Below, one piece after another: positions 1 through 64,000 of a stretch of 64,000 nucleotides of DNA (positions are counted from its first letter, which is position 1; each line of letters begins with the position of its first letter). Position numbers and translations under genes: made by a program. The notes beneath the pieces were generated by a model. It did not search any database. It was not told the origin of the DNA and worked only from the letters and a program-made list of their open reading frames with translations. The DNA lies in the NCBI GenBank assembly GCA_025201805.1, contig MU619332.1, positions 6,736-70,735 on the forward strand. The letters are read 5' to 3'. The DNA is from Parasitella parasitica NRRL 2501 (lineage: Eukaryota > Fungi > Mucoromycota).

Positions 1-2133
1 CGCTGAGAATGAGTGCACCATCTATTCTCAATTTGGGAACACAGCACGACTCTAATTGTTGGCAACTTGGGTATGTCTCAATACGAATCGATAGCCTTGA
101 TACTGCATATAACACGGATTCAAAAACCATTTTTATTTACCTTCATTTTTGGACAAAGTATATACCACTAAATAAGAGATATAACCTTTTTCACGCTTAA
201 AAACATAATTTGCAATTATTGATATCTTTACAAAATATTAAGCTATGGAAACACTTTTCAGCCAAAATATTTCCCGTTTGAACTATTCTACAACATATCC
301 AATTCGCAAATATTTCTGACCAGCCATGATTCAGATTTTGCTATGTTAGTTTTTGGACCCCACACCTTATATTCGATTTTCAATTTTCAACTTTGGGTCA
401 ACTTTCAGGATTGTTTTGATGTACTAATTTGGGGTCCAAGAAAAGTATACATCCTTTAGTACTAGTACAATAATTGTATTTCATCACGCTCTCCGAATGC
501 CAATATCTATCTTAATCGTCAAGATACTGCCAAAAGCAAGTTTTTGCTGATTTTATATGAAGTTATGCGGATAATGATTGAACAAGATTTGGTTTTAGTA
601 TAAAAAGAGATGCCTTATCTTATGTCTATAAACGTCTGCAGTTGCCTTTTTGGAGTTTATTCAGAAAGTCTTTATCACGTTAAAATAACACGTTTACTAC
701 ACAACATTTCGCTGTGCTCTTTATATTAGGAAAATGGAGATGATTTTCCATATTTAAAGAGAACACATTCTAAATTATACAGGAAAGATGTTCTTTAAAA
801 CAGATTATATATAATCGCAACGGTCGCTTGTCAGACTCAAATTCAGGAACAACTCGATTTGTGTCAATAGTGACAGAAAGCTTTTGGTATGTAGTATACC
901 CGACCTAAAAAGAAAAAGCCTTCTTGTGATGAGAGGTATATTTTTTTGTTGTTTTTGCTCCACTCGATCAATGAACTGAACAAATATTCAGCTTAAGTGT
1001 AAAGACACTGCTAACAACAACCTAGAGCATACTACTTATTATCTATTAGCATTAGAAGTACTGTATGTCATCCACAATTTTTGTTCATACATTAAAACTA
1101 TGCGAAATCGGGCATTTTGGGCTAAAAACAAATTTCGGTTTTTTCCTGTTTTGTCCATTAATTTTTCGATACAATTTACTTTAATCATTGCAAAGTTACA
1201 TAGAGTACCAAATTTTGTATCAATTTGTCGTAGATTATGCTTGGAGACTACTTGTGATAAATTTGGTATCAAATATGCAATTAAAAAGCTTACAAAATGA
1301 TTTTTTTTGGCAGACTGATCCATTTAATACAAAAAAATACACATCCTTTTTTAAATTCAGCTTTGTGCTCAATCAAAGGCTTAGGAGGTATTGCTGGTAA
1401 TTATACCACGATAAATCAGTACTGAACCATCTCTCTTTCAAGAAACCAGCAGTGCTAAAAGATAGATCAGAATTACTATATTATGAATACAATACCAATA
1501 AAAAGCACAAATATGTTAATACCATAGTATTTTCAAAATGATACTGCTGTATGTCGTAAATTTGGCAATTTTGATTTGTTGTACTCGGCAATGTGGAGAC
1601 AAGAGATGTCGATTGTAATGCACCATTCAAATGCTACAATGCATTCAAACTTGGCTGTCATAATTAGAAGTCTAGAGAAGAACTATGCGACTTGAAATAG
1701 CTGTTTTTCCTATTTTGTCATATTTTCATCGAGGCTTTAAATTGAAATAACTTTTCATTCAAGCAACCAATTTTCAAATCATAAAAAGTATCATATCCCA
1801 CAACATCAAGGCTATCTCATTACATAGCTTTGGTACACCAGTTTACAGTTTTTCCCTTAATTTTGTCACTTTATATTGTTTACTGGTTTGCACGCATTTA
1901 CTGTTTACGCGATAATACAGTCACTGTTAGGCGCATTAAAAAATAGCAACCCATCCCACCTTTTTTTTGCTGCTTTTTTACTACTTCTATAAAGCTATTA
2001 TTTTACTATCATATACTCTTATTATACTTGATTATTTACGATACAAACGCGTGTACTTTGTGTTCATTGTTGCTGGTATTATACATTCTACCTCTTTAAT
2101 TCTGGATAAAGTCGATTTTTTTCCTTGAAAACA

Positions 2134-2610
2134 GTAAATATTACCCACATTTTTTGAAAGACCATAACTGACACTTTTATACACGTTTCCTATAGAACCT
2201 ATCACAAGAAAACAATATACAGGATGGCGTGTTTCTAGTGCAGTAGTTCATTCAGGTATTATCATATTTATTATTCTGTTTTTGCAAGTGCTTTTTTACT
2301 AACTGAAAAATCTTTTTTGTTCTACATTTGTAGATTTGGTTCTCTCTTCATGTCAAGTGGATGGCCTATCACTGAAACTTGACATGAGGTCTTTATCCGG
2401 GTCATACAGGAGCATGCAGGCTGTTTCTACTCATCGACTGTGCTTGCCCTAGCAGTTCTTGAGATGGGCCATTTTATCCCAAGCCGTGAAGTGTGGTAAG
2501 GCATTTTTCAGCTATTTAGGGGGGTATTCATTGAAATTTTACCAATTTCTATTTTTGGTCGAATTTCAAGCTCCGCCCTACATCAAAACAGGGGGAAACC
2601 CTGTTTTTTT
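2134..2610 (+). ncRNA. Putative spliced non-coding transcript with hairpins (family unknown)
   Basis: Two intron-like segments: 2134-2195 (GTAAAT..ACTGAC..TAG) and 2256-2333 (GTATTA..TACTAAC..TAG). No substantial ATG-initiated ORF after splicing. Stem TCATGTCAAGT/ACTTGACATGA and a terminal AAAACAGGG-loop-CCCTGTTTT hairpin followed by a T-run. Confidence 0.35.
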
Positions 2611-3595
2611 GTTTTTAGGATTAAGGTGTTTACTTAGCCAAATTAATCGTGCGATTTATAATTTTTCAGCACTTTTTTATGTGTATTTAATTTTTACACG
2701 AAAAATAAAGATAAAAACCATAATAAACACAACTAAAAAAATACATCATAATCTTCCCACTTTATTTGAACATAGACAATTAGCATGACTGAACTTATAT
2801 TGAAACGTAAAGCTGATTCATAACGAACATTTAATGTAGTTTCAATCCATTGTTTATGTAACGATACTTTCATTTATTACTTCATCATCGTCCCATATTA
2901 CCATTCTTTAAATCAGCATTGATGCATCAATAATCCTAAAACCGGGTGTCAAAGAATAAAACATCGGATCATGTAAGAATATGCCATTTGGGATAGATGC
3001 CATCTACCATATCCCCCGAATATCATTTATCCTCGCATCGCTTCCCTCAGTTCGTAAAAACTATATAAGCTTTTTACCTTTGAATAATACGAAAATTTCA
3101 GTGTTTAAGAGGAGGAAACCTTTGATAAACTTTATTTAATGCTTTATTAACAAGCGTGTCTAATATTTTCTAGTTTTATTGCAAACCGCTACAAGAAAAA
3201 ATAGCTTTATGCCTATCTTCTTATCATAATTAAAATGATATTATCCTTATTATTGACCACAAGAAGCTCAATTTCTTGTATGAAGACTTAAATAGAAGGA
3301 TTGCCATCACAGATTATACTATGAAGCATTACTAGTTGACCACAATCTATGCTATTTTATTTCCTTTTAAAGAACAAAGAACAACAATATTGATGCCATA
3401 AACATTTAATAAAATAGCTTTATTAACGGACAAAAAAGAATCTGTTGAATAATAATAATAAAGTAAGCGTATGGTATTTCTCCTATTTGAATATTTTAAT
3501 GTGCTGATTAGCCAGCAAAGAAAGAAGAGGCATTATAAAAATTACAACTGTGGAAGCATATTATTGCTCATAAAAGATAACTTTCATGATTGCCC

Positions 3596-3673
3596 TTATC
3601 TTTTTCGTTTCTTCATGGGCTGCAAAGGATTTTGATGTTTTTGTTCTTGTAATTGATATAACTGTTGTAGTCT

Positions 3674-3718
<45 letters not shown>

Positions 3719-4321
3719 ATGACTATGGTAGCTTTCATTTTGCATTAATCCAATGGGTAGAGGCAAATGATTAACATTCGGTGTAGTCGGTGATACCATA
3801 CTATGATATTGATGGGAGGAAGAGGTGGATGAAGAAGAAGTATGAGGGTGATGGGAAAGATATGATGCAATTTTAGTGGCATCTACCGGCAAAGCTGCTG
3901 GTAGATTGTGTATGGAAGGAAGTCTATTATTATTAATGTAGTTGCTTTTAGTTAAAAAGTTATTGACTGCAATGGGATCTAAATCGTGAACATGTAATTG
4001 GAATTGTAAGATAGTTTTCAACATGTCTTCAATTGCCTTGAGTCTATCTTCAATGGCTTCCAGAGCTATTTTCGAAGGTCCTCCATGATTTCGTTTATCG
4101 TCCGCTTGTGAAGCTGTTGGATAAACACAGGCAGTGCTTGACTTTTGACAATTTCTACATGGTTGTTCTCCATTACACTTTGTTTTTTTACGACGACATT
4201 CTCCACATGCACTCATTATTTTGGCTCGTTTTTTCCGAGGTTCCACCGTTGTTGCGGCTGATGGATTAGCAGCTTCATGGTGTTGTGGTAGTGGTTGTTG
4301 CTGCAATATGTCCTGAGGCAT
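3596..4321 (-). CDS. Zn(II)2Cys6 binuclear cluster transcription factor (short, poly-Q C-terminus)
   Basis: ACGECRRKKTKCNGEQPCRNCQKSSTACVY cluster followed by dimerisation heptads LEAIEDRLKAIEDML; single exon. Confidence 0.93.
3676..3720 (-). repeat. CAA/CAG microsatellite encoding poly-Q
   Basis: (GCTGTT)n on + strand inside the Zn2Cys6 gene. Confidence 0.9.
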
Positions 4322-6949
4322 TTTTTTTATTATGCTGATTAGAGAAACTGAGGGAAGAGTGGGAGATTGAAAGAGGTTAAAGATTAAAAAATTTAAAGGA
4401 AAGGAGGTAGAATTATATTAATAATAATATCAAAAAGAGAGGAGAAGGAGAGGTGAAAGAGAGAAAGAAAGAAGGAGAATAGAGTGAGAAGAGAAAAAAG
4501 AAAGGGAGAAAGGCGGGGAAACCAAAAAGGAATCGGAAAAAGATCAAAGCTTTGTAAGACATCAAAGTGTCCCTATTTCCTTTCATCAAAACAACAACAA
4601 TTAATCAAATGCATTTCAGTAAAGTGTTCTCATTTTCAAAATTATTTTTTCTTATTAAAAATATATTGCTATAATGATGGAAGTGTATTGAGGCAAACCG
4701 TACAAATGGCCCCAAGTGGCTTTCGAAATCACTCATAAGTTTATTGGCAGTATTAAGAACGGAAAACAGACAACAGCAAGCAAGCTGCATTCGAAAATCC
4801 ATCATTATTCATCTAAATATCCTATCGAAAAGCCGTCTTACTACTAGATAGATAAGAGTATCAATACATCGCGCTGGTAACAAAGACTGAGTGTTGCGCA
4901 AAAATTGAAAACTGTATAACTGTTAATCTAACCGTTATTCCGTAAATGCCAAACCACATTATGTTATCAATTAACCTTCCTTGCAACCAACAAAAGGTAC
5001 CATGTAACACACACAAACCTGCATGTTGCTATTCAACAAGCTCTTTCTAAAAAAAAAATATATCTGTATCCTTGTTTCACCCTTACATATTTTGACAAGC
5101 ATTTTAGAGTATTGTATCGATAAAACAAGTTATACTTCGGGTGAAGTCAAATTGCCCAGAAAAAGGAGAAAAATTTATTTATCTTATATACTAATAATGT
5201 TAATAAAAGTTTTATGCCTTATTTTCATTGATTTATAGAAATCTTAGTTGATCCGACATCATTTATGGGTGCAGTGCCATATAAACTAAGAGACTATTAC
5301 AAAATATAGCCTAGCATTCAAAGCAAATGTTTAGTGAAGCTATTTGTTAAGGTTTTAGCTTTTAATGTAAATGGTGGCATATGCGATTGATTATAAGAAG
5401 AGTGATCGACGATATTTATACAACGAGCCTTTAATACACAAGTGCCATCACATAGTGTAATATGTATATGAGTATTCTTTCTCTTCTTGTTCGAAATCTT
5501 TTTGCTCACTGTTTTTTTGTTTGCCGCATATCTACAGGCAAAATATACTGATCCATGTCAATTGTCTTGATATTTGCTTTTCTTTCGTCCGTTTTTAATG
5601 ATTCGCATACTTTTAGTAGGTGTTCTACTGTACTTGACAATTTTGTTTTAAAGCAAAAGCGATTTTAACTAGTTTCAAATACCTCAATCAAATCATAGCC
5701 ATTCAATAAAGATTTGATTACACCGCCCTTTAACTCACGCTATATATTTGAATTACAAGATACTTTTAGTAATTTACGCATTCTATCAATATAGTTTGTT
5801 TTGTAAATTATCAATGGGCCAAATAATACGTGCCACGAAGGTTTTGATGTTAGCTGCAGGCAGGTATGGCACACACCTCAATACAGTGTTTAAATAAGCT
5901 TTTGCAGCGAGAGCAGAATTGAGGTAATCCTTGTACAATTTTAAGGAATTTTTTGATGATTGGCAAGTGAGCTCTCCTACATAAGCAACCTCTATCGTTA
6001 TTCAAAAAAGCAGGCTGTAATTTAACACTGGACGCAGCGCTGATTGTCATCAAAGAAAAACCCAATAGTCGGGCCCCAGAATATAACGAGATATGGCATT
6101 TCTGAAAAACGCTCTTGTTAAGTGTCAAGTACTCTATGGCCTGCATTACATGGTGTTATAACTAACATGCGCACATATATTATTCTCGTCGCTCTTTTAT
6201 AATCGAAAGCTTTGATCTTAGACAATTTTACACCGTTTATCGCTTTTATAGCATTACCTATTGAGCGCATTACGACATTAGGTTCACAATATGTATTCAC
6301 ACTTTCAGTCCTTCAATTTCATATTATTTCTAGTCGATAAAGCTCTTTCGCTTAAAGTTACTCCTTAAGCCAACAAGAAGAATGTAATCAGAAGAGTTTA
6401 TTTTTCTCTTTTACTTAGGTTGAACTCTTTGCACAGAAATTGTTCACGGTAGTTTGCATCGCTGACATTCCATTCGTAATTTAAGTTGTCTTCTGCATTC
6501 ATCAATAAATGCTAGTATTTCATTAATTACTCAATAAATCACTAATAAAAGTTTAGCGATAGCAAGCTAAACAACTATGACAATAGCTCTGTCAATACAG
6601 CAATTATCAATTTATCTTTTGGTACATATTTTACTACAAGAGGTGTTTTGATCTCTTACTAACGTTTATTTTTTCAAATATTTAAATGGGTTTGCCGCTG
6701 CTAGTTAGTATGCCGTGAGTATTTCTAGGCAAAGTTTGCGATCATTATAGCATATTGTATCAGACAACGTGAGACAATCGATTGATAATATCCCCCTCCC
6801 TTTTTTCATGGCTTGCGCGGCTCTGAGTTGGCGATTTGAAAAGTGGATATTGCCAGACATTTAGTGTCCATCACAATTCATAATGGGTCTTGCTTTTTTA
6901 AGTCATGAATCGTAACCAAACTACAATATCAGTGATATTGATAAAAGAA

Positions 6950-7201
6950 TACTGATATCGTCAGCTAAAGCAACACACATCTTCAAGCCTAATTATACTG
7001 AGGCTTTTCATAACAAAGTTGGAAACTCATGTTAAATTTGCAGAAGAATGGTTACATAAAGATGTGAATTCAATTGTAATGAAGAATAAAAGTGCCGTAC
7101 AGATTACAGCAGTACAATCAATGTTTATACATGTGCAAATTGCACGGTTATTTCCGTGGTTCATCACATGGTATGCAGATAAAATACGGGGCTATATTTA
7201 A
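6950..7201 (+). pseudogene. Possible Tc1/mariner (IS630-like) transposase relic
   Basis: Fragment HVKFAEEWLHKDVNSIVMKNKSAVQI resembles the RLxFA..W....V.FSDES.F region preceding the first catalytic Asp; heavily degraded, no TIRs found. Confidence 0.25.
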
Positions 7202-7279
7202 TTGATATCTCAACTATCAAGAGAACGTAATATATCCAACATTTCTTAAATAAAATGACATGCTCTTACCTCTTTTTTA

Positions 7280-10488
<3,209 letters not shown>

Positions 10489-10553
10489 GTTTGCCTAATT
10501 CTGCATTACAAGTTCCATTTTTCACGTCTTTTCTTTCTCTTCTCGATTCTAAA

Positions 10554-11188
10554 ATGATCACAGATCCAATTCTAAAAAATAAAATTATTGTGATTCATGG
10601 TATCATGATGGCATTTGTGTGGCTATTCGCTGTGCCGGGGGCGATCCTACTAAGCATGTACGCAAGAAAAAAAAAGAAGCCCTGGGGACCAAAAGCACAC
10701 ATGTTGATCATGGCATCAGCAGCATTTTTGCCGTACACCGTTTCCGCCATGTTGGCATTTACAGTTGCAGGTCAAATTAAACCCAAGCCTCACTCAGTAA
10801 GTGTAGCATACCATAATTAAAATTCAACATTTTAACAGCTTGTGAAAAGAGCATTGGCACTGCCTTATCTTTAGGTTTGTGGTGTCAAGTGATATTAGGA
10901 GCAGTCAATCATGCTGTTTTCAAATATAGACTGAAAAATAATTGCTTGCCAGATAAACGACCATGGAATAATCATGTTCATATTTGGTTTGGGTCTACTT
11001 TATCCGTTTTGGCATTGATCAATATACCATTGGGCATGAAGATTAAAAGAGCACCCCTAGCAATGTATATTATATATGCTATATGGGTCACCCTATTGGC
11101 TATAGTCTACATGTATTTAACTTGGATGAAGGAGACTCGAGTACCTGTAGAATACAAAGCACATAAAATAGTTGATGAAACCAAATAA
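10554..11188 (+). CDS. Cytochrome b561-domain membrane protein (2 exons)
   Basis: Multiple TM helices with putative heme-ligating His in HGIMM, AHMLI, PHS.IG and VHIWFG; intron ~10797-10850. Confidence 0.8.
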
Positions 11189-11322
11189 ATATAGTAAACC
11201 CTGTGTCCAAATGTAAATGGCCAAGTAATCAAGAATCAATTGAAAGCCAGTTTTTATTATACCGTATAAGTAATGGATTACAATCAACATTCTTTTGTTT
11301 CTTTCTTTTCAAACAGCAAAAA

Positions 11323-12314
11323 ATGACAACTGTATTGACGGAAACTACTAACCAACCAGTATTGCAACTGAATACAAAGTACATTTCAAAAATAAACACT
11401 ATAGAGACAGCATCAGAAATATCAAAAAGAACCAGGGCGGACAACGTCAAACATAGTAACAGTGCATTTTCACATGTTTTTTATACTGTGATTCTCTATA
11501 CATTACATTTTCTGTACATTTCATTCATTGCTTTCAAATCATTACACTCATACCTCGAAAATCTGCTGTTAATCACGCATCACAATCAGCACGATATCCA
11601 CCAGCGTATTCAATTCGATAAAACTCAACTAACAAAGATCCCAGAGCACCTCACAATAGCTGTCTCACGGGAATTATCAAACACTAGATCAGATAAAGAC
11701 TGGAAAAAATTGATGTATGATGTATCCATGGCAACGTGCTGGGCCTGGGATTTTGGCGTAAAGGAAGTATCCGTATATGATGCATCTGGTGTCATCAAAT
11801 CAATGTCAATTGATTTGCACAAACAGCAATCCACCATACTACATGATTACATGGTCAAGTATAACAAAGGAGAAAAAAAGAGACCATCAAGTATGCTATT
11901 TTTTGTTTTTCCTTTTCTGACAACTATTAACTGATTACAGTGGTAAAATTCTCTATTTTATCCATTGAAAATGGCAAATCATACGTGGGACAAGTAGCAC
12001 AACAAATGGCAAAGGATAACCATGGTCAAATTGATATTAAATTAGTCGATAAATACATGCACAGTAAGGGTAGTTGCCGAGATACACTTTTTTTGTCTTA
12101 ATTAATTATTTTAGTGAACTCTGTGTCTGATCCTGACTTGATGATACTGTACGACGGCCTTCCACATAATTACGTTTCATTGGATGGTTATCCTCCTTGG
12201 CATATCCGTTTAACTGAAATTGCAAATTGCTCTGATTATCATGCTTTGAATTACCACTTGTTTTCCAAATGTTTATATAGATTTTCAAAAGTACAACAAC
12301 GATTTGGTCATTAA
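11323..12314 (+). CDS. NUS1: Dehydrodolichyl diphosphate synthase subunit NUS1 (Nogo-B receptor homolog), multi-exon
   Basis: LTKIPEHL, CWAWDFGVKEVSVYDASG, DPDLMILY..LDGYPPWHIRLTEI and C-terminal QRFG motif. Confidence 0.92.
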
Positions 12315-12319
12315 ATAGT

Positions 12320-13933
12320 TTATCTCTTTTTATTACTATTGGCGCTGCCGCCGCTGTTAATGTTATTGTCAAATAATAAACCGCCAATGAGTTTGTTCAG
12401 CGATTTCTTTTCTTTCACAGGTGGTTGTTCCTGAAATGAACCTGATCTACTTGGCGTGTATTTTGTGCCATCAGAAAAATCATTTGTGAGGAATCGAAGA
12501 CCTCGAAGATAATTTGAGAAATGATTGCAATTCCCGCATGTGCAATATTCTTTATCTCGCTCACTTTTCCTGTTGTGATATTGATTGACCAGACAGAAAT
12601 TACACTGTGCTGGCGAATGTTTGTGTTGGGACGAGTTTTGGCATAAGACACAGGAGCAAGTACCATGGCCTTTGGTAGTTCGGTGTTCGTCATAACTTTT
12701 GTATAAATGCAAAGAGTTTGTTTGAAAGTAAATGGTTGCTTGTTGTATATCAAACAGAAATCTGTCTCCTAACTGCTTGCTACTAAAGTGCAACGGTGGA
12801 AGTAGTTTGCTTACAAGCGTACAGGGAAGAGCTGGATTGGAGCTGTCAGTGGATGGTGATGTACTAGTATTGTTTGAGTGTTTCGGTGATGGCGGTGGGA
12901 ATACATAGAATTTTGCAAGATAGTTGCAGGCAACAACAAATTCATCAGAGCATAAATGGTTTGGGAAAAATTGCTGAAATAAAGCTGTATAATTCAACTT
13001 CATTCTTTGAAATGCTGCTTCATCCCCACCATCAAAACATTTTTCTGCTCTTTTTTTCAGTTCCTTCTCCCATGATGTACCCGTAAGCATTTTGCATACA
13101 TGATTTATATCATTGCGTAGCTGTTGACTATCGTTTTTGATTATCTCACACAACTTGTCCAGACTTTGTCTCCATGTATCGTCAGTTGGCTTTAGTAATT
13201 TACTAGTAATTGAGGCCAAGTTTTCGCTTAATTGTGGTAGATCAACTTGGGGAGCTTGCTCGCACTTCACCTCGTTTTCCAGCTGTTGCAACTTTTGAGT
13301 AATCTGATTGCACGTATCCTCGATCCAAGCCGCATCGTCTTTAAGAATTTCCAACTCTTTATTCGCTGCATCTGTCTTTTCGGATTCCTTTTTTATTCTT
13401 TGTGAATAGCCTTCATTTATGTTTTTACTGATTTGGTCTAATATACTATGGAGGGCCTCCAATTCGTGGACATTTGATAGTTGAGTCGTGTCAAGATTAA
13501 TGCCTGCTTCTGTGGCCATTTGAGCAACATATCCTTCCAATTGTGTGGTATCAAAGTTGTTTAATTGCGTTTTGCCATCAGCAACAGATGGTGTATCCAA
13601 AGACCTTTCATCAGCATCAGTATCTTGTAGACCTGCACGTAGACACGCACACACAACATTTGAAGAAAGTTTTTAGCCATGTACAGCAAAATTTTATACA
13701 ACTTCTTGAATTTTTTTACCATTATTGATGCGTATTGACTTTCTAACCTCGGCAGGATACGAGGATGGACTTGGACTGAGCATTACGAAGCTTTTTGGGC
13801 GTGGTTTGACTCCCAAGTTATTAACCTCAGTTTCTTGTTGAATGCAGTCAGAGTCTCGGGATTTTGTTAAAGATTCTAGCCTCTCTGTAGATTTCCAAGC
13901 TGATTTGGATAGCTTTTCAAAAGCATTACTCAA
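12320..13933 (-). CDS. Hypothetical coiled-coil protein with C-terminal Cys/His cluster; 5' end uncertain (near assembly gap)
   Basis: 444-aa ORF joined to an upstream exon by a GTATAA..GTGCAG intron (~13633-13699); no clear ATG identified before the N gap. Confidence 0.7.
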
Positions 13934-14050
13934 TTCCTTTTTTTTCTTTTTGTTCTGGTAACCTGTTTTTTTACGTAAAATTCAGCATGGATTCATGTAA
14001 ATATTGGTTAAAGTTTGTAAAATATACCAGAGAACATAAAATCTAATAAT

Positions 14051-14060
14051 NNNNNNNNNN
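14051..14060. other. Assembly gap (10 N)
   Basis: nnnnnnnnnn followed by an A-run. Confidence 1.
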
Positions 14061-14789
14061 AAAAAAAAAAAAAGAAAAGATCCACCTAAACAGTTTAAAT
14101 AAACCTTTGTTACATTTTTGCCGAGCCACACTTGTTGCCAAGTTACATTTCTTCTAGATCCGGATTAGCTGATAAAGTACAAGCGCGTTGCTCTTTACTC
14201 CCTGGTATTGTACAGTGTGATGGTGCACTGGGGATATATAAATGTTTGAAGTTATAATAGTATAAACAGGGTACCTCATACATTCAGGGATAAGGAGGTG
14301 AGTTCAATTGAGGAAGCATAGCTTAGCCTGCATAATCTGCTGAAAAGAAATACACACTTGAGCTTCAAGTGATTCACGAATCGCTGTTTGGCTACAACAA
14401 AGAATTAAGAGAGCAAAAGCGTGCCTGGGTTGTGCAACAGGTTGCACTTTTTGTTCGAGTACCGATCCGCGCAAAGAGCCATTTGATTCATGTTAATTAA
14501 TTACAACATTCGAAGTGTTTGTTCAGTAACAGGTTGCCTCAATAAGCGAATCAACAGAGCAGAATGCCCTTTATTATTTTTATCTTTACAGATTTTCTGT
14601 CAAGGCAGACGAGAGACGAGAAACAAAATCCTTCAACAAGGTTTGAAGAGAAGTAATCGGGAGACATAGCTTATCAGTTTTAAACGGATGTTTAAATGAA
14701 CTTTTTTGTCATATAATATAACAGACACATCTTTGTCAAACATTATTCCCTCTTTTCTCTTTCTTTTCTTCGTTCATTCTTTAATTGCC

Positions 14790-15660
14790 ATGTCGGCAGA
14801 ACTAAAATCGCCTCAAGATCGCCCGTTATTATACTCAAAAGAGCGCCTTTTAAAACTATATGGCGTAGATCTTTTTGCGGCTGTTGCATCTGCTGCCATG
14901 GTTTCCCCTTTTATCGCTGTAGTGGACAGGTAAATCAAGAAGATTAAGAAATAGATATATTTTCTTGACTTACACCGTGAGCATTGTATGCAGATCGATT
15001 ATAGAAAACTTGAATGGAAAGCGCAATTTAATAGATGGCCTGAAATTCGGTCTTCGATCATTTTTTTCGAAACCCCTCCAATTCACAACATCCAGACAAT
15101 TTGGTATCGTACTTGGTCTCTATTCTTCGACTTACCTTACAGCCAACGTCGTGGACACAACCTGCGAACAATACTCGGTGGATCCGTCCAAGACTTCTTT
15201 GTATAAATTCGCTGCCACCAGCTTTATAAATATATTTCTTTGTGTATACAAAGACAAGGTCTTTGCTAGCATGTTTGGTGTGTCTGTCAGCAAGTCTCTC
15301 CCAAAACTAAGCTATCTGTTGTTTGCAGCTAGAGATTCGCTCACGATTGCAGCAAGCTTTACTGCTCCAAGTTATATTGCTAATGCTCTGCAAGACAGTT
15401 CTATTATATCAACCGAAAAGTCTGCAAATGTGGTTGCCCAACTAGTGTGTCCTGCTGCAGTTCAATTGGCAAGTACACCTGTACATCTATACGCTCTTGA
15501 TCTGTATAATAGACCCACTGTTTCGATGGCCCTGAGGGGCCAATTGATCAAAAAGGAATACGTTAAGAGTACTTTTGCTAGAATTGGACGTATCGGTCCT
15601 GCTTTCGGAATTGGAGGCGTGGGAAATACTTTCTTAAGAAGCTATCGACATCAAGTCTAA
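14790..15660 (+). CDS. Uncharacterised multi-pass membrane protein, mitochondrial-carrier-like (2 exons)
   Basis: SPFIAVVDR|SIIEN, FAARDSLTIAASF, QLASTPVHLYALDLYNRP, RIGPAFGIGGVGN; intron 14930-14993. Confidence 0.75.
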
Positions 15661-16735
15661 CATTTGATATGCAATCGCTGCATATATCATAAATTAAGAC
15701 TTATTAAACGGCTCTTTGAATTCCTTTGTTTTTTTTCATGCATCCTTTAAATGACATTTATGACCGTATTTCAATAAAACATTTTACTGCTACTATTATT
15801 CAGCCAAAAAGTAAGTACTTTTGCAGACTAGTTCTGATATATGCGTCGCCCAGTGGAGATAATGTATGTATAAGATGCCCTGATTGTGGAAGTATCAGAA
15901 AAGTATAGATCATGGCTTGTTTTGTTCTTAACGCAAAGTTATGGGTCTTTATGCGCTTTTTTTTTGTTAGAAAGTTAGTGTTTTTACCTAGCCCATGCAT
16001 TGGGAGAAAGGACATGTGTCAAATGAGCTGAGGCTGATGATTCCAGCATGTCTAATTTTGGATAATAAGCGTTGCCTTTACGATAGCAAAAACTTATGGG
16101 CCAAAAGAACTTGTACGCATTACCAGTACTCCTAAATACAGTTTCTGTGTAAAAAGGGCGATGTTGTCAATCCAAAATAGTCAGCAAAAAGTAACGATTG
16201 TCGGTGTAAGATACTCAATATACGTTCCATAACTTTGCAGAGGGTGTAAAGCTGCAATCAGTCTATCTTTTGTAGATAAATCAACATTCAATTCGCCGCA
16301 ATTCATATATTGATCTTATCCCTAAAAACCTTCTCTTTCGACGAAAAGCTACCCCACTGGTAGTTCTCTCAAAGTATAAAAGTTAATTTAAGAAAAGATG
16401 AAGGAAGATGACGTTAGGATTTTAAATGGTGTAAGACGGTTTTTAATTGCCATTGCTCATATTCCACCAAAATTCAGAATATAAGGCTCTTTTTACAATG
16501 GCTTTTACGCAAAATTTAATATCTTTTGTTTTTCTTCGCTCAATTTTAAGCGCATGTCAGCGTAGTTCATTAAGCAGGTGGCGATTTTTGATGTATCCCC
16601 AGACATGTTAGTTTTTCATTTCACTTTCGATTAACGCAAGTTTATCATTCAAAAATGTCAAAAAAAATGAAATTACTGGAAAAATCGCTTTTTGTCTATG
16701 AAAAAGATGTTTATTATTTTGCAATTATATATAGT

Positions 16736-17983
16736 CTATGACGATGTAATAAGTAATAAAAATGCTGTGAGAGTAATCGATATTAGAGGATATAATGATG
16801 GTTTGTTTAATTCAACTGCAACTGATTCTTCAGAACCTGATTTGAGCAAAAAGTTCTTTACCAAGGATCCAATCCAAAAGTGCTGTGATTCTTCAGTGTC
16901 TAACAACCCCTTTTCATCAGCAACCACACCGATTCGCCAGCGTGGGTTCTGTTTAGCATTACTGAGGCCATCACCATCATCATCATCTACTTCGTCGTCA
17001 TCATCAGCATTGTAAAAGCTGTCATCGTTATTATCGGCTTTGGAAGTATTGTTTTTCCCTTTACCAATTGCTTTAAATCGACAATTTCTACAAGGCGGAT
17101 GAGGTGGTGTATAGAATGGGTTCGATAGATCATCTTTTGATATACCAGATACTGAAGATATCCAATCTAATAAACCAGCAGCATTTGTGAAAATTTCGAC
17201 AACTGTATTCTGCTCTCCGTCGACGTGAGCGCTCAAGGGTATCGGGCATGTGAGTTGATCAGGTTTGGCATCACGGGCACCAAATATACGAGTTAGATCA
17301 CCTAGAACGTATGGAACATTGATGGTATGATTCGTAGCAGGGTTTATTACAGATTGATACACAATCAGGGGCCCGCCTGAATCGCCATGGCATGCGACAT
17401 GATTTTCTGTATCTGATCTACTTTCAATATAATCAACACTCTGTGGATCGAATTTGGTAATCTCTAATGGCAACAGCTGCAAAGTTTGCGCTAAATTTCC
17501 TTCCAAATCAGAATAGCCGAATCCAATCAATTCAGCTTTACTTGGCAATGAAAGAGGCATAAATGGAGACCAAAATGGCACTCTTTTCAAACGAGCAGAT
17601 TTTCGTAACGGTGACTCCAATTGTATAATAGCAGCGTCGTACCTGACGTTGAGTGTTCCTGAGACATTGTACAACGGGTGAATTGTCCAATCAATAATTG
17701 CCATAGCTTTTTGTTTGTCGCGATGGATGTCATTGTACAGAGCGAAATAAGGGTTTTTTTCCTTTGCGTAATGCTTGGGGTGGACAGGAGCATCCAAACA
17801 ATGAGCTGCAGTTAATATCAGAGGCGGGTCGTACGAAATCAGTGTACCACCGCAAACATGTGGGTTTCCAATCATGACATAAAACGGATACTTGTATTGG
17901 TTTGTAATGTCTTGACCAAATTGAACAGAATCAATGACATGAAAACAGCATGCTAAAACTATGCATATAATGATGAAATACAT
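16736..17983 (-). CDS. Secreted/GPI-anchored S1 (trypsin-fold) serine protease
   Basis: Signal peptide MYFIIICIVLACCF; CGGTLI, LTAAHC, YDAAIIQL and CHGDSGGP catalytic motifs; hydrophobic C-terminus. Confidence 0.9.
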   Translation of the reverse strand: MYFIIICIVLACCFHVIDSVQFGQDITNQYKYPFYVMIGNPHVCGGTLISYDPPLILTAAHCLDAPVHPKHYAKEKNPYFALYNDIHRDKQKAMAIIDWTIHPLYNVSGTLNVRYDAAIIQLESPLRKSARLKRVPFWSPFMPLSLPSKAELIGFGYSDLEGNLAQTLQLLPLEITKFDPQSVDYIESRSDTENHVACHGDSGGPLIVYQSVINPATNHTINVPYVLGDLTRIFGARDAKPDQLTCPIPLSAHVDGEQNTVVEIFTNAAGLLDWISSVSGISKDDLSNPFYTPPHPPCRNCRFKAIGKGKNNTSKADNNDDSFYNADDDDEVDDDDGDGLSNAKQNPRWRIGVVADEKGLLDTEESQHFWIGSLVKNFLLKSGSEESVAVELNKPSLYPLISITLTAFLLLITSS

Positions 17984-18163
17984 CTTTTTTTTTTTTTTTT
18001 TTTTTTTTTGTAGCTTGGAAATAGAAAACAATAGAAAAGAAAAAACGATGTTTTCACAAAACCTTACGTATATAACGAGAAATTGCTGTCAAATAACATA
18101 CATAGCATTCCCTGTAAATGTGGTATTTATATAAAAGCCCCTTATAAATATTATTATTTGTTG

Positions 18164-20347
18164 CTAATAGTTATAGGCTTGTTGTGGTTGACCTGGAAAT
18201 CCAGGAGTTGTTTGAGGGGCAACATATTGCTGCTGTTGTTGTTGTTGTTGTTGTGGAGGTTGTTGCTGGACCGGAGGGGAAGGCGAGGTATAATTGACAC
18301 CTGAGTAACCTTCAGGTCCACTAGGCGAAGGCACATAAGCAGCATAATTTTGCTGTTGCGGCGGCTGTTGGCTTACGTCTTGAGAAGAGTAGTCAGAAGT
18401 ACGCTGGAGTTGCTGTTGTTGGCTATCATATGAAGGTTGGTATGGGCTTTGTTGAGCATTATAATCATATTGAGGTTGTTGTTGCTGGTGTGGTTGAGGA
18501 AGTGGAGCACTGTTCACTTGAGGAGTAGCCGTAGTGTTGAAAGCATACATTGGCTGCTGCGATGTTTGATGCTGTGGAGAGGCAGCAGCGGGAGGACTTT
18601 GAGGCTGTTGCTGCTGCTGCTGCTGCTGCTGAGGCTGACCAGACGGTGGCTGATAATTGACATAAGGCTGCGACGAGTATGCTTGATATCCAGAGTAAGG
18701 TTGCTGGGTTTCAGGTTGAAAAGAGTGGTGGTTAGGTAGATATCCGCTGTAGGCACCTGCAGACAATGAAGAGTATCTAGCGACCGAATTGGAAAGCATG
18801 CTATCATACATAGTTCTAGCTTGCATGAATTTTTCATTTAAAGCAACCAATTCATCTGCACAATATATTAATTCTCTGGCACTAGCCTGTTCATATAGCA
18901 CTAACCTTTCTTCAAACTATACTTCTCAATTAATTTGACAAGCTTGGGCCTGATGGAAAGAGTGCTGTTATACAGATTCTGAAGTTCTTCATTATCTGAA
19001 AACGAATCCTTGGCACGAGGATCATTGCTAGAGAGCAATTCCAATAAGCGGTCAATGTTACGAGTTTCATTCATAACATCATTCTCGACAGAAGCTTCTT
19101 TCAACAAATCAGAAGGGGAGGGATCTACGATCTTCTCAACATAATTCACAGGGAAGATGCCTGTCTTTCCACGCAATTCACCCTTCCACCAATCACGGTA
19201 AACACTCTCGATAACACGAATGATGTCTCCCTTCTCAAAACCAAGTTCGCCTTGCTCTGTAGGTTGAAAGTCATATAAAGCTCTAACTCTGGAAATCTGA
19301 GGAGTCTTATCTTCCTCTTTCGCCTAAAATAAATGAAAGTTAATGCTTGCATCATATGTCATTTGACCATTTGAATCTACCTTGGATGATGCATTGTTTG
19401 AAGAGGCTATAGTAGCTGAAGCCGCAGGAGCTGCAGACTAGCAGGATTACGTACATCAATATTGGCTTCTCCGCATTTTTCATTTAAAAATCTACTCACT
19501 TTATAAGAAGGACGGTTCTCTGACTCAGAAAGAGACAATGCCAAAGCAAGTTGGAACTCTTCTTCCTCTTTCTGTTTATCCAATTCAGACTAGTTTAATA
19601 AGAAATAGTCAAGCTGCAGTCTTGGCATATTTAGCAAATTTTCTTACTTGAGTAAACTCCTTTTTCGGTTTCTGAGGTGATGGGAATTGAATGCCCTCAG
19701 CCCGCAATGATTGATATACATCGCCCATTATTCCAAGCGAGGAATCAGTTCTAAATTCAAACGAGCACATTTGAATAAACTCCAAAATCCTTGTTCTGAC
19801 CTTTGCGTGAACAGTCTATGTAACGTAAACATGATTAGTCAATGTGCTGCGGTTTGGAATGAGCTTCACTCTTACTTTCTCATGGACAAGGTCTGTTAAT
19901 GTGTTGGTAAATGAGCGAGAAGAGATTTCACGATGTACTGTTATGTTGCAATTTTTAACCAAAGCTTCAGCCAACTATGCAAACAAGTCGAGTGTTAAAG
20001 TCCTGGACATAATCAATCAGACAAAAATAGTTACAGCAATAGCATAAAGTTGAACGTTTGGATTTTTGTTCTTCAAGCGAGTTTCCACCGCCGCGATACA
20101 ATCTCTTGCACTAAAGAAAGGTTTAGTACAATGCGATTTTCGACCTGAATCACAGCGACACATACCCGTCAGGAGAATGAGAGACTTTATCAGTTACGGC
20201 CAAGATAAACTCCCAATTCTCAACTGTGAGATTTTCGTCGGTTGCGGTGGCTACATTTTATGTTGAGTAAACTGCATCTTATGTGCTTGAAACGAAACAA
20301 AACTTACCAACAAGCTTATCAAAAGGATTATTTGCTCTTGAAAACAT
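18164..20347 (-). CDS. HSE1: ESCRT-0 subunit Hse1/STAM (VHS-UIM-SH3-GAT, Q/P/Y-rich tail), multi-exon
   Basis: VHS ATATDENLTVENWE..NPNVQLYA, UIM EEEEFQLALALSL, SH3 VRALYDFQPTEQGELGF..WWKGELRGKTGIFPVNYV. Confidence 0.93.
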
Positions 20348-22596
20348 GATTTTTCGATAGAAATAGGAAAAAGAGTAAAAGGAGATAAATATTCATAGTA
20401 AGAATCTCATACTTTTCCTGGACAGAGGATCCAATTATATTCATGACCCGGTGTGCTATTCCAGTGGGAGTTTTGATGTCAGTTGATTTCCATAAGAACT
20501 CAAATAATCGTTAACGAACGTCTATCCCAATAGGTAGTAGAAAAATCCAATCAAGAATATTCTGCGTTATTAAAATTTACAAGCTTCAGCAATGTATGAG
20601 GTTGAGCTCACCATCTTTTTCGAGCGGTTTTGGTCTGCCATTTTGCACGTTCCTACCGGTATGAGATTTTAACTATTGGGATGTTATGAAATGAAGGCGC
20701 TCTTTTCGCATTTTACTTGAATCTAAAGTAAAAAAAAAAAAAAGGCCATCTGAAAAGCTAGATAACAAAAAAATTTTCATACCTGAGAAGTGAGTACATT
20801 TTAGTCGAGACTTTATCAAGCCCATCCAATATTAAATCTATTTGTAAACTAAATACTAGGGTATTGCTTCTCATCTCAATCAACATATTTTTTACATTTA
20901 ACGCAATACAGTTTCTTTAAATAGCCTCTATTGTCGTGGCCTCTAAAATTTTTCTGCAAACTTTTTCCAATTCTCTGCAATAACTTGAGCGAATAAACAA
21001 TGATTGCACAGATAAAAGTGCGAGTACAATACTTGACCACGGCAATAGTAGCTTCGAATTATATTGGGTATTTTTATGATCCCACCTACAATGGACATTA
21101 AAGGTACAAAAACTTGACATTCTAAATAATTGAGGCGCTTATGTTGAGTCGAAATCAAACTAACTATTACAACAATCCTTATGATTGTCAATATCCAACT
21201 ATTACAAAACAACCTTAACTTCAAGGTTATACCGTACCAGCATAAAACCGGCAGTAGCAGCAGCATATGTGATCTCCGACATTGATTTATCGCTAGACAT
21301 GTTTCACGGATGCCAATTTGGATTTGTTTGATACAAATTCATCAATATCCTTAGAACTTCATAATACAACATACCTTATAAACCTAAGTAAGTTTGTAGA
21401 GAATTAAAATTCAAATATAATGGTGTGTAATTTAAATAAAAATTTTACCAAAAATCATGAGTAATTTAAGATTAAAGGAAAACGTGTTTTTCGACTGAAA
21501 CTCTACAACATGCATAATTATTACCTAAAATGGTGATTAGGTATTAAAGATGAAGCAAAATAGAATGTTTTCACTTCATATATACCATAGTAAAAAGTTG
21601 TGTTTTTGTGGTCAAATTCGAGATGCTGTGATTTTCATCCATTTCGCCTTATGAACCTTCATGAAAAATCGTTGAAAATCAGTGATTTCTTTTTTACTTT
21701 TTTTTTTGGGTGGAAATGCATCAGATCAAAGCTGCTAATACTAGAAAGTCATTTGGTGCGGATTTAAGCATTTGAATCGGTCAGGAATGGCATAAATTTC
21801 ATCCGAGTTGTGCAAAACAAGTCTGATAACAAAGTGTGTACTCCACATGCTGGTAAGATGTCTTCCTTCTTTTCAGTTCAATCAGCTTTTTGGAGCTGAC
21901 TAGCAATCCACTGCCCTTTAGAAAACGCTCACCGGATGCCATCAACTTTATCAACAAACAAATTTTTTTATTAGGCCAGGTGGCCGACAAGAAAAGGTTT
22001 GATAGCAATGAGAAGAAGCACGGTTTTTGACCGCTGGTTTTATACAATTGGAATTCCCTCTTGATGCAGTCTATTTCGTCAAGAAGCAGCACGAAACCGG
22101 TGATTGTTCGTAGTTGCTTTGTACAGTCTGCAGCGCAAGCTTTGATTGAAATCGACCCTGACATTTCCAAGACTTTATTTTGCAGTTCAATTATAGACGA
22201 GCGATATTTTAGGCGCTATAGACTATAAACTACACGATACGGTATGTACAGTAGTAGAGCCAATAATGGCAGCACAACTGGAACACTGGTTTGACGTCCC
22301 GCAAGAGAAAACCTTGGTATGAACAACTAGTTTTGGATCCATTGTCGCATCTTTTCTCTCTATTTTTTTTAAAATTTTAATATCCATTAACACTGTTATT
22401 TATTTTGACCAGTATAAGCGTATAAAAAATGGAGTAAAATAATCCAAGTATTATTTTCCTCTTGTACATAAATCAGACATTAAAAACTCAAAAGAACTCT
22501 ATTCGTATACACAAAAGCACAAAAGAAGCGCACTTTTTCACCTTGCGAAAACTTATACGAACGACACAGACACGCACCGATACATACTCATCACAA

Positions 22597-25500
22597 ATGC
22601 AAACAAATATCGATTTCCAGCAACTTAAAGAGATTCAAGAGAACGAAATAGAGGCTTTGAAAGCTATTTTCATGGAAGATTTCCAAGAGGTGGTAAACAA
22701 AACAGCCTGGAAGGTACATGGCATTGAAAAAGAAAACGCTTTCATTATTCCCGTACTCAAGCAATTTTACAGGTATCTCATTCCGATCCAGAGTTCATCT
22801 TGCATCTTTACCCTCTCGGCGTGGAAGAAAGCGAGGCTTATACGACAGTAGACCTCAAAGTACGATTTCCAAAGTCGTACCCAAACAAACCACCCGAACT
22901 TCATCTGCTCAACCCTCGTGGATTATCTAACACCGTCTTGCGTCATTTAGCGCATTCGCTCCAGCAGACTGCCCAGCAACTACTTGGCCAGGAAATGACG
23001 TATGATTTGACCGATCATGTACGTGCCTTTCTGGCTAATCATAATGCGCCACCTCCAGCTGTCCCAAAACTCACGCTGCACGAGCAAATGGTGATTCGCA
23101 ATGAGCAAGACTTGAAGGTGGAGAGAGAGCGTGAATTGGAAGAGCTGGCACGAAAAAGACAAGAACGAGAAGCAGAACTTCGAGTCCAGTCTGACATGAT
23201 GAATGAAAAGATTCAGCAAGACATTGAGCGGAAAAGAGAGCATGCTCGAGTCGCTAGACAACATCGGCAGGAATTTGGGTTCTCGAATGGTGGTGAGGCC
23301 ATTGTAGACGACGACTTTCATGCTCACTTTGACAGCTCGGATGCGCTAAACAACTTGGACAGCAGCGATATCAAAATGATCAATTTTGAGAATCTGATAA
23401 CAGTAGCTATCGAAAAGGAAGAAAATGGAATTATACCAAAGAGAATCTGCTTCCATACGGTTGCAATTGGACCTTGTGTTGGAAAAGGTGTTGTAGGCGA
23501 AACTTTCTCCGCACAACCGTTGAACTATAAATTGATAGGCGAAGGTGGTAACACAACAATGGATGTGGATAGTCTGGTCCTGCCAAGTCTTTTGGCTGTC
23601 AAACGAGTAGTCGTAACTGGATCATACTATACTACTCAAGCAGGAAAGAGAAAGCTGCAGGACGTCGAGAGAGAGCTGGATAGACTGCGTACAATACAGC
23701 ACCCACACATACTCAATGTGTACGATGCTCGCTTAGATCGTAATCATATTGACCGAAATACCTGGACTTTGCATATTTTGATGGAGTATGAACAGGGCGG
23801 TAGTTTGCATGATTTACTCAAAAAATGCGGTGGTGGTCTGCGATTGGCAATTGTTCGTAAATACATGAAGCAGCTGTTATGGGCTTTGAATCATATCCAC
23901 CTTAATGGATTCATCTGTAAAGGTATTGTGTAGAGGACTCCATCAATTTTTGGGGGTGGGGGTACATACTGATGTTCCAATAGATATTCGATCCAATAGT
24001 ATCTTTTGTGGCAACAACCAATCTGTCAAATTGGCTGATGTTAGTTACAACAAGCGTTTGCATGGCAAGTAGTGTAATTTTCTTTGCTCGTTAAACATGT
24101 CATGTTGACTCGCTATGAATAGACTTGAATAAATCAAACTTTTTGATTGAGGCCGATGATGCGGAAACACCAAGGGCAGAGTCAACATCAGCATGGAGTT
24201 CACCTGAATTGAGGGAGCGGCCAGGCGTGTACGGCAGGAAAAACGATATTTGGTGTCTCGGTATTGTTTTTATAGAAATGCTGTGGGGCATTGACGTTAC
24301 CAAGGAATTTGGAGATTTTGATGCCTTTCTGCGCACTGCTGGATCAGAATTACCAGCTATCGCCAATGATTTTGCAAAGAGATTGTTAGAGCCTGATCCA
24401 AGAAAGAGGCCTACTGCTATTGACTTGATGAACGATGCGTTCTTTTCTGGAGATAACGAAGCCATGATATCCGAACAAGCTGCACCTCCTGTATTCTCTG
24501 CCAATGTTGCTCCACATGTAAATTCCAGCAAACTCAACCATGCAGATCACAATATCGCTCCTCCTCCTCTCCCTCAACTGTTCGAGCCATCTGTGGCTCC
24601 CGATTTCAACAGATCCATCTATCCTCCCGACAACCATAACCGAATGGCGACAACCATAGCTGTAAATACACAGCACCCCCACACACACGGCCAGAACTTT
24701 TCCTCTTCTGATGCTAACCCTGCACCAATCATCAGCACTTCTCGATACAGGACAGATTTTGAAGAAATCGAGTTTTTAGGAAAAGGTGGATTTGGCGAAG
24801 TGATCAAAGCTCGAAATCGATTAGACGGCCGACTGTACGCCATCAAAAAGATTCGTCTAGATCCTCGAGACAGCGAAGATCTGCGCAAGATTTTAAGAGA
24901 AGTGCACTCGTTATCCAGTCTTCACCATCAGTATGTCGTCCGATACTTTGCTACTTGGTTTGAAGACGAGGACGGGGCCAGTTTCAAAGGCAGTGATGAT
25001 GAGAGCTTATCTGATGAATCAGAATCAGAATACGACGATGAAGAAGACGGCGATGTCAGTGCTTACAAGCAGCAGTTTCATGACTTCTTGTCTGTGGATA
25101 ATCATAAATCCAAAAGCAAAAGCAAGAGTTATTCAGCCATTCAGTTTGACGATGATGGAGATGAAAGCAGCAGCGAAGAAGAAGACGAAGATAATTCCGA
25201 GCTGTACGAAGACGAAAGCACTACAGGCTATAATTCAGACAATTTTATCTCTTTTGCCCACAATGGAGAGACAGATGGAGACAGCACCAGCGATGCGACC
25301 GCAGATACAGTGTCAACAAAGAAGCAGCATCTCGTTCGTAAAGCATTCAACAACCTCAAAAAGAAATCTGAAGAAAAGAGCACAGAGAGCCAAAAGAGAA
25401 ATCATCAGCAGCGTACTCGAGTCTTGTATATTCAGATGGAATATTGCGAGAAGAAAACGCTCCGGGATGTCATTGACGAGGGTATTGATGAGCAGGAGGC

Positions 25501-28402
25501 ATGGCGTTTGTTCCGTCAGATTCTTGAAGGGCTGGTTCACATCCATTCGCAAGGCATGATCCATCGAGATTTGAAGCCTGCAAACATTTTCTTGGATTCC
25601 AATAACGATGTCAAGATTGGGGATTTTGGTTTAGCTACGACAAACCAAACTTTGGTGGACGGCGCTTTGTTTGCCAAGAATGCTAGCCATCGTATGACGG
25701 ACAAATTCAGCGCGAATTCATCTGTTTTTGCGGCTGGTGCTGCTGAGAGCGCAAATGCTAGCTATACGGGATATTCTGTGTCGAGTGCTCATGTGGGTGC
25801 GGATGAAAGCATGACAACTGGTGTAGGCACAACATTCTATGTCTCCCCTGAGGTGATGCCTGATCCAGCCACTGGTGCTACATCCGGCATGCGATACAAT
25901 CAGAAAGTTGATATGTTCTCGCTTGGTATCATCTTTTTCGAAATGTGCTATGGTCTTTCTACGGGTATGCAGCGAGTGATTGTGCTAAATGAGTTGCGAA
26001 GTGGCAAGTTTCCCGAAGATTTTCCATCAAACTATGTGAACCAAAAGAAGATCATCAAGATATTGCTATCTATTCAACCCAAGGACCGACCCAACAGTTT
26101 CGAACTCTTACGTAGTGACTTATTGCCACCCAAGCTGGAAGATGAATATATCAAAGAATGCGTGCGCACTATTGCTAACCCAAACACGCCGTATTACGAC
26201 AAGCTGATGTCTGCCATGTTTTCTCAGTCAGCTGATCGACACAAGGATTTTACGTACGATTATCAGACTAGCGCTGAAAATTCATTTGACCCCTTTAGCC
26301 ATATCTTTTTTGATTGCATTCGTGAGCAAATGGCCAAAGTATTCAGACGTCATGGTGCTATTGATGTCTCTGCTCCTCTGCTAATACCCAAGAATGATTT
26401 GTACGAATGGAATTGGAAAAACCCAGTGTATTTGATGGATTCTCAGGGTGCACTGAACCAACTGCCATACGACCAGACTGTGCCATTTGCAAGATACATT
26501 GCTCGGCAAAAAGGATTTCCAGAGCTGAAGCGCTTCACGTTTGACAAGGTGTATCGAGAAAACCAGAGTGGCGGTCAGCCTGAAGCTGTATTGGAAGCTG
26601 ATTTCGATATTGTTCATAAAGAAACAGCACCTATGGTTCCTGATGCAGAGGTGCTTAAAGTGGTTGAAGAGGTGTTGGAGGAATTGCCTCCGTACAAGAA
26701 TGGCGGTTTCTATTTCATGGTTAATCACACGGGCATTACAGATATCATTCTTGATAGTTGTCGAGTTCCACCAGACATTCGGAAGGGAGTCTTGGTTGCT
26801 TTGTCTAGCTTAGGACGTGCTCCATCATTTGCTGCTGTGCGCAATATTCTTAAGCTGAAATACCATCTGCAACGTAGCGTACTTGATGAATTATCCATGT
26901 TCAATGTGCATGGCGAATTGGAAAACACTGTCAAGAAAATTGAAGGCCTATTATCCAATGCCCACAAGACTAAATTTAGAGATTGTATTAGTGACCTACG
27001 CACTTTGATGATCGTGAGCAAACATATTGGCATCCACCACAGGATTGTCTTTCACCCGCTTTTAGTGTAAGTTGGATATACAAATACACTTAAAGTGTGT
27101 TGCGGAAAATTAATCCCGATTAATATTCTAGATACAACAACCATTTTTATAAGAATGGTATGGTGTTTGAGACAGTGGCAGACACAATTGATTCGAAACG
27201 TAAGGATGTGCTCGCTGTAGGTGGAAGGTACTGTATTCAATGCGTCACTCATCACACAAAAGCAATGCTGATTGTGTTATAGATACGATTTCCTGGTCCA
27301 ACATTTCGCACATCCTAATGCCACCGCTAATCGAAAATTGCGAGCTGTTGGCGTAAATATTGCAGTTCAAAAACTCATTCGGCATCTGGATATGCACCAG
27401 TCAGAGCAAGTAAAATACCTCATGAAGGCCAAGAATGAAAAGATGAGAAGTTTCGGTCTGTGGGCTCCCAAAAAGTGTGATGTCTACGTTGCTAGCTTTG
27501 GTAAGGTCTTGATCCAGGAACGTCTGGAAATAGTTCAGGAACTTTGGAACCATGGTATCCGTGCAGAGTTCCAGTATAATGATGGTGATTACTTGACCCC
27601 TGAAGATTTGGTGTCTTTGTGTAAGAAAGCAAGTATCAATTGGATTGTTATTGTGAAGCACAAGAACACAGAAAGTAAATCACCTTCTGTATCCGATTCT
27701 ACAACAGTCAAGGTCAAGGATGTTTTACGACGGACGGAGACAGAAGTGAGCAAGTCAGATCTTTGTATTTGGTTAACTACTGAAATCAACGAGCAAATTA
27801 GAGTTGATTCGGTAGCAAGAATAAAGAACAAACATGACTTGAAGTCAAAGGATACATCAGATTCAGGTATAGTTGATGTATACTGTGAGATACAGTCTAT
27901 ATACTAATATCAATTTAGTGCGAAATGATCCCTTCTCTCATGATCTGTCTAAAGGCGATGGATTAGATCAAAAGAAAACAGCTTTTGATGTGAATATTGT
28001 ATTCAATGAGGGGCGTGGCAAAGAGCGAACAAAAATGAAGCACAAACATAAGACTGTGCTTATTGATAAAGGTATGTAAAACAAATACAAAATCTGATTT
28101 ATAACATGGTCCTCATACGCTGAACAGCTATTCATCGTCTTACTCCCATCATGGATGATTTGAAAAAGGACGTCCAAGTAATTGCATTTGATTTACCAAA
28201 GGAAATTGTTAAGCACATGGTAGAACTCTGCTTTTGGCAGGACGATGGATACAAGAAACTCTTAGATCATGCTGGTATTGGTCAGAGAGATACCCTTAAT
28301 AGAGTGAGACATGCAATTCAAAAGCATATTGATGCAAAGCATAAATGTGTGTGGCTTTATTCTCACAAAGATGATTTTGCCTTGTTGTGTGTATTGCCTT
28401 GA
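22597..28402 (+). CDS. GCN2: eIF2-alpha kinase GCN2 (RWD, pseudokinase, kinase, HisRS-like, C-terminal domains), multi-exon
   Basis: [21 protein letters not shown]; kinase [38 protein letters not shown]; HisRS-like [12 protein letters not shown] and LAVGGRYD. Confidence 0.97.
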
Positions 28403-28710
28403 AATAAATTATTACTACAAGCCAGAGCGCTTGTTCCTATATTTTATACAAGTGAAATGACATACTATATCCATAGCAAGTCGTAAATAATGAAGAAAAA
28501 ATATATATACAGTATATCCAGATGCATGAGTATAAATAAAAATTTAAGAAAAGGAGATGGGCTGGTTGTGTAATTCTTGATTCACACATAAGGCAATATA
28601 TAAAGCAAAACGCACGCTGATGGGTCTTTCTCTTATGTGAATTCAAGTTTTTATTATAATTAAGTTGGAACAATATCAACAATGAGTTTATTTACTCTCA
28701 AGTTGTAAAT

Positions 28711-28712
<2 letters not shown>

Positions 28713-28742
<30 letters not shown>

Positions 28743-28743
28743 T
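28713..28743 (+). repeat. (TATG)n microsatellite directly at the SDR stop codon
   Basis: tatgtatgtatg... about 7 units. Confidence 0.9.
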
Positions 28744-29714
28744 TAAATCTTTTCTAAAATCATCTTCTCAGTTACATCCCAAAGCCGCTTCGCCATTTCT
28801 TGATTATTTCCTTGTTCATTCAAAAGGTCTGTGTTGACGGCGTTGTTACTGTAAAATTCGCCCTTTATCACATCAGGAGATACCGCACAATACACATTGG
28901 TAGAGGCTCCAACGTCAACTTGTTTTCTAAACTTTCTTTCATTTAAAGCGACCTTGTATTTCCTCATATTCCAAAACATATCCACGATGGTGGACAAACT
29001 TGCATGCCGGCTCATCAGATTAGTGGCCACACTTCCAGGATGAAGACTAGTTACGGTAATATCCACATTTTCAGCATCAAATCGACGTTGAAGTTCTTTA
29101 GCGTGCAAAATATTGGCCAGCTTAGATTGCCCGTAATGATAATAAGGGCTATAGAACTTTTCTCCATTCAAATTATCGAAATCCAAGCCTTTGGCGCTTA
29201 AAAATATGCTGTTTCCAGATGAACTGACATTGACAATACGAGAAGGTGCACTCTCTTTTAGTCTTTCAGTCAAAAGTGATGTGAGGTAAAAGTGGCCAAC
29301 GTAATTGACTCCAAATTGTGTCTCAAATCCATCTTTTGTGGTTGACTGAGCACATCCCATAATACCAGCGTTATTGATGAGAACATGAAGCGGTATTTTC
29401 AGATCAAGGAAGGCATTTGTGAACAGTTTTATAGACGAGAGATCAGATAAATCAAGCTCCATCGGCACCAGATCAGCATTGGGTACGGTTTCTTGGATGT
29501 ATGCAATGGCTTCTTGAGATTTCTGTAGTGTTCTGCAAGGAATAATAACTTTGGCACCAGCAGAAGAAATTACACGAGCAGTTTCTTGGCCTACTCCAGA
29601 ATTGGCACCTGTAACAATAACAACTTTGCCTGTCAAGTCTGTCTTGTAGAATTGGAGGATACCTGCGGCTGTAGTGTCCCATTCGATTGAAGCAGTTGCG
29701 ATTGTAGTAGTCAT
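28743..29714 (-). CDS. Short-chain dehydrogenase/reductase, retinol dehydrogenase/WWOX-like; intronless
   Basis: TGANSGVG, LINNAG, FGVNYVGHF, YGQSK and SLHPG motifs. Confidence 0.94.
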   Translation of the reverse strand: MTTTIATASIEWDTTAAGILQFYKTDLTGKVVIVTGANSGVGQETARVISSAGAKVIIPCRTLQKSQEAIAYIQETVPNADLVPMELDLSDLSSIKLFTNAFLDLKIPLHVLINNAGIMGCAQSTTKDGFETQFGVNYVGHFYLTSLLTERLKESAPSRIVNVSSSGNSIFLSAKGLDFDNLNGEKFYSPYYHYGQSKLANILHAKELQRRFDAENVDITVTSLHPGSVATNLMSRHASLSTIVDMFWNMRKYKVALNERKFRKQVDVGASTNVYCAVSPDVIKGEFYSNNAVNTDLLNEQGNNQEMAKRLWDVTEKMILEKI

Positions 29715-31860
29715 GTTTTCTTGTTTAATTCTCAAGAGCTTATTTGAGTGAATCGATTCATATTTATATCAGTTTCAAAAATCTGATCTTTTTGACCGAT
29801 GACGAATTCAGACCCTTAATAAGGTATCAAACCTATATTTGTCATTGTTGATAGAGGCTCAGGAAAGGGGTACGTAACATATTTCCTATTCAGCACATAT
29901 TCACCATATCAAAAGATATCTCATACGCCTCAGCTCACGAAAATTCCTTGATATATCTGGGTCATGTATTACCCATTATTCCTTGGCTGCACACCCATAG
30001 CTCTACTTAGCCTTCATCTGAAGGCATTTTTTTTTTTTTTTTTTTTACTTTTCTCAGTGTAAAATACTACGTAAAACTCAATTTAAAATCAAAACTGCTT
30101 TTGAACTTTTTTAATAACACAGGTATAACGCATTGGATTCATTGTAACGGTTTGTTCAGGAACACTCAGATAAAATAATTGCAAAAAAGAGAAGGTGAGC
30201 TCTACTTTGTTGAATTTAACCTCGATCGCCAAAAATAAGTTGATTAGTAACAATTATGATGTCTTGTTTTAGCAAATTTTTGAGAGGTATTTATTTGTTG
30301 GCAAAATTACCCATCATAATTTGAACAGATGTCAAAATCATAAAGTTAATCAGATGTAAAAACCTACAGCTTTCGGAAACAAAGATAATAATAACGCTGA
30401 TCAATGAAGATAAGAATCGTCGCACTAGCAGGTTAATTGCCAATTATTTGCAATTGTCAGGCTATGCAGCAATATTTCACGGACAAAGAAGAATTATTTT
30501 ACGCTTAATAAAACGTGTGCCTTAATATACCGATACAGCGGCGGTACATAATTTGGTTAATTCAAAAAAGAATAAACTTATTAAATGAAGACATTATGTG
30601 TAAAAATGAAAATTATAGGTATACATGCCCGGATTGATTTCATATTAATAATCATGGAAAAAAAAAAAAGTTTTTGCCACTATACACTTTTTAGTAGGCA
30701 CATCGCCCAGTGGAAACCAAGTTGTGCTCAGATAGTGATGATCACGCATATTTTCATGGCGCACAAGACAAGGTTTATTTTGCTCTTTATCGAAGCTATC
30801 AGCGATTATATACAATTTTCATGTGGTTTCTGTACTGTTATTATAGATATCGATGTCTTTATTGGTGAAATTATTTTTATTAGAAAGCGCTGAGCTTTTT
30901 CCATGTTTTCCAGATTATTAGATCTATTCGTTTTAGCAGAGGTTATGACCAAAATGTTCGTTAATAATGAAAACAAAAGAAATTTCACAACATTATGAAT
31001 TTATAAATATTTATCTGAACTTGCTTTTTAACAATGAAGAGATCCGTAATAAAAGTTAAACATGTATATGTATATATATTACATGAATATAAAATTTTCT
31101 GTAGCAATGGGGGATAGTATGCTCTGCATCACGTTTTTAGTAACTTTCGAACAATTACGAGAATTTCTCCTAAATTTTAAGGTTTTGTAGAAAATTGTGA
31201 TTTCCAGTGTATTCATCATCGATTCTTAATATACTTGAGAACAAAGGAAGCTATAATAGTTGTACCTACAATAAAAAAATTTCATGGTAATATATCCATT
31301 TCTGCCCGCAATTTGTATTGAAGTTCAGTGTACTATAAGATTTCAAATATGCAGTAATCGTGAGTTTTTCTCTAGTTTTCGCTATGGGGTTTTGCTTGTA
31401 GGTAATGGTTGGAATGTATTTGCTGCTATTTATTAATAGTATACTGTAAATAAATTAAGATCAGGATCATATTGATGGTGTCTCTGCTGCATAGTTCATC
31501 TACTAGTACCAGATAGATCTAATTGAATGAATGGCATACATATGGAACTAATATCTGGTGATTATCTGTGTGTTCAATTTAAAATGCACTTGTATCTAGT
31601 TGCAAAGCAAAGCGTCTTTGCGGCAACATGCAATTTTATGCCGGAGTATCACAACAAGATGCCCAGGTGTTCAAACTCTGTCATTACAGGAAAAAGTTAC
31701 TGAAACGATGCGTTTATTTTAATATGTATGTTTTTTAATGAGTTTGGTGTCATATATATATATATATATGTATGTATGCATGTATATAACGTTCAATAAA
31801 GAGTTGATGAATGGAATAACAATCTAAAGAACGATATGAATGACTTCAACAGGAATTTGC

Positions 31861-32397
31861 TCAGATCTTTTGGGTCTTTTGGAGTGTTTTTTTGGCATGA
31901 CGTTTACGATGTCTTTTCCCAACATGAGTATCATACTGAACAACATCGTCTTCTTCTTCATCGTCATCTGAAGGCTCGTCATCTGCAGTAGATGCCTCTT
32001 CAATTTGTACTTTTGTATCAAAGGTATCCTCGTCCATATAAGCTTCTTGTTCTTTATCATCCAAAATCTCGATAACCGAAGTGTTTAGCAGGCTGGGAAA
32101 CCAATGGTATTCAATATCAGACTCGGATTCCGTCTCTGAGCCTTCATCCTGAGAGTCCATCAAAGAATAAAAGTCATATCTGGTAAGAGAATCATCGTCT
32201 GAGATTTCATAGTTTTGAGTTGACTCCAATGCTAATCCATTAAGCTCGTTTTCAGATATTTCACGGACTACGACTGAAGAAGAAGTGCCATTTTCTGAGG
32301 ATGATGTAGTGGTTCTTGTGGTCGATATTGTATGCGTTTGGCCTCCTGAAGTTTTAGTAGTAGTTGTTCGCGAAAAGGATTGAAAGTGATAGCTCAT
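31861..32397 (-). CDS. Hypothetical low-complexity protein (Ser/Thr-rich N-terminus, acidic middle, basic C-terminus)
   Basis: 178-aa ATG-initiated ORF with AAA before the ATG; no recognised domain. Confidence 0.6.
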   Translation of the reverse strand: MSYHFQSFSRTTTTKTSGGQTHTISTTRTTTSSSENGTSSSVVVREISENELNGLALESTQNYEISDDDSLTRYDFYSLMDSQDEGSETESESDIEYHWFPSLLNTSVIEILDDKEQEAYMDEDTFDTKVQIEEASTADDEPSDDDEEEDDVVQYDTHVGKRHRKRHAKKTLQKTQKI

Positions 32398-32555
32398 TTT
32401 GTATTGTTCAAAAGGAAGAAAGGAATATCATAAAGCATGGGACTAAAACTTGAAGGGTTTTGAGCAATAATGCTAGACATGTATGAAGCACCAATCTCCG
32501 CGTCAAATATTGTGTTTCGTTCTTTACGTCACATGAACATGCAAGACATGATGGT

Positions 32556-33532
32556 TTATTTCACATTTGATCGACTATGTAGCAGCTGTTGGCAGTGCTT
32601 TTCTACTGTGAATTTAGCTTTATCGTTAGGAAATCCGATAGATTTAGCGCTAAAGAGTATTGTCATCAGCAGATATCAAGTACAACAAGATGTCAGACTT
32701 ACAAATAAAAGATATCCGCAGGACTACGGATCTCGGATACTATTTGTGCCTCGCTTGAAATGATTACATGTTGACCTTGAGTATATTCGAACAGCTGTTT
32801 TGCCAATTGCTCAGTATATGTTCTAGCTTGATTATCTAAGCAATGGCTCAGCAACAGTCTAAAGAATGAGGTAATATGCCAAAATATTTACCTCGAATAG
32901 CAGGAGCATAACATATCTCAAAATAAATATTTTTTTGTAATGCGTTCTTGATATCGACAGAGTTTAATTCAAATGACAAACGCTCGTCAACATGGAGAGA
33001 TATAATGTCGATTTGATCTGACTGACAAGCTGCATGAAACTCATCGTAATCGTTTGTTCGAAGGGCAATTAAATCAAATTGTTCTCTCAAATCAGCAATT
33101 TGTTTCTATAGATACAGATTCGAATGTCAGTGGGGTAACCACGGCAACCTGCAATCAAAAGTTATCGTCTTACGGGATCTATTGTTTCAATGGTAGCCCG
33201 TTTGTAACATGTCAAGGGATGCTTTGAATTCAATATGGAAGGATCAAATATACTTTCGTCGATTGGCTTTGGTATCTTGATTAGTGATATAAGGGTTAAT
33301 ACTGCAGCATTTCCTTTTCCAATGATAAGCCGCTCGGCCTTACTTTTGATTCTATTGTGTAGTTTAGAGCGACTGTAGCTTCATTTACTAGCAAATGCAG
33401 TTGTTAGTTTGATTTTTTCTTTCAGCTACGGGGTTAGTTACATTGTGCCAGGCGTGATAGTATTAGCTTTAATTTGTCAATGGTTGAAGGGTCAGTTTGT
33501 CCTGAGCATGGTATATTAAGGTCGCAATGCAT
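32556..33532 (-). CDS. RPP1: RNase P/MRP subunit p30 (Rpp1), multi-exon
   Basis: MHCDLNIP start, CYKRATIE, FDLIALR..ACQSDQIDIISL..IYFEICYAPAIRD, VIISSEA..IRSPADI. Confidence 0.88.
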
Positions 33533-34742
33533 TTTTATTGATGGCAATAAAAAACATGCAATTAGAAAGATTTTTCCTACATTTTGTTAGTTTATGTGGC
33601 TTGCTAAGCCATTTAAACTTTTTTGATACCCCTTTGCCAAAGATGCATTATTCCCAAAATGAATCATATCTAAATCATGGAATTTGGCTCCTCTTTGATA
33701 TTGCTGATATTGATGCTATTGTTGCTGTTGTCAATGGCTTGAATATTTCATGAATTTGAATCCTATAAAAGAGGGAGATATTTGTACATGAGCACAAAAA
33801 TGGCGTTAACAAACTGTGCCCATCGAAATGTACTGTGAAACTATTTGTGTAATGAATCATATATGATGAGTGGATGTATCTACATAGTAGGTATTTTTTC
33901 CTTTTTTATGTTTATATACATATAGAGACATCTTATCATATACCACTTTATCTATATTTCGGATTACCTATTATGCCGTATAATCTGTTTTTTTTTTTTT
34001 GAATACTTGTTGATTCAATAAATTTCTGTCCAACCATCTGAATGTCACAGAGTTATACGATCCCAAAAATGGCGTTGCACTGAGCTGAAATGCTTTACAT
34101 GGTGATACTGTATGTAAATTTGGTAAATCTGGGCCAAAAAAAAATTTTTTTGAGGAGCTGAACCTGTGCCAAACAGGGCGCTGAGGTAACTAAAAATCAA
34201 GGAGAAGATCATTGTATTGATAAAGCATAATCCGTCAATGGTAAGAATAACAAGACCCAAGGGGGTATGATTTGCAAGGGTGATGCAACTAGATGGTTCT
34301 GTTGCAAAAGCTATCCTTGTTTTCAGTTTTGAACAGAAAGCTGGACAAATGTAAAGAATGCGTGTGTTTTACTAAACTGCACAAACAAATACATGTTTGT
34401 GTTATGTGAAAATCATCGATATTTGAAAGGAGTTGTCTAAATGCATGCACGTATGAGGAGAATCATACACCACTATGACACATGTAACAGCGAGGCGTAA
34501 ATGTTAGTTTAAGCATACTTGTATAGACGGTTATAGCCTATTGCATGTTTTGCCAGGCGGTGTGCCTACATGCATGTATACATTGCATTGTATTTTAGGG
34601 ATATATGAATAAAAAAGATAATCCAAATTTTGTTTTATTAAGGATGAAAATAGGTTAAAATAGTAGAGAAATTAAAAAAGAAAAGTATTAAATGAGAACT
34701 GGTATGATTGAAAGGGAGGGTCATTGAGGCATTGCTTCAAAC

Positions 34743-35450
34743 TTAGTTGATGCGTCCAATAGGCAAGGTGAAGTAAGAGGATTGCTTGGTCAACAAACCT
34801 GACAAAGCGTTATACCAAGCAATCAAGGCAGTAACAACACCAAGAGCACCACCGGCAACAGTGCAAGGAGTAGATTCGTTCATTTTACCGGCAGTCAACA
34901 TGATGAATGTGATGAACAAGAAGAAGAAGAGAGAAATGAGACCAACATTGGAGCGATGAGAGGCAATTAACATAATGCCGGTGAAAATAGTCCAACCCAT
35001 AAGATAATAACCGAGAGATCTGTCCAAAAGCTTGGTATCTGAGCCGTAGCTTCCTACAATGTTGGCTCCAGGAATGAAGATCATACCAAAAGACAACCAG
35101 AAACCACCATAGCTTGAAAATGCAGTAGCACCGAATGTGTTTCCTGTCTTGAATTCCCACATACCAGCCAAGAGCTATGAATAGATATGAATATACAAAC
35201 AAATAACATGCTAAATATTCCAGTAATTTACCTGAACAAGACCACCGTAGAAGAAGGCAAGACCAGTTACAACGCCATGAGGGCCGCTGGGAGATACACC
35301 AGCACCGGCATTGTGGAGTGACAAGACGAAGGTAGTTAAGGCAAACCCACAGAGACCCAAAGGACCAGGATTAGCAATAGTAGGTGCTGCGACTACTGGA
35401 GGAGTGGGAGCAACTTGGTACTTGGATTCGACATCTTGTTGTTCAGACAT
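34743..35450 (-). CDS. GPR1/FUN34/YaaH (ATO/Ady2-type) acetate transporter, 2 exons
   Basis: [26 protein letters not shown]|[23 protein letters not shown]. Confidence 0.95.
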
Positions 35451-38400
35451 TTTGGTTATAATTTGTTGATCTGTACTTTTTGTTCTGATTTGATTGAATT
35501 GGACTTTTTTTTTTATTTGTTAGATAAAAAAGAGAGAAAGAAAGATCTGTGGGGGACAGAAACTGATGTGGATGAGGGGGTATTTATATCTTATTCGAGA
35601 AAAACCTTCTTTGGTTGCATACATTTTACAAGCCAAATTTGGTCATTTTTTATGGGGGGTGATTGAGGAGAACACACATACAGAGCGGATACAAATAAAA
35701 TAAGGCCCTCTCTCCCCCCCCCCCACCTCCCTCGCCAGCAAAAGATTAGAGATTTATTCAAGTTGGTACAACTTTAAATTTGATAGTATATTATATTATA
35801 TGTGGGAAAAAGCCAACTCCACATCCTCCTTGAACGTACCAATTCGTAATTTTAATATATAACAATAAACTTGCTCTGTGCTCTCTATTGTATTAAAATT
35901 ATGAATAATTGGCAACTTTTTTATAGTTTACGTACTAAAGCGCAGGAATTACACAAAAAAGCCAACAAAACGCGAAGGCGAAAAACTAGTTTAACTTTCT
36001 AAACAAAGGAATTTTGGTCGGAAGTACCTCCAAATCTGGATCTTCTCCCGTCCAATTCGGTAAGTATCTGTGCCTCCAATGATTCCAAAGATTCATAGCA
36101 CAGCAACCAGTCAATTTGCGTGTGAACCCATCTTCTCGATGTTGAGAAGGACCATGTCCGTTCTATGGGAAAAAAAAAGCTTTTTTTAAAAAAAGGAAAA
36201 GCAGGTTTAAGAGAGTCTCAATAATGAAATAGAAAAAAAACAACAACAACAAAAAAAAAAAAGAAAAACTCTATCGTAGATTGCAATGTGTCAAAAGGAA
36301 ATGTAATCGATTTACATTTTCTAACCGCGGTAGCATTCCCTTCTCTGGTAAAAATGCCATTTTAAAGATAAAGAAGACAAGAGATAGAGGGTGGGTGTTT
36401 TTTGCCCATGTGCGCTCACCGAAAAAAACAGAGTCTTGGTAGCACGTTTCTTGGGAATTATCTCCCTTGTAACACTGGAAAAGATCCTTCTCGGATTTTT
36501 CATATATAACGAGTAAAGGTATACTTGGCAGCACGTATATTTGCCGTAACATTGGATATTCTTACTTGCCGTAAAATGATGTTGATTCGTCTCATGGTAA
36601 CTTTGTGATAATGAACATGGGACAAAAAAAAAAATTTTTTTTTTTTCTTGTCAGGATAATATTGATGTGAAAAGCATTTTGAACCAAACAAACCAATTTC
36701 TATGTTTTTACATATTTGGATTGAGGTATCACATCCTTCCCTTGCTATTCACGCATTCTTTTTGGTGAGAAAAAAAAACTAAACGATTCCATGGATTCCT
36801 CTATAATATCTCTGGACAATATGAATGTATGACAGCGATAACTTTGTACCACGGCAATAAACTTTATCTTTACATTTTACCCCACATTCGAATAGCACAA
36901 GTCGTACAGATACACATAGAATTCTCTTTGTTTTCGTGGTGATATTAGATGCCCTGCCTTGTTTTGTATGGTTTCATTTTTACCCCAGGATTTTTCTTAA
37001 AATTGGACATATGTGTGTGTGTGTGAGAAGACTCATATTGAAGGAAACGCTTCTTTGTAACAGGTTACCTGTTGTCATGGATTATAGTAACCAATGTCAT
37101 TTCTAGGGATTACATTATCTCCACAAGCACAACTTTACTTTTTTCGTTTGTATACATGTATTCATTCGCATCAAATCACACGTCTCCACTAAAATAAAGA
37201 CTCATATGATGAAAAAAAAACGAATAATGAATAGATTTGACTGCAAATTTTGATGGCATTTCTCCTAGAGAAAATGTGTTTTTTACGTCTATTATTTGAA
37301 TTTGCGTATTGTAACTAGACTTAACAACGCTTGATGCGGTTATTTTCCTTATTCTCTAGAGCTTAATGTACATATCAAGTGTAAGGAATCTTGGTCAGAA
37401 TGTATGCAACTATTTACAGATACATAATGTTTTGTATTCGCGAATACACATCATGCAGATATGCGAATGTGAACATTGCACCATTTCTGAAATTCAGTCG
37501 TATGATTTTTCTGTATACAAACATGGCGTTTTCGGTCGTTTTCCATGCATATAATTTAGAATACATGTTCTGTAGTAAATAAACAATGAGATATCGCACT
37601 CCTGTTGAAGACTTCACACATGTCTTCGTAAGCGATAATATGTATGTATGCAATCAAACCACATTTCTTGATAATGAGCATATAAATTAGAGTCGTATCA
37701 TGCATCTGCTATATACTTTGCATTTTTGTCATGTGCAGTTTTTATTACAACTCTTCTTTCATTGTATGAATATCCCATGACAGTATACCTGCTTAAAAAA
37801 ACATAGGAGTTTAATATTGCTTTTTGATGTTTCTAGTAAGTACCTTATCATCTTCAAAATACTATGACTATTTGGCTGTATCTATTGCTGGTATATAGAC
37901 ATACATCATTAGCACGTGCTATGAAAGAGGAAAAATAAATCTGACGGTATACACACATATGAAAGAAGTCTGAGGTGAGCTAATCGGTATATACAAATTG
38001 CTAAATATATCTTCGGTAAAAGCCTTTACGTTATAATGCTGCATCAGAATTGCATGTACCTGGACTCCGTTAATGAATCAAGCTTTCCGTGATCAAAGGA
38101 TTTCAGAACGTATTAGGAGAGATAGAATAGGACTTATTCGTGTCGTTTCCGAATGTTCAAAATTGACATGATTTGAAAGTTACACACATGCATGCGATGG
38201 CAAACATGGCATGTACGTGTGATTATGGGTGAAAATTGAAAATGAGCACTTGTAAATCGCAAAAGTTCTGTATTTGACGCGACGTCATTTCCCGAATCTT
38301 CCAACTAACACGATTTGCTTTCCTTGGATTTATGCAGCTTGGATTTGAGAGAAGCTATTTGATAGGCTACCAGTAACACACATAGTGCGCCCTGAAATTT

Positions 38401-38718
38401 TTCCATAGTTACAACAATAAGGATGAACTGATTTTGAATGCCATTTTCTTCGTATCACATCAAGATAATTGCCTTGCCACACTCAACAGCAATGTCTGAC
38501 AATGACCAAATTCAGAATGTATGTATTTACGCAGTTTCTTATAAAGTAAAATTGAACATTTACAATTTAAGCTTACATGATGCAAAGGTGCACAGATTTT
38601 TTTTTATATCTAGATATCGCATGAAAAAAAGGCGATAAAGTGGGTAATATTGTTGATTGATACAAGTAAAAATTATAGAAACAAGGATTTTGATAAATGT
38701 AAAGTATGTGTGCTAGTT

Positions 38719-40100
38719 TTACCAAGCAAGCCCACCTTGAAATTCCATGCACCCTAAACCCTGTTCATAGATCTTGTAATTTAATAGACCCCATTCATTT
38801 TCATTGTTCATGTAAACACTTTCGCCACGTTCAATCTTGCCCATGTCTATGTTTGTATTATCGTTGATAGCCTCTTTGTTACTTTCCCATATATTGGCGT
38901 GTTCTTGATGGCAAGTAAAACCAGGCTTGACATAGACAACTGGGATTTTCTTTGTCCAAGCAGCAGTGCAAATGAATTCAATATCCATCCTATTTGCAAG
39001 GAGTTAGAGTAGTTGTACAAAGGAGAGGCAAGCAAATAAAGAATATTTACCATGCAACGCCTCCTGCTTCTCTGTACCCTCTTGGGATTTTCCATGTATC
39101 TCTGTGAGCCATAGTAAAATCACCAGCTTGATCAGCGACTTCAAGGATGTTCATAGTGGTGGTCCTATCTTCGATTTCAGGGTTGTTCCTGCTTGTCACT
39201 GTAATTGGAGGAGGTAATGTGTAGTTCCCCCAATTTTGTTCACCCAATACACAGCTGTTATAAATTGTATCGTCACTGGGGAATGCCTCCAAATTTACAA
39301 TGGAAGGTGGCAAATTGTCGTGGATGTTGTGGTGGTCTTGATGTTGTACATAAATTGTATCTTTTTGAAATACTCGTGATTTAATAGCGTTATGGAAATT
39401 GTGAGACCATATATCGTCTTGGTTGGTGCAGACAACGAATTCACCTCTTGCAAATCGAATACCAACGTTTTTTCCTTCAAATTCATGTAATGGTGATTTA
39501 CCACGGTTCTGTATGATTTCATGAAGCGAGTTGGGTATTGTAATAATCCTATATTTCAAATATTTGGAGCCTCTAAATCTCTACGTGTAACCCGAGTTAA
39601 TCGCTTTCACTCTCAAAGTACATTTATCCTTTCTTACAAAAGCATCGATCACTCTTCTACGATTTTCAGGTGGATTCCATTCTACAATCAACAGCTCAAT
39701 CCTCTCTTGAGTTTTCTCTGCCAAAATATAGGCAGAATCAATAAAATTTTGAAGGCGATGTTGCTGCCCGCTGCAGAACAGGAGGTTACTTTTTCTCTGG
39801 TTCACCGAGAAACTCTCTAGTTACTTACCCAGCATAATTATCGACTCTGGTAACGATTACAATAGAAAGATATTCAGAGGGTGTTTCTCCTGGATCCAGA
39901 CATGACTCCCATTCTTGTCGTGTTAATTGAATCTGATCCACTTGTGCTGTATCTTCAATGATACCGGCGGGTTTCTTTCTAGTTACTGCTGTTGCGTTTC
40001 TGCTAGTTGTAGACATGTCATAGATGAAAAACAAGGATACTAGGGTGAACAAGATAATTGCTGGTAGCAATATACGTTTGTTGGTAGCGAGATGCTTCAT
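38719..40100 (-). CDS. Putative GT-A/GT2-like glycosyltransferase, type II membrane protein, multi-exon
   Basis: N-terminal TM anchor; YLSIVIVTR, IELLIVEWNP, KNVGIRFARGEFVVCTNQDD (DxD-like position), GYRE. Confidence 0.78.
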
Positions 40101-40337
40101 TTATTTTCACAGCTCTCAGCTCTCGAGATAAAGAAAGAGAGGAAAGAAAAGCAAGGGACTAAGGAGGACGTTTTATTGGTCTAGTCATGAGAAACGAAGC
40201 TAAAGAAAGGTAGTCATCCACGATCTACTGGGTTTTGAAGGGCAAATTTTTTAATGAATCAAGATGATGATGATGAAAAAATCATAGATTAAACAGTTGG
40301 TAAATACAATTTTGAAAAATGTACTTTATTTGTTAAA

Positions 40338-41076
40338 GACATCGTTCTTCGTTTAGGCATTTGGCCCAAAAGGCCTCTGCATGCCTTACCCTAAAATGAA
40401 GAGATCTCTGTTTGTCATATATAGCCTTTTTCCTACCATTTGACTTTACACCGTTGATAAGCAACGCTTTTGCACCATCCAACAAAACGCAGCCAGCAAA
40501 GAGCTGTGATACAGCATATTTAGATTATGGACTATCGACCCAGTCAATGTTTGCATTATTTGATATGTCCTCGTCTATTTTCAAGTACCACTTTGTTCTG
40601 TAGAATGTTGGAAATACGGGAATTAGTGTGATGGAAAAGTTATTTCTCAGTAGATAGTAGCTGTGTTTGACGTTTTCATTGTAATCGGTTAAAACTTTAT
40701 CAAGTCCGTGTGCAGTAAGTATTTTTATAGCTGAACCCCAAGAAACCAGCAGCAATAACAGTTGAATTTCCTTTTGTTAAAATCATGTCTAGAGTCAAAG
40801 GAAACACTATTGCTGGTACTATTGCTGGTTTCAAGCCTACGGGATTTCTCGAAATCAAAAAGTTTATCATCAAGAAGCATATCCATTCTGGATTCGAACG
40901 CTCTTGATGCCCCCTTGAACAGCTCTGAAAACCAACTTTTTGAGCACCGGATTTTGCATTTTTATATTTTTGGAACCAGTTGAAAGAAGAGGCATTATTG
41001 ACCCCTCGGCTAAGGTCCCTTCAGCAAAGAATTTTCTCGAAAATACTTTGAATAAGGCAAGATGCAAGTATTTCAT
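40338..41076 (-). pseudogene. Possible degraded gene fragment of unknown family
   Basis: Several consecutive protein-like reading segments on the minus strand broken by frameshifts and stops. Confidence 0.25.
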
Positions 41077-41384
41077 ATCATTAGAGCGATCAAAAAGAAT
41101 CCCTTAAATTTTCAGAAATTAAAAGGGAGGCATCCTCCTTCCTTGAATTCATAACATGTAAAAAACTTTATTATCAAGCTCTCTTGAGCCAAGGATCCTC
41201 CTCCCCCCCCCCTCCCATGATACCTATTTGAACTTTTTGGTTTAATTTGATTCATATTCGAGTTTATTTGACATTATGAGTAATTTAATAAACCTAAAAG
41301 GTCGACATTGACTGAAAGAAAGGTATTTAAGCAGGCAGCGTTTGAGTCTTCTTCTTTTCGTTAAAACCGTATATATACATACAC

Positions 41385-43196
41385 ATGAAATTTACTGCAT
41401 CGACTTTATGTTTAGCTGCTGCATTTGGTGGTTTAGCTGCCAGTGCTTTGCCTGTAGATTCCAATGAATACCGAGCAGGTAGAATTCGATCCGCTTTTCA
41501 GCATGCTTGGAAAGGATACTCAACTTTTGCGTACGGACATGATGAATTGTTACCTGTATCTTCTTCATTTTCTGATTCAAGGTACTTCATCACAGTGATA
41601 AAATATCCTAGTAGTAAATTGTAATCTTTTTTATTTCATTTATGATATTGTAGAAATGGTTGGGGAGGTATGAAACTGAATTAAATACTGCTGAAAAATG
41701 CCATTTACATATTCACATTCTGCTTATGTAGCAAGTATATTTGATGCGCTTGATACCATGATTATTATGAATCTAAATGACGAATTTTACGAGTCTCTTC
41801 AATTCGTTGCAAATGTTAATTGGTCCTCTACGGCGACACCTTCCAAGACGTTCGAAACCTGCATTCGATATTTAGGGGGGCTTCTATCCGCCTACGATCT
41901 TCGCCCTGACCCAATGTTGTTGAAAAAGGCGCTTGAGCTTGTAGATCAAGTCCTGCTTCCTGCATTCAACACCAAAAACCTTATACCTGCATCGTTTGTT
42001 GATGTGCCAAGGTCAGTTTGTGTGTAGGTGACACATGTCAAGTAAACTTACTGTCCTATTCTTTGATATTTTGTGTATAGAAAGCAGCCTATTCTTTCAG
42101 AAACAATTATTCTTGCAGAATTTGCTCTGCAACTTGAATTTGTTCGCTTGAGCCAGATCACAAAAAATCCTGACTGGGAGAGATTGGGAAATCGAGTCAT
42201 TGAAGAGATTGCAAAAGCAAGTACTCCTCTTGAGGGATTGTATTCAATCATATGGGATGCAAACACGTTTCAGCCGAGCAATCGATGTAAGTAGTTTGGT
42301 TATAGGTTTGACCAAGTTAATTGATTCATACTGCGAATAGCGTATATCACTGTATCTGGAGGAGGCGATAGTTTTTATGAGTACCTGCTCAAGACTCATA
42401 TATTAATGGAAGGCAACGAAGATCTGCAACTTCGCATGTGGGAGCAGTCAGTGGCTAGTATGAACTACTATTTACGATCAGTGTCTGCCGAGGGCTCTGT
42501 GTTTTTGAGTGAAGAATTAGGTGGCAAAAAGTATCTCAAATCAGGCGAATTGGTATGCTTTATGCCCGGCAATCTATTACTTGGTGCTCGTTATCTACAA
42601 AAGCCTGCTTACGAGAAATTTGCGCAGGAATTGATGGACTCATGTTTCAAGACATGGCACAACTCGCCAACAGGCCTATCACCCGAGAATTGGGGATGGA
42701 TCAACCAAGAAGCTATCGATAATAACACAACGGCGGTATACACTGTACAGCAAAAAAATACTTTTAGAGATTTGGCGTTTATTCCTACTCAAAAGAGCTA
42801 CCAATTAAGACCAGGTACAGTAAAGTCGCATACACTGGTTATGCCATATTGTAGGCTAGCATTTCTAACAAGTCTGTATCTGTAGAAACGTTGGAGAGCT
42901 TGTTCTACTTTTACCGACTAACGGGCGACCCCAAATATCAAGATATGGCCTGGGAGATATTCGAGTCGATCGAAAAGCACTGCAAAACTGAACATGGCTA
43001 TTCATCAGTGTCCAACATCATGGACAATCAAAGCGACATCACGAACGACTTTCAAGAAAGCTACTTTTTTGCTGAAACCTTGAAATACCTCTTTTTGATA
43101 TTTTCAGACAAATCGCTCATATCATTAGATGAGTATGTATTCAATACCGAAGCACATCCTTTTAGATTGAGTAAGCCTATTAAAGTTCAAGTCTGA
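41385..43196 (+). CDS. Glycoside hydrolase family 47 alpha-1,2-mannosidase, multi-exon, signal peptide
   Basis: [85 protein letters not shown]. Confidence 0.95.
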
Positions 43197-43350
43197 AGCC
43201 ACCAAGAATTTGATTTTTGGGATAAATAAGTAAGGGGAAGGGAGGAGTACATGAGCAATGTAATTCAGGGCTTGTTTGGCAGAATCCCGAGAAATGAAAC
43301 GATATAAATACATGATCACTTTAATAAATTCATTCAAAATCACCATAAAC

Positions 43351-43596
43351 ATGCAAACAAGCGCCTTTTTTTTAGTCTATTTATTCATTGTCATTATTGC
43401 GTTATTCGCGTCCAGTGCAAAGGCAGGTATCCTTGGTGGTAGTGGCAATTCTCAAGACGATCCAAGTCTTCAAAACCAATTTGGGCTATTGAATGTAGAA
43501 GTTGGGGAAATCATAGGCTATCACAAAGCAAGTGGCGAAAGGCCAGGTCTTTTCCGTAAAAGATTTGCCAGCAAATTACGCAAAAACAAGAAATAG
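43351..43596 (+). CDS. Small secreted protein (81 aa)
   Basis: Signal peptide MQTSAFFLVYLFIVIIALFASSAKA; mature region GILGG..GLLNVEVG; basic tail after RKR. Confidence 0.65.
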   Translation: MQTSAFFLVYLFIVIIALFASSAKAGILGGSGNSQDDPSLQNQFGLLNVEVGEIIGYHKASGERPGLFRKRFASKLRKNKK

Positions 43597-43655
43597 CCAC
43601 TACAATTAGAAAAAAAAAAACCAATTTATTGCTTGTTATGCATACGCCAAACTCA

Positions 43656-44751
43656 TTAATCCAACATCATGTCAATATCTTCCTCCAATGCTACACTGTT
43701 ACTCTTACTTCCAGAAGCCTGTTTGTGATAGTTGAATAAAAGTTAGCACTGATTTGTACCCACTCTCATATTTGGCTGTCCTACATTTGATTGCATGTAT
43801 CTCTCCATTTCTCTATCCAAGTCCTCGGCAGTTGGGGTTTTCTTTTGGCGATCATCCTTCTTCTCGCTGCTTTTCGAGGACTTGTGTGAGCGATCATGTC
43901 TCTTTTGGCGGAAATTATCTCTGTCGTCGCTACGGTTAGTATTACTGCCACCCAAACGACCACCAAGACGGTTGCTAAGACGATCATTGTGGAAGCGACT
44001 AGTAATAAACAGAGGTTATCAACATCTACACTACTACAATGGCTGAAAAAGGACAGTATTTACCCTCCTGAGGAGCGAGGTTTAGGCGGGGCTCTTTCGC
44101 TAATCTTGATTTGCATGGCTTGTCCATCCAATTGTATATTGTTATACTTGCTGATTGCTTTCTCTGCCTCAGACAGTGATTGATATGAGACATAAGCAAG
44201 ACCGGTTGAGCGACCTGATTGATCAAACATGATTTTGGCTTTTGTAACATCGCCCACAGTGCTGAAAAGCTCTCTAAGGTCGTCCTCAGTGACATTGTAA
44301 TGCAGATTTTCAACACAAATTTCTACGCTGCGCTCAGGGTATCCTCCTTGGCCCCCACCACGAGCAGTACCCAAGCGAGACAAGATACTGCTTCTTGGAA
44401 CATCGTCGTCGTCAAACATATCGTGAGACCATTGCCCATTTACATTTTTACTGGCACCACCTCGCTACGAACAGTGGCAACGCGTATAATTCAATATATA
44501 TTGCAATTTTGGGTTGGCATTTGACTTACTCTTTCTTCCATGACATTGACGGTGCGAACAAACGAGCGGATAACAGGCGAGTTGTTGCTGCTGTTGCTGT
44601 TACCTCCACCTCTTTTACGAACACCACCTCCACCAAGTTCACGTCTTGTATTGCGACTAAAGCTGCTGTTGCTTTTCCTGTTGCCGCTTCCTCTTTCAGT
44701 TCTTCTATCTTTAATGACTTCGTCAAGGGCCTGGTCAAGTCTGAAAGACAT
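43656..44751 (-). CDS. YRA1: mRNA export adaptor ALYREF/Yra1 (RRM), multi-exon
   Basis: N-box LDQALDEVI, WSHDMF motif, RRM VENLHYNVTEDDLRELF..GRSTGLAYV, C-box TAEDLDREMERYM. Confidence 0.92.
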
Positions 44752-44856
44752 TGTTTGTATTGTTCTGCAAAGTAAGAAGGAAAGAAATTGAAGGGATATA
44801 GATTTATTAAAGCAGTTGATGGGTGGGTGGGTGTGTGACTAGATTAAAACGAGGGA

Positions 44857-45950
44857 TTAACCCTTCTTCCGGTTCTGTACCTTTATATCGGACACATCTG
44901 CTAAACCATCGCCAGTTAATCTCAAGAATGTGATGCCCTCAGTATCACCTACTAGGGCCATGACAAAGGTAGGGCCATATACACCCGATTTGGTGTATCT
45001 GAGTTGAGGTTTGTAGTTGGCATTTGGTGTTCCAGTTAATTGGCCAAAGAACTGATTTAGCTCGTACAATGTTGGCATGCGGTCGTTTATATTTTTGACT
45101 ACAACTCGAAAATCTGGGTCTCCAGGGTCCCTTTTCCTCCAGCCAGGCCTTGGCTTATAGACATCCCAGTCAAAAGTAGAGCATAACGATGCATAAAAGG
45201 GCTTGTACCATGGCGAAGACGGAATAATCTGTAAGGTAGAATATATCTGAGAGTAACTAGTGCATCTATAATCCCAGACAAGAGGTCTGTGTTGCACAGG
45301 TTGGATCCAATGTGTGATGGCATTAAAGAGTAGCTTGAAAATAGAGGGAGCTGGTTGCTGCTTTGCTGGTATTTGATCTTTCGTGGAGGTAACGGCTGCT
45401 TTTTTGGATCTCATGACAATGTATCCCAGCCGTTTTAAATATGCATAAACTTGGTATTTATCAAATGTGATCCAGCCATCGCCACATTCGCACATAATCT
45501 CGCAATAGTCCTCGAAAGAAACTGGATCATCCGTTTGCCGTGTAACTATTAATGCGTTTCTAGCAACTAAAAACGCTGCTTCTTCAGGGAACAATGTAAT
45601 TGCGCCTTGATTAGAGAATCCCATTGAATGGAGATGAGTGCCTTTGTTCTTTTTGATGGCTGTATGATACGGGGATGATGGATTCAGTAGCCCTTCACTC
45701 ACATTTTTCGGTAACGCGACTGTGTCCGATATGCAATCAAATAGAGCTTGGCGAGATACTGCAAGCTGCTCTTGATTTGCTTGATTCGATGCATTTGCTT
45801 TCTCGCCTCGTTTCGGTGCTTGACTCTTTTTACTGCTGAGATGGTCAATAGGCGATGAATTCAAAGGCCATATTTTCATCTAATCTACCTCTTTTTCTTT
45901 ACCAATTGAGAATAGTCTACCAATAGTTCATCGGCTTCTGCATCGCTCAT
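44857..45950 (-). CDS. SEN54: tRNA-splicing endonuclease subunit Sen54, 2 exons
   Basis: PKRGEK, KGTHLHSMG..LFPEEAAFL, YQVYAYLKRLGYIV, FDWDVYKP..WRKRDPGDPDF, MALVGD..ITFL. Confidence 0.9.
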
Positions 45951-46116
45951 ACTTTCTTCTTGTGCATAACATAAAAACACCAAAAGGCAAACACCCCCCC
46001 CCCCCACTCTTTTTCTTGCTGAAAATTTTTTCATCATTGAATAACCGCGCATAAGCAAAGATGATCACCATCTTGCGCTTACTCCCTTTTCCCTCTTCTC
46101 CAAAGTTTCATTAAGG

Positions 46117-46969
46117 ATGGTATACGCGAGAAGGTCTTGTTACAAGTGCGGCAATGGTAAGGCTTATTTTTGCATCAGAACACCGGCAACTAACACAAAC
46201 ATCCAGCGGGCCACTTTGCTACTGCTTGTGCTGAAGCGGAAAGACTTTGTTACAACTGCAAGCAACCGGGCCATTTGAGCAATGAGTGCACTGAGCCCAA
46301 GTTCATTCAGCCCAAGACTTGTTACAACTGTGGAGAAGGTAATGGAAAATATGGCTGGGCTATTGCATTGCAACTCATTCTTGTTCAATAGTTGGTCATA
46401 TCATCGCTGATTGCCCCAATCCTGCGCTTGCCACTGCTCACGTCAAAAAGGAAAAGCAATGCTTTAATTGCCAGGATTATGTAAAATACGGTATATCCAC
46501 AGACAAGAATCTACCAGGCGATTGACATTGGTTGACATAGGGACATATTGCTAGAGATTGCACCAACGAAGCTCAACCTCGTCATTCGGCGGAACGCAAA
46601 CAACAGAGATTCAAGCAAGTCGTATGCGAAAATTGTGGGGGACTCAACCATTATGCAAAGGATTGTCAAGCAAGCGATATTGTCTGCTACAACTGCAAAA
46701 AGCACGGCCATATGGCTCGTGAATGCCCCCTCGCTATTTCCTCTGTTCAGCCTAGTGCTGCTGCTCATAGTGATAGACCTGTCAAAGCATGTTATAATTG
46801 CGGTAAGCCTGGCCACATTGCTCGCAAATGCTTCACTGCCAAAAGGGAGAGAGATGAAGATACCGATGGAACTGGTAATGAGAGCGATGACGATGGCGGG
46901 GAAGAAGATATCACAGATTCAGAGCTGTCTGCTACAGAGTCTGAATCTGACCAAGACCGTACAGCTTGA
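46117..46969 (+). CDS. GIS2: CNBP/Gis2/Byr3-type protein with seven CCHC zinc knuckles and acidic tail, multi-exon
   Basis: Seven CxxCxxxGHxxxxC-type knuckles after removing three short introns. Confidence 0.85.
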
Positions 46970-47018
46970 TTTGTGTGTTTTTTTTTTTGCAATAAAAAAA
47001 AAAAAAAAAAAAAGCCTC

Positions 47019-50000
47019 ATGATTATAAAGGATGTGGAATTACACCTCCTTATTCTGGTATTCTGCATTTGTCATACACGGGCTACAGGTCGTCTTCTTT
47101 CTTTCTCTTTCTTCCTTCATCCCTTTTTATTTCGTCCGAATATGAATTCGTCCATAACACCTGCTGGGCAAGAACTGAAAAGCACCAACAGGCCCATCTT
47201 TGGTGCGAATTCGATAGTAATCAATGATACCATTTACATACATGGTGGTTTTTATAATGTTGCTCCGTGGAACAAAGAGGCCCTGTGGGCATTGGACAGT
47301 TCACTCAGCAAATTTACTCAATTACAGACAGACCCATTTGCCTCACCAGCTGTGACGTACCATTCGCTACAGTCTCTCAATGCTTCAACGCTTTTAACCT
47401 TTGGCGGCCATCTGAACGAGCGAAATCTTACACCCCCCACTGAACCAGAGTATCTACGTTACTATCAGCTCAGTTTCGATTCAATGCAATGGACACCGCT
47501 GCAGAAAAAAAATGCCTCAATAGCGACGCCAAGAGAGAGATTTTGGCATACGACTAGTAAATCAAACAACATTATATACCTGTATGGGGGCATGAATATG
47601 ACTCATGGCATGTATGATTTTTGGAAATACGACGCACAGACAGATGGCTGGACCAGACTGTCGAATGTAGAAATGGCCAGATGTGGGCATACTTCAACCA
47701 TGACTGAGTAGGTACAACTGCCTGACCTTATGCCCATTATCTAACACACTCGATTTTGCTTTTAGTGATGGCAAAATGGTTGTTTTGGGTGGCTATGATT
47801 GCTCCAACTCGTCGCTGTTGACATCAGCGACAAAGAGTTTAATACCCTTAGATAAAGCCACTATTTATGACACCAACACGAATAAATGGTATGAGCAGAC
47901 CCTGAAAGGAGATATACCGCATGCGAGAACTTTTCATACGGCTGTCAAATGTAAGCATAATTAAGGCTCTTTAAAGTGTGTGTTTATTTAAATTCGGATA
48001 TTTGTGTGTTAGCAACACATAACCAAATCATCATTTGTGGAGGTAACGCAGGAACTTCTGGATGTGTTGTATGTACACTGACCTTATTTTAATAGGCCAA
48101 GATGGAAAAGTAGAACCGTTTCAATCGTATCTGTCGGGAGAACACGCTGTTGATATGACTGCAGTACTCAAACTAAACACATGGGAGTGGCGCATTCCAG
48201 ACGCCTCACCCTATCAACCCTTTCCAAGGTCGCATGCCATAGCCAGCATCGTTAACGACACAAAAATGGTTTATGGATTTGGTATTAAACGAAAAACAAG
48301 GGGCGACTGCGACAGAAACTGAATTATTCATGTAGGTATTAATTATCACACAGTCTATGATGGTTTGTATGTGTTTGACTCAGAAATCAATCAATGGCTT
48401 TCACCATATGATGCGTACCATGACACCATCCAACGCTACTCTGTCGGTTTAATTGTCGGATTATCAGTTTTGGGAGCCTTTCTCGGTTCAGCTTCGGTGG
48501 TCTTGCTGGGCTACTGGTTGATTAAACGGCATGGTGCAATTATTAACAATCTGTTCACAAACATAAGACAAAGTATATGGAACCCAAGGTAAAACATTAC
48601 TATATTGTATATATATATATATATATATTCATATAGGCTATCCTAATCTCTTACTTTTTGGCAGATCAGGAGAGCCATTGTGGGCCGAAATCAGTCGACT
48701 TCTGTTTCGTTTTTCATTTCTGGCCATCTTCATCACAATGACCACCGTGCTAGTTCTGCAGGTGCAAAATAGCCCAATCATAGATCAACAGTATTATGAT
48801 CATAATTCTGATTACACGGTTATAGCTCCAGGTATTTAAGCTCATACTGCAATGACAACAAACAGGTATTTATAGTAAATGGGCTGTATAGACATAAGGT
48901 TTTGTTTTGACGGCTGGGTCAACACTACAAGCCCTGTATTACAATGCGCCACTGATTTCGGAGAATCATGCGACACTTATCTGATCAACATCACGGATAA
49001 AGTCAAATCCAACTTGAATTATTACGGTACTAAGCTATCTTGTCAACTATTCAGAGCACCCAAAAAGTTATTCAAGCTGGGAAGAACAAATGATCGCATG
49101 GCTCATAGTGGCTCATTTCTCAAATTTTACTACTATGGTATACCCAGTACCAGTGACAGCATTTTACATGTCGAATTATACCACCCTGACCACGATCCTA
49201 ACCTTCCTGTGTACAACATCACTGGGGAATTTGAATGGTATAGCTCGGATGAAAATGCCAAGTTTCAGTCTTCAGAGCAAATGAACCTAAAGACAGAAAA
49301 TGTGTACGAAGTTCATCCCACTTTCGCTACACGTATTGGGTATGAATTATTCGAGCGACAAAAAATGGACGGTAGTGCGTGGAATTACATTGGTTTTGGA
49401 TCTGCTCGCATATCACAGTATTGGTTAAAGAGTAATCAAATGAGTGCAGATAGAGATACATCATACAGTACAAACCCACAACCTCTGGGCTCACTGCATA
49501 TATACCCTATGCGATACGACACAACAGTGATGCGAGAACAAAGAGCGTTTACATTAGTCAATGGTATGGGTATTGTTGGTGGTATATTTGGCCTCATTGT
49601 AGGGTTCCAAGCTAGTTTGTTTGGTTATCGGCCTAGATCGCCATGGGGTATAGTACACCGTTGGTCAGTAGGGCTGATGAGAAGGTCGTTGTTGCAAGGG
49701 CTACGAGCTAGATTTCCCACAACAGATGAAGTTCATATTCCAATTGTTCATCCTGTTCACAGACGATTTTCTGAGGCACTAGCAAAATCACCAATGACAC
49801 CAACTACTGCTAAAAAAGCTCAGTTTTTCCAAGCTACTATAGAGGAAGAAGAAGAGGATAGCTTGACAATTACATCACAGAAAAAATATCAGGAGGACGA
49901 AGAAGAAGACGAGGGGAAAAGAATGGCTCGTTTAGAAGAAAGATTGCATGTATTTGAGCTGCTATTTCAGGCTTACTATATAGACGATGAATTGTTTAGA

Positions 50001-50024
50001 TCATTGCAAAATGCCCAAAAATAA
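47019..50024 (+). CDS. Signal peptide + kelch beta-propeller + TM + DEG/ENaC-like two-TM channel module; multi-exon
   Basis: Spliced frame reconstructed (introns include 47089-47172, 48589-48664, 48832-48891). Kelch repeats IYIHGG, LLTFGG, PRERFWH..IYLYGG, ARCGH..VVLGG, ARTFH. TM0 GLIVGLSVLGAFLG; TM1 LLFRFSFLAIFITMTTVLVL then SP..APDIRFC; TM2 TLVNGMGIVGGIFGLIVG. Confidence 0.85.
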
Positions 50025-50140
50025 CTATATGCATTGGTGTATTTATATTTAAAATTGTATTTCTTTTCGTAGCAATGATACGATGACATGTTATTGTGTA
50101 AATAAACATCACTGGGGATGTGGCAATCTATTATCATTAT

Positions 50141-50800
50141 TGTGAAATACATTCACTATAATGATCTGCATTCCACTTCTAGATTCATCCAGTTACCTTA
50201 AATTGATATAGACTACATATGTACAAAGCTAATAAGATTTACAATACAGATTTATACTAAATAAGATATAGGCTAGAGATGGCACCATCAGGATGGATGA
50301 CGCTATAGACTTGAACTTATATCTCGACACGAGCCTCAGACATTTACTAGACTTATTATATGCTACGAGCTTATGCCAGATAAGATCCACGCTTCAGATG
50401 TGTATTCTCAGTTTCCAAATACACACTGCAAGACATATACTTATATCCATGATACTAACTACAGATACATTATATACTACAGACTTGTACAATATGGGCA
50501 ATGCTTTAGATATGCTCATGACATGCTATAGACATGCTACATATACAGATATATGCAAAGATAAATACTAAGTAGTTTGCACCCAGACATGTACTATTAA
50601 TGTGGACTAAATAAGACTACGTTAGGAATGATACACGTTGGATCGATATTAATAACCTTCGTATGGAAGATTAAGCAGGGTGCCTCAGGTTAGTCTATCT
50701 ACTCACTCAGATAGATTTAAGTTATCTTTAGTCTGCCGAGATGTCGTTTAGCACAGAATTAAAGATGCTAATAAATCAGAATTGTCGTACACCTCAAATC
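50141..50800 (+). mobile_element. Probable LTR-derived sequence (start certain, end uncertain)
   Basis: Begins TGTGAAAT; its first 70 nt recur at 61074-61143 with 4 mismatches. Confidence 0.45.
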
Positions 50801-50990
50801 ACGAGAGTAGAAAATTCATCCGTAGCTCAAGTATATATGACCTGCCCAGTTGATAAACGGGAGTATACACTTGTCAATTTGATAATGAAACCTATACCTT
50901 TATCAAGTTGAAATTTATTATTATTTTATTACAACCTTTTTCCGTGAATCCATATTGCAGTAAATTTGAAAGATTTACGACATGAAAAAA

Positions 50991-50991
50991 A

Positions 50992-51018
<27 letters not shown>
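50991..51018 (+). repeat. (TA)n microsatellite
   Basis: atatatat... run. Confidence 0.9.
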
Positions 51019-51025
<7 letters not shown>

Positions 51026-51270
51026 AAGCGATATGAAATTACAATTATAATCAAGTTTGGGGTTCTTTATTATAAAAGTATACTGAGGTTTTATCTAGAG
51101 AAAAACATCTTAGTATTTATAGGATTTGAATTGTTGTATATCAGTTCTCATGAATGAAGCATTGATCCGAGAGTCAATGCGTTAATTTGTCGTTGTTTAG
51201 TTTTGGGTTTTCAGGAGAAGCAGATTATGATGAATGCTTTCACCATTGATGGAGATTTGCGTAACATTAG

Positions 51271-51543
51271 TGTAATGTCTGAGATAAGATAATTATAGAA
51301 TAAAGAATATTGTTTTATTAATTGCTAAACTAAGAGTATTTATACTAGTTTGATCTAACTACGAAGTATCTGATTACTAAGTATCAAGTACCAATTGATA
51401 TCAATATGATTATGCTAGAAGTATTCATATTGACATCTTCTATAGGATTGGGTACTTGATCTTATATAAGCTTTCTACAAGCTTCCAGCATCCTCCGTAG
51501 TTATCGACCTATTCAAGCTCCGGCTATGGTTGATTCCACTACA
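51271..51543. mobile_element. Solo LTR (273 bp)
   Basis: TGTAATG...CACTACA ends flanked by 5-bp TSD ATTAG (51266-70, 51544-48). Confidence 0.8.
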
Positions 51544-52035
51544 ATTAGTTGGCCGTGTTAATAGGATGGCTATTGTCATACTTTAGTTATTGTGTTAAAG
51601 ATATCCTTATCTAGAATTGAAATGTGCAAGTAGCTGTAGTGAAAATTTTTGGTTACACATCTTTATATAGTAACTGATCGATCTTACTGCAAGTTGCATA
51701 TGCCTTGCATATGTCAACATTGATAATAAACAACCTTTTTCTCTCGTAAAATTAACTTTACATTATCTTACATACATTTCTCCCTAGTGTATATTTATTT
51801 ACATTACAGAGAACTAGTCCTTTTATACGAATTTATTATAATATTGAATAGTATCTCTTTGTTTTTACAGTCGGCAAACATACTATATCTGTCAATCTAT
51901 AACTATACATTTTTCTATATCAATTACTCGTACATATCAGAATGATGGAAAAAACTCATTGAATGACGAGCTGCCATAATTGATATCTTTGTCATTACAG
52001 CGAAACGCAGTGAAAAAGTGGTGTAAAAAAGCAAG

Positions 52036-52240
52036 TGTTATGTCAAAAGTCTGATAAAATAAATCTGCCAAAGAATTACACTTTTATTCATAATACATCT
52101 CTCGATGTATTATATACACATTCATTACATTAGAGTTCTTAGCTGCATAATGTAAATCATGACTACCCATGATTTACTGTAAGACCCTGGGACTGATCTG
52201 AGATCCTGATGTGAGACCTTGCCATGTTATTGATATAACA
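52036..52240 (+). mobile_element. Solo LTR family A, copy 1 (205 bp)
   Basis: TGTTAT...ATAACA ends, 5-bp TSD GCAAG on both sides; related to 52636-52872 and (inverted) 60338-60552. Confidence 0.88.
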
Positions 52241-52635
52241 GCAAGATACGATCAAAATCCTTCTTTATTTTGAAAGTAGATTGAATGCGCAATTGGCTGT
52301 TATGAATTCTAATTAGCCTTTCTGGCTTAGTAGTATACTATCATACTACTTGGGTTGATTGGAGATGGTCATTCATCAGGACAATAGAATAATTCTATAT
52401 CGTGGCTATTCTAATCTTACGTGAGTGTGAATATTATTGAGTTGTTTATTGACATTGTTGATCTAACGATGGATCAAGGACGACATTTTGAACATTTTTC
52501 TATTCATGCGATTAGGAAGCTTTCTTTGTTTGATGAATAGTTCCTTTTCAGGCTTTAGTTTGTGGCACAACATGCTATTTTGACATATGCCAATTTCTAT
52601 CCCTGCTATTTGTTTGTCTTTGTAGTCATAGCTTC

Positions 52636-52872
52636 TGTTATGTCAAAAATAAGTCAGTAAAATTAATCTGCCAAAGAGTTACACTTTTATTTTTTGAAAT
52701 ACATCCTCTGGATGTATTTATATAAACTAATATTACGTGCTAACGTCATCATACACAACTGTAACCAAGATTTATATATGGAGCATGCGGTGTAAATCCC
52801 TGATTTACCACGCACATTGGCTTTTAGCCCCTTGATCTTGCTAAAGGTCTATGGCATGTTATTGATATAACA
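52636..52872 (+). mobile_element. Solo LTR family A, copy 2 (237 bp)
   Basis: TGTTAT...ATAACA ends, 5-bp TSD GCTTC on both sides. Confidence 0.88.
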
Positions 52873-55506
52873 GCTTCTATTATTGGGAAGATGGCAATAT
52901 TTTAAGATGGGAATCTAGTCTTGTTCACTTCAGTCATTAGTATTCTTATTCTGAATGTTTATTGTGTAAGGGAAAGCACACTTTGATCAGGAGTGTTTTC
53001 CTTCACGCGACATTCATTGATAAGGTCTTTAATTTTATTTGTAATTCGGTTTGATTTATATGACTCTATGTGTTATGCGAACTCGAATGGCATGAATTGA
53101 CTATGCATGACATTTGAGTCTTATTTTATCAGCTATGCGCTTTTAGTTATATCATTCCATTGCAGTTCGTTCGTTATGAACAGCAGTTGCAAGCGATGTC
53201 TTTAGCGTTCTGTTCATACGTTCTACTAGTCCATCCGTCTGTGGGTGTTCCACCGAGGTCAACAATCGTTTAATGCCTAGTCTTGCGCATACCTGCGTCA
53301 TAGAATCACCCACCAACGAAGAGCCATTATCTGTGATCAATCTAGTTGTAACCGAGAACTTCAACCCTAGTTCATATAATAGCGCTTGTGCTATATGGTT
53401 AGTGTGATAACTGGGAAGAGCCACCGCAATCGTCCATTTGCTCTAGTATTCACATATAACCAGCAGATATCTGTTGCCAGTTGTCGATAAAGGGAGCATT
53501 GCTATGTCCAGAGCCCAGATTTTGCCTATTCTTGAAGGTATAATTGGATTCATCGGCGGTACCACCGAATCATTTCGGATCTTGTAGCGTTGGCATTCGT
53601 CGCATGTTCTAATCCAATGTTTTACATCGTCAATCATGGTTGACCACCAGCCTAATAATCGCACTTTGGCTAGTGTTTTGCCTACGCCATAATGACCACC
53701 AGTTGGGAGATTGTGCACGCTTCTTAATAGCGACTTGACCATGGGCTGAGGAGTAATTGAAACCATCGAGCCGTCTTCGTATTGATACCAGAGAATGTCG
53801 TCTTTAAAAGCATATGGTTTCTTGACGTCTTGTTTCAGGATTTTCTGGATTTTCTTATCCTTTAACTGTTCCGCCGCTTTCAATTGTAAGACTCCCGAGA
53901 GGAATTGCACAGCTCCCGCACCGCTTTCCCCTTGCGCTGGAGCTTTGCTCACCTTGCCAGCTTGGATTTCTTGACTATTTTTACTTGATCTCATCGACTC
54001 AGTGCCTCAGCATCGACATTCAGAGCGCCTTTCCTGTGAACAATTGTGAAGGAAGACTCTTGAATTGCTAGGATCCACCTAGCAATGCGTCCTTTGGGTT
54101 CATTGGTTGAGAGTATGCTCTTGAGGGCCGCATGATCCGTATATACTGTCAAACTTGCACCATACAGGTACGGATAGAAATGCTTTAACGCATACACTAC
54201 ACAGAAAGCTTCTTGTTAGGTCGTGCTGTAGTTCTTTTCCGCAGGGGTCAGAGTTCGACTTGAAAAGGCAACAGGACGTTCATCTTGTACAATTACTGCA
54301 CCCAGTCCATGCATACTGGCATCAGTATGTACATCATACGGTTTCGATGGATCTAGGTAGGCCAATGTAGGGAGCGTCATAATAACTTTCTTCAGAGTTT
54401 CTAAGGCATTGAGTGCGCTTCCTCAGACCACTCATAAGGGACATCTTTCCTTAATAGTTGATACAGCGGAGCCGCCACAGGAACCAAATTTTTAATAAAT
54501 CGATGATAGAAAGCACAAAATCCAAGAAACCTTAGGAAAGCCGAGACCGACATTGGAACCTTGCAACCTTGAATCACTTGAACTTTTGTTAGATTTGATC
54601 TGATTCCTTGATCGCTTACTATAAACCCTTAAGTATGCAACTTCTCTCTTGAAGAATTGACATTTGTTGACTGAGATTTTCAAGTTATATTCGACCAGTC
54701 TTGACAGAACCGCACGTACTGTAACTCTTCTTCGAGAGTTTTCAGAGATGGGCTAAATACTATTAGGTCGTCCAAGTATACTTTACAACGTTGCAACCGT
54801 GTGTAATCCAAGCCATGAACCTGGCAAAGGCATTTGGGGCGGTAACGCAGCCAAAGGGCAGAACCTTGAAGTAGTATAAAGCCCCATCTGCTATAAACGC
54901 CGTTTTAGGGGAATCCCGTAAATCTAACGGTATTTGCCAGTAGCCCGCTTTTAAGTCTACGGTACTTAGTTACTTGAAACCATGCAATTGATCTAGCAAT
55001 TCGTTAAGATTTCCAATTGGGAACTTGTCCTTGACCGTAATTGCATTAAGCTTGCAATAATCTACACAGAAACGCCACTGAGGAGGAGTACCATCTTACG
55101 CTGCTTGTTCATGATCAACTTTTTTGATTAGTACCACAGGCGAACATCATGCGCTTGTGCTTGGTTCGATTACATACGCCTTTTCGTAGCATTTCAGCAA
55201 CTTTTTTCTTGATTTGCTGCGTTTCCGCAAAAGGTCGTCGGTAATCTCGCACAAGAACAGGTAAAGCGTCGCCAATTATGACACGGTGCTTATATGGTGC
55301 ATTCGTAATTGTTTGAGGTTCATCGTCATTTGGTATCAACGTCGAATAATCTTTCAAGATATCCTCAGCCAGCTGCTCTTCCTTCGTCTTCATTGTTTGC
55401 GTATTTTGAGCCTCTTTGACCTTGAATAGTTCCTTTGTTTTTGGTCGCAGGGCCCAATCTTCATGCACCATCCAATCCATGCACAAGATGATGTCCATAT
55501 TTTGTT

Positions 55507-56192
55507 TGTTGGATCAAAAAAAGATGAAATAAAAACCAAAGGTTAACGAGATACGAAAACTAAAGATACTTTATTTAAGATCAAAATTGCATCTGCTATT
55601 TATACTTTTTACAACTACATAAATTTATGGTGACTTATTTAGATTACTAATTAACAAGACTAATTCACAGTAAAAATCTACTTGACAGGGTACTGTTTAG
55701 GATACAGATCAAATCTTAGCGGTAATGTATTATACTCTGTATAATACATCATAAAGCGAGCATGAGTAGAAATGCGTAGTAGAATGGGATGACTTTATTT
55801 AGACATGGCAAAGAGACATAAGTGGTAACTTTGAATGGCGAATCTTTATCCCAGTACAAAGTGGTGATATCCTATGACATTTGGTTCCTGAGGTCGGTGT
55901 TTAATCCTGATGAATGTTCTTCCATCAAAGCTACTAGGAACAAACATTCTATCCTTTATACGTACATATCTATGCTCTTGTCTTACTGGTAACTCGAAAA
56001 CTCTTATCCACCAAGCTCCTAGGGATTGGTTCAAGGTGTACCCAATTATCCCTCATCCTAGAGATCATGGTCCTATTGCTGCGGCACTGTCAAATAACTA
56101 TAAATACCTTCAAAACATACACTAGTTTAAATATTCATTCAATCTTGGAATAGCAAAATAAATATATTCAGTTCTAATTGTATTTTCTGGCT
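55507..56192. mobile_element. Nested insertion splitting the Gypsy protease
   Basis: Non-coding AT-rich block beginning TGTTGG, flanked by the 10-bp direct repeat ATATTTTGTT (55497-506, 56193-202). Confidence 0.6.
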
Positions 56193-58319
56193 ATATTTTG
56201 TTATTCTAAACAGGTACGATATGAGGTTATACAGCAAGGGCTACACGTCTTTGATCTGAAAGAGCCTTAACCTTTATCCTGGTGCTCAGATATGTGTTAC
56301 TTTCAGGAATAACCTTCTTGATTTGAAACAGAGACTTTATTCTCCAATTTACACAAGCGTATCACATCACATCATTGGACAATCTTCAATCTTCAATTGA
56401 AGTACATTGCCATGATCTCCTGTCTATAATTATGGCAGATCGTTGTTGTTTGACAACATAAGGGAACGCTCGAATTCTCACGCCATCCAAAATGAATTGT
56501 CAAATCGTCTTGTTCTTGGTAGGTTGACTTAATCCACTACCATATTGAATGTACTTCATCGCCGTTAAAAATGTGTACAGATTCATTTTATTTGTTACCT
56601 CCCAAGAGACATGAGCGCGCTATGGCCACGCTTCCCGCACTTGTATCATGTTCTTGAATCACGTTTTTGGGAATCAAGTCTTGAAGAACCACCATTAGAG
56701 CCTTAGCCAGAATAACTACCAAGAGCACCAGGGACACCACCATGTCTATGCTTGCCTTTGAAGCCACCAGTGCGCTGAAAATTTTGTTGTTCCGTTATTG
56801 ATAAAGCACTGCTGCCACTTGAGCTTGTGCCGTAATTGATAGATGGAATAATGGGAGTCATCGCATTTTGACCCAGACGTTGTAAACCTTCTTCGACTTC
56901 CGTTGTAATGTTAATTGCCTCTATCAAGGTTTTAGGTCCTCGATAGATAACTGCACGGAGTAATTCACTGTTTATGCGTTCTTTAAAGTAACCAATTTGC
57001 ACACCAGGGCGAAAGACTTGTGCTCTGTCTAATAAATCTGAAATCAATGGACCGAATTGCTTCATCGACATTTGACCTTGTCGCAGCTTCTTCAATTCAG
57101 CTAATGCCAGCAACGCAGGGTCATTACCACCACCAAATTGTAGTAAAAATGCCTTCTTCACCTCAGGCCAACCAGTTCAATGCATTATCTGTTAGTACCA
57201 CAGATAATTCCGCCGCCTTTTTATCATCGTCGAAATTAATAATTCGCATAGATGTTCATAATGTTTCAGCCACATTGTTGAGCTTCTGAGGCTGTTCCTT
57301 GATTAAACCTTGAAAGTTTAGTTCGTTTTCTTCTTTCTATATAATCGATCTTCTTCTCTGTAGGTTTGACATCACTTAGAACTGTCGTGGATTGGTCGCC
57401 TTCCTTCTTTTTACCGGAATAATTCCGCCTTTCGATCCGATACTTAGCTTGTGTATAATAGCCTCCTCTAATTCCTTGATGCGAGCAGCAGCATCGCCAG
57501 CTGCTTGATCAATCGATCAGTCAGGTAAAACTGTTTTCTTGGTAACCTGTAAGTACCGCGATACATCAGAGCAAAGTCTAGGGGTAGTTCGAGATCTCTG
57601 CACACGTCTTCATTTGGCCATTGACATTCTTGAACCACTTGCACCAAAGGTTCGGCAGGGATCTTATGAAGTGCATTAACCAGAGTATCGCGTATCTGTG
57701 TACGGGTAGTCTCGATACTTCCATCAAACCCTCTAATTCGCTCTTTCATTTCTTCGATTTTTGCAGCGTAATGACTAATAAGTATCACTGTAATATTTTG
57801 CCGTTCCATAGGAGAAAAGTGTAGGACCAAGTGTTCGACAGCAATATAGGACCATTCAGCAGCAATAATTTCCTCCAGCATGGCTTGACGCCCACCAATG
57901 CACATAGGCATAAAAATCATTATATTCTTTGATTAATAATTTGTACAGCGCCAATTGTTCTTCAACGACAAAAGAAACATCGGACACCGACCCCTCTCCA
58001 TTTTGACTTAAGCTTGGATGATGTTCATCCGGGATGTTCATCACAAATTCGGCAAAGCTTGCAGGAGCAAGGACCCTATCGTCAGCATCAGAACCGCCAG
58101 GCACTGCATTACCATGGTTCATCACTGTAGGTATGCTCGTATGTGAAGTCTTCGAATATCTCGACGTAGTAGTACCAGCCACAGATACATTTGAACTAAC
58201 AGCGGATGGGTGAAGAGAGCTTGATGTAGACGAACGACGTGGTATACCTTCTCCCTCCCCTCCTTCAAAAGAGGAACCGTACGAGTTTAGTTGAGCCAGG
58301 TTGATTTGCCATGCTAGAC

Positions 58320-58329
58320 TTGTCCACCA
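58320..58329 (-). promoter_or_regulatory. Primer-binding site (TGGTGGACAA), probably tRNA-Ala
   Basis: Lies 1 nt inside the 5' LTR; complementary to a tRNA 3' end ...TTGTCCACCA. Confidence 0.6.
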
Positions 58330-58330
58330 A

Positions 58331-58614
58331 TGTAATATTTGTGGCTTACGAACGATATAAGAATAACTCAGATAAAAGACCAGTTAATTGTTATTATACA
58401 ACAACAATTATACAACAGTGTTTAGATAAAAAAAAATCATGTTTATTCATAAAAAATTAGGAAGGCATTTATATTATGTTTACTTGCTGCGACAGTTGCT
58501 ATTACTAATGGTATTAATAATGGTATTTATAATAAGTCGCAGCAAGTGAATAAGCTAGATCATCCTAGCGCCGTCCTACCAGTAATAAGCAATCGGGCTT
58601 TAATGGTTATTACA
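58331..58614 (-). repeat. 5' LTR of the Gypsy element (284 bp)
   Basis: TGTAATA...TATTACA perfect 7-bp terminal inverted repeat, adjacent to the PBS. Confidence 0.82.
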
Positions 58615-58808
58615 ATGTTGTAACAACAGATGTGATCGTATCTCGTAACTCGATAACTTTTTTTTCAAAAAGTGATTTTTGCTTTGTAAGTCCTTCGACT
58701 TTCAACTAATTTACTATTTAACCACTTTAATAAACTCGGATATTGTTATTAACACTAAAATCTGTATCCTTTTTCTTTGAAAAATAATTTAAACTTTATT
58801 GTACAATG

Positions 58809-59284
58809 TGTTGTGCCAGGTCTTGAAAATGAGCACAGCAGGTGGTTGTATGTGATATGAAAATATAAGAATGTAATAAAGACTTAGTTTACCAGATACA
58901 AAACTATTGATTTATTGATTGACAAGAAGCTGTCTATTTATATTAGAATAAATCTATCCAAATCAATCTATAAAATACAATCAGGTCATGTTTGACATTT
59001 AATTGTCAAACAAGATTATAACACAGTAATAGTCAGAGCAAGACCTATTTCTATATTTAATCAGCTAATCATTATGAATGTGAATCATTCATCGATAAGT
59101 TGAGCTTCGCAATTTAGAATAAGTAGAACCCAAATAGATGGTTTCTTATACAAGACATTCTATTGAATACTTCTATTTACTAGATAGAATAATCGATGCT
59201 ATTTAACCTTAGATCCGATTAGGAACGGTTGCCATGACAACTGAGTTGAAATAGTGGTAACCATGGTATTCTATGGATACAACA
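58809..59284. mobile_element. Solo LTR (476 bp)
   Basis: TGTTGT...ACAACA ends with 5-bp TSD CAATG (58804-08, 59285-89). Confidence 0.82.
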
Positions 59285-60337
59285 CAATGCTCGCTTTTTA
59301 TTTTGCATCCATTCCCATTTACGACGTCTGATTAACTCATTTTCTCCAAACTGAGTCTCAAAATTCTGAAATAGACTTCAAGACAGGTCTGCGTTATTGA
59401 CAAAAATTAAGAGGCACTGTCGCTTCGAGAGTAAAAAGAGACCTGCATTGTAATATAATACATCGTAGACCACCGTCACGAAAATGTTGTTTTCAAGATA
59501 GTACTGCTAACTTACTGTTCAAAAGGAGCCACCAAAAATCGATGCAGTTGTGAAAACTATAAATAGCAGATGAATCTTTACCAAAATAACCACAATATTT
59601 CGCATTTCGTTAACATTACATTTTATTTTGTACTTATTTTATTTTCATTTCTACGAATATTAGCAACATAATACCAGATATACTTTATTGATTTAGTAGT
59701 ATTCCTTTGGTTTTTTGTAAGACTTAAACATATTACCAACCAATTTATAACCGACAAATTTCGGTCAAAAACATAAAGTAGGCTATATAACACTTTCTAA
59801 TTAAAAATCGGAGTTTAAATCGGTTATTTTCTAATTTTCAAACTCCGACAGTGTTTCTGAGTTGGCTGGTTTTTGTTTTATCCAAAAATAATGACTTTTC
59901 ATCAAGATAATTGACAAAAACCTTTTCAGATTAGGCCGGACGAAACCAACCTGCCAGAATAATATATTACATTAAAAACAGGAACAACACTCCTTTTAAT
60001 AGATTGGTAGATATCGTACAGCCAAAAATCTAGTTTCAACCATTCAAAATACTATAAGCAGTAAGTTTTAGAGCTAAATCAAAGCCTGTCTTATGCGCCA
60101 TCAAATCAGGCATGATCATCGCTATCTGAGCATAACTTGGTTTCCACTGGGCGATGTCTCTATCAAAAGTTATGTGCAAAAACAGTTTTATTTTTCAATA
60201 TTTATCCTAAATATCACATATTTGCTCATAACTTGTGCTAAAATGATTGTAGAACCGCGATCTAACTTGGAAAACTTAACGTTGACTTGGTGCTATCTGA
60301 AAACAACATTGGCTTTTACGCTTTTTTATATCCATGC

Positions 60338-60552
60338 TGTTTATAGCAATTACATGGCAAGGTCTCACATCAGGATCTCAGATCAGTCCCAGGATCTTAC
60401 AGTAAATCATTGGTAGTCATCATTTAAATTATGCAGCTAGACAGTAGAACCCTATTGTAATGAATGTGTATATAATACATCATTGAGAGATGTATTATGC
60501 ATAAAAGGGTAATTCTTTGGCAGATTTATTTTATAAGACTTTTGACATAACA
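60338..60552 (-). mobile_element. Solo LTR family A, copy 3 (inverted)
   Basis: Reverse-complement match to 52036-52240 over its length; TSD degenerate (CATGC/CATTG). Confidence 0.82.
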
Positions 60553-61073
60553 CATTGTGAAATTACTAGTAAAAAATACATAAAAAATACTTTTTAAAAC
60601 TGTTATTTATTTTTTAGATCAAGCTCGTCAAAATGTCAATTAAAAACTATCTTTTTATACTAGTTAAGGGTAAATGATTGTGGATATGAACCTAAATTAT
60701 ATTGGATTATTCATCCAGGACGTTTTGGCAGCAAGGATTGATAAAGAGATAACCAATGGCGGATTTGACGAGTGTTGGAGTTGTTTCTATTTGTTCTTGA
60801 TATTGGATTACGTCTTCTTAAATCCATGCTAGCCTGGTCTTGATGATTGTAATCTTTGTGGAATATTCTGGGGTAATTTGAAGTTCATATTGATACTATT
60901 TACGGAGATTCTTTTTATGTGATGATCAGTTTATACTGATCTATAACACACATGCTAAGGTTACATATGTAATGACTACATAAGGATTATGTGTAGGTAT
61001 TATGAGTTAAATTCATTTTGTTAATTTTGTAACAAACAAAGTAGAAGCTACAAGTTGTAATTGTGGACCTCTT

Positions 61074-61143
61074 TGTGAAATACATTCACTATAATGATCT
61101 GCATTTCACTTCTTGATTCCTCCAGTTACGTTAAATTGATATA
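61074..61143 (+). repeat. 70-bp direct repeat of 50141-50210 (truncated LTR-like start)
   Basis: 66/70 identity by eye. Confidence 0.85.
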
Positions 61144-63404
61144 ATCTAAATTATGCGTGCACAGTTAAAGCGATAGTATAGCAATTAAATATATAGTGCA
61201 ATAAAATTGCGATCAATTTTATGTGAAAATGAAAAAAAGTAAAAAAATAAAGCCAGAGAAATACAATTATAGTCTTTCCACCTTTATTTTCGATTTATAA
61301 GAAAACTGAAGAAAAGATACATGCTATTTAAGAGAGCTTGTATTTATACTACTTGTAAAATTGCCTCACTACAGTGAGAATGCTTATTTTACAGCTTATT
61401 TGAAGAATGACTTTTGTTAAAAACATTCTCCCACTTGTATTGAGTAGTTGAGATTTCGATGTGTTGGTATTGAAATTGATACTATGATTTTGGGCAGGAT
61501 TGTAATATTTGAGGATCCTGATTATTTCTAATGCGACTGAGCTTTCCTTATTGTTGTTTAATAAACAAGTCATTTCTGGCATCTAGAATTATTGTAATTG
61601 TTAAAACAATTGCATTGTTTATACATGTTTGGAATTTCTTGTTTATTTGTGATTATAAGCAGCGTTATTTAACATTAGCATGTGCCAGGGTTGTAGAAGA
61701 TTGATGTACTTTGATCAGGAGTGCAAGCTTCTGCCAACACTTGTTAATGTTTACTTGTGCTTTTCATGTATTTCTTTCTTGGATGGATCAGCCATGATCC
61801 ATCTGGATTTTATATTAATATAATTGTGGTGCCATATAATGGGTGTCATTTCATTACATATAGAACAGAATTCAAACGTAAAAAAATTTGATTTATTTCA
61901 AATATGAAGCATAATTCTTTATATATCTAAAGTGAAACGTCCCAATATTCAACATCCTCAGTAACATGGCTTCCATTGCCTCAAACTTCGATCACGTGGG
62001 GACAATTAATCAGCAGCACCGCCAGATCAATTTACACTTGTAGCAAATCTGATAAATGTCAAGTTCTTTTTTATGATTACCTTACATCGTTAGTTGAATA
62101 CAACAGTAGGTAAGTTAAAGTGATATAAATTGTTTGTAACTAGGGAGACTGTAAGGACTATTTAAATTGTATATTGAGAAAATAATGAATTATAAAGATC
62201 TAGGGTGGTTTGTGTTAATCGGGCGAAAAAAATAACAATAACAAGAACACAGCAAAATAGACACAATCCAGCGAGGAATAGAGTATAGAAATGCTTCGTT
62301 TGGTATTGTAATTCCCATTCAAGTTTCAAATTTTTGAGAAGTCGGCGTTAAATCAAGCATATCTCATTTTCAAAAGCTAATTATATATATATATAGAAGC
62401 TGTAGAAAACTATAAAAAAATATGTGCGTATGCAACGGAGCGTGAAATAAATGGTCATGTATTTTGATTTGAAATAAGAGCTCTTTCAACAGAGTAAATC
62501 ATGTTGAAAGTCGGGCGAAATAGCTTGAATCAACCAAATTAGGAGATTCGAAATCCAAAAAAGGCGATTTTTTAAGATGTACACTCCGTTCTACTTAATA
62601 ATACGTTAACTAAAAAAAAGTGAAGAAAAGGAAAATTCAATTTATGTTTATTAAAGATAAAATGATAGCTTTTTTTATACTATTTCATAATGTCTATTCC
62701 TTACATATATACTTTCTAGAATTTGAACTTTCAAAGCTGTCAAACATAAAATTGTCAAATCTCCATTTCGAAAATAAAAATGAATGCCCCAAATCAAAAT
62801 GTAACCATGGACTTCAACATTTAGCCATCGGCAGCAATTATAATCCAAAATAAGACACAAAATTCAGATCGACCTTCACCTCAAATAATATTAAGACTCC
62901 AGAATAAACATGCTTCAACACCATTTCAATACTTACTACATGATCAGTGCTCTTAAAACATCACGCGAAAAAACTGCCTTTTTGAGAGTTAGTATAGAGT
63001 AGGGTGAAACCTAAAATAATACGCACATGTCAAATCTATGATACGTTTGTGCTGGTAAGATGTGATATGTGAGTTGGTTTTCTTTATGAAGCAATTTGTT
63101 CTCCTATGTTTGAATTGCCGAGACAGAATGTTTGAACAAAGGATATTCGTATTCGATTTGAGTAATTGTTCCTAAAGGTTTACTGTGTTTCTGATCTGTT
63201 CTTCAATTCGAATAGGCAACAATTAATAAAAGCAAATTACGAAAGAAAAGCTCTTAATGTTTATTTGAAGATCAACTTCTACTTTTAATGTCTCAGGTAC
63301 TGAGTTCTTGGACAGACTACATCTTGTGTATCTTCTCTAATCACGTACTTCCTTTTTTGGTAACCTGAGAATAATTAATCCACGGCACGTATCACAATCT
63401 AAAT

Positions 63405-63487
63405 GGAAAGATGGCCGAGTTGGTCTAAGGCGTCACGTTAAGGTCGTGATCTCTTCGGAGGCGTGGGTTCAAATCCCACTCTTTTCA
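63405..63487 (+). tRNA. tRNA-Leu(AAG), intronless
   Basis: Acceptor GGAAAGA/TCTTTTC, D-arm GCCGAGTTGGTCTAAGGC, anticodon stem TCACG/CGTGA with loop TTAAGGT, long variable arm CTCTTCGGAG, T-loop GGTTCAAATCC, followed by a T-run Pol III terminator. Confidence 0.97.
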
Positions 63488-63701
63488 CTTTTTTGTACTT
63501 TTACTGTTATTAATCAATGTCTTATATTTGTGTTGGCGATCACATAAATTTTGATACATCATTAAGATGGAACGTCTGACGATAGTAGGATAATTGGAAA
63601 AACAAAATTTCACAATTACTCTTGATTACTGTTGACGAAACTAGGTTGGGCCAATGAAAATATATTTTGGTCATTTCCAAATTGAGTTGAGACACGATTA
63701 C

Positions 63702-63884
63702 AAAAATGGGTCACGAATACGAAAATGGGACGTTAATATGAAAGTGGGACATCAACATGAAAATGGGACACATAAGAGAATACGGGACACGAACACAACC
63801 GTGGAACTATACCGAACAGATTCAAAGGGTTTTATTCTTGGTTCAATTTAAGGGCGCAGCCCTGAAAACAGCAACCCTTTCTAG
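63702..63884 (+). mobile_element. Putative Helitron-like 3' end: ~19-nt minisatellite, GC hairpin, CTAG
   Basis: Five degenerate AAA(A/G)TGGGAC-containing units, AGGGC-GCA-GCCCT hairpin (63851-63863), CTAG at 63881-63884. Confidence 0.4.
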
Positions 63885-64000
63885 AACTTGTATCATATTC
63901 TAGTACTTTATGATCCAAGTGCCAAAGCCAAAATTTATTTGTGTACAATTTTTACTTGGCTAACAAGGCCTTTAAGTAATAGCTGAAACAATTCTGCTCG

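Follow-up and report, generated by a model that had tools for sequence, protein, structure and literature searches.

A Two-Transmembrane Protein Family of Mucoromycota, Kelch-Fused in Mucorales, with a Predicted PAC/ASIC-Type Protomer Fold

Introduction

The DEG/ENaC channels, trimers with amiloride-sensitive cation conduction, and the proton-activated chloride channel PAC (PACC1, also called TMEM206 or ASOR), a homotrimer opened by acid and with a basic residue at the inner end of its second transmembrane helix, are regarded as animal families, with a few protist exceptions. Kelch propellers on the outside of the cell occur in membrane proteins of the attractin type, which cross the membrane once and have no channel-like module. 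To our knowledge, a PAC/ASIC-type channel has so far not been described in fungi, and we know of no channel of this class in which an extra transmembrane (TM) helix is combined with a kelch propeller. In a BLAST survey of Fungi, no Deg/ENaC was reported (Elkhatib et al., 2023; PMC10507113).

The locus described here lies in a stretch of 64,000 nucleotides from Parasitella parasitica NRRL 2501 (GCA_025201805.1, contig MU619332.1, positions 6,736 to 70,735 of the forward strand), the whole of which is called the window. An earlier interpretation of these letters, the sequence-only reading, had proposed a DEG/ENaC(ASIC)-like ion channel fused to an extracellular kelch propeller. According to the structural models presented below, the protein belongs to a fungal family with a predicted PAC/ASIC fold, PAC being the nearer of the two. 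Membership in DEG/ENaC is not demonstrable.

Gene Structure and the 5′ End

The pieces into which the open reading frame (ORF) list fragments the locus (46548–47711, 47776–47964, 47976–48092/48062–48322, 48365–48592, 48678–48839 and 48879–50024) are, over about 47142–50024 of the forward strand, exons of one P. parasitica gene, because a public protein of this species maps exactly onto the window and its relatives are colinear. This protein (KAI8639091.1, hereafter P0051; 725 aa, annotated as "hypothetical protein") maps with 100% identity across six introns and seven exons; its first block is 47484–47707 and the other six coincide with exons 2 to 7 in Table 1. All six introns have GT..AG ends, and the donors of all six begin with GTA. 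The sequence-only reading had recognized that the ORF list splits the gene and fuses its start to a neighbor, and the first piece indeed runs upstream into the space of the neighboring gene. Its splicing of the pieces into a single protein with a kelch part and a channel-like part is likewise borne out by the exact mapping and by a domain order common to dozens of Mucorales homologs. Intron 4 ends at the first possible AG (48334–48335), because the residues encoded at 48338–48352 are kept in relatives; a later acceptor at 48352–48353 is rejected in view of the sequences of the relatives and the mapping of P0051.

The 5′ end is uncertain. P0051 supports the coding region from 47484 onward, and for P0052 and the exon-1 ORFs of orthologs the alignment begins with the Met at 47142. 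The ATG at 47019, with which the gene had previously been started, is in frame and common to no relative; it lies 50 nt past the stop of the upstream CCHC gene, immediately after an A23 run. The segment 47019–47141 is probably a 5′ UTR or promoter, and a coding status for it is unsupported. The proposal that an in-frame intron of 84 nt (47089–47172) is removed to expose a signal peptide is contradicted by the N-termini of relatives, since 15 ortholog exon-1 ORFs and P0052 all start with a Met located 3–11 residues before a conserved A-G-Q. In the window, this A-G-Q (47163–47171) falls within the proposed intron, and its residues are kept in 11, 14 and 15 of 15 relatives. The donor of that intron, GTCGTC, is unlike the GTA donors, and no AG that could serve as an earlier acceptor occurs between 47091 and 47170. 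In a metagenome scan for ortholog DNA at the 5′ end, the sole match was an unrelated kelch locus (L001) with 24% identity. Kelch-like tblastn matches at about 8.8–9.2 kb, considered as a second family member, belong to a muskelin homolog.

Table 1. Coordinates of the gene and of its predicted features in the window
Feature	Position	Strand	Basis or remark
Best-supported coding region, 7 exons, 839 codons + stop	47142..50024	+	5′ end uncertain
Upstream extension: hydrophobic stretch and CT-rich tract	47019..47141	+	Residues here in no relative
Exon 1, predicted kelch blades 1–3	47142..47707	+	PF24981 1.9e-18, PF24681 1.9e-16; alignment of relatives (A3)
Intron 1, 58 nt, GT..AG	47708..47765	+	Exact P0051 mapping, sequence
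Exon 2, predicted kelch blade 4	47766..47950	+	Pfam, P0051 mapping
Intron 2	47951..48012	+	Sequence, P0051 mapping
Exon 3, 30 nt, predicted start of blade 5	48013..48042	+	P0051 mapping
Intron 3	48043..48095	+	Sequence, P0051 mapping
Exon 4, predicted kelch blades 5–6	48096..48281	+	Pfam, P0051 mapping
Intron 4	48282..48335	+	Acceptor at first AG; P0051 mapping
Exon 5: propeller end, TM0, start of cytosolic linker	48336..48588	+	Sequence, P0051 mapping
TM0, extra helix tying propeller to two-TM module	48443..48523	+	Hydrophobicity scan, P0051 and 41 relatives
Pre-TM1 motif R-x-G-E-P-x-W-x-E, spans intron 5	48587..48689	+	Conservation among relatives
Intron 5, holds (TA)n run	48589..48664	+	Sequence, P0051 mapping
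Exon 6: pre-TM1 motif, TM1, first ectodomain residues	48665..48831	+	P0051 mapping
TM1	48699..48758	+	Hydrophobicity; helix 11–40 in AF2 model of ortholog P0003
Beta-rich ectodomain, ~245 aa, interrupted by intron 6	48759..49556	+	AF2 pLDDT mostly >90; Foldseek PAC/ASIC
Intron 6	48832..48891	+	Sequence, P0051 mapping
Exon 7: remaining ectodomain, TM2, cytosolic tail, stop 50022–50024	48892..50024	+	Sequence, relatives, P0051 mapping
Segment likened to ASIC1 beta12-TM2	49494..49610	+	Translation confirmed; Pfam ASC E 0.0016, 18.0 bits; HMMER vs 2qts_A
TM2, Gly-rich	49557..49622	+	Helix 280–302 in P0003 model
Post-TM2 motif F-G-x-R-P-x-S-P-W-G, cytosolic side	49620..49649	+	Near-invariant in relatives
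Conserved C-terminal helix, coiled-coil-like	49920..50006	+	Long helix in AF2 models; conservation shares

Domain Order and Conserved Motifs

The part N-terminal to the two-TM module is predicted to be a six-bladed kelch propeller. Six kelch units of the Gly-Gly type are readable in exons 1–4 and, in agreement with the kelch repeats recognized earlier, the window protein matches PF24981 (67.2 bits) and PF24681 (60.5 bits) above their cutoff of 50, as well as Kelch_1 (36.1 bits; cutoff 20.1). Profile A4 matched KLHDC2, KLHDC3 and LZTR1 in the PDB (E 1e-27 to 1e-29); kelch proteins dominate this search, which is uninformative on the channel question.

The propeller is followed by three hydrophobic helices, TM0, TM1 and TM2, the last two separated by a Cys-containing loop of about 245 aa, much as the sequence-only reading had laid them out (with a loop of ~240 aa). 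Four Cys of the ectodomain have a conservation share of at least 0.90. The linker between TM0 and TM1, which is probably cytosolic, is positively charged and about 58 aa long. In the motif preceding TM1, the shares among 59–68 relatives are 1.00 for R, 0.97 for G, 0.98 for the first E, 0.92 for P, 0.93 for W and 0.87 for the last E. The Gly residues of TM2 are similarly kept (G575 0.87, G578 0.90, G579 0.99), a near-invariant Arg (0.93), which may or may not correspond to the basic residue of PAC, stands three residues past TM2, and the post-TM2 motif has shares of 0.94 (F), 1.00 (G), 0.93 (R), 0.94 (P), 0.91 (S), 1.00 (P), 0.84 (W) and 1.00 (G). A tail helix is present at 49920–49958, where a short cytoplasmic coiled coil had been suggested; in PDB searches with family profiles, GCN4 coiled coils are matched weakly (E ~0.4–2).

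Predicted Fold of the Two-TM Module

Two monomer models were generated with AlphaFold2 (AF2) without templates, one for the ortholog P0003 (59%) and the other for the Ambispora protein P0183, which has no kelch part and shares only about 17–22% identity with Mucorales members. The alignments behind them contained 35 and 69 sequences. The P0003 model has a pLDDT of 78.3, with the ectodomain above 90, and the P0183 model has a pLDDT of 81.0 and a pTM of 0.71.

For P0003, Foldseek returned 89 matches at E ≤ 1e-3, at the top of which stands PAC/ASOR/TMEM206 (E ~2e-8, TMt up to 0.60); ASIC1, ASIC2 and BRTNaC1 come next. For P0183, the ranking is the same (E 3.7e-13, TMt 0.62). The top 11 and top 19 rows of the two models are all PAC/ASOR/TMEM206, and the matches listed for either model consist exclusively of PAC and ASIC/DEG-ENaC chains (probability 1.00). 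P2X and Erv46, which had been named as comparators, are absent from the matches listed for both models. The palm-type fold of ASIC is also recovered from the predicted models, with probability 1.00 and E 4e-10 to 3e-6 against ASIC1a, ASIC2a and BRTNaC1, at TMt values of up to 0.45. TM-scores of 0.5–0.6 with an rmsd of 6–7 Å denote the same fold and not close similarity.

The two-TM module is accordingly predicted to have a PAC/ASIC-type protomer fold, a strong link at the level of the fold, and the nearest solved fold to these models is that of PAC/TMEM206, with ASIC second. The sequence-only reading had suggested a comparison of a monomer AlphaFold model with ASIC1, ENaC and PAC by Foldseek; carried out with two models, it places PAC first and ASIC/DEG-ENaC next. 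The earlier claim of a two-TM channel of ASIC type is upheld insofar as a palm-type beta-sheet fold is predicted, and has to be modified insofar as PAC is nearer than ASIC.

Sequence Relationship to DEG/ENaC and PAC

At the level of sequence, the link to DEG/ENaC falls short of the threshold. Against Pfam ASC (PF00858), for which the gathering cutoff is 23.6, the scores are 18.0 bits for the last exon and 17.2 bits for P0051, and the match covers only profile positions 384–444 of 455, corresponding to beta12-TM2. Sub-threshold matches to PF00858 occur at the same place in 14 of 35 members (best E 3.2e-4), and equally weak matches to YqhR, an unrelated Gly-rich membrane family, are found in 9 of the 35. 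The gap-free alignment of 49494–49610 with the beta12-TM2 segment of ASIC1, which had been proposed earlier, holds: the translation is exact, and HMMER independently aligns the segment without gaps over 39 columns to residues ~381–419 of 2qts_A, with about nine identities (counted by eye), including the pattern listed at that time. A sequence search of the PDB with the last exon gave no match at E ≤ 10, and with profiles A1 and A2, ASIC1 and ASIC2 appeared only at non-significant E values of 0.27–0.6.

Membership in DEG/ENaC, as formerly suggested, is thus not borne out by the Pfam score, and the hallmark motifs are also absent. The HMMER alignment ends at G586-F587 of P0051, and its extension by one column places Q588 at the position of the filter Ser of the Gly-x-Ser motif; among 69 members, the shares of G586 and Q588 are 0.23 and 0.59. 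The conserved motif before TM1 is R-x-G-E-P-x-W-x-E and not His-Gly, and an H-G located just after TM0 in the window protein is not common to the relatives inspected. Pfam contains a TMEM206 family, which was not among the Pfam matches at E ≤ 1, and no PAC/TMEM206 chain was among the PDB sequence matches at E ≤ 10, so that sequence does not place the protein in PAC.

Membrane Topology

Hydrophobicity, the helices of the AF2 models and the charge bias point to a module in which two TM helices enclose a large extracellular domain and both ends are cytosolic, its N-terminal side running through the cytosolic linker into the extra helix TM0. The mean net charge is −0.1 before TM0, +2.4 after TM0 and +1.5 after TM2. 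The observed-to-expected ratio of N-glycosylation sequons is 1.57 in the kelch part and 1.32 in the ectodomain, whereas the linker and the tail have ratios of 0.93 and 0.90, and a hydrophobic, signal-like N-terminal segment is found in 17 of 33 complete paralog models. The sequon excess, the N-termini of these paralogs and the charge bias around TM0 are indirect indications that the propeller faces outside. As the sequence-only reading supposed, TM0 is present and the two-TM topology is probably maintained; the outside position that it gave to the propeller may hold. A point against this position in the orthologous group of the window protein is that all 16 N-termini there lack a signal peptide to carry the propeller across the membrane.

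Distribution of the Family

More than 40 full-length relatives from more than 10 genera of Mucorales have the same order of kelch part, TM0, TM1, ~245-aa loop, TM2 and tail. The family comprises 367 representatives at E ≤ 1e-3 and 132 at E ≤ 1e-30, and many members are 750–1150 aa long, with the module beginning near residue 400. The 20 members that were looked up, and further named matches, all belong to genera of Mucorales or to Glomeromycotina. Several copies are present in Mucorales genera, among them Apophysomyces, Lichtheimia and Mucor, to which agents of mucormycosis belong. Members are annotated as hypothetical or, in UniRef, as "Galactose oxidase" or "C2H2-type domain-containing", and neither the family nor its architecture of kelch part, TM0 and two-TM module was found described in the searchable literature. 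The family, so far undescribed, has expanded in Mucorales and is also present in Glomeromycotina.

In Glomeromycotina, the two-TM unit stands alone in Ambispora (P0183, P0199 and P0200) and in Funneliformis (P0177), in which two units are arranged in tandem within one gene model. These homologs belong to the same family (HMMER E 9.8e-19 and 1.8e-23 against profile A2), carry the post-TM2 and tail motifs of the Mucorales members and have the same predicted fold. They lack the kelch part and TM0, so that their short N-terminus would be cytosolic, which corresponds to the classical two-TM topology. A word-based search with P0183 retrieved only two further Ambispora proteins.

Discussion

The overall reading that we judge reasonably probable is that of a two-TM core with a PAC/ASIC protomer fold to which a kelch propeller is fused via TM0, with a homotrimeric pore as the working model. 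The core consists of a conserved, probably cytosolic loop before TM1, TM1, a beta-rich ectodomain, the Gly-rich TM2 and a conserved, probably cytosolic tail that ends in a long helix. In Mucorales, it is joined N-terminally to the predicted six-bladed propeller through TM0 and the ~58-aa linker, and propeller and ectodomain would then both face either the cell exterior or a lumen. Most likely, TM2 would line the pore, ectodomain movements would gate it, and the tail helix may aid assembly of the trimer. The tethered propeller may be an integral domain for ligand binding or regulation, with glycan or cell-wall material as its probable target. The data establish gene structure, domain order, family distribution and predicted fold; topology, trimerization, ion conduction and the task of the propeller are inferred.

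A less probable alternative is that the PAC/ASIC-like fold does not conduct ions and that the protein is a membrane receptor, an adhesin or a cell-wall/glycan sensor, in which the ectodomain and propeller bind on the outside and the cytosolic motifs and tail helix signal inward. The most conserved parts, namely the pre-TM1 motif, the post-TM2 motif and the tail helix, are cytosolic and would fit partner binding equally well as a pore; moreover, the DEG/ENaC selectivity-filter motif is absent, and kelch propellers are typically interaction domains. However, all solved proteins found with this fold are ion channels, the Gly pattern of TM2 is kept with shares of 0.87–0.99, as expected of closely packed pore helices, and the two-TM unit is also found without a propeller.

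It is improbable that the likeness to PAC and ASIC is convergence or a modeling artifact, in which case the protein would be a kelch membrane protein with three TM helices, unrelated to these channels, and its loop a beta sandwich of a generic kind. Although the sequence evidence by itself is below threshold, the TM-scores are moderate and the model alignments contained only 35 and 69 sequences, template-free models of proteins that are 17–22% identical gave the same match lists (probability 1.00, E to 3.7e-13), and the sole sequence echo is located exactly at the homologous beta12-TM2 position. That the kelch and two-TM parts are separate neighboring genes wrongly merged, as the solitary unit in Glomeromycotina might suggest, is very improbable, because the reading frames join over short GT-AG introns without a stop and exons 5 and 6 are connected by TM0 and the linker. 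In addition, the two parts occur together, in one and the same order, in the public model and in over 40 models that span more than 10 genera.

If the homotrimeric channel model is followed further, the family may tentatively be viewed as an ancient fungal branch of PAC/ASIC-type trimeric two-TM channels in Mucoromycota, a reading that we hold to be possible rather than probable. Glomeromycotina would have kept the bare unit, and Mucorales would have fused to it an outside-facing propeller and multiplied it to several paralogs per genome, ion channels in which an integral receptor for glycan or cell wall controls or tunes gating. Were this true, PAC/ASIC-type channels would not be an invention of animals (plus a few protists), and a large fungal family with the PAC/ASIC protomer fold would either push back the origin of the architecture or indicate an old transfer. 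With its PAC-like size and fold and its ASC-like echo at beta12-TM2, the family would also link PAC and ASIC, and an extra TM helix with a kelch propeller would be a new domain combination for channels of this class. Because its members are annotated uniformly as hypothetical, the family is a class of surface or endomembrane proteins that has gone unstudied in these Mucorales.

Comparison with Known Systems

The fungal protein resembles attractin-type membrane proteins in its propeller (Beta-prop_ATRN-LZTR1, PF24981; 67.2 bits) and in the membrane helix that follows it; the likeness to these proteins is confined to the propeller. DEG/ENaC/ASIC is the sole family with a sequence echo, located at beta12-TM2 and including the G-x-x-G-G-x-x-G-L pattern. 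The predicted fungal ectodomain, however, is about two thirds the size of that of DEG/ENaC and has four conserved Cys, the column of the filter Ser is occupied by Gln in 59% of members, the Gly two positions before it is kept in 23%, and the family has no conserved His-Gly before TM1.

No sequence similarity to PAC is detectable by PDB sequence searches or Pfam, and the fungal proteins differ from PAC in having TM0, the kelch propeller, the conserved pre-TM1 motif and a conserved tail of at least 130 aa. In structure, nevertheless, both models match PAC best (E 3.7e-13 to 2e-8, TMt up to 0.62). As in the predicted fungal module, the PAC protomer has two TM helices and a compact ectodomain rich in beta strands, and its resolved chains of 251–293 residues may be compared with the ~245 aa between the TM helices of the fungal module.

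Gene structure and coding start

In the window, a stretch of AT-rich eukaryotic DNA, the mechanical ORF list divides the region 46548-50024 (+) into successive pieces whose frame shifts from one to the next, the first reaching back into the territory of the preceding CCHC zinc-knuckle gene; GT..AG pairs at the piece boundaries bring the frame back. The earlier sequence-only reading of these pieces as one spliced gene is borne out by KAI8639091.1 ("hypothetical protein BD408DRAFT_421953", Parasitella parasitica, 725 aa; P0051), a public model recovered by representative search, with which the window shares 100% identity across seven exons totalling 726 codons. This match identifies the window as P. 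parasitica DNA, and the six introns are those of this public model. Intron 5 contains a (TA)n microsatellite at about 48606-48628.

Features of the gene and other annotated loci in the window
Feature	Position	Strand	Basis or description
Exon 1 (counted from the start of the public model)	47484-47707	+	P0051 mapping
Exon 2	47766-47950	+	P0051 mapping
Exon 3	48013-48042	+	P0051 mapping
Exon 4	48096-48281	+	P0051 mapping
Exon 5	48336-48588	+	P0051 mapping
Exon 6	48665-48831	+	P0051 mapping
Exon 7	48892-50024	+	P0051 mapping
TM0	48443-48523	+	extra membrane helix
TM1	48699-48758	+	
TM2	49557-49622	+	Gly-rich
Conserved helix closing the tail	49920-50006	+	
Muskelin homolog	7280-10322	+	Muskelin_N 1.2e-18, then kelch repeats
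CCHC zinc-knuckle gene, intron-containing, upstream neighbour	46117-46969	+	PF00098, 6.6e-09
Sen54-like tRNA-splicing endonuclease subunit, upstream neighbour	44857-45879	-	PF12928, 3e-08

The public model begins at an internal Met (47484). Alignment of the window with 15 orthologous first-exon ORFs from other assemblies (42-80% identity to the first exon of the window), and with full-length P0052 of Chlamydoabsidia, begins at the ATG at 47142; the initial Met of each relative lies 3-11 residues ahead of a conserved A-G-Q (8 in the window). The most likely start codon is therefore the one at 47142, for a coding region of 839 codons. The deposited model thus appears to lack 114 N-terminal codons (47142-47483), corresponding to about two kelch blades.

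The upstream start previously proposed, at 47019, is in frame without a stop, and lies 50 nt past the stop of the upstream gene and immediately 3′ of an A23 run; residues matching the extension 47019-47141 are absent from all 15 first-exon ORFs and P0052. The intron 47089-47172, proposed to expose a signal peptide, is likewise unsupported, because it would remove the A-G-Q, whose residues are kept in 11, 14 and 15 of the 15 relatives, and its donor, GTCGTC, differs from the six confirmed ones, each of which starts with GTA. There is no AG between 47091 and 47170, and therefore no other intron can link the upstream ORF to the conserved N-terminus. The T-rich sequence here encodes hydrophobic peptides in every frame, as in the 47032 ORF. 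The short intergenic space upstream of the gene contains the A23 run (46991-47013) and a CT-rich tract (47089-47135).

Domain order and topology

When the exons were queried singly, with P0051 standing in for the whole product, exons 1, 2 and 4 matched kelch propeller families above the cutoffs (PF24981, 67.2 bits; PF24681, 60.5 bits), so that the kelch repeats noticed earlier are real; six strand-plus-Gly-Gly units are readable in exons 1-4. TM0, TM1, the Cys-containing loop, TM2 and the tail helix of the same reading are also all present in the exons. TM0 ties the propeller to a module of TM1, ectodomain loop, TM2 and tail, and is followed by a positively charged linker ending in an R-x-G-E-P-x-W-x-E motif (conservation 0.87-1.00 among 59-68 relatives). 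The loop between TM1 and TM2 comprises about 245 aa, with four Cys each conserved at ≥0.90; a near-invariant F-G-x-R-P-x-S-P-W-G follows TM2, and the tail is about 130 aa long.

In 41 full-length relatives with three clear TM segments, the mean net charge is -0.1 ahead of TM0, +2.4 after TM0 and +1.5 after TM2, and the ratio of N-x-S/T sequons to the number expected from shuffling is 1.57 in the propeller and 1.32 in the loop, an enrichment not seen in the linker (0.93) or tail (0.90). Both the charge bias and the sequon excess fit an outer or lumenal location of the propeller and loop, and a cytosolic linker and tail. Among 33 models with a complete N-domain, a hydrophobic signal-like start is present in 17 (P0053, P0054, P0058 and 14 others) and absent in 16 (P0052, P0055, P0060, P0064 and 12 others), the gene in the window belonging to the latter group. 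The two groups show equal sequon excess (1.58 and 1.57, respectively) and equal charge bias around TM0. Export of the 360-aa propeller by signal-less members could involve a short 5′ exon absent from the models, or an unusual export route.

Relatives and distribution

A search with the last exon returned 50 proteins, of which all named ones are from Mucorales and several carry upstream kelch domains. When 1.84 billion representatives were scored with a profile built from 23 members, 367 proteins passed E ≤ 1e-3, of which 132 also passed E ≤ 1e-30; lengths of 750-1150 aa, with the module beginning near residue 400, are frequent. The taxonomy of these matches rests on members looked up by name (n = 20), which belong to Mucorales (Parasitella, Chlamydoabsidia, Pilobolus, Radiomyces, Phascolomyces, Mucor, Fennellomyces, Dichotomocladium and Phycomyces) and Glomeromycotina (Ambispora and Funneliformis). 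Paralogs number at least four in Dichotomocladium, at least four in Phascolomyces and at least three in Fennellomyces. All 20 are "hypothetical", "uncharacterized" or bare locus labels at NCBI; UniRef names some members "Galactose oxidase" and one "C2H2-type domain-containing protein".

Ambispora P0183, P0199 and P0200 are made up of the two-TM unit and nothing else, and one Funneliformis geosporum model (P0177) contains a tandem pair of complete units, which may reflect a genuine duplication or the merging of two genes; all four lack kelch and TM0. The two-TM unit is therefore an independent module, and its fusion to kelch and TM0 is the form seen in Mucorales. Weak kelch tblastn matches at about 8.8-9.2 kb belong to the muskelin homolog, which is not another member of the channel-like family. 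The sole locus from a metagenome scan (contig CEQG01275811.1), a generic kelch gene with 24% identity to the query, was set aside. Searches of open-access papers and bioRxiv yielded no account of a fungal family of this kind; Elkhatib et al. (2023; PMC10507113), whose BLAST survey included Fungi, list candidates from holozoans, one alveolate and one stramenopile only.

Sequence affinity, predicted fold and possible function

With the last exon, the Pfam profile of the DEG/ENaC family (ASC) scores 18.0 bits (E 0.0016), below the cutoff of 23.6, over profile positions 384-444 of 455 (beta12-TM2); with P0051 it scores 17.2 bits. A sub-threshold match at the same place occurs in 14 of 35 relatives (best E 3.2e-4), and equally weak matches to an unrelated Gly-rich membrane family in 9 of 35. 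In PDB sequence searches, the family profiles gave ASIC1 and ASIC2 chains at E 0.27-0.6, and reached no chain of PAC (TMEM206 or ASOR), the proton-activated chloride channel of animals. The ungapped ASIC1 register earlier proposed for 49494-49610 is reproduced by HMMER, with about 9 identities in 39 columns counted by eye. At the column that this alignment implies for the DEG/ENaC filter Ser, 59% of members have Gln, and the Gly two residues ahead is kept in only 23%; a conserved His-Gly before TM1 was not found among family members. The DEG/ENaC link in the primary sequence is therefore best described as an echo only, and the module has demonstrable membership of neither the PAC nor the DEG/ENaC sequence family.

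Structural comparison was run on two monomer models built by AlphaFold2 without templates for P0003, an ortholog from TM1 to the end with 59% identity to the last exon (pLDDT 78.3, ectodomain mostly above 90), and for the stand-alone Ambispora P0183, which is 17-22% identical to Mucorales members (pLDDT 81.0, pTM 0.71). Foldseek searches of the PDB with P0003 gave 89 matches at E ≤ 1e-3, the best all being PAC (E about 2e-8, TM-score up to 0.60), with ASIC1, ASIC2 and BRTNaC1 ranking next. The same ranking was obtained with P0183, with stronger scores (PAC, E 3.7e-13, TM-score 0.62; human ASIC1a, E 4e-10), and in both runs the matches listed are PAC or ASIC/DEG-ENaC chains without exception. 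The module is thus clearly predicted to have the PAC/ASIC protomer fold, and the proposed DEG/ENaC likeness holds at the level of predicted fold but not of sequence-family membership (ASC 17.2-18.0 versus 23.6 bits).

By analogy with PAC and ASIC, the TM2 helices may form a homotrimeric pore with TM1 outside, gated by movements of the ectodomain. The TM0-tethered propeller would then be a built-in binding or regulatory domain, and the conserved tail helix may aid trimer assembly and provide a cytosolic docking surface. Hints of ion selectivity conflict: the near-invariant Arg just past TM2 points one way, and a pair of acidic residues within the pre-TM1 motif the other. The main alternative to such a channel is a non-conducting receptor sharing the PAC/ASIC fold. 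In size and shape, the modelled module is nearer to PAC than to ASIC.
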